A stretch of 63,979 nt of DNA, filler included, from Basidiobolus ranarum (taxonomy: Eukaryota): assembly GCA_040143965.1 (NCBI GenBank). It is 4 parts of 4 records of this genome, joined end to end, with 100 filler letters (N's around TTAATTAATTAA, not from the genome) between each part and the next. Parts side by side here need not be neighbours in the genome. Positions count along the whole stretch, not along the records: positions 33,335 to 49,860 come from JASJQH010007215.1; 3 more parts are not named here. The stretch is one strand, 5' to 3'. This document shows, in pieces, positions 1 to 63,979 of the stretch (positions are counted from its first letter, which is position 1; the number at the start of each line of letters is the position of its first letter). Under the pieces are notes generated by a model. The model was not told the DNA's origin. It saw nothing but the letters and a program-made list of their open reading frames with translations, and searched no databases. A program made the translations under genes and the position numbers.

Positions 1-3000
1 AGTATTAATGAAATGGAGGTCTTCGATTGTCTTCGAAGTTTTATAAAGTAAGATTCGCCCTGAATATTTATTTATATAGAAATTATAGTAACGTGTTTTG
101 GTGTATTACTCCACTAGGTTTTTTAAACTTCTCACTCCTCAACATAGTAACCGACTACTAGATATCATTCTATCTGGTATATAAGAGTATTGATTGTTCA
201 CTTCTCTACGAGTTCTAACCGCTATTTATCTCTAGGTTTTCAGAATATCATCGATGACGCTGAGGAAGCTCTGACAAGCGAAGTTACCTCATTTGATAAT
301 CACCTAAGAGCCCTTCAAATGTACGCATTTTTACTTCAATGGATAGTAACCATCGCAGAAAAGAAAAGCACATCCAAATCAGATACCACAGCTAAACCTA
401 CGCAAAACAAAAGCAAAGTAAGTATTATTCCAATATGTCGCCATAAAATCGAGACTCAACCTATATCATCAATATTTAGCGTAGCAAGGATATCAATGAT
501 GATGTCGAAGAGCAAGAAGCGTGGGATTGGTCAAGTCATAAAATCAAAAGCTTAGAGTTGATCTCTCGCGCGGTCAGTTTAAGATTGAATAAAATATGTC
601 CTTCGTCTCACTCGCGAGATGTTAGTGTCAAGTAAGTTGATTTTTTTATACTAACTCGATAAGACAACGAAGTTAATGGGTTCTCTACCTAGTCTCTTTA
701 CCAGACCAGCGTACCAAATATTAGAGAATCCCGAAAACCTAAAGACAGGACCACTCAAACTTCAAGCTTACTCTATCATTAGCAGATGTGTTAAGGATTA
801 TGATCATTCATATGGTACTGAGGTGTTTACATTTTTTAATCCAATACAAATTGTATCTAATGATTTATGAACAGCTGCACAAACTACTGTTTTGCAAAAC
901 CTTCAGTATTATGAGCACTTGAGTGAACCAATGGCTGAATTACTCAATACCTTAGTTGAAGATTTTGATTACCCGCAACTTGCTGAAACCATTTTAAGGT
1001 AGTTTGCTCTTACATAAATAATCACTATCTGCGTAAAAATCAGAATATCAGCTAACATTATGTGGATTAACAGGGAAATAAGTAACAGAGATTTCACGAT
1101 ATCTGACCGAACGGGTCCAAAATCCACTGCTCGTTTCTTGGTGAGACTTTCTGAGCTTACACCAAAGCTTTTCCTTAAACAAATGGGTCTATTGATTCGC
1201 CAATTAGACAGTGAGTCGTATGTTATACGATGTGCACTAATCAAAATAATCGGGAGTACAATCCTCAATTTATCCACATTGGAGCAGAATGAAGTACAAC
1301 ACAAACAAGTGGAGCATTATTTTGATGTACTAGAAGAACGTTTTAAAGATGTGAATTCCATTTGTCGATGCAAAATTTTGCAAGTTTGTATAAGTTTATG
1401 CGAGTACGTATTTCGAATCGCTGAAGATAACCATTATATTTTATTAATCTGAGGCAATTTTGTATATGTTAGGGGTAAAGCTAAATTTCCAAAACGTCGA
1501 GCAAGACTGGTTGATCTAGTTATTGGTCGTTTAAAGGACAAGAGCAGTAATGTGCGTAAGAACGCTATTAAGGCATTGACCAAGTTGCTGGAAACTCATC
1601 CTTTCTATCTTGACGGTGGTGAGCTTGAGCTCGAAAGCTTCCAAGAGAAATTCGAATCAGTGACGGAGATGCTTAATGTTAGTGATGGTTTCTATGTTGT
1701 GTTTGAAGTTCATACATATCTGATATATGGATTCTAATAACATTCTCCAGGCAATCATACCCGAGGCTATGAATACTCAATCGAAAAAGGAAGATCAAGA
1801 TGATGAGCTCGGCCTTGATTCCTCCATTGTATCTGAAGACAATGTCCAAGAAAAACGATCACGTAAACGTTCGGATAATCAAGCTTCATCTTCCGACGAT
1901 TCCGAAGCAAGTGAGCCAGAGGAGGATAAAGAAAAAATTCAAGAGCTCATCAATCCAATACTTGATCAGGCCACAACTGTTCAGATGATACAACTTCAAC
2001 TCAAACAGAGATATTATGCTGATGCTTTGTTATTCATAAATAGAATTCATGAAGCCATGCCTACTCTTTGCCAACTCTTGGGGTCAACCAATAAGGCGGA
2101 GGTCATGGAGACAATAGATTTCTTTGTTACTGCACATCGTTACAAGATCACCTTGGCACAGGAAGGAATTAAAAAAATGTTGCACTTAGTTTGGGTTAAA
2201 GACACAGGGAGTGACGAGGGTAAAGGAATTCGAGTAAGGTTGATCGAAGCTTTTCGAACCCTATATCTTACTCCCGATTCATCCAAAAGCCTCAAAGAGA
2301 ATATAAATAGTTTCTCCCGTAGTCTTATTGGATTGACCTCTGCTGCAACGCTTGCCGAATTGCCTTCTCTAGAAGAAATTCTAAGAATTATGGTTTGCGA
2401 AGAACAAATTTCAGAAGAGTTAATTTACAAACTTTGGAGTGTATATGGAGTCACGCGTAAGGAAATCCCATCCGTACAACGTCGCGGAGCCATCATCATA
2501 CTTGGCATGTTAGGAAAGGCTAAACGAGAAATCATATCCGAACGAATCGATTTATTGCTGAAAATTGGCCTAGGAGATTATGGTAAAAGCGATCTATCTT
2601 TAGCCAAATACACCTGCCTTGCTTTACAAAGTCTTAGTGAGACGAGAAAAAACAAAGGAGCCGCTTTAACTAGTCACCTTCGACTTCCTTTAGCTCATCC
2701 AATATTTAGCAAATTGGAAGAATTCATTCTGGAATACTCCCCGTCATCAGAATGGTTTACACTTGCCGAACAAGCCATAAACACCATCTACCTTCTATGT
2801 GATCACCCAGATACTCTGTGTGGTACGCTCATTAAAGACAAGGCACGTGCTGCATTTAATGCTGAGCCATCTAAGCAACAGGCCGTCAATACATCGGAGG
2901 AGACTGATATCAAGTCCCATTCTCGCAGTATACTTCTTAGTCAGCTGATCTTTATAGTAGGTCACGTAGCAATCAAACAGATTGTTCATATAGAAATCAT

Positions 3001-4114
3001 CGAGAATGAATGGAAGCGTAGGAATACCGAAACTCGCGATTCTAAGAAATTGGACGATGATGAGTTAGATCAAGTAGTTGGTACCACAGAAGATGACGTA
3101 GCAGATGTAGCTACCTATGTACGCGAACGTGAATTATTATTTGGTCCCAAATCACTTCTTACTACCTTTGGTGCATTGGTGGTACACATATGCTCAAACA
3201 ACACCGTCTATCCTGATCCTACGTTACAAATTTACGCAGCCATGACTTTATCGAAGTTTATGTGTGTCAGTTCAGAATATTGCGAACAACATTTACAGCT
3301 CTTGTTCACAATGCTGGAAAAAGCCAATGATCCAGTTATCCGCACAAACATTGTCATAGCATTGGGAGACATAGCGGTCTGCTTCAACACTTTAGTCGGT
3401 GAAAACATCGCCTATCTTTACAAACGCTTAAGAGATCCCGATACCTCAGTGAAGATAAACACGTTAATGGTTCTAGCCCATTTGATTTTAAACGGAATGG
3501 TCAAAGTCAAGGGACAATTAGGGGAAATGGCCAAGTGCCTGGAAAATCCAGACATTCGGATCAGCAACCTGGCGCGACTTTTCTTTACAGAGTTATCCTC
3601 CAAAGATAACGCAGTTTACAACAATCTGCCGGATATAATCAGTAGTCTATCAAATGGGGAAAGCGCAGTTAGCTCCGACATATTCAAACGCATAATGAGG
3701 TTCCTTTTCGAGTTCGTCAAGGATAAGGAACGTCAAACTGAAAATATTGTGGAGAAACTTTGTCTTCGTTTCCGGAATACCGATGATCCACGACAATGGC
3801 AAGATATTGGATACTGCTTAAGCATATTGCCCTACAAGTCAGATAAGACTTTCAAGAAACTGGCGGATGCCATGCAATTCTATCATGATAAACTTCACGA
3901 TGACACACTATTCCAGTACATGTTGGAGATAATAAGCAAAGCGAAATCACAGCCTTGGCAACGTGACAAATCCATCATCGATGAGTTTGAATCTAAGCTC
4001 CGCGAAATCCGGAACTTTGATCCTGAGGATGATGTAGAAATTCCATGTGATGAAATAGACAATAATACAGACGATGGAGCTGACAACGACGATCCAATTA
4101 GCTTGGGTCAATGA
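1..4114 (+). CDS. YCS4: Condensin complex subunit 1 (Cnd1/YCS4/NCAPD2), multi-exon, 5' end outside window
   Basis: Several short exons with GT-AG introns in 1-1750, then a long exon ~1751-4114. It carries Cnd1 HEAT-region motifs (LSKFMCVSSEYCEQHLQLLFTMLE, IRTNIVIALGD, LILNGMVKVKGQLGEMAKCLE, LARLFFTELSSKDNAVYNNLPDIIS). Confidence 0.95.
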
Positions 4115-4760
4115 TGTACTACGATGTACTTGAAATATCAACTCGTCAGTCAGTTGTAAATAGCCAACTTTCATTTGCATGTGTACTTCGTTTCTACACC
4201 TTTAAGCTGTATTCTATCAGCATTGGAATTCCATTCTGAAATATTTTGTTAATAAACGACCCTTCAACATAGATCTGATGATCACATAAGCATTCTCACG
4301 AGTGCCAGCCATTTGCAACTTGGATAGTGGCCTATAAAATCAGCCTTGGAAGAAGCTCGGCACTGACGAACGATTTTGCTTACTTGAAACCACTGCACCA
4401 ATCATCCCGATCAAATTTGACACATCATATGCCATTAGAGAATAGGTTCTACAATACCAAGTGATGGTTGGTCAAGGATCGATAATTTTACTTTACATGG
4501 AGGATGAACCAGGCTGATGCACTTGAGAAAGTTGATTTGTGAGAGCATTTGTTCACGTGGGTAGATACACTGGTCATCATGAACTGCATTACTGATATTG
4601 ATTTCGTATAGCTCAGTCTACCATAGCCAAAAGATTTAGAACGTCACTGTCTCATAACTCTCGTTGGATTATTGACTGTTTTGAAATAAACTTTTCGAGC
4701 AAGTTATTAGAAGAGCAAACCCTTAGTACAAGTAGATACGTTGCTATCACAAAACTTATT

Positions 4761-5793
4761 ATGAAATTTCTCGAGTTTCCTAGCCTTGACGTTATCAACA
4801 AATACTTGATCTTCGAGACTTCTGATAGCAAGATATATGGCAGAGTAGAAGCCTTTTCTTGTATGTATCTTTCTTAAAGGCCTTTGTCTCGACAGTCAGG
4901 AATATAACGTGTGTTTTCTCTAGGTAAAAGTGCAGGTGGTGATAAAAAACTATTCAAGCAACTCGAAACCCGTCATCAAGAGGAATTATCTGCATACAGT
5001 CTATCTCCAGAGCAAAATTTTCACTTGATTGTGTCTCCATTCGGTCCACTTGATCAGCCCTCTTCCAGGAAAACTTTATTCTACCTGATTTCAATATTGA
5101 ACGCCTCCTTTCCCGACTATGAATTCAGGTTTCTCCACAAGCAGTCTTTGTATTTATCTGCATCAATATTCTTCTTAATCACTTAAAATCTTTCTAGTGA
5201 CTTGAAGCCAGAACAGTTCAGTAAACAGCATTCTCTGTCTATGGTTATGAATTCTATCAATACTACCTTATTTAGTCTGGGACGAGCGGATCTGATTCAG
5301 ACACATCGCTTTTGGGACGTCCTTGACGAGGTTATCACACTATCTGATTGCGATGTATATTCATATGTACCTGACGATGACTCAGATCCGTATGCTGATG
5401 AAGGCTCGATGTAAGTGAGCTTTTATCAATTTTGTTTATTGATGTCAAGCTTAGTAGTTGACTTCCTTGCTTTCTTAGTTGGTCGTTTAATTACTTTTTC
5501 TTTAACCGTAAATTGAAGAGGATCCTTTTTTTTACCTGCAGTAATCTGAGGTGAAATAGATGACTTGAGAAAGAAGATAATTATTTTTCAAATAACCGTT
5601 GTTAATTATTGTATTTAGCTACCAAGGCCCAGTACGTGAAGATGACGATATGTCCGAGTCAGGAAGCGACCTTGATAGTCAGAAGTATGAACATTGTTCA
5701 CACACCAATATTCCCACATGTCAAATCACTAATATCCTCTTTTTCAGGGGCTACGCCTATGAAGAATATGTGATGCAAGATATGGATGAATAG
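4761..5793 (+). CDS. MAF1: Repressor of RNA polymerase III transcription Maf1, multi-exon
   Basis: ATG at 4761 (MKFLEF...GRVEAFS|CKSAGGDKKLFK). Internal motifs PFGPLDQPSSRKTLFYLISILNASFPDYEF, CDVYSYVPD..DPY and WSFNYFFFNRKLKRILFF; acidic tail ends at TAG 5791-5793. Confidence 0.95.
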
Positions 5794-6689
5794 TAACCAT
5801 GTCTTGACCTTATAATCTCTATTGTTTGGCTTAATCTTGACACACCAACACGGTGCAAATCCAGGCTTTACATGATTGAATTGAAAGTGCACATGTTCGT
5901 AGAAAATAGTATGCAATCATCAAGTTTATCAATTGGAAGTGAAATTCACCTATTCATCAGTTCTTTCCGATGTTATTTACATTGGATCATCGCTCAAAGT
6001 GAACTCTATACTTGTGTATTTACTTCACTCTACTCATATTAATGAAAGTTTAACCATGGATTAAAATTTGGCGGCGATATGATTCATATGTGGTGCGTAC
6101 CCTGAGTTGAATACCATTCATTTCATCAAACATTTGAAATCAAGTAAAACCAACAATCCACATGTTCCTGACATTGTTAAACTTTACTTGAAGGGTTCAT
6201 CGGGATTCCGAGTCTCACAAAAGATCTATAAACGATTAAAAAAGAGCACGAAAAGACAGAATATACTGGAAATGTAACATTTAAAAGGCAGGATGAGTAA
6301 GCAAGAAACGAACCACCGATGTGGCCACATGGAAACCAACTGACAAGCCAGAGAAAATCAAATCTCGTTTCGAGAAAGGCTGAGCAATAAACTTCAGATA
6401 CGTCAACTAACAACTCTATTATTGATGTAAATAAAGCTTAAAGTTCTTGATTTGTAGGGGAAGAGAAATTTAAAAAGCAATCAATAAAGAAGGTGACTGG
6501 TAAAGAGATAGGATGGTGTTTCAAGCTATATTTACAAAAGACCATAACAGGTGCGTATTTTGAAATTTCAATTGTTAAGAATGGGATTCAGAGAGTCGAA
6601 AAATGTCAAGGTATCCAACTAAAACACTATCCTTCATTTTTCTGAGTGGAACAAAAACAATTTGCGAGAGTAGATGGAGGCTCCATATA

Positions 6690-7605
6690 TTACTGTTGTT
6701 GGGCTTCATATTTCATTCGTGCTTGAGCAAACAACAAAGCTTGGTTACGGAGAAGTTCTTCCTCCGACATCCCACTATTCTCCAAGCGTGAACTTTTACG
6801 GTCACGATCCTGCACAGAAAAATATGAAAACGTAGTCAAAGAAAATGAATGAAACAAAGCCGTAAATACCTTTTGTTGTTTTTTGTGCTCTTTAAATACT
6901 TCTTGTACTTCGGGTAAGTAGTTTTCAAACCCAAGAGTCTAAAAATAGTTCTTTAGAAAAAGGGGTTTTCTCACAAAATTAATATTTCAAATTTACCTGC
7001 AAGGCAACGATAACATGTTCAGCTGCTATGGTTTTTTTAGCTTCTTTCTCACATATCTCATTCGCTTCGGAAGCAATTAGATGGATGAACTCTAGAAAAA
7101 GCGTAAGTCTTGTGAGCTAGTAGCTAAATTATTTTCTTATTCTTCGAAAGCGAGCAATGCATAAACAGTTGTTTGAATAGGGTTTTTAAGTAAAGTATTA
7201 TATTCACAGATAAAAGCTTACCAACACAGCAGTCGATCAATAAATCGCGTGTATCTTTTGCACAAACAATGTCATCAGGCATCATCTCATTTATCAGCTT
7301 TTGGACAGTAGCTGAAGTGAAGTAAAGATAAATGAGAATACGGGATTAGTATATGATATTATTAGTAGAAAAGTAATTGAGAATTAAAACGCGTTATGAA
7401 GAATGAAAATGAATTTCAAGGTATCAATTAGAATAATTAGTGAGTGTCAAAGAACGTCAAATCACAAAACAAAATACAACCAGTGGGAAAGAATCATTTG
7501 TTGGCAACTTTAGGGCCAAATAAAAGAATATGCATTAAACAAACGTTTACCTTTAGGTAAGGACAAATCATCGTCTAAGCCGTTTCCTCCTTCACGATCG
7601 CTCAT
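6690..7605 (-). CDS. NCB2: Negative cofactor 2 beta subunit (Dr1/NCB2), histone-fold, multi-exon
   Basis: Spliced reading: MSDREGGNGLDDDLSLPK|ATVQKLINEMMPDDIVCAKDTRDLLIDCC|EFIHLIASEANEICEKEAKKTIAAEHVIVAL...SGMSEEELLRNQALLFAQAR; stop at 6690. Confidence 0.93.
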
Positions 7606-8366
7606 TGTTCTTGAAAGTGCTTGCGGTAAGAGAAAGATAATTAGAGTGAATATATGAGGCTGATGAGGAGATTCGTGGGCAAATGATATGTTTATGTATA
7701 TATCTTGATAAATTTGATTATACAAAGTGGTGATGATTGTTTTGTTAAAAAAGGTCAAATTTTCTGATGCCAGATCAATTAAAAATAACCTTTGAATATT
7801 CTATATTAATCCACTTAATTTAGTACGGATGATTATAAATGGCTTCCATTTAGTGGCGAGAGAGAGGAGAGCATCAGAAAAGGGGGATTCATGGTGTTTA
7901 GTGTACGTTGTGTTTCACAAGTAGCAAGTCATTTGCTACCAATGCCATCATCCATAAGTAGGTCTAATTCAACTAACTATCATTACTATACTTTGGTTAG
8001 GGTTTTAAACATTCATTTATTGAAATATAATGATTGCTAATCTAGCGGATTCAAGTCAATATCTACTTGGAAATCAGTTGCAGCTTGGGATAAATGGTTG
8101 TGCTGTTGATTTCCTTATTTAAGAATATTTTAAATGAGAGCCTGACTAGCAGATACTACGCAATTTATGTAGAGCGGGTATTCCTATATGGGCTGGAATG
8201 AAGGTCCCTATGTACTTGGTGTCACTAATTAACTTGCAATGCTTGGGCGATGTCTGGATTTGGTTATTATGCTGCTAGGCAAAGAATCCCAAGTTGCCTG
8301 TATATTTGAATGTCATTGGGATCATCATTTGGGTGTTTCAATAGTTCGTTATTCTAGTATGCAGCT

Positions 8367-10783
8367 TCAGTTCCAGACAAACGCCTTTCTGTTTCTCAAT
8401 TTCAACTGGTCTTCGTTTGCGATCACCTGTAATGGAGTAAGTCAGATTATTAAGGAAGGTATCTCAGCAATATGAAGCAAAAAAGTTACTTCTTCAGCTA
8501 TTTTTCGGTTGTTTGGATCAATTAGTTGCTTGTTAATTCTTCATCGACTAGTCTCGGTTTTAGTCCGAATGTCGGCAAGACCTGATTCTCTCTTTTTCTT
8601 TCTTCTCTTTGATTGATGCTGTTCCAAATGTAAGGTTTTCTGAACATCCTCCTCTAAATCTTCCCATGTCTCAGCTTTCTTCTCTTCTCTAGTACAGTCG
8701 CCTTGAGGCTCACTAGCGCGTCCATATTCATCTCTTGGAATAATTTTCCCATGGAATGGGCACCGCACAAGATCTCGTCTGGTACATAGCTTACCACTTT
8801 TCATGGGTGCGCGACAGGCCTTGATTTCTTTAGGTTGTGGCTTATAGTATGTAGTACGCATTTTCATTCGGTCTAAAGTGTCCTTTGAAACAAGGTTTTC
8901 GCCGCTTGAAGTGCCATAAAACCTATGAGAGTACTCTAAACCAGATGTATTGAATGGCAGTTCTTTTGTTTCCCAAAAATCCAGATCTGTATCATATTCT
9001 ACAATTGGGGCACGTTTCAATAGTTCTTGTATTTCCTGGCTTTCTTGTGAGATCGGTGAGGCGACATCAATTGGGTCTGTGATTTTAGGTGGATTTTTCG
9101 GGATAGTGGGCGGTTTGAACTGCGCAATCGTTGGATCTTCTTCTAGTCCTAGCTCATTTTTCAAAGAAAAAATAGTGTCGTGGTAGACAGATTTTGACAC
9201 TTTATTCACTGGTTTCGCTCGGGTAGTATCTCGTTTTAATTCTACGAGGGGTTTATCATCCAATGCAATGTGTGCCGAGGACGTAGAAGGTTGGTTTTCT
9301 TGCGTGAAAACAGGAACCTCTTCAAACTCTACCTCGCTTTCGTCATCATCATCATCATCCGCAACAATATGATTTTCTTTGTCAATTTGTAAATCGTGAC
9401 TTTTAGATTTGGCTGTTTGCAAAGCATTTCGAAGATCTATTGCTTTCTTTAGCAAATCGTTTCGATCCTGCTCATTCTACCGCAACAAATGGTTAAATTA
9501 ATGTGTTGTAAGGCAGTGGGTTGTAGACAGCTTACATGACTTTCCGATTTCATAAGTTGACTGATCCAGTCGTTAACTTGGTTCAAGTGCTTGTGGTCCA
9601 AAATTCTATACGATTCACGAAGAGTTTCGTAAATTGCTGAGTTTTCGGAATTTTCGTTTATATCAAGGGATTCTTTCGCTGTGTTCAAATCTATTGTGAT
9701 TTTGTATCGGTTAGATCCCAGTCCATGCATATTCACTATCTTTAGAGGAAATAAATAAAACGAGTTTTACGGCAATCAGATCACAAGGGTGAAAGATTTA
9801 CTTCTCTGATTGATGATTTCCCCGGCGTTGGAGTTTGGTCCAGTGTTTCTTCAACGCTCTCGTCAAATCGAGGAACCAAGATTTCGAAGCATGAGTCCTT
9901 AAGATAATTGTAACTATAAAGTAATGCTGACGAAATTGAAAAATAAGCAAACAGCTACCATTTGCCTGAGGTTATCCAAGATTGTTGCTAATTCTTCGCC
10001 CATTTCTTCTTTAATTCTATCAAAGCGTTTTCTTCTTGCCGCCTTAATCCTCTCTTGTTTTTCGTCTGTTAATGGGCCACGTGTAAAAGTCGAGCGATCA
10101 GAAAAATCAATCTTTAAATGATTTTTCAAGTATTGACACCCTAAAGCCAGCTCAAGACACGTGGAGAAAAATGTCACTTCGTTAACTAATTGGCGTTAAA
10201 GCCATATGTACAATAATATTTCTACATACTTGTTTATAGGTATCACCAAATTTTAGATTCCAGCATTTAACCAAGTCGAGCGTTAACTCGCGTAATTTAT
10301 CTGCAGACTCTTTGGGTGGTGGCAAGTCATAACCATGAATGCCAACTGTGTATTGAAGAAATACCGAGAATTCTTCTGATAATAAGCATCGAAAGTGATG
10401 AGATCTACTAAATAAAGTCTCAATTAGCTGAACACAGCTATATCTGATCTATAAAAATAAACGAGAAAACATCAGTGAAGCTTCAAAAACATTCCCAGAG
10501 CTTATTTGACATACTTGAGCGTGTTTCTTTTTCAGTTGCGTCATCAATAGCTGGTACGCACTTTCTACATTGTCGTTCGAACTCTTGCATATTTTTTTAA
10601 ATTCCTTTATTGTTTCAGTTAGAAAAGTTCCTTTAAAGAATTGAACGTCACTGGAGCTTTATACAAATAAATCATTTGAAGAATTATAATTACCTTTAAC
10701 TTGGATTCATTAATTTGTAACTGTCCTGTAGTGGTGATTGAATTAATGAGATGACTTAAAGCGTTACGCGCTTCTATATCCAT
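8367..10783 (-). CDS. UVSSA: UV-stimulated scaffold protein A (UVSSA) homolog, multi-exon, with an in-frame TGA at 8541-8543
   Basis: N-terminus MDIEARNALSHLINSITTTGQ; C-terminal zinc finger CRAPMKSGKLCTRRDLVRCPFHGKIIPRD typical of UVSSA. The frame continues past the TGA to a spliced last exon (8367-8426). Confidence 0.88.
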
Positions 10784-11175
10784 GTTGGACCTCCCTACAA
10801 AAACACTACAGTAAAAGAAAAGTTGAATATATAGTTGGATGATTAATTATGATTGGGTCGATGATATCATAGAGTGGCGCAGCGTAGTGCCTCAAAAACG
10901 CTTATGATCTAATTCGATGCCTATCGCCTATCACCAGTTAAACCAAGCTCTATGCTATTTAACATCTCATTGAAAATTACTATTTATTCAAGTTAATAGA
11001 CAATTGGTTGCTTGTAAAGATGAGAATATTCTATTAGCGATATGCATATGTTTCCCTTGATCTATTTGGAAGGTATTAACGCCATCCTCGATATAATGTT
11101 CTCACGATCAACCGAAACTTATCTTCGAAAGTATAAAATTGAATACTCCTCTCGCTTATCTTGCACTGTATTAAT

Positions 11176-11877
11176 ATGACAATAGTAAATGAGAATATCG
11201 TTTTTAGGTTGCTAAAGCCCTCCTCTCCAAGTTCCTCCATTGAGCAATGTAAGTCACTGGTTATAGATAACTTCCTTAAGTATGGCTCTCTCGAGCGTGA
11301 GCTACGGAGAACATATTCAGAAGAGAAAATTCGAAGTTTCCTTTCCGGTTACGTAAACAACTTAGTAGAGGCGAGTATTCCGTATGAAATCTCAGTTTAT
11401 GCCTTAGATAAGGTTACGAATCAAGTTGTTGGAGTATTTCTCAACGGAAATTGTGAATTAGAGGAGTTTGAAATGGAATATACTGGAGATCCTATCATTC
11501 CGTTTTTGGAGGAACTTGATAATAGTTATTTCCAAAATCGTTTAAACAACGGTCAGTATTTCCATGGTGTTATGGTAGCCGTTCATCCAGACTTTTCAAG
11601 ACGTGGTATTTTCAAAAACCTCTGCCTGTTATCCTTTCAAGTTGCTTTAAGCAAAAAATTCGAATTTTTCATAGCAGAATGCTCAAGTCCCTATACATTT
11701 GGAACACTGACTAAATTCGGTGCCACTATAGAAGCTAGTTCCAAATACTCGGAGTTTGAGTTCAAAGGTTCAAGACCATTCAGAGATTTGGAAGGAACTT
11801 GCTGTTTGGTACAGCTAGATAAACATCAACTTGAAGCAGCTCTGAAGCAAAATCAACTCCCACACATTGAAGAATAG
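11176..11877 (+). CDS. GNAT-family N-acetyltransferase (arylalkylamine N-acetyltransferase-like), intronless
   Basis: Acetyl-CoA motif VAVHPDFSRRGIFKNL plus AECSSPYT..TLTKFG. ATG at 11176; TATA-like GTATAAAA at ~11131. Confidence 0.8.
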   Translation: MTIVNENIVFRLLKPSSPSSSIEQCKSLVIDNFLKYGSLERELRRTYSEEKIRSFLSGYVNNLVEASIPYEISVYALDKVTNQVVGVFLNGNCELEEFEMEYTGDPIIPFLEELDNSYFQNRLNNGQYFHGVMVAVHPDFSRRGIFKNLCLLSFQVALSKKFEFFIAECSSPYTFGTLTKFGATIEASSKYSEFEFKGSRPFRDLEGTCCLVQLDKHQLEAALKQNQLPHIEE

Positions 11878-12743
11878 ATTTACACACGAGCATCAGTTTA
11901 CGTTTAAAATGCAAAATAGGAGATATATATTTATTCATTAAAGTTTTAGATTTATGAATGTCATTTTGTTTATTTACTTCATGTATCACAATGCTCCTGA
12001 ATTCATATACATAATAGTTAGTTTGAGTATTGTAGAAACAAACCCCGTATTCATGTGGCTGCCATGGAGTACAGATATGGCAAGTCAATGTGCTTCAAAA
12101 CGGAATCATTTCGTCATTTTTGACTTTAAACGAGATAGTACTATATTTAGTAAGCATGTTTCCTCATTGTATGGAGATATATTTCTCGCCTTGCAGATGC
12201 CAATAATCAATAGTGTTGTGTTAGTGTGAGTGTTTCTAAGCCATGATTCCCATTCTTCTCAGTATCATTTCGATTGTGCTGCAACGTATCGGATGATAAA
12301 AGATTGCCCTTGGGATGCATTCTGGTTTCTAAGTCGCAGCACCATTTGAAAAATACTTGGTATTAAGCCACACCTCAGTCAATATATTTGCTATCGAACT
12401 TTTCATTGAGAAATTCGCCATTTTGTATTCAAATATTTACCTTAAAGTACGAGTACTTTCAAGTGTTATAATAAAGTGAATTGGGAGATGAAGGTTTCAT
12501 TAGAGAGAAACCATAGTAAGGTTTTCTATGAATGAAACTAAACAATGAACAATAAACAATAAATAATAATAATAATAATGACTACTGGAGGCTGTTGGCC
12601 CACGAGCTGATAAATAGTAATACATAATCACAACAGCTAAATTAATGGATGTTGTAGAACATAATGTTCTAGAAATGTGAAATCTCTAATAAATATTTCG
12701 TTGAAAGATATTTGTTTGATGCTTGACTGTAAGGAGAACATGT

Positions 12744-13547
12744 CTAACTGGAGAGGTAACGATCATCATAGGATGAACTTAAATTGAGAATATCCTGTAA
12801 TCTGTATGATCTCCCAACAGTATTTGTTTCGGTCTGGAGAGTGTCTGGAATACTCTGCGGTAGTTGAATCCTGGGGAGTAAATCTCCTTCACAATCTGAG
12901 CCCGTGTTGGAGGATGAAACCGATGAAAACGTGGGACTTAACGGTCTCATTAACTGCGTTTTCTGATCAAAAATATCTAAACAAGAGAGTTTGGTTGAAT
13001 TATCACTGAACGAGTTTAAAGTTGGGGTTTGCGAATGATCTCCAAACTCTCTTTGTGGCGCAAATGGTAAACTACATAGTGGATGAATACTAGTTTGGAA
13101 GAATGGTTGTCGTCGAATGAAGGGTGCTTCGCCATGAGATGGATGCATATAAGAGAGAAGAGAGTTGGTTTGTGAATGAGTTTCTGACTCTGGTGGAGAG
13201 GGATACCCATGGTTATGCGGGATAGAATATGAGTATGGTGTCATTGGGAAAGGAAGTGATAGGGACGGAGTATTTCTCTGTTTCCCTTGTGTTTTTTTGT
13301 CATGAGTTCTTGAGTGTCTAGCTAACTCATCTGATCTAGAAAATTTTCGATTGCAGCCTTGGAAAGTGCAAGCATAGGGCTTCTCCCCAGTGTGAATTCT
13401 AACATGTCGGTTTAAATGCTCTAATCTCCTGAATGCCTTTGAGCATACTTTACATTTGTATGGACGAAGTGGTGGTAATTTGTTATCACTTTCCTGGGTT
13501 CGAGGCTCACCGGTGGGGTAAGTTGGGAGTGTACTGAATGAGAACAT
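12744..13547 (-). CDS. C2H2 zinc-finger transcription factor, Mig1/CreA-like, intronless
   Basis: Two fingers [55 protein letters not shown], matching the CreA/Mig1 finger pair, followed by a Ser/Pro-rich tail. Confidence 0.9.
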
Positions 13548-14619
13548 ACTGAATCTAATACTCTAGAGTCTATTCCTGTGATAATATTGCGTGCAAGTTA
13601 ATGAAGAACTCCAGCGAAGAGCATTTATATGATAGAACATGTAAGATATGTCCCGAAATAGAGTCAAGGTATATGCCCTTGGTTGTGGATTTCAGCATGG
13701 AAGCTATGGAAAAAATACACTTTGTATGCGTTCTACTGCGAGGTCTACAACTTCTACCTCAGCATAATCCGCTGCTATTGGGGAAATCTCTCCATTACTC
13801 CATATCAGTTGCAACCGCAAAATTCAACGGGCAATCTAGATATAGAGTTCTATGAACATTCATTCAAGTCAATGAGTATATCCCAAAAGTGTCCATCATT
13901 ACTTTGGTTTACATTCTTACAGAGATCATCACTAACACGAGCCTTAAGCAACTGAATTACTACATATGCAGAAGCTGTACGCACCGCCTGTTTTAGGAAA
14001 CTGTATCATTATTATGATTTTTCATGCAGCATGATTATTTTGACCTCTATTATCACAAAACCTGCCGAATGCATATATCTTTCCTTGCTGGAAATAGCAC
14101 CAAAATACCCGTCAGTCTTTGCGATAGAGAGTCATGTATGGAGAAATGTATCTCACTTGTGATACCTGCTTCACACGCTTCGTTGAGTATGGGATAATAT
14201 ATTTGATAATTTTTCTAGACATGTTGTCCAACTTACTACAGTAACTTGGAGATGTAATGTCACATCGACTATGTATCTGATGCTAGTTCATGAAACGACG
14301 TAAAGTTATGCGAGAGTATTGATAGTTTTATTGAAAAGTAGCGAATTCAAAACCCAAAAGGTCACTCAATGACTAAAACTAGGTTTATTTGCGAATTTGT
14401 AATTTGACGCTAGGGAGAGCATCGGATTATAACGTGACTGAAATCAAACAATTGTTCGAAACTTATTGGGCCATGAAGAGATTCTAAAAGCTCTTATGCC
14501 TCCATAGGAGTGTAATCGCCGGCGATAAAGGATAAGCTAGGTGTATAACATCAAAATAATGCTGCAAAGAGATCTCCGACATCAAGTCGTAAGAGATTTC
14601 AATATTTGCACGAGGTTTA

Positions 14620-15489
14620 TCAAGCTGAGGGGTATGGGCTTTTTTTATCCAGATCCGCAGGATAAAGTAGTATAGCTCTGAGAGAAGATTTCTTATATAT
14701 AGTTTCGATACTATTGGGACCTGAGGGGGTATTCAATAGGGAAAAATCAGGTATTCCTCCATCATTAGGGCCCAATAATCGAATTGGGCTAAGTTTGGTA
14801 GGACTATCAATACTGGTGTCGGAATCATCGGTGGATGAATTTTGTTTGGCACTAGGCCTGCCGCGCTTCTTTCGCGCAGCGTCGATGCAAGAAGCGGACT
14901 TTCCATTTCGGATACAGCGGAGACAAGGCCGACTGGTGTCGCACGCGACATGGGAAAATTTACAGTTAATACAGGCTTTCTGGACATAGACCTTTTTAAT
15001 GTTTCCAGGACTAGAGGTAGGTTTTGAGGAATAAGGAGTTTCAGCTGGGGCAATGGGTCGAAGTGGAGGACTCAAACTAAGCGATGAATATTTCTTGGAT
15101 CTACGAGCTACTCTAGTTGTAGGTCTTCTTGTATTATCTTTCAAATTTGGGATAGGGTTGAGTGAGGATGGCATTAGATCAGGTGACCTTGAAATCTGTG
15201 AGTTGTAATCGTAAGTTAATGGAAACGTCAAGTGTCACATTCAACACAATGGTCTTACCGCATACGTTGTGAAGGGCGATGATTCTTTCGTATATGTGGG
15301 GAGCTCTAGCGTTGATGACTGCATTGGGGTATGCTGTCCTTCTTTCTTAAGAGCATTCAGGGAAAGAAGCATAGAGATAGGAGTGGGTTCAGCCAGCTGA
15401 GGAGCCCTATGGACGATGAAGGAACGAGTTCCACTCGCTTCACTTACCTTCATGGAGAATGGAGTATCACCAGAATGTGTGGGGTCCAT
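14620..15489 (-). CDS. Zn(II)2Cys6 binuclear cluster transcription factor, one intron (~15196-15259)
   Basis: Cluster ACINCKFSHVACDTSRPCLRCIRNGKSASC followed by RKKRGRP. ORFs 15241-15489 and 14620-15231 join in frame through a GTAAGA...CAG intron. Confidence 0.85.
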
Positions 15490-15820
15490 GTTCTAATCTA
15501 AACAGGGTAGTTAGAAAATGAAATGTGAGGAACGAAAATGAATAGAGGATCAACCAAAAGATGGGTTGAGAGTGGACGTAGATTCAATGTTTATATACCA
15601 TTTCAATCCGCCAATTCACATTTGAGGAACTACTGATTCAACAAATTAAGGATCGTTAGGATGAGGCCACACAAGTGCTATTTTTACATTCAGTGATTGA
15701 TTGGGCTTGACCAGATTCGAAATAAAGCACACTAACAGCGTTCAGTATAAGGTCATACCGGAGTCTGTGAGGGACACGAGACAGGGCTCAAAGGCCAGTT
15801 AGACTATTACAATATCCACA

Positions 15821-15950
15821 TGCTCCTTTTGTAAGTCGTAGACATGAACCAATGGTATGAGCAGTACTCTTGATAAAAATAGTGAATATCTTGGGAAGAC
15901 CTACTGTTGGATACTGGAGTTGCCTCAAATTTTAATTGATAGAGGGCTGG
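15821..15950 (+). mobile_element. Degenerate LTR-retrotransposon (Ty3/Gypsy-like) gag-protease remnant
   Basis: 15901 translates LLLDTGVASNF, then after a frameshift IDRG, resembling the retropepsin LDTGAxxNFID motif. A broken CSFCKS..HEPMV* zinc-knuckle-like sequence precedes it at 15821. Confidence 0.5.
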
Positions 15951-16581
15951 GAGTCTGTCACACTGAATTGGGAGGTTTCCAGAAGGGTAATCCAGTTGTT
16001 ACATCAGCATAGATGCAGCAGATGACAAACAATCACTGCCATATGTGTATTTCTCTTCAGTATTTCACTTTCGAAGGCCATGATTTGTGACCGCTGTGGG
16101 GCTTGCAGCCAATGGTCTCCAGGCCGTGACTACTCAATCGTATCTATAGATCAGCCATTGACATGGTAACAGCCAATACCGACTCGAAAGCTTCGATAAC
16201 AACTACTGACTTCGATCTGGATCCAGAGCGAGAAGGATCGAATCCATTGGGTATTGTTACCACAGAGTCCCATTTTTAGATTACTCCGTATGACCCAAGT
16301 GAGCTGTTAGGCCAAGTCGATAAAATGAACATGACGAAAGGAATAGATGAGAGTTGGCCATCCAATATGAAACATTGAAAATTCAATCCACTTTTCTCCA
16401 TTTTTAGACACTACAAGCCGAAGTGAAACAGTTTCTTCAACCCCACACTCTTCGTCTCTACTCCCCTCCAATCACCTTCCAGCTCCGAGTTTGTCATCTA
16501 TGCGCTCCATTAAACGGCAGGACAATGAAACACCGGATAGCTAAATATATAGTGTGCTGCTAGAGTCGCTCACTCGCGATT

Positions 16582-16681
16582 NNNNNNNNNNNNNNNNNNN
16601 NNNNNNNNNNNNNNNNNNNNNNNNNTTAATTAATTAANNNNNNNNNNNNNNNNNNNNNNNNNNNNNNNNNNNNNNNNNNNN
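16582..16681. other. Artificial assembly spacer (N44-TTAATTAATTAA-N44)
   Basis: 100-bp N run containing a six-frame stop linker; same structure as the other two spacers. Confidence 0.97.
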
Positions 16682-17518
16682 GTAGCTTGATTATAAATAA
16701 ACCTTATATTTTAAGCAAAATACATTTTTACTCAGCAGTACTTGATTGCTGTCTTAATAGAGCATATAGTCTAAAATGGAAAGAAATGACAGTGTACAAG
16801 TAGTGCGATGATCACAACCCAATCTACTCAAGTTATTCTAAAGATTTCTTCTGTGACACAGGATCCATTCTACCTTCAGCATTGCTTCTAAATAGATTAG
16901 TACAGTCAAATAAGGTTGAGCGGCTTAGTCAATTTTCTTGCCAAGAAGGTAATTGCTACGCTTATGTTTTATTCTTGCCTGACTGAGTTCTCGATAAGCC
17001 TATGACTCTCTTGCTACGTCATATAGGTTTAGGTAGTATGTTGCATATAGAATAGTCACTCATGTGACTAGCTTTTAAACTCAAAGTGGTTTGTTCTTAT
17101 TTACTGCGGTTCTTAGTCTTGTTTATGTATTTAACATGTGCAGAAGCCGGCGATAGGTATAATTCTGATCAAGACTAGCGAACTACTATCAATCTCTTGA
17201 TATTTCACAATATCTACAGTCACTCCTCTTTAAGCTTTACACAGAGGCAAATTGCGTTATCCCGAACAGCAAAATATGCTCAAGGCCTGTAATACGCCCT
17301 ATCACTCAATTGGCCAACCATTACTTACTTGCTCGAACTTCACACCATTCTCTGGTGCCCAATACTCTATCGTATTACTCTTTGCTCAGTTTTTACCAGC
17401 TACCGGCGAGGGTTAAAAGTCCTAGAGATATATTACGAAACTGCTTAGAAACCAAAGTAACTATTGTCAAGGCTATTTACTTTACTATAAAATATTTCCA
17501 TTCACTGTATCTGCTACC

Positions 17519-18091
17519 ATGCCTGCTGAAATTAGAGCTCGTTCAAAGCACACAAAAACCGCTACTCCTCAAACTCTGGTTTCATTTGTCGAATATAAAA
17601 ACATCCGCTTTCTGATATTAGACTGTCCTACCAACTCCAATTTACCAGCATATTTTCGTGAATTTTGTTATCATCATGTTACTGATGTTGTGCGCGTATG
17701 TGAACCTACTTACTCCGCCGAGCCATTAGTAGCTGCTGGTATGAATGTTCATGATTGGCCTTACCCTGACGGCAGTGTACCACCACCCGATATAATTCAA
17801 CAATGGCTAAAATTAGTGAAGAATAGTTCAACAAGAAACCAACAAGGCGAAACCTCTACGATTGCCATACATTGTGTGGCTGGCTTAGGCCGTGCCCCCG
17901 TGCTTGTAGCAATAGCTTTAATTGATAAAGGGATGGACTCACTAAATGCAATTGAATTCGTTCGGTCTAAACGTAAGGGTGCGTTTAATAATCGTCAAAT
18001 CAAATATCTTGATTCATACAGGCGTCAAAAAGTTCCAGTGTCATTTAAAAAGTCACTTAGAAAGATATTCAAGTTTAGTCAATCAGTTTAG
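17519..18091 (+). CDS. PRL/PTP4A-type protein tyrosine phosphatase, intronless
   Basis: Motifs RFLILDCPT, VVRVCEPTY, DWPYPDG and the PRL-signature P-loop HCVAGLGRAPVLVA. Confidence 0.92.
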   Translation: MPAEIRARSKHTKTATPQTLVSFVEYKNIRFLILDCPTNSNLPAYFREFCYHHVTDVVRVCEPTYSAEPLVAAGMNVHDWPYPDGSVPPPDIIQQWLKLVKNSSTRNQQGETSTIAIHCVAGLGRAPVLVAIALIDKGMDSLNAIEFVRSKRKGAFNNRQIKYLDSYRRQKVPVSFKKSLRKIFKFSQSV

Positions 18092-18406
18092 GTGGCATGC
18101 CGATATCCTTCTCTTATTTATCGTACTTAAGAATCATATAACCATCCCAGATCATATGAACCGTATCTCTAAAGAAATAAATTTTAGTGGAACCATTGTT
18201 GCAAAACCATGCTAGTTTATTTTTGATACATGCTTGAATGATCGTGATATAGGTGTTGTGGTATGAAGATAGTGTTGGAGCATTAATTTGAAAACTCAAA
18301 ATAAATTTTTATGGTGTACAAAGGAAGTGATTATATAATATATGGGAAAGTACAAATTTGAAAGAAACAAAATAAAGTAGAATATAGTAATTTAAAGTTT
18401 ACACTT

Positions 18407-21400
18407 CTATACATTAATACTACGTGCAACCGAATCGAATAGGCTCTCAATGTCCGGAGCACAACGGGTAAACGAATGACTCCAGAAATTGTAACGTGGA
18501 TTCTTGATTAGTTCGATAAAAGTGATCAATAAGCCCCAAGGGTGTGGGCGATTAACGATTAGACGTTCCAAGAGCACCCTGGTGACCTGTTCTTTGATGG
18601 AGTCTTGACTGCCTTCAGCGAATAAGTAAAGTAATACACAGCTAAAATAGTGGGTATGATTATTAGGATAGCGAAGTTGGTTAGCGATTGCACTCAAGAA
18701 TAAGTAACGTCCTTCAGAGTCAAGATCGATCAGTAGTTGTTGGAAGATATCCATTGGAGCACTATGGGTAATTGGCGAAGTGCCCTGATGCGTCTTATTT
18801 TGAAGTTGGGCAATTGCTTGGGTGCCAACATATAGAACCAAAGAATTGATCACTGGCACATTATACTTAACACCAGTTAATTCACTATCTTCAGGCTGTT
18901 CTGACATGAGCCTGCTACGAAGATCCAGAAGGAAAGAAACGGGACCGCGAGTCTTCAAGTAGGTATCAATATCTTGCTTGAAATCTCCATGCAAAAGGCT
19001 TGAGGAATAGTCGGATAAAACATGTGGAGATTGGCTAATTTCAGGCAAGAGATCAACTTTCAGATTTGGTGTGAATGGGTCAGGAAGGCGCATGTTTCGA
19101 GGGAATGCGCTCAAGATGACATTACGAGTTTGAATGCAAGTAGGTGGAATCACGTCACAGAAACTGAAGTGATAATCACACAAAAACTCTGGGAAGTCGT
19201 GAAGCAACACCAGTAAAACGCGCATAGTTCCCTTATAGAGTATACGGGTACTTTCACGATCGAAGTCATCGAGCAATGGTCCAATGAACCTGAACAAGCA
19301 AATCATAAGACGTTGAATGGCTGGCCAACCCTTTTGGTTTTCGGCAAGCAATAGCTTGGGCATAAACAAACGATGAGAAATAAGAGAGATCCAGGCAAAG
19401 GCAAATCCAGGTAAGAACGAAGGCTGCAAACTATGGAACGTGTTGGCAAGAGCAGTCAAAATGTTATAATAAATTGGTTGCAGTTGTTGTTCGTAAGAGT
19501 TGAAATCACTCAACAGGTTCGTGAATAGTCTGAGATATGGCTTTTGGTTGAATTGACCCTTATGCTGTTGATGATCATGCACCAAAACTAAAAGAATAAT
19601 AGACAAGATCTTCGATAGGAACGTTATCTTCGCGAGATTGGGATTGACAGGAGTTGGTTCGTTGTAGTATTTCACGAGAACTACAATCAGTTTCGAAAAT
19701 GCATCAACACCCTGATAAGCAGCAGCCGGTATGGGTCCATTGCCGTTAACAGAGCTACTGTACTTCAAAAATCCCTCAACGCTGATTTCCGTACATACAC
19801 GGAAGAAAAGAGAAGAAACATCCTCGTCTTTTAAGACACCACGTTGTTGAAGCTGATGAGCGAAAGCGGCAAATGCTTTTTCATTCGAAGAGACATGCTG
19901 GTAGAGTTTAACCCATTCAATAAACATGAAAGTCAACTGTTCACGAAGTTGAGCAATCTCAGTATCTTGCGGGGAAGAAGCTCCTTGTTTGTGTATCTCT
20001 TCGAGGAGATCTATGACCGAGTTAGGTCCTTTACCCCTCTGCGTAAGGTGTGTAAGGGCGTCCAACGAGGCACTGAAGTCAACATGAGTGGCACAGGAAT
20101 CATCTAAAATGCATTTAGCAATCAACTTGACGGCAAAATCAATAACTGATGGTCGGCCAACGTCAATTAGCTTTGCAAGCTGAGCATCTTGTTCAGGAAG
20201 ATTTATCAATCCAACTTTGATCAAGGCAACAGTAACAGGAACGTTATATTTTCTTTCATCATCTGCGTAGATTAACCAAGCAGTAACTTCCTTGGCGACT
20301 GAAGGTGACAAATCACATAATCTTTCTAGTAAATGGACATAGACTTCGCGAGCAAGATTAGTATCACCCTTATAAAGTGATTGTACCACTTTTTGAGAAA
20401 AGGTCAAAGCTGTTTCATCTCGGCTATTTGAGTGAGAAGCGAGGGCCTGAATTTGATGGACTATGACTCGAATATCATGCTGCTGGGGAATTGCAGCCAA
20501 TCCATTAACAGTACATTGGCTAAGCTGTTTGTCGAGCTCATTGATCAACAGTGAAAATTTCTCCAAAGCCTGATGTGTATTGATTGTTGGAGGCGCATTA
20601 TCATATCCTACATCATAACCGTATACATCTCCTTTGGCGGGTACAGCTGTACGGAGACTTCTTTCGTCATATACATTGGCCAATTGACTTTGGAAGCGGG
20701 GAATTCTAGCAAAATCTTCATAAACAACCAGTTGTTGAGGTAAAAGTCCATTAGGCTTCAACCGTAAAGCATCCGGGAGATTGGGTGGATAACGGAATGT
20801 GGAAACCACAGCAGCATCATAGAAAGGCTGGCCCGTACGAAATTCTCTATGCTTCTTTCTATTAGCATACGAATTGGCAAGTCCTTCGTCAATTTGAAGA
20901 ATAGCAACCTCCATGGCAACCTTTTCAACAACAGAGCTGGCAAGATCCAGATTGTCAGAAACAGTTATAGACAATGCTTGGTCTGGAAAAGCTTGTTCAG
21001 AGACGCCATTCTGTAATAGCATACTACGTAGATGAGTGGCAATTCCGCTACGTAAATTGTCTTTGCTGGCAGCGACAGCTAAACTAGCAGCAAGATTCTG
21101 AACCATCAAATGGGCTGCTTTTCTCATCTTTTCCTCATTAGGCTCCATCGCAAAATCTTTGGTAATAAGCTCTTGGGTAGTAAATCTAGCGATCTTAACG
21201 GATCGCTCTACGGTAGAGCCAACGGTTTCGCGTAATGCTTGATCCATGGCTATATGAATTACTCTCTTTAATACGGCTTGATTCAGAGGCATATTGGGGT
21301 TAACAGAGATATATGGAGCAATGGTGGGAATTATGGCACCAAGAGTATCATCTGCAATAGCTAGAATTCTTTGCGAGTTATTTTGTTGAGCTTGACCCAA

Positions 21401-24400
21401 CATTTGATGATGAGTAGTTGGAGCTCGTGAGGATGTGTCGTAATCAATCGATAATTTGTCCATCTCTTTTACCACATTCGACTGGGAAACAAAATCTTTA
21501 GGTGGGCGATCCTTAAGGATTGTGGTTGGCTCAATGTCCTTAATATCAAGATTCAAACTCTTGCATAACACTTCAATTTCAAACTTGAGATTCAACTTAA
21601 GATCGGCAAACTGATACAATTCTGCAAGTAACTTCATAATAGCAATAAGCCAGGGATTAGGTGGCTTGAATACACGACTCTTGCTACACTGCTCCAAGAC
21701 TTTACAGACAAACGGAATAGCAACAATCAGTCGGTTGGAATCGTAACCCTCAACCAGCAACTCTTTAAAGGCAATGTTTTTATGCTTGATTGGCTTGTTT
21801 TGTGCCAAGGTCATTCCACCAAGCCAAGAACCTAGATTTTTTAAGAGGGATCTTTCGGAAGATGATTGAACAGTTTTTTCGGAATTTAAAAGCACTTTGA
21901 TGTTGGCGTAAGTTTCGTGGAGTAAATAGCGATAAAGTGTGTCACTTTTCAAAGAGTCGAGGAACTGTAGATACAATTGGTGATTGTTGGGTTCAATGCT
22001 GGCGCGTTTAACAACCAGATAATGTCCAAACCAACGGAAAGAGGACTCTTTCAGAACTTCTTTCATTTCTTGGACTTTAGTTTCCATATTGCTGTGTGCC
22101 ACATTGTTGATGATAAAAAGAATCTTATCTTGTACTGACTCAGGAGGGACCTCATTATCATTGCTGTCGCCAGTGACAAATGACGTATCCAGATTTAATG
22201 AAGTAAAAGCAGGTAGACTTTCACTCTTCGGTGGCTCTGGGGCGCTATTGATTTGCGGTTTATCAGAGGGTTGCTGCTCAACAACTACATTATTGGCAAC
22301 ACCTTGAGGTAACGGGGGATTTGGTACTTGTCCTAAGTTCGCTTTGATGTATTGCACAATATCAGGATGGGCTTGTTGCAATTTAGGAATCTGTAACAAG
22401 TGAGAGCAGTATTGTGGCCATTCGATTAGCCGAGCCTTGAACTGTACTAATGCTTGCACACCGAAGTTAAACATTTTGGCACTGCTTTCATCACATAGTG
22501 CATCCAAAACGCACTTCAAAGCTACACCGAGAGGAATGTAGGAAACAAGTTGATGTTGGATTAAGTTGCCGATCAGATTACTAGTAATAGACAGTTCTTT
22601 CGGAGGATATTTAGGAAAGAATTTGAACTCGTCAAACAAGTTATGCATCATACAGTCAAAGACATCTCTTTCTCTAGCAATTCTAGAATTTTTCAGACGA
22701 TGCAGAAGCTCGATCATACTTTCAACGGACAACTCCTCTTTGTATATTTTTTCGTAATACATATTTGCCTCTTCTTCAACATCTTGAGAAAAGCTTACTT
22801 CCCCAGCAGTAGTGGTTGAATTAGCGGTGTTTCCCATGCTTGTGAGCTCAGGATGTTTCTTGAAACAGAGTGCTTGGAGATCTTTGAACTTTTCAGTCAT
22901 CTCAGTTGAAGTAGCGCTAGCCCCGATTACTTTTAAAAAGATACCAATTACCTCAAGAGATAATGGAACGGTTTGGGTAGTTCCGCCACCTGCTTGTTCA
23001 TTAGATCCCATTTTCTGAGAAAGGAACTCAAAACATGCCCGAAGAAAAGGTTCCCCGTGAGTAGCAATAGAATCTTGAAGCCATTTCTCGAGATTTAAAT
23101 ATTCTCTTCTACATGCCAATGCAGCAAGATCAATTGCAAAAAAGAAAGGCTGTACTTCAAGCATGGACTTGAGAATTTTAATATCTTGAGCAACATCAAG
23201 AATCCTAGATACGAGGGTAGGGTTGCTATGATACATATCCAGTGCCGCATTGATAAGAAGAGAGTTGTTAATATTCCAAAGTCGCCAAAGAACAAAATTA
23301 GAATTCATATGCCCAGCTAAGAACCCAGCAACCAATTTTGTAACAAGCTCTTGATGTAATGGATTCCATGGCTCTGGAAGCTGGGCCAAGCCGAGAAGAA
23401 TTAATTCTGGGGTTTGTTTAGTTCCTTTCTCTAACAAATCCTTGACATCTTCGCTGATTTCCGTTTCATACATGAAAATCAGGTTCTGTATAAAATCCAA
23501 ATTGTTCCAAGGCTGCGTAAACAAATTAGTAGCGATGTTTGCAAATTGCGGATTGGTTGATGCGACATCTTCGGGGTCGACGATCTTCTTTGTTGCCAAT
23601 TCAGCAATGTCAATTACTTCGATAGGAGCTTGAATCGCTTGCTTTAAGAAACTGAATTGACCTTTTGTATTGTTCCATCGATGCCAGAAGACATCCAGAG
23701 GGAAAGGACTTATGCCTTTAACGGCGCATTTATAGGCAGTGGTAATTACGGAAAGACCTGCCACACTAGGAACGTAAAAATCATCATGGTCTAGTTGCTG
23801 GATAACAACTAACCAATCAATATTCGGTTGAAGCTCGGCTAATACGGCAATAAAACACTCCATATTCCATTGGCATTCGATTTCTTCGTCATCTTCAGTA
23901 GTTGCAAGATCTTGGGTGGTATATGCAGTCATAGCACCTAAGACTCTGGCTATATCAGCTTCATTAGCCATATTGGGAGACCCTAGGCCTACATCTTGAA
24001 AGAGAGATCGGACCTCATTGGCATCCTTACAGCATGAAGGCCCCAAGTCTGTAATTTTTTGAATGAGACCAGTAATTTTTTCCTGCGAACTAAAACAAAA
24101 TGATTGAGTACGAAGACCAAAAATAAAAAATACTCTGATGTAATGTACTTTGTATTAGACATGTTTGCTAGGTTGATATCGTATTCCAAGCACGCTTGTG
24201 ATATTTTGTCGAAAAATATACGATTTATGGAGTACTGAAAGTGCGGCTGAGCGAGAGAATGAAATACTAGCTTCAGTGAGTTTTCGGATCCTTTGGTTTC
24301 AGCGAAAGCGAGGTCGTTGAGATCTTCTAATTGTTTTTGAATAAAAGAATTTTCTAAAAAAATGATGAGTAACAATACATGAAGATAAAAAATTCAAGAA

Positions 24401-24956
24401 ACCAACTTTGCTCGCTTGATGAAACCTTGAATAGAGAATCGAGGATTAGAGTAAACGCAAGTAGCTGAATAGGGCTAAGGGTAAGTTGTTGAGAAAATGT
24501 TTCGATATCGAAGGTAACTTCAGGAGAGAGACTATGAAGAGCTTCAAATATAGTTCCAACAAGAATAGGATTTTCTAAAGTTGAAGCAAGTTGTTCACTC
24601 AAGAGCTTAAATACAGCCGAAACCTTATTGTTTGGAAGTTCCTTATAAAAGTTATTTTTGTGCAAGTGCTCAAGTGAATTCTGGAAGAAATATACGTAGA
24701 TCTCTCTTCCAAATTTTTTAAAATACTAGTTTCAAGAAAAGGAGTAAGATTCACTGTAATAAGTTTAACCAAGAAAAAAAGACTGAAGAAATACCAAAGA
24801 AAGCTCTGCAAAAACTTGATTATAGCTGTCTGTGTCAAGCAAGGATAAGAGGTACTGTATGCGTGATCTAATAGGTGTAAGTAGCTCACTTGAGGTCGAG
24901 TGGTATATATTTGTTGTTTTATCGGATTGACTAGTTTGTGAAAACTCAAATAGCAT
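18407..24956 (-). CDS. NOT1: CCR4-NOT complex scaffold subunit Not1 (CDC39/CNOT1)
   Basis: 1879-aa terminal exon with Not1 motifs (REYLNLEKWL, LLKNLGSWLG, LNLKFEIEVL, NQLRYPNNHTHYFS, RPHPWGLLITFIEL). Three upstream exons, probable ATG at 24956; 5' boundaries approximate. Confidence 0.96.
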
Positions 24957-25688
24957 GCTGTGATTGCATTAAGCAACCCTAGCTAGAATTCTGATTAGGA
25001 TATAAGCAAGTTGTCACAAAGTAGCTTTCTCGTTACGATTCGACTACTTTATGGAAGTACTAGCAGACAACCGATTGAGAAAGACACTAGGCCAAGTGGA
25101 ACTAATTAAGATATTTGCAAGATCGCGCACCAAGTGTCTACTGGTTATAAGAAGTGAAGATAGAGAAAGGCTGGTTTAGCTTTGTTTGAGTTATGAAGAG
25201 CGTTTACTATTTGTCAAGATGACTAACAGTGAAAGCAACACCATAAATTAGCAAAAGTAAGATGACGAAACAAGAGAATTCTAATATGATACAACTTCAT
25301 GCGCCGTGATTACCCGGGGTAATCCCTCCCCCTCCCCAGAAAAATTTAAATAAACTAATCATGTGTTTTCGTCAGTAACCGTAGCAAAATTTTCATAAGA
25401 CAAAGTAGCAGTGAAACCCAACTATCTTGGGACTTGAATTTCAAAATTAAATTTATTATTACAACACTCAGACCAACTGCAACTGCATATATTAAAGTAT
25501 GGAAATGCTTGTTGAATGGAAGAAATCTTTTAGATTACACAATAGGTTGCAGAATAATATCACAACGATATTAGAACATTGAGGCACTCTTCCTGGACGC
25601 AAAAGTAGTTGATTTATGTACATTTCTAAGCACTGATTTAAATAAAAGAGAAACTAGAGCGTAATTATATACTACACAAATAGGCCAT

Positions 25689-28600
25689 CTATGGCTCGCC
25701 ATCATGGGGTAAATCTCTATCTAACAATTTATAACATGAAATGCAGTTGAATAACCAAGTGCTAGTGCATAACTGAAAATCCTTGAGCCACATATTCGAC
25801 CGCTCATTAATATGGCATTTTGCATCACATATGATTATAGGTTTACGCACATCAATAGCTTTAGTTGGTGAATCCAGCGTATACTTCTGCGAAGGCTTTC
25901 TAGACAATAACTTCGCACCACCAAGTTTAATAAGTTTTTGCAAGTCAATTTTGCTAGGTACTTCGAAGTCTCCATGGAGATAAAATTTGCAGTCACTAAA
26001 CAGGCGTGGTAGCTATACAAAACATTCGACTTAGTTTTCGAACAAAGAAATATCTAGAGATAAAACGAATCACTTACCTGCTTTTTTGAGCTACGACGCC
26101 CTTTTTTCGGACCAAAAGTAACCCCCATCACAGTATCTCCAGTGATTTCATAGCTCTGCTCATTCAACCATTGATTTGCAGTAATGCTATCAACTATCCC
26201 TAAAATTATATTTTAATAACATATATAAGGAGCAGATGTCAGATTATTGCCTTTACAATTGTGGTTGACGAGCCATTTTCCAACTAGAACTCCACACAGA
26301 TATTTGAGAGTTCTGGGGCATATGTAGTTTTCATCAGCCATTGTAACAACATGAGTAACCGTTTCGTCAAAGCCATGTCCATCATCAATCGTCAACTTCA
26401 GGTCAGATTGGGGTAACAGATCTAAGCTTCGTTGAAGCTCTTGCTATTTAAAGTTTAGCCGAAATTCAGAATAAAGCTTTGGCTAATAACCAATTGATTT
26501 ACCCATTGCAAATTCTTGAGACCTGTTGTTAAAACATGTACAAGATAGTTTTTACCGCGATTTGAGACTATCTGATTCTCGAAGTTCATTGCCGATTTAG
26601 ACTTCGATGCCGGTTTCGTATTAGTTGCTGGAGGAGTTTTCAGCCTGGAATGATCCACACCTCCATCACCTGCCATTATCGGGGAGGGCACCATGCTTTT
26701 GAGTGTTGCTACAGGTAGACGGTGCTTAAAGCAGATTGTACATTTCTTAGCTCTTGGAGTGTTAAGATAAGTGCAGTGCGAACAGCTCCATCGCTTACTA
26801 CCGTTTGGAGTGGTAACATGAGCGAGATGCTCAGTAATCTGCTGAGGGTTTAGTTATATATTAAAATAGTGCCTGGGATTATTCAAATTATCTACAGGTA
26901 CTTACCTCTATATCGGGTCTATTATTAGATAGACGAGGGGTGACACATGCTACATTATTTACAACAGAGCTGGATTTTCTCCGCTTTCTTGGCAAAGTTT
27001 CGATTTTCTATATAATCAAGTCAGTATAATGCAAATTAAAGCATCACTAAAGGTAAATAACCTCTGTTGTTACTTCACAAGGTACAGGGGTTTGTTTTCC
27101 CGTGATACTTGAGTTGCTTTTTTCTTTTCCCCGTTTCGTGTGAGTTGGTGTAGAAGTCTATTCAAATTAACCAAATGATGATTAATTAATAAAGCTATGG
27201 GATGACTAAACATGCGGCTTTGCTAACATGCGTTGGGGGAACTAATTGGTAAGCTCTCTTATTTAAAGGGGGCACAACCTCAACTATAATTGCATCAGAG
27301 TGAGGTTGAACTGAAGGTTTCGTAATGATAGTATCATTGGGAGCACTATACTATTGGAGGGAGCATTGTCACAGAGTGGCAAAAAATAAACACTAAAGTA
27401 TAATATACAAATACTGCTCAACACCCTTCTCACCTGGTTGTTAACATCATCAATTTGCTTTTTAGAGGTTCGAGTTTTGGTTTTGGTAGCATCTGCCCTA
27501 TGATCTAAAAATAGATAGAAGTTCAGTATTCATGCTTCTCAACGAAGGGCATTAATAATACCTGAAGATGTTGCTTTTTTTGAAGACTTGATACGGATAG
27601 GTGTCACCAAGTTAGCTTCAGGATTTTCAGTGGATCTAACGTCTTGGTGTTCATTGGAAGCGGTGTTGTCATGAGGATTGATATTCTCTTTGTCACCATT
27701 TGAATCGTTTGCTTTAGGAATACTAGACGATTTGATAGTAGTATTGCTCGAGCGCTTTCTTTTGCGTTGGTATTTCACTTTAACAGATGGTGTGTCGCTA
27801 AATTCAGTCAAACTAGTAATCATATCGTATACTTCAGGCTGGGATACATTTTGGGGGGAATTTTTCGAATGGAATTCGCTCGTATGCTCCGTAAATAAGC
27901 CTCCAGCATTATCAGTAGATTGCAGGAGGCTGGCATCATCCTTCTCTGTTGTGTTGGATTTAATGTCTAATTTATCAAATGGAGTAGTGTGATCGTCTTT
28001 GCTGTGTTCCTTATTACGATAAAGGCGTCTTCTCACAGAGATTCCCTCGTCAGTATCACTTTCTGCCTCAGTAGTTGTAGTGGAGTCTAAGTTAACGGAT
28101 ATTTGATTTTTACGTGCTATGCGATATTTATCCTTTTTGTTGCAAGCGTCTGTGGGTGATTTACTTGCGGATTTTTTCTTTTCACTCTCTTGATCCAGGC
28201 AATCATCGGTCCCTTGCTTTTCAAAAGCTATAGATCAGAAATAAGTTTTAAGTACAATAATCATATTGTAATTGGGCAATTTTGTATACCTTGACAAGCC
28301 TCTTTAGTTGCGTCTGCAAACAATAATTGAGATTTAGACTCGTTTGTTGAGTCAAAAGGGTCTATTTTTCGGAGGCAATATTAGAGCATTTCTATATGGT
28401 TTCCAAAACTTTAAAACTTACCTTCCAACATCGTGCTACTCAAATCAACAGGATTATTGACCATCAGGTGTTTGATTCGTCTTAGACATGCAACGAGTGT
28501 ATCTTGAGAGGGATTGCGCTTTAGGTTGCCGACTCGGGCAGGCAACTTACATTTAGGGCAGCGACATTCTCGTCCTAGTTTCGGATAAATACAATCTCTG

Positions 28601-28889
28601 ATATTGCAAAGGGAAATAAATGATTTGTTGGCAAATTATTTCACGTAATTCAAATATTTACTTGCAGAAATGATGGCCACACTCAGTTGAAGTATAAGCT
28701 TCCTTCAAAAGCTTAGAGCTAATAAATAATAAATCGAGGTTATTCTAACATTCAGAAGATGCTTGGTTGACCTTGTCGTCACTATCACGAAATCAAATTT
28801 TTGAAGAGACACGATTATCTTTTCCAGTACCATATTTTGCATTCAAGTAGATTTTCAAGCCTTTCAACAGCTAAATCGAAACGATTCAT
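25689..28889 (-). CDS. BRCA1/BARD1-like protein: N-terminal C3HC4 RING, RanBP2-type zinc finger, C-terminal tandem BRCT; multi-exon
   Basis: Spliced RING LECKICSKLL...ECGHHFCKDCI...CPKCKLPA; zinc finger WSCSHCTYLNTPRAKKCTIC at 26731-26790. BRCT motifs VLTTGL, THVVTMADENYICPRTLKYLCGVLVGKWLV, GPKKGR, LFSDCKFYL...LIKLGGAKLL...WLFNCIS. Confidence 0.85.
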
Positions 28890-30333
28890 CTGGTATAAAC
28901 AGTTCTGATGTTTAAATTTGTCGCAGGTTCTGAAGTAAAGTGTTTCTTCGTAAATTCTGTGCCAGAGTATCTCTTTGCTTCGAAAGACCACTCCAATGCA
29001 CTACTATGTTTACAATAGGAAACCTAGCGAAAAGTCAAAAGTTAAGCAGGTTGGCCAAGAAAACGTCACAGAAAATCGATTATCCATATTTGATATGGAA
29101 TAAACAAAACAAATTTGCATTCATCAAGTAATAGTATCTCCAACATCAGTATCAGATTTAATACTAATCACTAGGATTTCTACTCACCTGGGGAAGAGTA
29201 ACCAATGTCGTTTGTCAAGTGACAGAAACCGAAACTGAAGTGAAATGGTAACTTTGGAATGAGTAGAGAATTTATATACACTCATATACTTGACTTCTGG
29301 CCAATCAAGTGTACGCCATTCGGATTGTTTATTTATTTATTAAATATCTGTACGCACGTTAGCCGCAGCCGACGCCAGTTTATTAACCCATGGATATTGG
29401 AGCTATATAGGTTGCGACGATCTTCACTCCAGATGTAGCTGAGGATTCAAGTATGGATTATACGAATAGAAATAGTTGTTTATTTAATCGTTCATCTTGC
29501 GGAGCGTAAGTGAAGATTATACGGATATGTTTGTCTTGACCCAGTATTTCCACATCTAGCACATACAAAGGTGACTCATGTTAGTGCATATACTTTGACG
29601 AAATCTACACGGGCCGTACTATAAAGTGATTATCTAATAATCGGAGTAATCGAGTGCGGAGAATCATGCAAAGGTAGTAGGAAAGATCTTAATGTCATCG
29701 GTAGTAGTTCCGTGAATTTTCCCGCAATCGACAAAACTAGTGTTGCCAAAACCAGATACTAGCTAGAGAGCTATCATCACAAAATATTGGCACCTGCCGC
29801 AATGGAATTTAGTTGCATTTGCGTTTTCTTGCCCACATCAACTTGAGCTGATGTCCAAAATTAGTCCAATTTTGCGAAATGGTCACTAATATTTTTTATG
29901 TGCAAAAATTAAGTCTTGTGCGCTACCTTGCGACTGTGAAATTATGCAACGGCAGCTCCAAAATAACAAAACACAATCTCAAAAGCGACCCAATTTAAGA
30001 GAACTGTTTAAGAAACTGGATGCTTTACATATAACTACAAGCACAGCCTAAATGCTGATGCATAGACATTCACAATGTTACCGCTCATACGAGGTGATTA
30101 CCACAGCCCGGTAATTCATGTTCGAAATGCTTTAGTTACAGTAGATGATATAAAAACTCTATCCTTAATTTTGGTGCCGAAATTTGGTTTAATGAGTTCG
30201 TAACGAGTACAAGGCACGCTCCGTCTTTCACAAAGTAAAGAATACGAAAGATATAATAACTTGACAAATGTTTCTGTCTAGATAGATTGAAATATATTTA
30301 TCTACTGCTGATGGAACCTATATGATGAAAACC

Positions 30334-31335
30334 CTAGTTGTCATCGGCATTACGATCTGCAAAATAAATACCCTCCTGCTCAACATATAACGTATTAGCA
30401 ATGAACAAAGATGGGAAATCAAGTACAATACTGTAGACATACCAAAGCTTTCCATGTTGTACTTTTACTTTTTTGAGATAGCGCATGAACCTCGAGTTGC
30501 CCGTAAATTACGTGCTGATGATAGGTGTACCGTTTATCGGTTGAAAGGTATTTGCCCGTGTCAATATGAGCAAGATGGATCTCATGATTGCGAATCCAAG
30601 CTCCATCTTTATCATTAGCACAGACCACTCTCCAATTATCGCCTGATAGCAACAGTCGTGATTAGTTTAATGGACAACAGAGAAGGAAAAATGAATATCT
30701 CTACCGCTATCTTCTCCATGATAAGAGCTAATTTCTTGATATGGTGACATAGGAGCGTCATGTAAATGACTGTGAAGATGTGTTTTGGTGTTCATATGTT
30801 GGAGGCGTATTATTGAGTTGCACTCCACAGCTTGACTAGAAATACAAATCATTCGTTATAAATACGAAAATCTAATATCGTGCATGTAGTGACAAACCCG
30901 CGCGGACAGCTTTCACCCAAGGCTCCTTTGACTACCCAAAGACTATTTGTGTCATCTCCACTGGATAGTGCGGTTACTGACTGTTGACGACTTCCAGAGC
31001 CTTTGTGTGAAAGATGGTGAGTGTTATGTTGTACTCTGCATAGGTTTATATTACTCCAACTAACCATAGGGAATCTCATGAGAATGAAGTCTGTATCCTG
31101 TTTCGCTATGGCCTAATTTTAAGGCACTCCCACAAGTGACTTTCTCGAAATCTGCAAATGAAAATGTTTATTATTTATGAATAAGTTCGAGTAATTTGCA
31201 ATGTCCAAAAAAGTGAAACTTACCTTCATCTATTTCATATGAGATTGCACCGTTAGTGATACGAGTGCTTAGTAATAAGCAAGTGAGAATGAGAGTAATA
31301 GAGTTGGTCCAGTTAGGCATTCTAATAGTAATCAT
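30334..31335 (-). CDS. SDF2: SDF2-like ER MIR-domain protein, multi-exon
   Basis: Signal peptide, then VTCGSALKL...RLHSHEIPYG|SGSRQQSVT...DDTNSLW, IIRLQHMNTKTHLHSH, GDNWRVVC, GQLEVH and EGIYF. Alternative ATG at 31320. Confidence 0.92.
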
Positions 31336-31875
31336 GTTGGGAAGGAAACTTGGATATATATGACTGTTTCATTTATAAATATCAAGCATGATATTGTACG
31401 GTATATCTACCAATAGCCCGTTACCATCTGGTGACCAAAAATGAAATTAAATGGTAGTTATACTAACCTCATTGCATCTAATAGAAAAATAACCAAAGTT
31501 TGAAACAAATAGAAGGCAACTCTCCATACCATCTCTAGCTCAAGAGCATATAGGATAGCATTACTAAGATGATCCAGAACCTTGGGTATTATTTGATACT
31601 TATTACATATGTATTCAGCCTTCTTGAGATTTCAATCGTAATGGTTAACTCGTGTTTCGTTATGAAAATCGCCTCAATATCTGTCTCCATAGCTGCTACA
31701 AAAATCACTTTGATTCATCCTAAACTAAATTTATGTGATTTTTCAACTATATAGAATTTTTTATATTTTTAAAAGCTGTCGTTAACTTCACTTGGCTTCT
31801 ATTCAAGTTTTGGTAAGGTGAAGTGTGTTAATTTTGACAGTATCCTCGCTCTTACCTAGTTGAAGCTTCATAACT

Positions 31876-33234
31876 ATGGTTGATATCAACTTTACTAAGA
31901 TTTGTGGAGTGGCCATCGCTTTACGATTGGTGCTGCTAGTATACGGTGAATGGCAAGATGCCAACATGACAGTTAAATATACAGATATTGACTATTTGGT
32001 ATTCACTGATGCCTCTCGTTTTGTGACTGAAGGAAAAAGCCCTTATGAAAGAGCTACTTATAGATACACTCCATTGTTAGCTATTTTACTGACGCCAAAC
32101 ATTTTCCTACATAAAGCTTTTGGAAAATGTTTGTTTGTTATAGCGGATATAGTGGTAGGGATACTAATCGGAAAAATTCTTCAACGTCGCGGCTTGAACC
32201 AAACGAAAATCACCTTCTATACAAGCCTGTGGCTTCTTAATCCTGTGGTTGCGAACATTTCAACTCGTGGAAATGCAGAGTCATTAATCGGTGCTATGGT
32301 ATTGGGCTTCCTATATTGCTTATTGACAAAACGTTTGTATTTGGGCTCCTTTCTTTTTGGATTATCGGTTCATTTCAAAATGTACCCGATCATATACGCT
32401 TTGCCAGGCCTTATGCTGCTAGATGATAATTTCGATACTACTAAAGGAAAAAGGCGTGCTGTGTTAAATGAAAATAATAGCTGGCTTGGAAAGGCGGTTG
32501 ATTTCGTTAACAAAAAGAGGATCCTTTTCGGCTTAGTAAGCGGTTCCGTATTTCTTTTGTTGAACGCTATGATGTACTATTTGTAAGTGAACGTTCTCCA
32601 AACCATTTATTGTAATGTTTAAGGGTTTTTTGTCTGAAGTTTATTGATATCATTAGATATGGATACGAGTTTTTGTATGAAACCTATCTTTACCATGTCA
32701 CTCGTAAAGATCACCGACACAACTTCTCAGTCTGGTTCTATCACATTTATTTGAACTTCTCCGGAGCGGAAAGTAGATTCTTAGGACTAGCTACATCCAT
32801 TCCGCAATTAGGAGTTACTTTCTTGCTAGGATTACTATTTGGCAAAGATATCTTTTTCAGTTGCTTCGTGCAGACCTTTGCTTTTGTCATGTATAATAGA
32901 GTGTGCACATCTCAGGTGATTAGATGATTCTCAATGGATTTCCACAAGTGACTAACTCATTACAATTTAGTATTTCATGTGGTACATTTGTCTGTTTCCG
33001 TTAATTCTTCCTTCTACCACGATCGACTTCACATGGAAAGGCATCTTCATGATTTTGGCGTGGGTAGGGAGTCAGGTAGTTATCATGTGCTATGGATTGC
33101 TGGGAAACTTGAGTTTAGTAACACGCTTTTTTTAGGGTCTCTGGTTGAACTATGGATATCAGTTAGAATTCCTTGGGCAAAATGTATTTTATCAACTATG
33201 GATCTCAGCAATCTTGTTCTTTTTAGCCAACACA
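31876..33234 (+). CDS. GPI14: GPI alpha-1,4-mannosyltransferase I (PIG-M/Gpi14), truncated by the spacer
   Basis: Motifs VKYTDIDYLVFTDA, SPYERATYRYTPLLA, ISTRGNAES, SVHFKMYPIIY, YHVTRKDHRHNFS and VCTSQYF. Confidence 0.95.
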
Positions 33235-33334
33235 NNNNNNNNNNNNNNNNNNNNNNNNNNNNNNNNNNNNNNNNNNNNTTAATTAATTAANNNNNNNNNN
33301 NNNNNNNNNNNNNNNNNNNNNNNNNNNNNNNNNN
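33235..33334. other. Artificial assembly spacer
   Basis: N44-TTAATTAATTAA-N44; it cuts the PIG-M CDS. Confidence 0.97.
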
Positions 33335-34395
33335 AGTAAATTCCGATTGAGAATAATTGATAATATCTTAGTGAATTATAAGATAACTAAGTACTAAGCT
33401 ATATATGACTATATAGGTGTTTAGGCAATGCTAATTTCAACATATTTCTGATCCATATATTCTTTTTCACCAACATTGAGCAAACTAGAATTTCTAAGTA
33501 AATTCTGTTGAAATTAGCAATGCATAAGCACCTATATAGTTATATATAGCTTAGTACTGAGTTATCTTATATTTCACTAAGATATTACCTATTATTCTCA
33601 TAAGGAATTTACTTAGAAATTCTCAGATATATGGATTTTTCAAACTTGTGCTAGGAACTCCAAGCTATGCACACATGTTCCTGGGATCTCTTTTAACACA
33701 TTCTATACATTGGTGTGTCTATATTTCGATAAAACTATAAATGTCAACTTTCTACTCAATAAATCAATAAGTGAAAACCACCAATTTCTCTAATTCTCAA
33801 AATCACTTCCAACAGGCTCCCAAATACTTTAACATAAACACCCATATAGTCATACCTAAGCACCTATATAGTCATATATAGCTTAGTATTTAGTTATCTT
33901 ATACTTTCACTAAGATATTACCATTATTCTCATGAGGAATTTACTTGGAATATTTTTACCAACTTAGAAGTTCCTACTTACAATATTGAAACCAAGTTAG
34001 AAGTTTTCAGATATATGTATTTTTCAAAATTGTGCTTGAAGCCCCAAGCTTTGCACACATGTTCCTGAAACTTTTTTTAACACATTCTACACGTTGATTT
34101 GCTTACATCTCGACAAAATTATAAATGTCAACTTTCGATTCAATAAATCAATAAGCGAAAACCACCAATTTCTCTAATTCTGCAAGCCACTTCCAACAGG
34201 CTCCCAAATACTTTAACAGAACCAAACTTTGCACACAGGTTCCTGGGACTTTCCTTAACACATTATAAGTGTTTATGTGTTTACTTCTTGAAAAGGCTTT
34301 AAATATCAACTCTCTATTCAATAAAGCATTAAGTGGAAACTACTAATTACTCTAGTTCTCCAAACCACTTACAAAAAATTCCCAAAATACTTCAA
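33335..34395. repeat. Composite AT-rich inverted plus tandem repeat block
   Basis: Inverted arms ~33335-33441 and ~33505-33613, with unit A repeated directly at ~33858-33945. Unit B (~215 bp) at ~33622-33835, ~34006-34218 and partially ~34228-34395. Confidence 0.88.
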
Positions 34396-36283
34396 TATAT
34401 ATAACTACGACAGAGAGAGTAAAAAGCAAGCAGAGTCTTTCTAGTAAATATAATAGGATTACATGCTAGAATAGGTAAGGTGGAGATGAAGTTGTTGAGG
34501 AATGGTCTACTTTACTGCAACTAGGATAAACTCTATCTACATGGTTATCAGGATCATGAACCGATACAATTATTGGGTAACTTAGGTACACTAGAGGGTA
34601 AGGGAGATATATGTATATACAGGTATTATTTTTCTACCATGTGAAAAAGTTAAAGTTCTTTCCACAGTTGGATTATTGATTGAATTATAACTCAGGGTAT
34701 TTTACAAGCATGCTACAGTGCGACTTTCCTTTAGTATCATTCAATAGACTCAACCTTGGGACAATCATGTTAAACCAGGCCTTTGACAATCCTCCCATCT
34801 TACTTTTTTTATCATCCTTTGACTATAACATTGATAAGCATGTTACACAAGCTCCTGGATCCAATATGTGAAGTATCATGGCTTCCGATACACGATTTCC
34901 TAGATTTCATCCGGCTAAATGGTCAGCCCCATTGATGCCACTTACATAACTACCTACTAGTCACCAGTACTACCAGATAGTCTTTTGAGGCAGAGCTCAC
35001 AACTGGTTAATATGATATACGCTAGATTGAAATTCGTTGAAGACTGTAAAAAACCAATCATTAGGCCGAAGGGTTCAAACGTCATACCAGACCAATGGAA
35101 GCGACTGATCAGGTTAAGAATTACTATTATATATTACGACTGACTGAGCTAGGACTATCCAGCCAACAATTAAAATTTAGATGGTGGATTTTGCCGGGTC
35201 ATATAATCATAATATTTTTAAGTTAGAACCACAAATTTTTTGAAGATAGAATCAGGACTTCGAATACCGAGGAAGTTGAACACATGTATAACATGTTGTG
35301 ATGGATGTCCGATATTGGAACCAATATTATCACTGTCACGGTCACAGTCACGAATATATTGGGTACCACGAAGCAGTTCCAGTGCCAACCCTATCATTTT
35401 TGAAAGACAAAGTAACACAGGGCAATCTACATTGGTTACACATTACTATGACACTATGAATCACGATCTGCCTTCCAGAGATTTGTGATAGTTAGAGAAT
35501 GTGAATGGATGTTGAGTGCCGTTCATCCTTAGCCCCAATAAAAACAAAATTGAGTTTGAAAAATGTTCCCTTTTATTGTTGCTGAGTACGTTACACAAAC
35601 ACTCCTACATTGCAGTCGAGATATACATGTAATACAGAGATCGGGGGCGATTTCTTATCTATTAATCGAAGTAGTTTCACTTAGCCATGTAATTTGTTCA
35701 CTATTATAGTCTCTGGGATGCACTCAGTTTTTCTTCCCAGAGCACAGAAAGACCCTTGGGGTCAATGTGAGCCAGGATAGGTGGTTCCTGGTTTCGTTCC
35801 GACCCAGAAATCAATACTTCATACTGCGAAGTTCCATCCATTGGCTCCTCTAAAGGCCATCAAGCTTGCGTGGATCCGGGTTTTCCGACGGTATGTGATT
35901 CGTTAGCACAATCCGAAATCAGAAATTCGCTATCTCCAATATCTGGTGAATTCCGCCAACTCTTCACTTATTATTCGAAAGCCATGATGTCACAGTCAAG
36001 AAACTTCCGAGTGGCTCAACTCAGAGTATTGTGAGCAGTAACCGCTAATCCCTTGGTGTTAAGATCTTTATTGAAAATCTAGTTGGATGGGGGTCGTAAT
36101 GGTGTATGTATGTATACTGCAGATAACTTCGGCAATGAGGATGCATGCCCTAATAGTATTAATCTATTTTCAGATTGACATGATCTGTGAATTAAACATT
36201 GATGAATTTACAATGGGAAATTGAACACTATGATGCTCATGTTGATGATGATATTTGGATTGATTCCTTCTCCTGGGAGATGT

Positions 36284-37579
36284 CTAAGAATCGTCTGTAT
36301 GAACCGGTATGTGGTTCGCCTTCGTAACTCCCTTGGCTGCTACATACGCAAATGGGATTGAGAACACAAAGAGGACGCAATTGATTACTACCACGTGAAT
36401 CGGAGATACATGAAGCAAAGGGATGTACCAGGATATGGCTGTACCAGCAGATTGTACACATTTATAAAATCCCGAGAATCTTGATAAAATCATTGCGTTG
36501 TTAGTGATTGCTCCAAGAATCCAATAGCACCAAGTTTGAATCATCGCATCTGATATGCCACATAGCAAAAGCAAGACCAATGCACTTATATAATCACTAT
36601 CCACAATATCAATTCCAGAGCGAGTGATTATATCAGTACGCGATAATTCCAGCACAATACATCCAGTCCATGTTGTAGTATAGAAAATAGTTAGGAATAA
36701 GAGACCCAACATAGCACGTTTGGGGCGTGAGAACAGAGGATTGTCGAGAAACTGTCCGAAAGTAAGAGATCCTAGCATTTGTGAAGCCCAGTAGAAAATC
36801 GCATTAAAGGCATGTGAACGAGTGGAAAAAAGATCATTATTAAAGTTACTAAATCTATAGCTGTAAAACCAATTGGAGTAGAAGAATAATGGCATCAGAA
36901 GAAGCAGTTTACGGTGGAGAAACGCATGCGGAATTTGTCTTATTTCATGATGAAATTGAAATTTTGTTTTCGTAGTAACTCTGCTACCATCGCTCCTGAC
37001 TACGGTGGCGGGATTGATCAATAGCAAGGAGAAAATTCCACTCAATACACTTAGAACCACAAAAGACACATTCACTGCGCTATATGTCAGCCCACAAAGG
37101 GTCAAGAGTCCTCCGATAAATGCTCCAGAATTGAATATCGGCCAAAAAATCCCAAAAAACCGCCCTTTTTGGTTTTCCATCGGGTATGCCATCATAATCA
37201 CCCCCTGTGCAGTCCACACAATGGCACATCCAAACCCAGCAAATACGGCACCCACAATAGTGAATACATTCTGTGTGTTTGACGACAACCATATCATCAA
37301 GAAGTAAACTATGTAGGTGCCGGAGCCTATGAGAAAGATTATTCTGGGTCCCAGCATATTATTCAAACTGCCTGATATGATGGAGAATACTGAACAAGTG
37401 ACATAGAATACGGTGTTTACTGTTGTGGTGCTCTGCTGGTTAAGGTTTCCAAGCGTTCCGATTCCATAATTCGCGTTGTACGCTCCAATCATCAGGCAAC
37501 AGATCAGTCCCACTAAAATTAACTGACTCAAAGGGCTGTTCAGTCTTAGATTATTAGTGGACATGTTAATCCATTCCAT
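36284..37579 (-). CDS. UNC93-like MFS membrane protein, intronless
   Basis: About 12 hydrophobic segments; motifs WTAQGVIMMAYP.E.QKGRFFGIFW.IFNSG, FFYSNWFYSY and SRFSGFYKCVQSAG. The start could be 37579 or 37564. Confidence 0.9.
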   Translation of the reverse strand: MEWINMSTNNLRLNSPLSQLILVGLICCLMIGAYNANYGIGTLGNLNQQSTTTVNTVFYVTCSVFSIISGSLNNMLGPRIIFLIGSGTYIVYFLMIWLSSNTQNVFTIVGAVFAGFGCAIVWTAQGVIMMAYPMENQKGRFFGIFWPIFNSGAFIGGLLTLCGLTYSAVNVSFVVLSVLSGIFSLLLINPATVVRSDGSRVTTKTKFQFHHEIRQIPHAFLHRKLLLLMPLFFYSNWFYSYRFSNFNNDLFSTRSHAFNAIFYWASQMLGSLTFGQFLDNPLFSRPKRAMLGLLFLTIFYTTTWTGCIVLELSRTDIITRSGIDIVDSDYISALVLLLLCGISDAMIQTWCYWILGAITNNAMILSRFSGFYKCVQSAGTAISWYIPLLHVSPIHVVVINCVLFVFSIPFAYVAAKGVTKANHIPVHTDDS

Positions 37580-40500
37580 ATTATACAAGCTTAGCACCAC
37601 AAAGAAGAGAACAAGAAGTCAGAGCCGGAGAAAGGATTAGTGGGTCAATAATAATAACAAGTGTTAAGGAGGGGTCCCATATCGATACATGTAGACTTTA
37701 TAAGAAAGGAGCCTGGATAGAAAACTCCACCGAATTAGTATGTGATAGACTAAAAAGGAACATTGCATAATGATTTATTTGATGACACCTCTTTTGTATG
37801 AAGATTAAACGAATCATTGGTACGACAGACAAATATGGTTGTTCGTATACTCTGAACGGATGCGATGGCTAATTTGATATCGTTTAATCTCCATCCTTAC
37901 TCATCTGTGGAAATCCAGAGCCAACTATATGACACAATGTAGATTTACTGTTACGATCGCATCTCGTAACCCAATTGGCTTGTCATTATAAGCTCTGGAC
38001 CACAACGTAGGAATTTATACAAAACACTGAAAGTTCATGGCGAGCTGATTACGCATACAAATTGTTATACCCGGAAAGATCTTGTTCTTCCTAAAAGCTA
38101 CACAGGATGCCATGCGTCGATAAACCTGCTACTGACCACTGCTCAGTGCCCAGTGCTTATCTTACTGGATAAATGATAGGGCGAATGTTTTTATAGTTTA
38201 CTTGATAATAATGATCGTTCATAGGTTTCCACCCCTCAGAGTTTACAGGGCTAATGAGCTGTGTGCTGGGGGGTCTGGTCATATTCCAGTTACTTGAGTC
38301 TGATTCTTATTCGGCTTCGAAAATCCCAAGCTGGAGATGGAGCTGGGATGACCGCTAATTATACATCAGTATTTCCCTTTCCTGATAGGCTAGAGTTTCT
38401 TTGGTAATCTTATTGGTTGTGTAGATAGCCTTCGGATTGTAATTACCTCTAATTACCTCGTATCAAACGGTAATGAGTCTATGTAAGGTAAAAAGAGGAG
38501 ACATGGGCCACGGGCGTGTTTATCGAGTATTGTATTAACTAGCTCAATGGCTATGTATGAGCTCGACCAGTTTCGGATCTACTTGACTGCTAGATATTCT
38601 CTGCAGATTATTTACACTGCTTAGTATGAACACTGAATCATATATTTGGCAGGAGAATTATAGTTTCCTTCGTTCTAAAGTACTAGTGAATTCATTACTA
38701 TTGTATATATCGGTTTCCAGAGATATCCAAGATGAGCTTGCTTTTGTTCCGGGAGAAAAAGAGATTGGGAGCTTTAGTTAACTATGGACATGATATATTT
38801 TGTGACAAGTGTGTGAATTCACCATAGTGTTTTATTATGGCTCATATGGTGCTTACAACTTAGTCGAAAGCTGATAGGACAAATTGGCAGGTATGTCATA
38901 TAGGATGCTGGATTATCTGCTCAGGCAAATTGAGCTAAAGATGTCAAGCATATTAGTACCAGACAATTTTAAAATATATCCCAAATATAGTAGATGCTTG
39001 AATACTCACATGTGTGTTCTTTTTAGAAATAACAAATGCCACTCAAATTGGAAGCCTTGGAGCTTCCGAACGCTTCTTCTAGCCTTAATTAGGTAGCGTA
39101 CATTGATGATCAATTGCTAACTAATTACACATATCCAAATGGTAGATATAAGGGTTCCATGGCCAACTGTTGAAGTGTCGCAATTAAGCACCTAAATATA
39201 CATATATCATGTTTATTATGTCTAATGTTCATCAAGTGAAGATTTCATATAATTACCCTAAACACTGTTGTATATCTCAAGTACTTGTAACACTAAGGTA
39301 CAAAGCTCGAAACAAATTTAAATCCTTTTCACTCTATCGCATTCACAAGAAATGTGTCAGTCAATTCAAAACACTGAAATTTTCTTCTAGGCAAATTAAG
39401 GGAATATAATGGCCAATGGCGCCAGACGTAGAACTAGTTGGTGGAATGACAATACCTGCACATAATTACAACCTATGAATTCATTTAGTATTGAATCTGA
39501 ATCCAAGCCTAGGCACTATATTGTGTGAGAGGTACTATTTTACTTACCATTCATAGATACAAGATCATAGAAGTTGAACCATAGAGTACTGAAGAATGAT
39601 TATATGGTCTAATGCGTCTAAAATTGGTCTTTGGAATTGCTTATAATGTAGCCAGATAAGTGCCAGTACGATTAGCCATTTTAGAGCTAATTTAAACTTT
39701 GCTAATTCACAGTTACTCAATGTTTACAAAAAATATATGATTAAATCTCAACCTGGCCGTAGATGGATAAATATTTATTCCATAAGGGCCAGAGCTTTTA
39801 GACCTTGACTAAAAATGATAGAATAAAATCGATCGAAGCTGATAATGCATGAGGGTACTTGATAGTGACACATAAATCTTTCCATCCAACACGATATATA
39901 CGACACATCAGGCACAATAAGGTGAAACAAGTCCAGTAAACACCTAAAGTCATAGTTTTCTGCCAGTGTACTCCTTTGAGGTATCTTGCAAGTCAGCTCT
40001 GTATGCATGATACACAAACTGATATTGACCTTCCAGAGCGGAGTATGAAATATTTGACAAGGGAAGGCCCAGCAGCAACGATTTAGACTGTAATTCACTC
40101 GATCAATAGTAGCAATTTAATAAGTATTTACAAAACCATTAACAGCCTGATTTCACCTGATAAATAAATTTTCTCCACTTTTTTCTCCTGAATTTGTCTG
40201 TTAATTTATACCAAAGTCAAGGGTTCCTGGATTAGGTAAAGGGACTCATTAAAGGGTGACATCAGCTAATAATGTATCTATGTGATAGATGATATAGGAA
40301 GTATTGAAGACACTGGTATCATTACTTCCGGTTCAGATATATTAGTAGTAATTTATGGTAGGCCACACTGCTTACCTGATAACTAATGTCTTGTGTCTAC
40401 TTCAACTCTCTACCACAAAGTGATATGAAAATATTTTATTGGGACAAAAGATGATAGGCTGTCATGATTCAGCAGAGTGACTTTTGAATTCAGAATAATA

Positions 40501-41057
40501 TAGGTTCAAGTATGTTCACAAGAATTATATCTTTCAATCAAATATGTTGATTTCATTGACGACATGAAAAAGGCATATGTATTTGCTTCGTTGTTGCGGA
40601 GATCGGGAATAATCATCGTTTTCTCAAAGCGGAAGCCATGGCCAAAACTTGATTAGCATCTCCAATCATTTGAAGGTATTTCGTACATGGTGAAGATTAA
40701 GAGAAAAGAAATACAGGATTTCATAAATAGTTAACTCGTAGTTATCATCACCATGCGGCCACAGGAATAAAATTAAACTTGAGATCTTAGGACTATTGCT
40801 TCTCACTTCAAAAAGTAGCATGCTATTCATTTCCTCTATCTCATCAATTTTGCAATCACGTTCTAAATCAATTTGTCACTACACCTGATGAGGTGATTTA
40901 GTGCCAAGTATTAATGGCGAATTGTTACCTATCTGGGTGTGGTTGCTTAGTGTATCACCTACAATCCCAACAGCAGATAGAGATAATCTAATTAAGTTAG
41001 TATATATGAGGACTTTCTTCTAAACTCTAATCTCAAGCTTATTAGTAAGGATATACA

Positions 41058-41896
41058 ATGAAACTCTTCACTACTGCACTTTTACTTGCCACAGTTTCCT
41101 TGGCACATGCGAGGAATAGCAGTAATGTCACTGCACCCAGTCCTACCATTCAATTGAAAAATACTGCGTATGGATAGTTTCTTTTGGAGAACTTTTCCCA
41201 ATCACTAACCTAAATTCATTTTCTAGCTTCCTCTTTCTCGATTTCCAAGAAGATATCGTTTCCGGGTGGAATAGCACCGATCCAAGAAAAGATCAGTTTT
41301 TGACCGCTTCACGTAAGCTCTTCCGCGAAGTGCATGGGAAAGGTCTTCCAGTGATTGCCGTAAAGCAAGAGGTACAGTTTACGTACGATAATGGAACTGT
41401 GAATTTTGACTAACTTGGAGAATTCAAAGTTTCGTGCTGGCCATATAGATATTCATCCCAACAATGCACTATTCCAACGTAGGAAAGTGGCAAATCAATT
41501 GGTTGAGGGTACTGACGGAGCGCGCTTTATCCGCGGTATGCGTCCACTCAAGGGAGACATTGTCATTGCTAAGCGACGTGTTGATGCGTTTTTTGGTACC
41601 GATTTGGATATAGTGTTGAGATCACTTAACGTCGAACATATTATCATTTCTGGTTGTTTTGCAACGTAAGTACTCTGAAATGAAACTGAATCAAGAGTGA
41701 GGCTTACTTTATTTTTTTCAGTGGCTCTGTATTTGGTACCTTACGCGGTGGTGTCGATCGTGACTATAAGGTTACTGTCGTCAAAGAAACCGCTAGTGAT
41801 GCTAACAGTGCCGCATGGGAATTGCTGACCACACGTATGATGCCCGCTCAAGGAAACGTTGTTAGCTTAGCAGATGTCTTGAGCTCATTGAACTAA
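41058..41896 (+). CDS. Isochorismatase-like (cysteine hydrolase fold) protein with signal peptide, 4 exons
   Basis: MKLFTTALLLATVSLAHA signal; FLFLDFQEDIV; DIVIAKRRVDAFFGTDLDIVLRSLNVEHIIISG; TLRGGVDRDYKVTVV; three GT-AG introns. Confidence 0.88.
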
Positions 41897-44800
41897 GCCA
41901 AGGAAATATATATCTAGATCGATAGATTTCTTCGTAGGATCACTTTACTTCAAATAAATCACTGGATTATGTTAGCCCTCATCATACGAATATAGTATTT
42001 ATCGCGTAGATCATATTCCTTCTATTCCATATATGCCAAGCAAGTAGCTTGGACCGGTGAATTAGTAGAATAGAACTTGCTCTATGATGCGAAACACCAG
42101 TCACGTTGATGATATAAATGCTCGACGACTTATAGGATAGGTGAACATTGAGATTTCAAGGAGTGACACATTCACTAACCATTTAAGGTATTAGTATTGA
42201 TTGTTGGTTCGATACTACATGAGGATTTACCCCCTTTAAACCATCGTACCATTCTACGCATGGATTAGTACGTGTTTTTCTTCTTGATTATCAATCTTCT
42301 GGATGGTTGACATATTCTATTGGTAAAAGCGCGACTGTCCAACATGGCACACACCCTAAGATTTAATTGTACGCCACTAACAATATCCTTATAAGTCATG
42401 ATCTCACGCTTCTGTATCACTTGAATTTCTAGTAACTTAATTGAATGCCATAATCACTATAGGCAATTGGTCCTAGTTTAATATGGTGACATAAAGAAAT
42501 GGAGCTCTTGAAAATCTCATGTTATCAAACTTTACTCAAGAATCCATATTGTGTGATTTTCTAAGAAACGTAGCAAGTCACAACTGCATACTATTATTCT
42601 CAAGTCGCATATTTAAAATATTAAAAATAGGATGCAATACTATTTCATTTCTCGGAAACAAAAACTGCCTGAATATTGAATACATTCAACACCCAACGAT
42701 CAGAACATTCAATCAGTCTCGATTAGTTTTCTGAAAATTAAGTAAAGGATGTTGTAGAGTTTACAATATTCAGTACGTCAATAAACTCCAGTAGAATAGT
42801 GAAACTACAACGAGAGAACATTCATCTCAAAAGCACTCTATTTCCCGTATATCAGCACTGAGGTGTAAATCGCAAGTTTAAGGATATGAATGGCATTTCA
42901 ATAGGAGTAATATTTGCGTTATATAGCATCATTACTTCACATCAGAAGCCTAGGAAAGAGGAAAAAGTTTGTGTTGAGTACTAACTATACTTGTGACAGC
43001 TGAATAGCAGGAGTAAAACCCGATAATAAATTCCAAAGCTTGTGGGCTTATTACTAGAGCATACTGTTAAGGTATGTCAATTAGACACAGATTCCAGTCA
43101 ACAGTCAAGTATAATAGTGATATTAGAATATTTCAGTGTAGGCCATAGCTTCATAGCTGAGAGCTCAAGAAGGTACAGACTACTATACTATGATAAAGAA
43201 AAAGAAAAGTCTTCCAACTTGGAAAGGTCATATGTATATAACAAAAATAGTGAAAGTATATTCTGCTCTATGCATGAAGTTTTTGGATAGATAATGGGTA
43301 GACTTGATCCCCAAAAGTACCTGAAACTGAATAAATTAAGAGCAGGGAGAATATCAGTAGTTTTGAATGCTAACAATATTCACCTCATGTGTAAACAAAC
43401 TGGGCAATATCAAAGTTATTGAAATTTTAGAATTTAGCAGACAATTGTGACAACCTTATCATCTGGTAGTAATTTATATTTTACAATCTAAGAAATTGTC
43501 GAATAAAAGCTATTTAGTTTAGCTTCTCTTTCATGAATTTATTACGCATCAAGCAGACCAATGTTAGGGTATTGAATGGTAGTAATCTTAAGCATGCTTA
43601 TTGTACGAACAAAGTTTGGAGAATGGTTCTTTGAAGAAAATCAGCATTTTTTGAAGCTCGAAATAGTTTACAAACTCTATCATACCCTACTATAGTTTGT
43701 TGAACATCGGCAAATTCCAGCAATAATTCCAAAACAAACAATATCATGGCTACTTTCTCAGAGTATAGAATTCTCTATTCTCAATATGCTCAACCTCTGT
43801 GAACTGTTAAGAAGTTCTCCAATTTGAACACAGATTATTGTTTCACTAATTTGGCTTTATGAGTACTTAATATACTCGCCTCTTCCCTATTAGAACATCA
43901 GAGCCAAGAAATATTTACCAGGGATAAAGTAATTAATGTAGGTTGTTGATCTTGGGAGGAGGCACAATGCCCATTTTTGATTACAAGGGAATAACTGTCA
44001 GGAGATTTCTTTTAGTACATATAATCATTAATTGAGTTAACAAGTGACTGAGACTAGATGTGGATTCACCTCATTGGATTGTACTACATTTCGCGTTTCG
44101 TATGATTTGGTCGATCGATCACTAATAAAGTTAAATCATTGTGACAAATGGCATGCTGAAATCGTCAAGTCTTTAATTGCTATTTCCAAATTGGTACATC
44201 GAAAGCAGTAGCAATGGGGTGAGGGGTTAGTTGGACATCATGAGAGCTCCTAACCCTGAGACCACTTGGCTTGAGCGTGGCGCTGTCCTAAACGATGATT
44301 TGTCACTCCACTCCCAAATGAGTGTTGCCACATCACGGGTAGAGTGAAAACGCTTAGTAAAGAATCGCACATGCAGCGATAAGTTGAGTTCCATGAACTA
44401 GCATTAACTACTGGAGTTTTTGCAATGGATGTAACATTCGAGCTGTGCACTTTGCATTTCCCAAGCCTGGTTACTTTCAAAAGAATTATTTCCTGATACG
44501 ACTTAAACAGCGGCTCCCAATCTGAATGGTATACAACTCTTTTCTCTTGAAATAACTTGTTTCATATAAGGTTGTTACGAAAAAATTTGTCTGATTGCCG
44601 TATTGGTGTTGGAGGGCTTGTCTTGCAGGTTACAAGTATAGAATTGCCCAAGTTTAGAAATTAACAATTTATTTTGATGACTGGGGATTGATGCGAGTCC
44701 AACATCCGAATTTTTCTATTGGATGCTTCGTAATCAATCCCATCCTCCAACATATTGACTGTTTGGATTCACCAGTGTAACTTCAGATCAAGCAAGATTT

Positions 44801-45069
44801 TGGCAAGAGGTTTCTTTTAAAAGTGACGGCATGGGCCTGTGAGAAATGTATAGGAGGCTTCAACTTCTCCACTTTGTCACCATCACAGTCTTGCATCCAC
44901 TTCGCTCTTTTCTTCTTAATTATCCAACACATTTACACCATACATCAAACAAATCTAGAGTCCTTGAACTCTAGTCATTTCACAGCTTAAGTACTGGAAC
45001 TTCAAATTGTGATTAGTCTTAATTCCGTATCCATATTTTGAAGTCAATCTAGTACAATAACCGCCTACG

Positions 45070-45654
45070 ATGCTGGATTTCAAAACGCACAAAATGGTGC
45101 TTTTGGGTGATGGAGGTGTTGGGAAGACGGCTTTGACATTACAGTTGTGCTCTGCTCATTTTGTAGAGAACTATAATCCCACAATTGAAAACGTTTACCG
45201 CAAGCAGGTGGTTATTGATGACAAGGCGTGTATTTTAGAAGTGCTTGACACTGCTGGCCAACAAGAGTATTCTACTTTACGAGAGCAATGGATACGCGAG
45301 GGAGAGGCCTTTTTATTAGTCTATTGTATAACTGAGAGGTCGTCATTTGAACGCTTAGAGGATATCCGACAACATATTACCAGTACAGTGGGTTCAAAAA
45401 CGACGCCAATGATACTAATTGGTAATAAATGCGACAAGACATCAGAGAGGCAAGTGACTCAGCAAGAAGGCTTAGCTATGGCTCGACGATTTGGATGCCA
45501 GTTTATAGAGAGCTCAGCTAAAACCGCAGTCAATGTTGAAAAGGCATTTTTTGCCCTAGTCCGAAGCTTACGCCAAGTATATGGGGATTATTATTCCAAA
45601 AAAAGGCCAAGTATCCGCAAAAAATTCAAGAAATTGAAATGTACTGTTATGTAA
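45070..45654 (+). CDS. Ras small GTPase (fungal Ras2-like), intronless
   Basis: G-box motifs GDGGVGKT, DTAGQ, GNKCD and ESSAK; polybasic tail and CAAX box CTVM. Confidence 0.95.
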   Translation: MLDFKTHKMVLLGDGGVGKTALTLQLCSAHFVENYNPTIENVYRKQVVIDDKACILEVLDTAGQQEYSTLREQWIREGEAFLLVYCITERSSFERLEDIRQHITSTVGSKTTPMILIGNKCDKTSERQVTQQEGLAMARRFGCQFIESSAKTAVNVEKAFFALVRSLRQVYGDYYSKKRPSIRKKFKKLKCTVM

Positions 45655-46459
45655 ACAACTCGTCTTCTACTACATTCAGAATAACACATTCACATGCAGT
45701 TTATTTTTTACATATGGTTATCCGATTCCAAAGGGTTGTTTCCCTCTAAGCATGTTCTATATCTCTTTCTACACTGTACTTTCTGTTTCTATCTTATGCT
45801 CCTTATTTTTGGAATTGTTTTTACCCCGGTGGTCCATTTTTTCACACCTAATTTATATTGATTTTGAACTATGTATCAGCTACTTATACATTACTATAAA
45901 ATACACTTAATTTTGCAGCTGAACTAAAATAATCACGTTCGATCACCTTCGCTCATCATATCCTTAAAATCCCACTTGATTCACTTTTGAATAATTGATG
46001 TTACACGACATATATCGTCAACCTCATCTCACTAGTACAAAGGATACGCATTTGGTCAAGTAATTAAGAGTTCTAAGGGTTGATTGGATATATTAGAAGC
46101 TAAAGAACAAATTGGAAGTAGAGATGAGAAGGTCACATACCGCTAGATGGGTAATGTTAGTCGGTACCAGTCATCATGCAAAAGACGTCGTCAATGCTAC
46201 CATTGAATAAGATCGCAAAGGTCTTGATAACGATTTCAGATGAAGCATTACACCATTTTCGGATAGGATTATCAATGACATGGATTGTACATAAGGATTT
46301 TTTCAACTCTATGGGTAATTCAATGTGTTTTATGCAAGTACAGGATTTTACTCTAATAGTAGACGATGTAAATTTTTTTTTGGACGAATCAAAATTAAAT
46401 TTTGGATGATACGAAAATACAATTGAGACAAAAAACATATTAGTTTAGACATGTTGAGG

Positions 46460-46560
46460 TTAATCTTGAGGCTTTTTTCCACTTACCTGTAAAAACCTTA
46501 ATCCCCTGGCCGAAGCCAAAGAAAACTGCGTTTGATACAGCGATTAAATGTGGCGCGAAT
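46460..46560 (-). ncRNA. Candidate Fanzor omegaRNA scaffold
   Basis: Directly 3' of the Fanzor stop: a GCTG..CAGT mini-stem, a TTCTTTGGC-TTCG-GCCAGGGGA hairpin with C(UUCG)G loop (46502-46522) and an AGGTTTTT..AAAAAGCCT hairpin (46469-46498). Boundaries are a guess. Confidence 0.45.
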
Positions 46561-47076
46561 GACAGAAAGGAATTGGCCGAACTCGTTCGTTGAGTATCTC
46601 ATTAGAGATATCATAAATATTTTGCGTGGCATTTACATCTCGGTTCCAGATCATCCCACAGCTTTGGCAAGCTAGGACGCTAACAATAAAGGCCATTTTG
46701 TCAACTTTACCTTTGACGTCCGAAATTCGTCAACATATACGACCAAAAGCCTTCTTTCTCTCGGCACTTTAAGAGGCGATATAGAGTTCCGGTTAAGCCT
46801 ACTTGGTGCCTGTTGATTTTCGATGAGTCCTTTCCCTTCATACCATTCCCGAAAGTAATACTAGGGGCTTTGTCCTTGTCATACTTGAATGACACTGACC
46901 TCCATCTACATGACATGATTGTATATGAGGTTTAGATATTTTTGGTAAAAAAAGAGATGCTGTGATATTTACCTTTCTTTATCCTTTTTTTCGGCCCTCT
47001 CTTGCCTTCTCCTTCCTTTCTTCTCTTTCGGTTCTTTTTTGAATAGTTCCTTTTTTTACGATTATACTTTCTTCCA
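46544..47076 (-). pseudogene. Fanzor (eukaryotic TnpB-like RuvC nuclease) 3' half, frameshifted
   Basis: Across frames: basic RKYNRKK..KKNRKRR, putative intron 46906-46972, WRSVSFKYDKDKAPSITFGNG, VVYVDEFRTSK (46711-46734), LACQSCGMIWNRDVNATQNI (RDVNA region 46628-46648), stop at 46544. Confidence 0.85.
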
Positions 47077-49527
47077 AGGATTTCTTAGTAATGCACAAGG
47101 TCATCTGCTCATGAAGTTTCTCAAATCATGAATACTTGCTTGTATCACCACATAAAAATGTGGAGTTGCGAATAGTTACCCTAAGTGCCAGACACTATAC
47201 TAGATAGTTAAACCACATAAATCACTATACTTGAAATAGTTCATTGGTGACAGGATTCGGCGTGCTAAACAGTGAACCTAATACGAGGCTTGAGACATTC
47301 CCTCTGAAAATGTTGCTCCCATGAATCTGATGGAAGTGATTTGCTTTGTTTACAATACTGGGTATATCCGGCTTGTAAAGTGTATGTTGATTGCTTTCTT
47401 TATTACTAATAGCATTGTAATGACATGATTGAATACGCAGTATTCAGCTACAAATCAATGATAAGTTATCCTGACCAAAATTTAGATCGAGTTATATACA
47501 ATAAATGTATTATAAATTATGCTTTAAGTTGCCAGGCTCTAATCGCGGGCCCACTCGGGGGTTAGGGTAAATTTGACTGTGGTGACTCTGGGTTTCTCGG
47601 GAACAGTATTAAAACCAACAGAGATAGCATCATCGAAGCTAACATTTCTTAATAAATCCTTTACTTTAGTCAAATCGCCTCCGCAGTCCAATAAGGACTC
47701 TCTCTTAAAATTTCCTGGATGTAAGAATAACTTCTCACTTAGAGCCGATTTTCCTATGCTTAAACATTTCTTGGGCGCGTTGGGGGTAGGGTCCAATAAA
47801 GGCAAGACGGATGGCCTTCTAGCTTGGTTGAATTTACCAGGTGTCGGGCATCCTTCGTATTCGTTGAAAGGCATCTCTTGAAGTAGAGGAAGGGCTGATG
47901 GTCTTCTTCCAGGATTGAATCCTTCCGGATAGGATTGGATCTCTTCTGATCCACAACAATATTGGAATACAGCTAGCAAATTCATTTTTAGAGAAAGAGT
48001 TTGAAGGTCACAAAATTAGAAGCAAGAGGGGAAATTTTGTTCGATGTATTTCTTTTGGCCAAGGAATTTATATGAAAAATAAGTGATGAAGCCTCTTAAT
48101 GTTGCTTAACTTTGGCTGTTGCTTGCATCAAAATCATTATGTAATGCAATAAACAAACGTTCTACACAGTTTTCTACATAGTTCTGTAAATTTGGCGATG
48201 TATACATGGATGCATAGAGGACTAGGAGTTCCTAGCGAAGAGTGCGACAATCCATCAAGCATATGATTGCATAAAATGGTTGGTGGTTTGTACAGGACAA
48301 GTTACGTTTGCCAATACAAGTAGTTCTGGGTTGAATGTGCATAGCTTCTATCTGTACATTGGTGATTTATCTGGATTATTATCAGTAGAATTCAATTTTC
48401 ACAATAGATGCATGTCTTACGCCTTTCGTAGTGTATTGGGCCATCAAGTTACATATTTTCTTGGTCAGCCTATTCTGATTTCAATGCATGAAAGGATTAT
48501 TGTTGGTATATTTAGTAGCGTAAAGCCATGTCCTCGGAAGACAGTTGCTGTGTGCAATTCTCTTTGATTACGTGATGCCACCGAGTGCTAGATTGCCAAC
48601 AGAAGAATGTAAATAAAAATCACCAGAAGTTGGAACAAAAAAGTACTTTGATCAGGATCCATTGCCGGATATCGGTGATGCAAATAGTTAATAATCTATA
48701 TCAATTGCGCGCATTGTTGATTTTCATTAAAATACTCCGTAAGCGTATGGTTGTTCGTTCGATCCGACGATTCTAATTGTATTACTACTGAATCACTGTA
48801 AAGGACGTTTCAAGATCGCTTACAATGAACTTATCGATTCCGCTTTCTATATGTAAGCAAGGTAGGTAACATGCAATACTCTTTCTAGCATTCATTAATA
48901 TATGCTCAACAGAGTCCAATAGCTTATCCCTAGACACCAGATTCATTATTCACGTACTGAGTCTACAAAGTCGCGACAACCAAGTGAGCTCTCTACAGCC
49001 ATTGTGATTCTCATGATTGAATCGGCTATTACAATGAATGGAACAGAGCTGCAATAGCTACTATTGTACATTTCCGTCGCCATGAAGGGTACTTTTGTTA
49101 AGCTACAATGATGTGAGAGTGAATAGGAACACATGATTTTGTCAAGGTGTACAATAACTTGTATAACTTTACAACAAAATTGGGGCTTCATAGAGTAATG
49201 GATGAAGACCGGACATAAATGGCTAATTGTGGAGTAGTCATGCTTTTTTTAGTCATGTCTGTCTAACTTACAGGATTAGAATGGCATTTACACACTTAGC
49301 TATGCTATATACCATATGTTCCAACCTTGGAAAAGCATTGCTAAACCAAGTGCAAAGTGTATATATTCTGACACAGATTCAATGATGGTTCGAAAAGAAG
49401 ATAAGAGATGCTGTGATATTGACCTTTCTTTATCCTTTTTTTCGGCCCTCTCTTACCTTCTCCTTCCTTTCTTCTCTTTCGGTTCTTTTTTGTATGGTTC
49501 TTTTTTTTACGATTATACTTTCTTCCA
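46952..49527. repeat. 125-bp direct repeat pair (46952-47076 and 49403-49527)
   Basis: aagagatgctgtgatatt...gattatactttcttcca occurs twice with about 5 mismatches counted by eye. Confidence 0.92.
47539..47985 (-). CDS. Hypothetical 148-aa protein with two RRPS motifs
   Basis: ATG-initiated intronless ORF with a TATA-like element ~80 bp upstream. Internal repeat FNPGRRPSALPLL/FNQARRPSVLPLL; C-terminal KFTLTP. Confidence 0.65.
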   Translation of the reverse strand: MNLLAVFQYCCGSEEIQSYPEGFNPGRRPSALPLLQEMPFNEYEGCPTPGKFNQARRPSVLPLLDPTPNAPKKCLSIGKSALSEKLFLHPGNFKRESLLDCGGDLTKVKDLLRNVSFDDAISVGFNTVPEKPRVTTVKFTLTPEWARD

Positions 49528-49860
49528 CCCTCTATCAAGACATTTACCATTTCTTCTTGCGCTCTCTGGCGTCCTTGATACAAATAGAACCTGTTTTTTG
49601 CAGTAGTACTACTATAGAAATCAAAGCATTTTTGCATGTTTGACTTTATGTATTTGAGGTAAGTAACATACTTTTGCAGTGAAACTGTTTTGGCAGTCGG
49701 TTTATTTGTGATGATGGCCAGCGTATCTTCATTTCTAGCTCTTTCAAGTTCTTCCTTTGCCAATCTTGCAGAACCAGAGCACACATCATACTCTTTTCTT
49801 GTAAATCTTCTTATCTGGTATTTTCCATTTTCACCACCAGACCCAAGAGCGACCAGGGTC
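49403..49860 (-). pseudogene. Fanzor central portion (RuvC-I to basic region), cut by contig end
   Basis: Begins GAC CCT GGT CGC (DPGR) at 49860. After a frameshift it reads GSGGENGKYQIRRFTRKEYDVCSG...PTAKTVSLQKYVTYLKYI...FDFYS...RFYLYQGRQRAQEEMVNVLIEGGRKYNRKKK, and it overlaps the 3' fragment by 125 bp. Confidence 0.8.
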
Positions 49861-49960
49861 NNNNNNNNNNNNNNNNNNNNNNNNNNNNNNNNNNNNNNNN
49901 NNNNTTAATTAATTAANNNNNNNNNNNNNNNNNNNNNNNNNNNNNNNNNNNNNNNNNNNN
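49861..49960. other. Artificial assembly spacer
   Basis: N44-TTAATTAATTAA-N44. Confidence 0.97.
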
Positions 49961-50401
49961 AGGCCATATTTGTATTCATACCTGATGCACCAGTTGGGTT
50001 TCCAGTAGGGGCTGTAGTCTTTTGATCGCTCTGACTATTATCTCCTACACTTGCTGTTTGTTCTCCATTGATGCTACCAGTAGCAGTAGCACTATCAGGG
50101 ACTAAACCAGAGTTGTTTTTACATTGGGATTTGCATTCAATTGTACAATGTGTCTCACTTTTACCACACCTACAAATAATAATTAGAGAGCATTAGTGGC
50201 CAGAATAAAGTGCAAACTATTGCAGTATGCCAGAGATTGAACTCACCATCCCCAAACGGAGCAACAACTACCAGCGGGGCATTCGGTACCACTATCACAC
50301 TTCCACTGGGATCTATCTACATTCTGTCCCTGGGCGTTTGTGGCATGGATGAATTGCAGTGCAACGAAGAAACTGAGCAAAGCGATAGTCTTGAAGTTCA
50401 T
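49961..50401 (-). CDS. Secreted chitin-binding (CBM18/hevein) domain protein, 3' end lost in the spacer
   Basis: MNFKTIALLSFFVALQFIHATNA signal; spliced CDSGTECPAGSCCSVWGW|CGKSETHCTIECKSQC; then a Ser/Thr/Gly-rich linker. Confidence 0.88.
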
Positions 50402-51211
50402 TGGAGAGATGGAAAATATATTGGAGATTCTAGGGTTGATATATCTGGAGATAAAACGGTAAGCGAATACAGACAATTAGTTTTTATCTTTTGATGAGAG
50501 TGGAGACCGCCTTTTAAAGATTTCATTAAAAGAGGTAAGTTATCTCAGAGCAACTATTGCATCCCGTTTTTTGTTTACTTCACATGAACACGATTCTACT
50601 AGTTGTTTTTGCTTCGTGTTAACCAACAGTAAGTACCCCATGTTAGAATGTATTAGTAGCTGACTGTTGTTGATAGATATCTGGAAATGAGCTACTGATC
50701 GCCAGAGTGCTCTTTTACCATGCAGTCTTGTTCTCATTCATCATACAAGTGCATGCGACATACCATTTTTGGTTCGTTTGAACATTAGCACATGCGTCAT
50801 AGTGCCAAGCAGATTAGATCGGAAAATGTGAGGATGTGGAATAAATTAGAAATGAATTTCCCGTAAATACGAACGTGTGTCGATCCTCTGCGTATAACCT
50901 GTACTCCCCATGCATGATATGGATAAATCAATCTTTCATGAGAAATCGGTCATGATAAATTTTCCTTTCCCTTTCACTTGGTGCCATGTTCGATCATCAC
51001 AAAATCGATGACTGCACATTCATTTCACACAACTCATGTTTACTTCTGTTGAGTGTTCGACTGGCTCTATTCTGTTTCGGCCTATAGGCTGTATGGATAT
51101 ATGGTATCTAATTCATTTATATATTTACAAGAATAAAGGCTATTTCCCTTGCATAGATGAAGTGGGTATAGGAAGACCTGATCCTGAGCATCAGAGTTCA
51201 CTGAAATTGGT

Positions 51212-53468
51212 CTAGAGCTCATTAGGCTCTTCGTCCTCGCTCGTGAGCGCTTCGCCAGACTTGGCCACTGGTTGTGAGTAAGTATTGTTAAAGTCCAAGC
51301 GAAGTAGGAGTTGATCAAGATGTCGAGCAGGCCCTGAATTGGTACCACCTTGCCGATTCATATCCGATACTGTTCGGAAGAAGAATTCGCTTTGCTCGAT
51401 AAATTCCTAAGACGTAGAATGAAAAAGTATCAATAAAGCAACTCCAACAAGTCATTTCTTTACCAAATCCCACCTGTTCAATTCTTTCAACTGGGTGTTC
51501 ATTCTGATCGAAGTGAAGCATCTTGGCATCGGATGAAAGACCTTTCTCAAGTTGGTTACAAAACGCATCACATGTGATAAATATCTTCCTCAATGCCAAG
51601 CTAAGTGGACGATAAAACAAGAGACATGTCGCAAAAAGCTGATCTAAATGAAGAGAATGCGCAGAGCGAATATCTTCAAAATCATGGAGCGGCTTACTGC
51701 TCTCCCGATTGCCAATTGACGTTTCACCTGGTTTGTTTAATGCTGTAGCACGAATCAACTCCGAAAAATCGTTACAACATATTTCGATAGAATCAGTCTA
51801 CGTTACACAACTTATCAGCTTCAATGGTGGATCGATATAAATTGGAAGATCAATTACCTGAACATGGGACCACAGGGAATCAACAAAATGGAGCATCTTG
51901 GTTCGCAGCAACCACATTCTTTCATCGTGGGCCATCTCTCTAAGTTCGTATAGACGACTTTCATCGTATAAACGCCCTCTACTTTGCCAACGAAGGTCTT
52001 GACGGCGCACAGCATTTCCGGCCATCCATATTTTTTGTAAGCGATTATGGGTACGTCTCAATACGAGTAAGAAGCTCAAGAGCGCATTGTAGCGCTCAAT
52101 TTCGACCTCATCGAATATCAGATTCATGGGCCATACAATTGAATAGTGGAGTTCGATACGGGTTCCAAGCAGCAGAAGATCGTTGTACAAGTTGCCAGGA
52201 CTATGTGCGTCACTTAGCTCCTTTGAATTAGGATCGAATCCGAAGTTGTTAGCATTTGAAGTAACTCTAAAGGCGAGTTTTTCTAGTGCAGGATCATCTT
52301 CCACTGAGGTACCGACCGATGATTGAATCATCAGCGCGTTAAGCTCCTGCTCTTTCATGATTACCCGACGCACTTCATTTTGGCGCGACATACGTAGCGT
52401 CTCAAATGAATCCATTAGCTGTAAAAAGTAGTCACCACTCCCTAAAAGGAAGAATTTCCGGAACACATCTAAACAGGTCAATGTCTTTTCTCCAACTAGC
52501 ACTACTTTCCATAGCCATTCGGAGACATCTTTACGAATCTCCAGCACGGCCGATTCCAGCTCAACCCCACGATAGACCGATGTCTCACTCAGTTCCAAAA
52601 GTATCTTCAAGTGTTTCGACGTAAGAGACGATGGAAGTGAATGTACATTACTAATATTAGCCATTCTAATGGTATATACCGATTGCCCAACAAATAAAAT
52701 AGAACTAGCCACCTTGGTCGGAATAAAATCTGGTACTTGCCTAGTGTCAAGTGTGAATAATTGTTGGGAAGTGAGATTCTCATTCTCTAGTATGGAATAA
52801 CTAGTTTCAGTGACATCTGTAGATGTGGAGGCAAAGTTGACAAAAAACTCTCCATACGGGTCTTCCAATATACCATAGACTATCCAAGAAGTGATTTGTT
52901 GATAGAATACTTTTCTCACATGCTGCGTTAATGCTAGCATCGTTTCTCTAACTATACCAACTCCTGATTCGCACTTTGATGCTAGCAGAGATAGTAAGCG
53001 TCCCCCATGATATAGTTCAGGTTTTTGTTCAACCAGATTAACTAAATTTTCCAAGTGTGGAAGTATAAAGAAATATGGAGATAACCAAGAGGATACCAAG
53101 CTTAATGGAGTCTTTGAGGGGTGCAGTTTCAAGATACGCTCTTCAAGTTCTACAATGCTATCTTCATATCCTTTTAAAGATTGTCGTATACCTTGGCAGA
53201 ATCCTTGAAGGTAAACGCCTTGCGGCAGTTTTACCTTTGGAGAGCTCTTTAACCACTCTTTTCTTCTGTACTGCTCAGTAAAGGTACATATTCTTTTATA
53301 CCAACCGCCTAATTGGGCTAGTTGTTCTAAAGCACCTTTCTCAGAAGGGTGTAAGAAGTTGAAATCTTCCGGAATACGGAAAATAGGAGTGGCTGAGGAA
53401 TGTGTTGTTTGCAAAACAAATATGTCTCCTGGATGTCCAGACAACACTAAGAGTAGTTCATGTAACAT
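51212..53468 (-). CDS. TUBGCP4: Gamma-tubulin complex component 4 (GCP4/TUBGCP4), 3 exons
   Basis: MLHELLLVLSGHPGDIF, FLHPSE, WIVYGILEDPYGEFF, SILFVG, FFLLGSGD, HDFEDIRSAH; last exon HLDQLLLRLDFN, stop at 51212. Confidence 0.92.
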
Positions 53469-53908
53469 GATAGAGAATTGTTTTGCAACCAGGTATCAAC
53501 ACAAGAGTCTATGTAAAATGGCTACTGGTAAGAATTGGATGCATTAAGTAATAAAAGTCAAGGATAATTACAACGCCTCCCAGAACTCTCACTAATCTCC
53601 TTAATATTTTGAAATTAGGATAGATGATGAGATTTATATAATTAGATATAGTTGATCGAGTTAAATATTACTAGTTACAACTGCATTATCTGAGATCCAT
53701 ATTTAACTTACAAGTCAACGGTTGATCGGAATCAACTTCGTAAGTTAATCAATGGAATTCTCATTTTTGATCCTACAGGCAAGTATGTAACATTAGAAAG
53801 TACGTATGATGGGAAACTAACAATCAACTTGATTAGAGAAGAGCGCGGCAATAGCAGCAATAACGGTATCGATTGGAAAAAAACGAAACGTTTATTATGA
53901 GTGTTATT

Positions 53909-55588
53909 CTACAAGAGGATTTCATTATGACAGTCAATTGCCAAGTCCTTGTGAGGGAGAACGATACAATTACGAATGATTACTTCATCATCGACGTTCA
54001 CCTCCTTGCCAAGAATTGTGATCGATTGAATTTTGACTCCGTTTTGAGTAACGGTGGCGTTGTAATTATCCATAGGAGTGCCTTCCACTCGGGCCCAACT
54101 ACCTATCCTGGAACTCCAGCCGATGATACTCCAAAGAACACAGCTATGATCCTGTAAGAGAAATCCAATGAGAAAAAGGTTAGTGAAATTCCGTAGAAAT
54201 ATCTCTTCCACTGGCGCATAAAATCACTGACTTGAACTTCAACATTATCAAGGATAATGGAGTCTCTAATTCTAACACCCTTGCCTATGACTGCTCGAGG
54301 ACCGATCGAAACATTGGGACCAATCTATCAAACTGTGTTAGAAGTTCCCGTTGAAAAGTCACCCTTGGGGGCAGTAATGTTACAATACATACTCTGGCAT
54401 CAGGATGAACGTTAGCTGAAGGATGAATATAGACAGCTCCAACAATCTCTGGTCCATTTTCCCGACTGTGTGCAAGTTTCTCTGGTGCATTCTGGAACAT
54501 ATCTTGAAGATAAAGGCTGCTAGCAGGTAGAGCAGAGCTATCAAGATTAAAATGGAACATCAATCAAGAAAAGCTCAAGGAAGGGTATTTTGGTTGACTA
54601 AATGAAGAGTATCTTACACTGCAGTTTTGATCTGGTTGAAGAAACTTTGGGAGCTGTACACAAACATTTTCTTCTGTGCAGTTAGTCTAGTGAATATGTC
54701 TTGTTCCAATTGAAGGCGTTCTGTGCTTTCTTCAACAAAGTCGGTTTCAGCATCGATAACACTTTAGAAATGAAGTGAAGGATAAAAATGAACAATTTGA
54801 CACATATATACGCTTAATCCATAAACAGGTAAAATAGGATACTCTTCATCTTTCTTCTCGACTGCCTGCTTGATTTCCGTAAAAATCGATCGTTGGAACA
54901 GATATATACCACAACTGATAAGGTCACTAACGAATGATTTGGGTTTTTCAACATAATGAAGAACTTCATTAGTTTCTGGCTCGGCCACAATACAGCCAAA
55001 ACGACCGGCAGCAGCTTTGTCAACCTGAAAGAGGATATAACTTAATACAGTGCCCGATTGAAAAGTTCTTATGGCTATTACTAAAATACCTTGGTACCCA
55101 AAATAGTGCACATAGCATTCTTCTCTTGATGAAGGGCCATCATTTGGCTCAATGGGAATGAGCAGCATACATCAGCATTGAGAACGAAAAAGTTACTTGG
55201 GGCTCCAAGTAAGATCTTGTCTCTGAAGTGATAGATACCACCTGCAGTACCAAGAGCTTGATACTCGCGTAAATAACTGTATTATCAACAAGAACAATAA
55301 TTATGTTATGTATCGAAAGAGCATAGAGCCATGACAAACTTACGTGATTTTTAGGTGAGGAAACTCGAAGTTGATACGATCAATGAAACTAGTAAACACA
55401 GAATCTTCGTAAAAACCAATCAACAAAATCTCGGTTAGATTTTGAACTTTAGAAAGCGCGGCAACATGATGATATAGGATGGGTTGGCCTGCGACTGGGA
55501 AAAGTGGCTTGGGGACATTAAGGGAAAGCGGACGAAAACGAGTACCGCGAGAAGGGCCACCGACAAGGATAACTGCTTTGCAAGCCAT
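53909..55588 (-). CDS. GMPPA: Mannose-1-phosphate guanyltransferase alpha (GMPPA-type), multi-exon
   Basis: [54 protein letters not shown], and a hexapeptide C-terminus ending [15 protein letters not shown]. Confidence 0.93.
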
Positions 55589-56886
55589 AGTAAGAAGTGG
55601 TAGGTGCTACGTATTAAGAATAACGATCGAATGTAGGAGCTTATATTCTTGTTGTATTATTGATTCCAGTCCTAGTCTTGGAGAATCACATCAACTGCCA
55701 CGAAAGTAAATAAAGTTACATGCATCCACTTATTGGTTCATTCTTAATTCAAAAATCACCAAAACTGCATCATAAACCTATTTTGATCAGTCATCCCATT
55801 ATCTAGTTCGGGTATTGAATGTGGATATTATTTGAATCAAGCAATCCAGTATCATGCTAGTTCGAATCACAATTTGGAAGAGGACAAGTGTACCGAAGAT
55901 GGCCAATCACCAGCTACGAGGTCTTAGCTCACCCTGTAGTGCTACATAAAAGTCAGTAGCTGGTAGCAAATGAGTGGCTAAGCCAATAGGAACCGGCCCT
56001 TATTCATTTCATATTGCTAGATGCCCGGTAACACAGACAAGGTTAATTTCTTGGATCTTAATTACGATTTCCCAATATCTCCGCCATATCTGACCAGCAC
56101 CAACCAGCACTGCAACAAGACAAGTCGGTCCAACATATGATTAATGAGCGACTAATTACACCGTGTTGTACCCAGCCTGACAGAGGATCACAAGTAGCCG
56201 AGAAATCATTGTTATTGCTAGGTACTACTGAGTATTACCATTATCACTTTCTGGATCTCCTAATCGTGAAGCAGGGGCCTGATTCATGCAGTGGAAGCTC
56301 TGCCTGGCATGCTGATCCTTTGAAGGATATCGTCATGACTGCTGCGTGAAATCGACATGCGATGATCTACATCAAATCTGCTACCTCAAATACAAAAACA
56401 CCCGTCTGCTATCTCTAGCTAAGACCAGAGAGCATTTTTAATGGTGCCTGCTTAATTATCTTGCATCTACGGAGCTCACAGGCTACCTGTTGCTATTGAG
56501 TGCACTGAAGATTTCATTGAGCTAATACACACGTACGGCAAAGCGATCCAGACCAACTTATTTGTCGGGGTTAAGCAATTGACTGAATCTGCAACTCGGA
56601 CGTGTGTTAAGTAGCTATTTGTTTATTGAAAGGGACTACTCCTCAAGTAAGGAGAACTGATGGAAATTGAGTTAATCAGGCATTTATAGCGCGATGCTCA
56701 TTTAATTGTAACATATACACATGCATTGTCGCTCTTAAAGGGGTGGGGTGGGGGAGATTGTCAAGATGTTTATAAGCACCAACATGCCACCTTCACAAAG
56801 AAAACAGGTCTATCACCGTATTCTTTGAGTGCATATTTAGAGGAATAACAGGATTAACTACGGCCCTGTTACTCAATTTATCTGAC

Positions 56887-57990
56887 ATGAGTGGCTCCAT
56901 CTTCATTACCCTATTTTCGTTAATATACCTCACCTTAGCCCAGGATAATTTTCAATATTGTAAAGGTGAATTTGCAATAACAGGTGCCAATTGTCAGGCG
57001 TTCAATTTCCCAAGGTTCCAACTATTCTCAGGGAGACACTTACTTACTACCATATGCTCCAGAAATACAACCAACGATTCAATATATGCCAAGTACACGA
57101 GTAGTATGCCTCCTACAGCAAAGAGGATAGCTCAAGTCATTACAAACAGTTTTGAACACTCGACTACTACGATCGAGTATGATCACTGTCGTGACATCGG
57201 CGACGGTCGCGGTTACACCTGTGGAAGCATAGGATTTACTACTGGAACCGGAGATGCTTTGATACTCGTAGAAGACTATGAAAAGAGCAAAGGTACCAAA
57301 ACAAGTTTCGCTCCGTTTAATACCGAGTTGGGCAGATTAAGTAATCGAACTGATTGTGGTGGCTCAAATAGCGACATCACTGGGCTTATTGGTTTCGACC
57401 AAGCCTGGAAGCGTGAGTCTTGTGATGAGAAATTTCGTCGTGCTCAAGACAAACTGGCAGACACCATGTACTTTCTACCTGCGATGGGTCTGGCCACTGA
57501 AGTGGGGGTAAAATCGAATCTAGGAAAGGCCATATTTTATGATACAGCTATCCAGCATGGCTGGGAGGCGGATAATGGGATGAGTCTTAAAAGTATAATT
57601 AAAATGGTTGGCGCGTACAAGGAAGAGGCAGAATATCTGAATAGATTTCTTAAAACTCGCTGGAAATTGCTTTGTTGCTTCCCGGACCAAGTGTGGCCTG
57701 CTTCTTCAGATCGGGTGCACGAATTGTTTGGACTATTGGAAGCGAAGAATTTCGACTTGAACCTACCCATACGATTATCCTCATATCAAATCACTATTAG
57801 TGGCAGTGAATACATGGAGAAAACATGCGAGGGAAAGCCACTTACGCCAATATGTAATAATTCAAAGTGTGATCCTAATGAACAAGAAAAAGAAAGTGGT
57901 ATTAAGGCCATTAGCTCTGCTGGAAAAAGCCCCTTCCATCCGTTTATAATAATCCCAATAATTGCATTCGGGTTAAAATTTAGACACTAA
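56887..57990 (+). CDS. GH46 chitosanase, secreted, possible GPI/membrane anchor, intronless
   Basis: Motifs ITNSFEHSTTTIEYDHCRDIGDGRGYTCGSIGFTTGTGD and FYDTAIQHG; N-terminal signal peptide and hydrophobic C-terminus. Confidence 0.92.
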   Translation: MSGSIFITLFSLIYLTLAQDNFQYCKGEFAITGANCQAFNFPRFQLFSGRHLLTTICSRNTTNDSIYAKYTSSMPPTAKRIAQVITNSFEHSTTTIEYDHCRDIGDGRGYTCGSIGFTTGTGDALILVEDYEKSKGTKTSFAPFNTELGRLSNRTDCGGSNSDITGLIGFDQAWKRESCDEKFRRAQDKLADTMYFLPAMGLATEVGVKSNLGKAIFYDTAIQHGWEADNGMSLKSIIKMVGAYKEEAEYLNRFLKTRWKLLCCFPDQVWPASSDRVHELFGLLEAKNFDLNLPIRLSSYQITISGSEYMEKTCEGKPLTPICNNSKCDPNEQEKESGIKAISSAGKSPFHPFIIIPIIAFGLKFRH

Positions 57991-58591
57991 TTTCTTCTGT
58001 AAAAAGATATTATCTCCCCTAAGATTTCTTCATTAATGCGCGAATAAAGATATTTTGGTACTTCGAAAAATGTTTAAGCTTCACCAATGGCTGAATATGA
58101 CATAAAGTGTTTACTGCACAGAAGTGGAGTTGGGTGGCATTATCAATCCGAATCTATATATCTACTGCACATGTTGACCATTTACTCGGTAAAAAACAGT
58201 CAGACTCCAGCAAACATTATTTTATCGACTCTGGAATATCATTTGCAAGTAAAGGAAACACAATTTAAAATAACAACGAAGTCTTATTCGAACATCAACC
58301 GCAGTTTATTAAAATACTCATTATACACACTGGATCCAGGAAACCATGAAATTTAAGATAAAAGGATGCGCACATTTGAAGAGTAATCCGCCTCAAACAT
58401 CAATAATAGTATGTGATGGGTTGGTCATGTATAAAACATAGCTCTCATGATAAAAGAACTTTTTCAAAAGGTATATCTATTATGAATTCTGTTACATGGA
58501 AGTATCTAAGGAGGGGGTGCTACAAGAACTAGCTACCTCAGTTGAGTGAGCTCTTTTTTCGATACTCAAATCCGAAACTTGGGCGAAGAGG

Positions 58592-60261
58592 TTACGTAGG
58601 ACTAGGCAATTCTTCCAGTTTCCCTACTGACAGCATACTTCTTCGATCTACCCTTTGCGCCTCGTGTACTAGCACTATGGTCGGGGCAGTACGCACTTGT
58701 TTTACTCCTTTTCCTTCTGACTCTAATTCCCTTCTTAATAGTTCATCTGTGTATGTATTCCGCCTTCCTAATTCATTGATGTCATCCTCATTCCAGCTAG
58801 GCTTCCTCAACAATCTTCTATATGTATCAGCAATCAATTGAGCATCCTTTACTGTCAAGCAAAGTGACATTGGCTTGGATCGTTCGTCTGTAGGGGATAG
58901 CTGACTGTCTGATACTAAGCTGCTAGGTAGATCTGCTAATATACATGGGCTTCGCTGGCTATTTAGGTCAAGCGTGGTATGCCTACTTTCTATCTCCTTT
59001 ACAGGAAGGAAAGCATCGGTGCTGGCGTAACCTGATACAGAATAACGGGAAAACCCACCTATACTTCGTCGCTGAGTGTCAATTGCCATAGGGTATTTAC
59101 CATTCTTTTGATTTAATGCTCTAGCCCGATGAATAAGATTGGCTCTGCTGTAGCGACGTACAAGACAACAGATCAGAGTATTAGCAAATATATTTGAGTT
59201 AAGGTTTGAAATTTGAAACTTGTAGTAAACAGATAGAGGATATATATGATTAAAGGATATCCAATAAGAAGTATCAAACCAGCTAATACGCCTACAATGA
59301 TCCATATAACCGTAGTCAGAGCCAAATCCGAAAATACATTCTGATCTGTGCGCGCGTTAATGGTAGCGTTCGTGTCTATGAACTCGTCATTTGATGTTTT
59401 TTGGGGGCCGTTAGTGGGGTATGTTGATGATGATGTTGTCGTTATTGCTGATGCCATTGCTGTTGCTGATGATGTTACTGTGGTTGAGCTAGAATTAATC
59501 TTGCCGGGGCTTACTAGCAAAGAGTGATTTGATATTGGTATTGCAAAGTGTAAAGTGTTTGAAGGAGTTGGATTTACTTCTTCAGGTGGTGGTGGATCTA
59601 AGTTGTGGTAGAGAAATCGAAACTGGATTATTCACAGTTTAATTGCCCCAATAAGGCAAGAAGTTGAACTCACCTTCTATGTTAAAGATTGGTCCCTTCT
59701 GTCTACCTTCTAATGCATCATCTTTTACAGTTACTAGAAAGCGATAGTTTCTGACTACTGTTGTATTTTTTGGACGTTTGAAGTACTCTGGAAAAATCCC
59801 GCTAGCATGATCTAACTTTACAGACCATAGGCCTTCGTCATTTGTGATGTCTAGCCATTCCTTTACTGGCTTTCGAGGATTTGTCATTTCATACAAACGA
59901 ATATCAACATGCCCTTGAACCTTGAATGTAGGATAGTTAGAATTCCATCGTAATAGACCCACACTACCCATAGTCCATGTGGTGTTGAATTTAGGTAAGC
60001 AATATATGTCGGGGCCACATTGTTCGGTTAAGGAGGTCACTATATTTATATTAGCATTAGTTGATACTCGCTAGTAGAAATGATAAAGTCAACTTGGATA
60101 AATTAAAGAGCAGCATGGCGAACGTGTTAGAATTTACTCTTACCATCCCTTTTGAGATTGGTACCATCGATCCCTAAGTTTGATGAGGCTTCTACAATGA
60201 TCGCACTCACACAGAAAATGAAGCATTTGACTCCTGCTTCCGCGACACTGGGCAGTCGCAT
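58592..60261 (-). CDS. Uncharacterised single-pass membrane protein (signal peptide, luminal domain, Ser/Thr-rich stalk, TM, cytoplasmic tail), multi-exon
   Basis: Probable ATG at 60261. Exons: CGPDIYCLPKFNTTW...GPIFNIE, a T/S-rich stretch, TM VIWIIVGVLAGLILLIGYPLIIYILY, and a tail RKPSW...ELLRRELESEG. Confidence 0.75.
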
Positions 60262-62904
60262 AGTCTATTGATAAAGAAAAGAAGTCAAATGGATTATAGG
60301 TGTAACTATTTGCAATTCACGGTTAATGATAGGATAGAATGGATTGGTGGAGATAAGAAAGTTGTAGAACAACGTCTTCAATTTATAAGAGTGAAGTAAT
60401 ATGAGGTGAACGGTGCTAGCAATTACAATGTTATGGAAAACTATGATTTGAATAGAAGTGACTGAATGATAGGCCAATAGATAATGTAATAAGTTTGAAA
60501 TTTCTATAAAAAATTAAAGGCCGCTTTAATTTGCCAGGTTATGAATGGTCGCAAGATAGAGGGTGTGTCGAGGTTGAGATCAAACAGAGAAAGCCAGAAT
60601 GTGGGAGCTTGAGGAATAATAAATGTTCTCAAAAGAGAGTAAACCGAGCGCATTCAGCTACCTGGACAAATACCCCGCTTTGATTGGGTCGGGAATTGGA
60701 CAAATTACACGCATGCTATATTGATTACTGAACTTGAAAGATGCATATATCAATTCTTTAACTCTCCTCCCTTTCTCCCTACTTCACTGATTGTTTAAAA
60801 TTTGAATTGTCCTTAATGATCCGCAATTTCCATCTGTTGACATTCAAGAATAATGCAGTCACAATTCTATTGGATCTTCGTTATTGTTAGAAATCTCCGA
60901 TTGACCTATTATGGATAATTTGAAATTCAGTCGTAATTAGCCTAATCAGATACATGCTCAGAGGTAGCTAGGCTGGGAAATTGATTTGTTCTTGTTGCGG
61001 AAGTATTACTATAATTCCGAGACGGCGACTTGATGGTGGTTGTAAAGATCCTTCAGAGAAAGCGTCGTTGCGAAGCACTACTGACATTATCTAAACACAA
61101 GCACAATCGATCAGATGGTCCATTCACATCTGTTGATCAAGTTTAGAGATATATACTAGCGTTGCCCAATATTCTCAATTTGACCATTCAGCTCGCTGAT
61201 CCGTTATATTTGCTTTGCGTCCGCATCTATTGTACATCAGCTAATAATGTCCTGAAGAGGAGGAATGCCCACTGGAGTTGCATGTGATGCTTATTACTAG
61301 GCTGTTTTTCTAGTACTAGAGACAACGAGCGTACTTCGCGCTTATTACTTACGATCATGAATTTGGAGAGAATAGTGATGTGCTATGGCTTTGGTACTCA
61401 AAGAGGAGCTGAGGTTGCAACAGAATCCTTAGCCCACAGTTAGGGCCTAGGCAGGGGAAGCGATCTCCCTAGTGATTTTTCGTAATCCTCTGAGCCTTCA
61501 GATCGAGTTACTATATAGATTTACAGAACTGACGTTCAAGAGGATGCAGTGGCAGAAGGTCAAAGTAAAGTACATCCCGCGCTTGCATACGGCTAGTTTC
61601 TAGTCAATCCTGAACAAAATGCAACCAATTTTAATAAGAGCCAGGGGTGGTGTGTAGTTGATCCATGCATGGAAAACTATCTTGAACAAACCATTACTCC
61701 AATGGACGTGTGTCATAACTAATTTTAAACTGTCAGACTACTATGCCTTTAGTTTCAATATACACGCAGTCACTAGTGTAATAAGATCGCTACGTGCCAA
61801 CCTCAGAGACTTGGACATACTGTTTGATCTCAGTGATCTCAACCGAGGCAGTATAAACATAGCCATGGTACACACAACTACGAATGCCCTGATACAGATA
61901 AAAGTACATGTCTAAATAAGAATGGGGAAGACTCACTACCAATGGATTTCTCCTTAATACATTGAATGGCTAGAAACCAAGCTTCAACGATGCCTACACC
62001 AAACTAGAGTAGACCACTGCGACTGAAAGGGCGTTTGGGGAAGGTGTATCTACTTCAAGATTCCAATGCTATTGACAGGGACATGAGTGATCGCTTTTTC
62101 TACAAATGATAGATCAATGCCGCACCAAAACATGATTTCTACCAGCAGTGTCATGCTTGTATAGAATTACATGCAGTCAATATTAACATTCCTTCTTCCG
62201 TCATATGCATAGGACTTCAGCTAGAGATAAAGTAAGTGCTGGCAAGGACGACGAGTATTTCAAATGTATCCCTCGATGGAAGAGAAGGATCATCTCGCAT
62301 ACATCTAGAAACCTTCACCTCCTCATTACTTGAAAACACCTCTTGCCAGCATAACAAATACCCGTACTCCTTTAAGGATACATATCAATATGATGGCTAT
62401 TTGTAGTTAAACTCTTATCGTTAACACTGCCTATATATGGTGCTTCAATAGTCTATAATAAATCATGTATTCACAGTAGTGCTGCAGAAATTCCAACAAA
62501 TGAAATTCCTTTCGGGTGGATATTTTACATTAAGGTCCCCGACCAATTATCCTCCTAGCTTGGTCGAGTGCCGTTAATTTGATGTCATATTAATGTCATG
62601 ATAATGCTGAACTAGGTAGTAAGCATGGTGTATTTAAATTCTGCTTAAATATTTAAGTGTATATAGTTTAACCATTAAATATATTTATCGATCGTAAATA
62701 GCATTTGACTTCAACCACTTTTAACGAAACCTGTCGAAGTCGCGAGCTAGCTTATCTCTTTACTTTTGTTTGCTGAACGACAGCATTGTCCATCGAAATT
62801 CTCTGTATACTTATCACACGAAGATAAAGACGTAACGTACAAAAACTAAGCGCGATATTATCCTTTACATCTGGAAGTCATTATTTTCAGAATTCATTTG
62901 AAAC

Positions 62905-63979
62905 ATGTCTAGCTTTAGTTTTAGCGGCCTACGCTCCATGCTCCCTGCTATAAGCTCCGTAACCTCGATTCATACCGAAAAGGAGCTCTCGGAGCTAGTT
63001 GAGACAAAAATCATTTATCAGTCAGGTACTTTGGAAATATTCACTAAAGCTCCATACTTTTATAGTCTTTAATCGCTGCTTTAGGTGTTGACCTCGAAAG
63101 TAAGCCCCTGCTAGTTTTTTGTGCGTGCAACTTACCTAACCCTAAGGATACGGATTATGACCAAATGCTTCCGTATGTTTACCTGAAACTACTTACTTTT
63201 CTTCGGCTTTAAGTTGATATATACTTAATATTTCCCTTAAAGTTTAATTTTGGCTAAACTGGACCAGTTCGTCGAGAGCGATTATACGGTAGTTCTTTTC
63301 TCAGGCGGGGCAGTATACCGTCCCAGTTGGGTCTGGTTGCTGAAAGCTTATAGTAAACTCAGTCGCAAGTATGCTTCAATTATTTGCTGAATTTTCTTTC
63401 TCTTTAAAGGTCATCATTTAATATAAACCTTTAGATACAAGAAAAATCTCAAGAATCTTTATGTGGTTCACCCATCAAGATGGCCCCGACTTATCTTGGA
63501 TATGATGAATATAGTCATAAGGTAGTTGAGTCCCTTTACGATGCCCACTTCAGCTTTTATTTACGATTTTTGAAAATATTTACAGTCCTAAATTCGCGAG
63601 AAAAGTAGTATACGTTGAAACAATATCAAAGTTGGCTAGTTACGTACCAATTAAACAAATACAAATACCGGATGCCGTCTATGAGTTTGTAATATCGAGT
63701 TTCTGATTTACAATTGTCAATATTATTTACTTTAAATTCTTGAATTAGCTGTAATCTCCAGTTCGAGTCACAAATCATTATTCCTAGCATCTACGATAAA
63801 GGCCCTTACACACCACTAGCTTTCGGAGTACCATTAGAGAGCTTAATGGGTCACGATGCTGAACTTGGAGTCCCGCAATTCTTTTACGAATGCGTTGAAT
63901 TTGTCAGGACTCAAGGTTTCTATTGCAGTTTAAATATAATTCATGATAAACTAGTTTAACAAACATCTACTTGAAGGCA
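62905..63979 (+). CDS. BCH/CRAL-TRIO plus RhoGAP protein (ARHGAP1/p50RhoGAP-like), runs off the window end
   Basis: Missed by the ORF track because of short exons: IIYQSG|VDLESKPLLVFCACNLP, LDQFVESDYTVVLF..RPSWVWLLKAY, YKKNLKNLYVVHPS, SPKFARKVVYV, FGVPLESLM..VPQFFYECVEF. Confidence 0.9.

What the first reader, a model, noticed from the sequence alone, without database searches (positions are those of the whole stretch)
46544..49860. Hidden Fanzor (eukaryotic RNA-guided TnpB/Cas12-related nuclease) relic in two pieces
Seen in sequence: minus-strand translation across frames gives the three RuvC segments in order. These are DPGR (49849-49860), ITFGNG (~46842-46859) with VDEFRTSK (46711-46734), and CQSC..WNRDVNATQNI (~46616-46669). 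Established: Fanzors have a rearranged RuvC site with Gly at the canonical RuvC-II Glu position and the catalytic Glu shifted to a V-x-E-x-x-T-S motif before the zinc finger, which matches this layout. Inference: this is a Fanzor1-type family of this fungus. This copy is dead (frameshifts, first CxxC after TSK missing), but intact copies may exist elsewhere in the genome.
Basis: partly seen in the sequence, partly recalled or inferred. Interest (0 to 1): 0.9.

Follow-up and report, generated by a model that had tools for sequence, protein, structure and literature searches.

The report
Dead Fanzor1 nuclease gene, split

Summary
All four motifs lie at the stated minus-strand coordinates, in the order RuvC-I, RuvC-II, alternative Glu, RuvC-III. 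A read-through with X at each break scores 226.7 bits (E 2.4e-68) against a profile of 11 fungal homologues; the best of 1000 shuffles scores 9.0 bits. That profile hits Spizellomyces punctatus Fanzor1 at E 4.8e-13, and the DPG Asp and DEF Glu fall on its catalytic D383 and E541. A model of a homologue finds seven Fanzor1 structures first.

The copy is dead:
- 14 nt are missing just after DPGR.
- A 2.33-kb insert flanked by a 125-nt duplication splits the gene.
- There is one in-frame TAA and one frameshift.
- The first CxxC is deleted.

The N-terminal half is absent only because the contig ends at DPGR. The window is four contigs joined by N linkers.

The insert carries an intact gene 82% identical to a Basidiobolus meristosporus protein, so the host is probably Basidiobolus-like. 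The closest named relatives of the relic are from Mucorales.

Fanzor1 has been known in such fungi since 2013, so this is a new member of a known kind and of low interest. Element ends, transposase, guide RNA and intact copies could not be examined.

The parts
49849..49860 (-). RuvC-I motif DPGR (catalytic Asp codon 49860-49858), on the last 12 bases of the contig. It is followed by a 14-nt deletion and frameshift relative to homologues.
   Evidence: Read. The contig end and linker are shown. In 11 of 12 homologues of A2 an Asp stands at this position, and all 12 have 15 residues up to the Q of (Y/H)QIRR. The family's DPG Asp aligns with SpuFz1 D383.
49403..49847 (-). 5' fragment in one open frame: LGSGGENGKYQIRRF...RFYLYQGRQRAQEEMVNVLIEGGRKYN, followed by a Lys/Arg-rich, NLS-like linker. 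The open frame runs on to 49344.
   Evidence: 297 proteins at E<=1e-3 and 109 at E<=1e-10 in the representative library. The two best Fanzor hits in the PDB are SpuFz1 (E 0.036) and PpFz1 (E 0.71). tblastn with 8 homologues gives E 3e-49 to 7e-18.
49403..49527 (.). Direct repeat, copy A (linker-coding sequence).
   Evidence: 125-130 nt, 95-96% identical to copy B, with sharp boundaries.
47077..49402 (.). Insert X (2,326 nt), unrelated to Fanzor, which splits the gene. It carries an intact 148-aa gene at 47985-47539 (minus strand).
   Evidence: tblastn with 8 Fanzor homologues finds nothing inside X. The ORF product is 82% identical over 94% of its length to Basidiobolus meristosporus K493DRAFT_295672. 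No Pfam family is found. No terminal inverted repeat of 20 nt or more is found.
46952..47076 (.). Direct repeat, copy B.
46749..46951 (-). 3' fragment, first frame: the end of the linker, an in-frame TAA (46934-46932), and the RuvC-II strand ITFGNG (46859-46842) with Gly in place of the canonical Glu, continuing to ...LYRLLKCREKEG.
   Evidence: Read. hhalign to A1 positions 286-334 gives E 4.4e-11. It is 50% identical over 52 aa to Basidiobolus ranarum K7432_007851. The Glu-to-Gly/Pro substitution is described in PMC10530073.
46711..46749 (-). Second frame after a frameshift at about 46749: LLVVYVDEFRTSK, with the alternative catalytic Glu (codon 46728-46726).
   Evidence: Read. hhalign to A1 positions 333-348 gives E 1.8e-05. 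The family's DE(Y/F)xTS Glu aligns with SpuFz1 E541.
46670..46710 (-). 41-nt remnant where the first CxxC of the zinc finger (TNB domain) should lie. It shows a deletion plus a frameshift and holds no Cys codon in either relevant frame.
   Evidence: 15 profile columns are unmatched. Homologues have 23-26 residues here.
46544..46669 (-). Third frame: the second CxxC (CQSC), RuvC-III WNRDVNATQNI (Asp codon 46639-46637), the C-terminal tail and the stop (46546-46544).
   Evidence: Pfam PF07282 (Cas12f1-like TNB) E 4.3e-05, 24.0 bits, below the 26.3 cut-off. hhalign to A1 positions 363-400 gives E 6.3e-10. The best PDB hits are TnpB/Cas12-type nucleases.

Best explanation
Window 49860-46544 (minus strand) is a decayed, non-functional copy of a Fanzor1 gene. 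Fanzor1 is the eukaryotic, transposon-borne homologue of TnpB/Cas12. The family has the rearranged RuvC site of Fanzors: Asp in DPG, Gly at the old RuvC-II Glu position, a compensating Glu in DE(F/Y)xTS about 42 residues downstream, and Asp in RDxNA after a CxxC...CxxC zinc finger. By inference from characterised Fanzor1 enzymes, an intact ancestor was an omegaRNA-guided double-strand DNA endonuclease with a Lys/Arg-rich, NLS-like linker, carried on a DNA transposon.

This copy cannot make that protein. It has:
- a 14-nt deletion just after DPGR;
- a 2.33-kb foreign insert, carrying an intact host-type gene, flanked by a 125-nt duplication of the linker-coding sequence;
- one nonsense codon;
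- one further frameshift;
- a frameshifting deletion that removes the first zinc-finger CxxC.

The part upstream of DPGR is not in the window, because the contig ends there. The host is probably a Basidiobolus-like fungus.

Shown here: homology, motif order, the breaks and the fold of the family. Inferred: RNA guidance, nuclear targeting, transposon carriage and the host genus.
For: - Motifs and frames were read directly.
- The read-through with X at the breaks scores 226.7 bits (E 2.4e-68) against the HMM of A1, in one domain over profile positions 129-383 of 389. The best of 1000 shuffles scores 9.0 bits.
- The pieces are colinear on the profile.
- The 5' fragment alone finds 297 proteins at E<=1e-3.
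- Of 20 clusters looked up, 9 carry an organism name, and all 9 are Mucorales: Rhizopus, Mucor, Mycotypha and Apophysomyces. They include 759-aa Mucor lusitanicus proteins that UniRef names 'Cas12f1-like TNB domain-containing'.
- Pfam PF07282 is found on the relic's last piece (E 4.3e-05). It is above the cut-off in 2 of 10 homologues scanned and below it in 3 more.
- The A1 profile hits SpuFz1 at E 4.8e-13, with the catalytic D383 and E541 aligned.
- An AlphaFold model of homologue P0096 (pLDDT 73.2) finds Fanzor1 structures at Foldseek ranks 1-7 (E 4.5e-12 to 3.7e-06), Fanzor2 at rank 8, then Cas12f.
- The rearranged site is described in PMC10530073 (passages).
- Breaks.
- Host: the neighbouring gene is 82% identical to a B. 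meristosporus protein, and a B. ranarum protein is a related Fanzor fragment.
Against: - The single-piece evidence is weak. Pfam on the relic is below the gathering score (24.0 against 26.3 bits). Direct phmmer hits of the pieces to Fanzor structures are marginal (E 0.036 and 0.71), and the VDEFRTSK piece alone found nothing relevant in the PDB.
- DPGR is only four residues at a contig end, where assemblies are least reliable, and it was left out of the HMM alignment.
- The structural evidence concerns a homologue about 37% identical to the relic, not the relic itself, and the TM-scores are modest (0.42).
- No guide RNA, transposon end or transposase was seen. The 3' region folds no better than shuffles (z -0.69).
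- The host genus rests on one gene.
- Frameshifts were not checked against reads, so some could be assembly errors.
Confidence: 0.92

Rival explanations
1. The gene is alive. On this view the apparent breaks are introns or sequencing and assembly errors, and the organism makes a working Fanzor1 from this locus.
For: Fanzor genes do carry introns (PMC10530073). The 5' fragment is one open frame of 172 codons. The contig end and a purine-rich low-complexity linker are error-prone places. No reads could be consulted.
Against: Three of the breaks are losses of sequence, not extra sequence that could be spliced out: 14 nt after DPGR, the shift at about 46749, and 28-37 nt with the first CxxC. The TAA lies in frame within linker sequence that is collinear with homologues. 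The one GT..AG candidate around the TAA leaves the wrong frame, and so does the one after TSK (read). The 2.33-kb interruption contains a conserved gene and is flanked by a 125-nt duplication of coding sequence, which is not an intron.
Confidence: 0.04
2. It is a Fanzor2, or a prokaryotic TnpB acquired or contaminating, rather than a Fanzor1.
For: The zinc-finger/RuvC-III piece on its own hits TnpB-like and Cas12 proteins, including mimivirus Fanzor2 (9b0l, E 0.088), ahead of any Fanzor1. The Pfam family is shared by all of these.
Against: The family profile hits SpuFz1 at E 4.8e-13, while TnpB/Cas12f come at E 0.0056 or weaker and Fanzor2 is not listed at E<=0.01. Foldseek ranks seven Fanzor1 chains above Fanzor2. 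All named relatives are fungal. The flanking genes are eukaryotic: Ras family, UNC-93/MFS and a Basidiobolus-type gene. The canonical RuvC-II Glu of most TnpBs is a Gly here.
Confidence: 0.03
3. The split into two pieces is an assembly chimera at the low-complexity linker, not a real insertion. On this view the two halves belong to different Fanzor copies or loci.
For: The two repeat copies differ at 5 of 125 positions, as two different family copies might. The contig itself ends inside the gene, which suggests the family troubles the assembler. A 125-nt target duplication fits no ordinary transposon.
Against: Both repeat copies are present with unique sequence on both sides, and the two halves abut the repeat exactly where one continuous gene would. 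A collapse would normally remove a copy, not keep two diverged ones. No read evidence exists either way.
Confidence: 0.12

Closest known systems
Spizellomyces punctatus Fanzor1 (SpuFz1; PDB 8GKH, 9CEU-9CEZ)
   Same: It is the best solved relative of the family by profile (E 4.8e-13) and by fold (Foldseek ranks 1-4, E 4.5e-12 to 1e-10). It shares the catalytic layout: DPx Asp = D383, DEYKTS Glu = E541, then a zinc finger and RDxNA.
   Different: It is only 17-19% identical in the structural alignment. SpuFz1 is an intact, active chytrid enzyme with a defined omegaRNA. The window copy is broken in five places and its N-terminal half and guide region are unknown. The long Lys/Arg-rich linker between GGxKYN and FGxG was not aligned to SpuFz1.
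Fanzor1 families of Mucorales (MCi, ROr and PBl elements of Bao & Jurka 2013; Parasitella parasitica Fanzor1, PDB 9CF0)
   Same: The closest named sequence relatives are Mucorales proteins, 30-55% identical over the 5' fragment. They show the same conserved blocks: DPGR..VFTA, QxRR.S.KEY, PT.KT, RF.LYQGRQRA..EM.N.L..GGKKYN, the K/R linker, FG.G, DE(Y/F).TSK, and CxxC..CxxC..W.RD.NA. Fanzor1 families in Rhizopus oryzae (4), Phycomyces (3) and Mucor circinelloides (10) were reported in 2013.
   Different: The host here is probably Basidiobolus-like (a different phylum), not Mucorales. I could not tell which of the published families is nearest, because their sequences sit in supplements I could not open. 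PpFz1 itself is a weak match (E 0.71 to the 5' fragment; not listed at E<=0.01 with the profile). Some Mucorales elements have MuDR-like ends with 9-bp TSDs; no ends are visible here.
Basidiobolus ranarum hypothetical protein K7432_007851 (P0186)
   Same: It comes from the same probable genus. It contains the same Fanzor1 blocks (FAFSNLIRTD, RFYLYQGxQRA, GGRKYN plus K/R linker, ISFGNGMFGKDS). It is 65% identical over 52 aa to the 5' fragment and 50% over 52 aa to the 3' fragment.
   Different: It is a 239-aa gene model that lacks the DPGR region, the alternative Glu motif, the zinc finger and RuvC-III. It is therefore itself a fragment or a mis-modelled copy, and it is too diverged to be the same element.
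Prokaryotic TnpB (IS200/IS605, for example ISDra2) and Cas12f
   Same: They share the RuvC plus zinc-finger (TNB) core. Weak profile hits (E 0.0056-0.0094) and fold hits (E 1.7e-05 and weaker) support this.
   Different: The canonical RuvC-II Glu is replaced by Gly, with a relocated Glu. The context is eukaryotic, with an NLS-like linker. No TnpA is seen.

Membership tests
Fanzor1 | RuvC-I catalytic Asp (DPG-type motif) aligned with that of a characterised Fanzor1 | tested here: met
   DPGR is at 49860-49849. The family's DPG Asp falls on chain residue 777, which is SpuFz1 D383. Asp is present in 11 of 12 close homologues. Caveat: the motif is four residues at a contig end and is followed by a 14-nt deletion.
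Fanzor1 | Canonical RuvC-II Glu replaced by Gly or Pro, with a compensating Glu about 45 residues downstream | tested here: met
   In ITFGNG the Gly at 46850-46848 stands in the canonical Glu position; that placement is my reading, since no canonical TnpB was aligned here. The Glu of VDEFRTSK lies 42 residues downstream in the read-through. The rule is stated in PMC10530073. The Glu aligns with SpuFz1 E541 through the profile.
Fanzor1 | RuvC-III Asp in an RDxNA motif after the zinc finger | tested here: met
   WNRDVNATQNI at 46648-46616. hhalign to the family gives E 6.3e-10. It aligns with the NRDxNAxxN of TnpB-like nucleases in the PDB. Alignment to SpuFz1 D606 was not shown directly.
Fanzor1 | Complete CxxC...CxxC zinc finger (TNB domain) | tested here: not met
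   Only the second pair (CQSC) is present. 15 profile columns holding the first pair are unmatched. This is a defect of this copy, not of the family: homologues have both pairs.
Fanzor1 | Overall profile and fold closer to Fanzor1 than to Fanzor2, TnpB or Cas12 | tested here: met
   The profile hits SpuFz1 at E 4.8e-13, against 0.0056 or weaker for TnpB/Cas12f. Foldseek ranks 1-7 are Fanzor1 and rank 8 is Fanzor2. The fold test was done on homologue P0096, not on the relic.
Fanzor1 | N-terminal WED/REC domains | not testable with these tools
   The contig ends at DPGR, no genome is held, and tblastn with full-length homologues finds nothing elsewhere in the window.
Fanzor1 | omegaRNA encoded at or overlapping the 3' end of the gene | tested here: inconclusive
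   The fold of 46640-46330 (minus strand) has z -0.69 against shuffles. No Rfam family is found on the contig. There are no related copies for covariation and no RNA data.
Fanzor1 | Residence in a eukaryotic transposon (TIRs, TSD, nearby transposase) | not testable with these tools
   Only the 3' side is on the contig. There is no second copy in the window, no inverted repeat of note, and no transposase domain in the ORFs tested.
Prokaryotic TnpB (IS200/IS605/IS607) | Canonical Glu in RuvC-II, and a prokaryotic IS context with TnpA | tested here: not met
   A Gly stands at the canonical position. The neighbours are eukaryotic genes.

The most novel reading that the evidence does not exclude
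Basidiobolus-type fungi may harbour their own, possibly still active, Fanzor1 family whose nearest named relatives are in Mucorales, which would point to transfer of a Fanzor-bearing transposon between phyla. On the same reading, the split copy would record an unusual event: a host-gene-bearing DNA circle integrated by homologous recombination, or a templated insertion occurred, at the purine-rich linker, leaving the 125-nt duplication.
Probability: 0.1. Interest if true: 0.4.

Novelty: new member of a known kind. Interest (0 to 1): 0.18.

Why it matters
The finding matters little in itself. It shows that a reader can recognise a frameshifted Fanzor1 from motifs alone, and it adds a probable Basidiobolus-lineage member to a nuclease family of interest for genome editing. 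No paper in the searchable library mentions Fanzor together with Basidiobolus. The main texts of four Fanzor papers do not name the genus, but their supplementary host tables could not be opened and may well list it. If intact copies exist in this genome, they would be ordinary candidates for the usual Fanzor characterisation.

Tried and rejected
- Whole-genome search for intact copies: no genome is held.
- Word-indexed protein search among longer proteins with the 5' fragment: 337 candidates, none at E<=0.001. The exhaustive search then found 297, so that blank was a sensitivity limit.
- Metagenome contig scan: 217 pattern matches and 3 confirmed loci (L001-L003), only 37-38% identical on contigs of 1.2-3.3 kb. 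They were too distant and too short to define ends, and I did not use them.
- Second copy in the window: none by tblastn or blastn.
- Guide RNA: the fold of the 3' end is not distinguishable from shuffles (z -0.69; 23 of 100 shuffles fold as well), and Rfam gives no match.
- Intron explanations for the breaks: the GT..AG candidates after TSK (46710-46671) and around the TAA leave the wrong frame (read), so I rejected them.
- X as a transposon: no terminal inverted repeats of 20 nt or more and no Pfam domain in its three longest ORFs. The origin of X and of the 125-nt duplication remains unexplained.
- Earlier notes of this scan: none for this genome or this sequence. Notes on other genomes concern unrelated Fanzor relics.
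- The VDEFRTSK piece alone against the PDB: only chance-level hits.
Full report
**What the window is.** The 63,979-base window is not one molecule. Three N44-TTAATTAATTAA-N44 linkers (16582-16681, 33235-33334, 49861-49960) join four contigs. The finding lies on the third contig, 33335-49860, a length of 16,526 bases. That matches the 'longest contig' recorded for the window's own protein P0169. The claimed DPGR occupies the last 12 bases of that contig.

**Check of the observation.** Reading the minus strand, I find the motifs exactly as stated, in three different frames:
- DPGR at 49860-49849;
- ITFGNG at 46859-46842;
- VDEFRTSK at 46734-46711;
- CQSC...WNRDVNATQNI at 46669-46616.

The 5' fragment is one open frame of 172 codons (49859-49344).

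**Is it more than chance?**
- The 5' fragment alone finds 297 proteins at E<=1e-3, 109 at E<=1e-10 and 4 at E<=1e-30 in an exhaustive search of 1.84 billion representatives. The best hit is 55% identical.
- I aligned 11 of these homologues (A1). The three downstream pieces align colinearly to that profile, at positions 286-334 (E 4.4e-11), 333-348 (E 1.8e-05) and 363-400 (E 6.3e-10).
- A read-through made in a script from the window file, with X at each break, scores 226.7 bits (E 2.4e-68) against an HMM of A1. It matches as a single domain over profile positions 129-383 of 389. The best of 1000 shuffles scores 9.0 bits.

**What family it is.**
- Pfam gives PF07282 (Cas12f1-like TNB) on the last piece at E 4.3e-05, 24.0 bits, just under the 26.3 cut-off.
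- Of 10 homologues scanned, 2 exceed that cut-off and 3 fall below it. The other 5 show no TNB match; four are gene models that end before this domain, and one is a chimeric model with a CAP-Gly domain.
- The A1 profile hits Spizellomyces punctatus Fanzor1 (8GKH and six further entries) at E 4.8e-13. TnpB and Cas12f entries follow only at E 0.0056-0.0094.
- In that alignment the family's DPG Asp falls on chain residue 777 and the DE(Y/F)KTS Glu on 935. With the 394-residue tag offset these are D383 and E541, which PMC11423790 names, with D606, as the catalytic residues (passage seen).
- PMC10530073 states that Fanzors carry Pro or Gly in place of the RuvC-II Glu, and a compensating Glu 'approximately 45 residues away' (passages). 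In the relic the distance from the Gly of FGNG to the Glu of VDEF is 42 residues.
- An AlphaFold2 model of homologue P0096 (453 aa, 33-row alignment A4, mean pLDDT 73.2, pTM 0.62) retrieves Fanzor1 structures at Foldseek ranks 1-7. These are SpuFz at E 4.5e-12 to 1e-10, PpFz at 6.5e-08 and 3.2e-07, and GtFz at 3.7e-06. Mimivirus Fanzor2 comes at rank 8 (1.5e-05), followed by Cas12f.
- The TM-scores are modest (0.42 at best), and the model is of a relative, not of the relic.

**The breaks, in gene order.**
1. The contig ends at 49860, so everything upstream of DPGR is simply absent from the data. In full-length relatives this is about 470 residues.
2. Between the R of DPGR and the Q of YQIRR, 12 of 12 close homologues have 15 residues. 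The window has 31 nt, so 14 nt are missing and the frame shifts.
3. After the linker-coding sequence the gene is interrupted by 2,326 nt (X, 47077-49402). X is flanked by a direct repeat of 125 nt (49403-49527 and 46952-47076) that is 96% identical and has sharp edges.
4. The 3' half resumes in the same frame but has an in-frame TAA at 46934-46932.
5. A frameshift lies at about 46749, between ...REKEG and LLVVYVDEF.
6. Between TSK and the second CxxC only 41 nt remain, where homologues have 23-26 codons. There is no Cys codon, and the frame shifts again. Fifteen profile columns holding the first CxxC are unmatched.

Introns do not rescue these breaks. Breaks 2, 5 and 6 are losses of sequence, and the GT..AG candidates near breaks 4 and 6 leave the wrong frame. 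None of this could be checked against reads.

**The insert.**
- X shows no similarity to Fanzor, no terminal inverted repeats of 20 nt or more and no Pfam domain.
- It carries an intact 148-aa gene (47985-47539, minus strand) that is 82% identical over 94% of its length to the hypothetical protein K493DRAFT_295672 of Basidiobolus meristosporus.
- A 125-nt duplication is far too long for a transposon target-site duplication.
- Possible causes are integration of a circular DNA by recombination at the linker sequence, templated insertion at a break in this purine-rich stretch, or an assembly chimera. I cannot decide among them, and I leave the cause unexplained.

**Host and relatives.**
- Of 20 clusters looked up, 9 carry an organism name, and all 9 are Mucorales: Rhizopus microsporus (twice), R. 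azygosporus, Mucor lusitanicus, M. mucedo, M. plumbeus, Mycotypha africana (twice) and Apophysomyces sp.. For Mycotypha and Apophysomyces the order was checked; for the other genera it is recalled.
- The neighbouring gene points instead to Basidiobolus, which belongs to a different phylum.
- A last search found a Basidiobolus ranarum protein (K7432_007851, 239 aa) that is itself a Fanzor1 fragment. It is 65% identical over 52 aa to the 5' half and 50% over 52 aa to the 3' half.
- The host assignment rests on one gene and is an inference.
- The other genes on the contig are ordinary eukaryotic ones: a Ras-family GTPase and an UNC-93/MFS protein.

**How it works.**
- This copy most likely does nothing.
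- By inference from characterised Fanzor1 enzymes (PMC10432273, PMC10530073 and PMC11423790; passages only), its intact ancestor was an omegaRNA-guided endonuclease. It would have cut double-stranded DNA with one RuvC site (Asp, relocated Glu, Asp), entered the nucleus through its Lys/Arg-rich linker, and travelled on a DNA transposon.
- None of the RNA or transposon features could be shown here. The 3' region folds no better than shuffles (z -0.69), Rfam finds nothing, and the element's ends are unknown.

**Novelty.**
- Bao & Jurka (2013, PMC3627910) already list Fanzor1 families in Rhizopus oryzae (4), Phycomyces blakesleeanus (3), Mucor circinelloides (10) and Spizellomyces (3) (Table 1 passage).
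[quoted passage not shown] In NCBI taxonomy that grouping includes Basidiobolus.
- No paper in the searchable library holds both 'Fanzor' and 'Basidiobolus'.
- A term search finds no mention of the genus in the main texts of four Fanzor papers. Their supplementary tables, which I could not see, may list it.
- I therefore rate this a new member of a known kind and score interest low.

Noticed in passing
window 16582-16681, 33235-33334, 49861-49960: The window is four contigs joined by artificial N44-TTAATTAATTAA-N44 linkers. Features must not be read across these joins, and neighbouring contigs need not be adjacent in the genome.
   Followed up: yes
window 47539-47985 (minus strand): An intact 148-aa gene of unknown function, with two RRPSxLPLL motifs, lies inside the insert that splits the Fanzor relic. 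It is 82% identical to Basidiobolus meristosporus K493DRAFT_295672 and matches no Pfam family.
   Followed up: partly
window 46952-47076 and 49403-49527: A 125-nt direct duplication (96% identity) of purine-rich linker-coding sequence flanks the 2.33-kb insert. It is too long for a target-site duplication, and its mechanism is unexplained.
   Followed up: partly
window 45061-45654 (plus strand): A Ras-family small GTPase exon (Pfam PF00071, E 3.3e-53) lies convergent with the relic, about 890 bp downstream of its stop.
   Followed up: partly
window 36284-37618 (minus strand): A 444-codon open frame matches UNC-93 (E 6.4e-15) and MFS_1 (E 1.2e-13). It looks like an ordinary host transporter-like gene.
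   Followed up: no
protein P0186 (Basidiobolus ranarum K7432_007851) and P0137 (656 aa): Public gene models of this Fanzor family are often fragments or chimeras. P0186 skips the DPGR region and ends before the catalytic Glu. P0137 fuses Fanzor blocks to a CAP-Gly domain. Most of the 150 listed hits are shorter than 300 aa, so the family looks poorly annotated.
   Followed up: no
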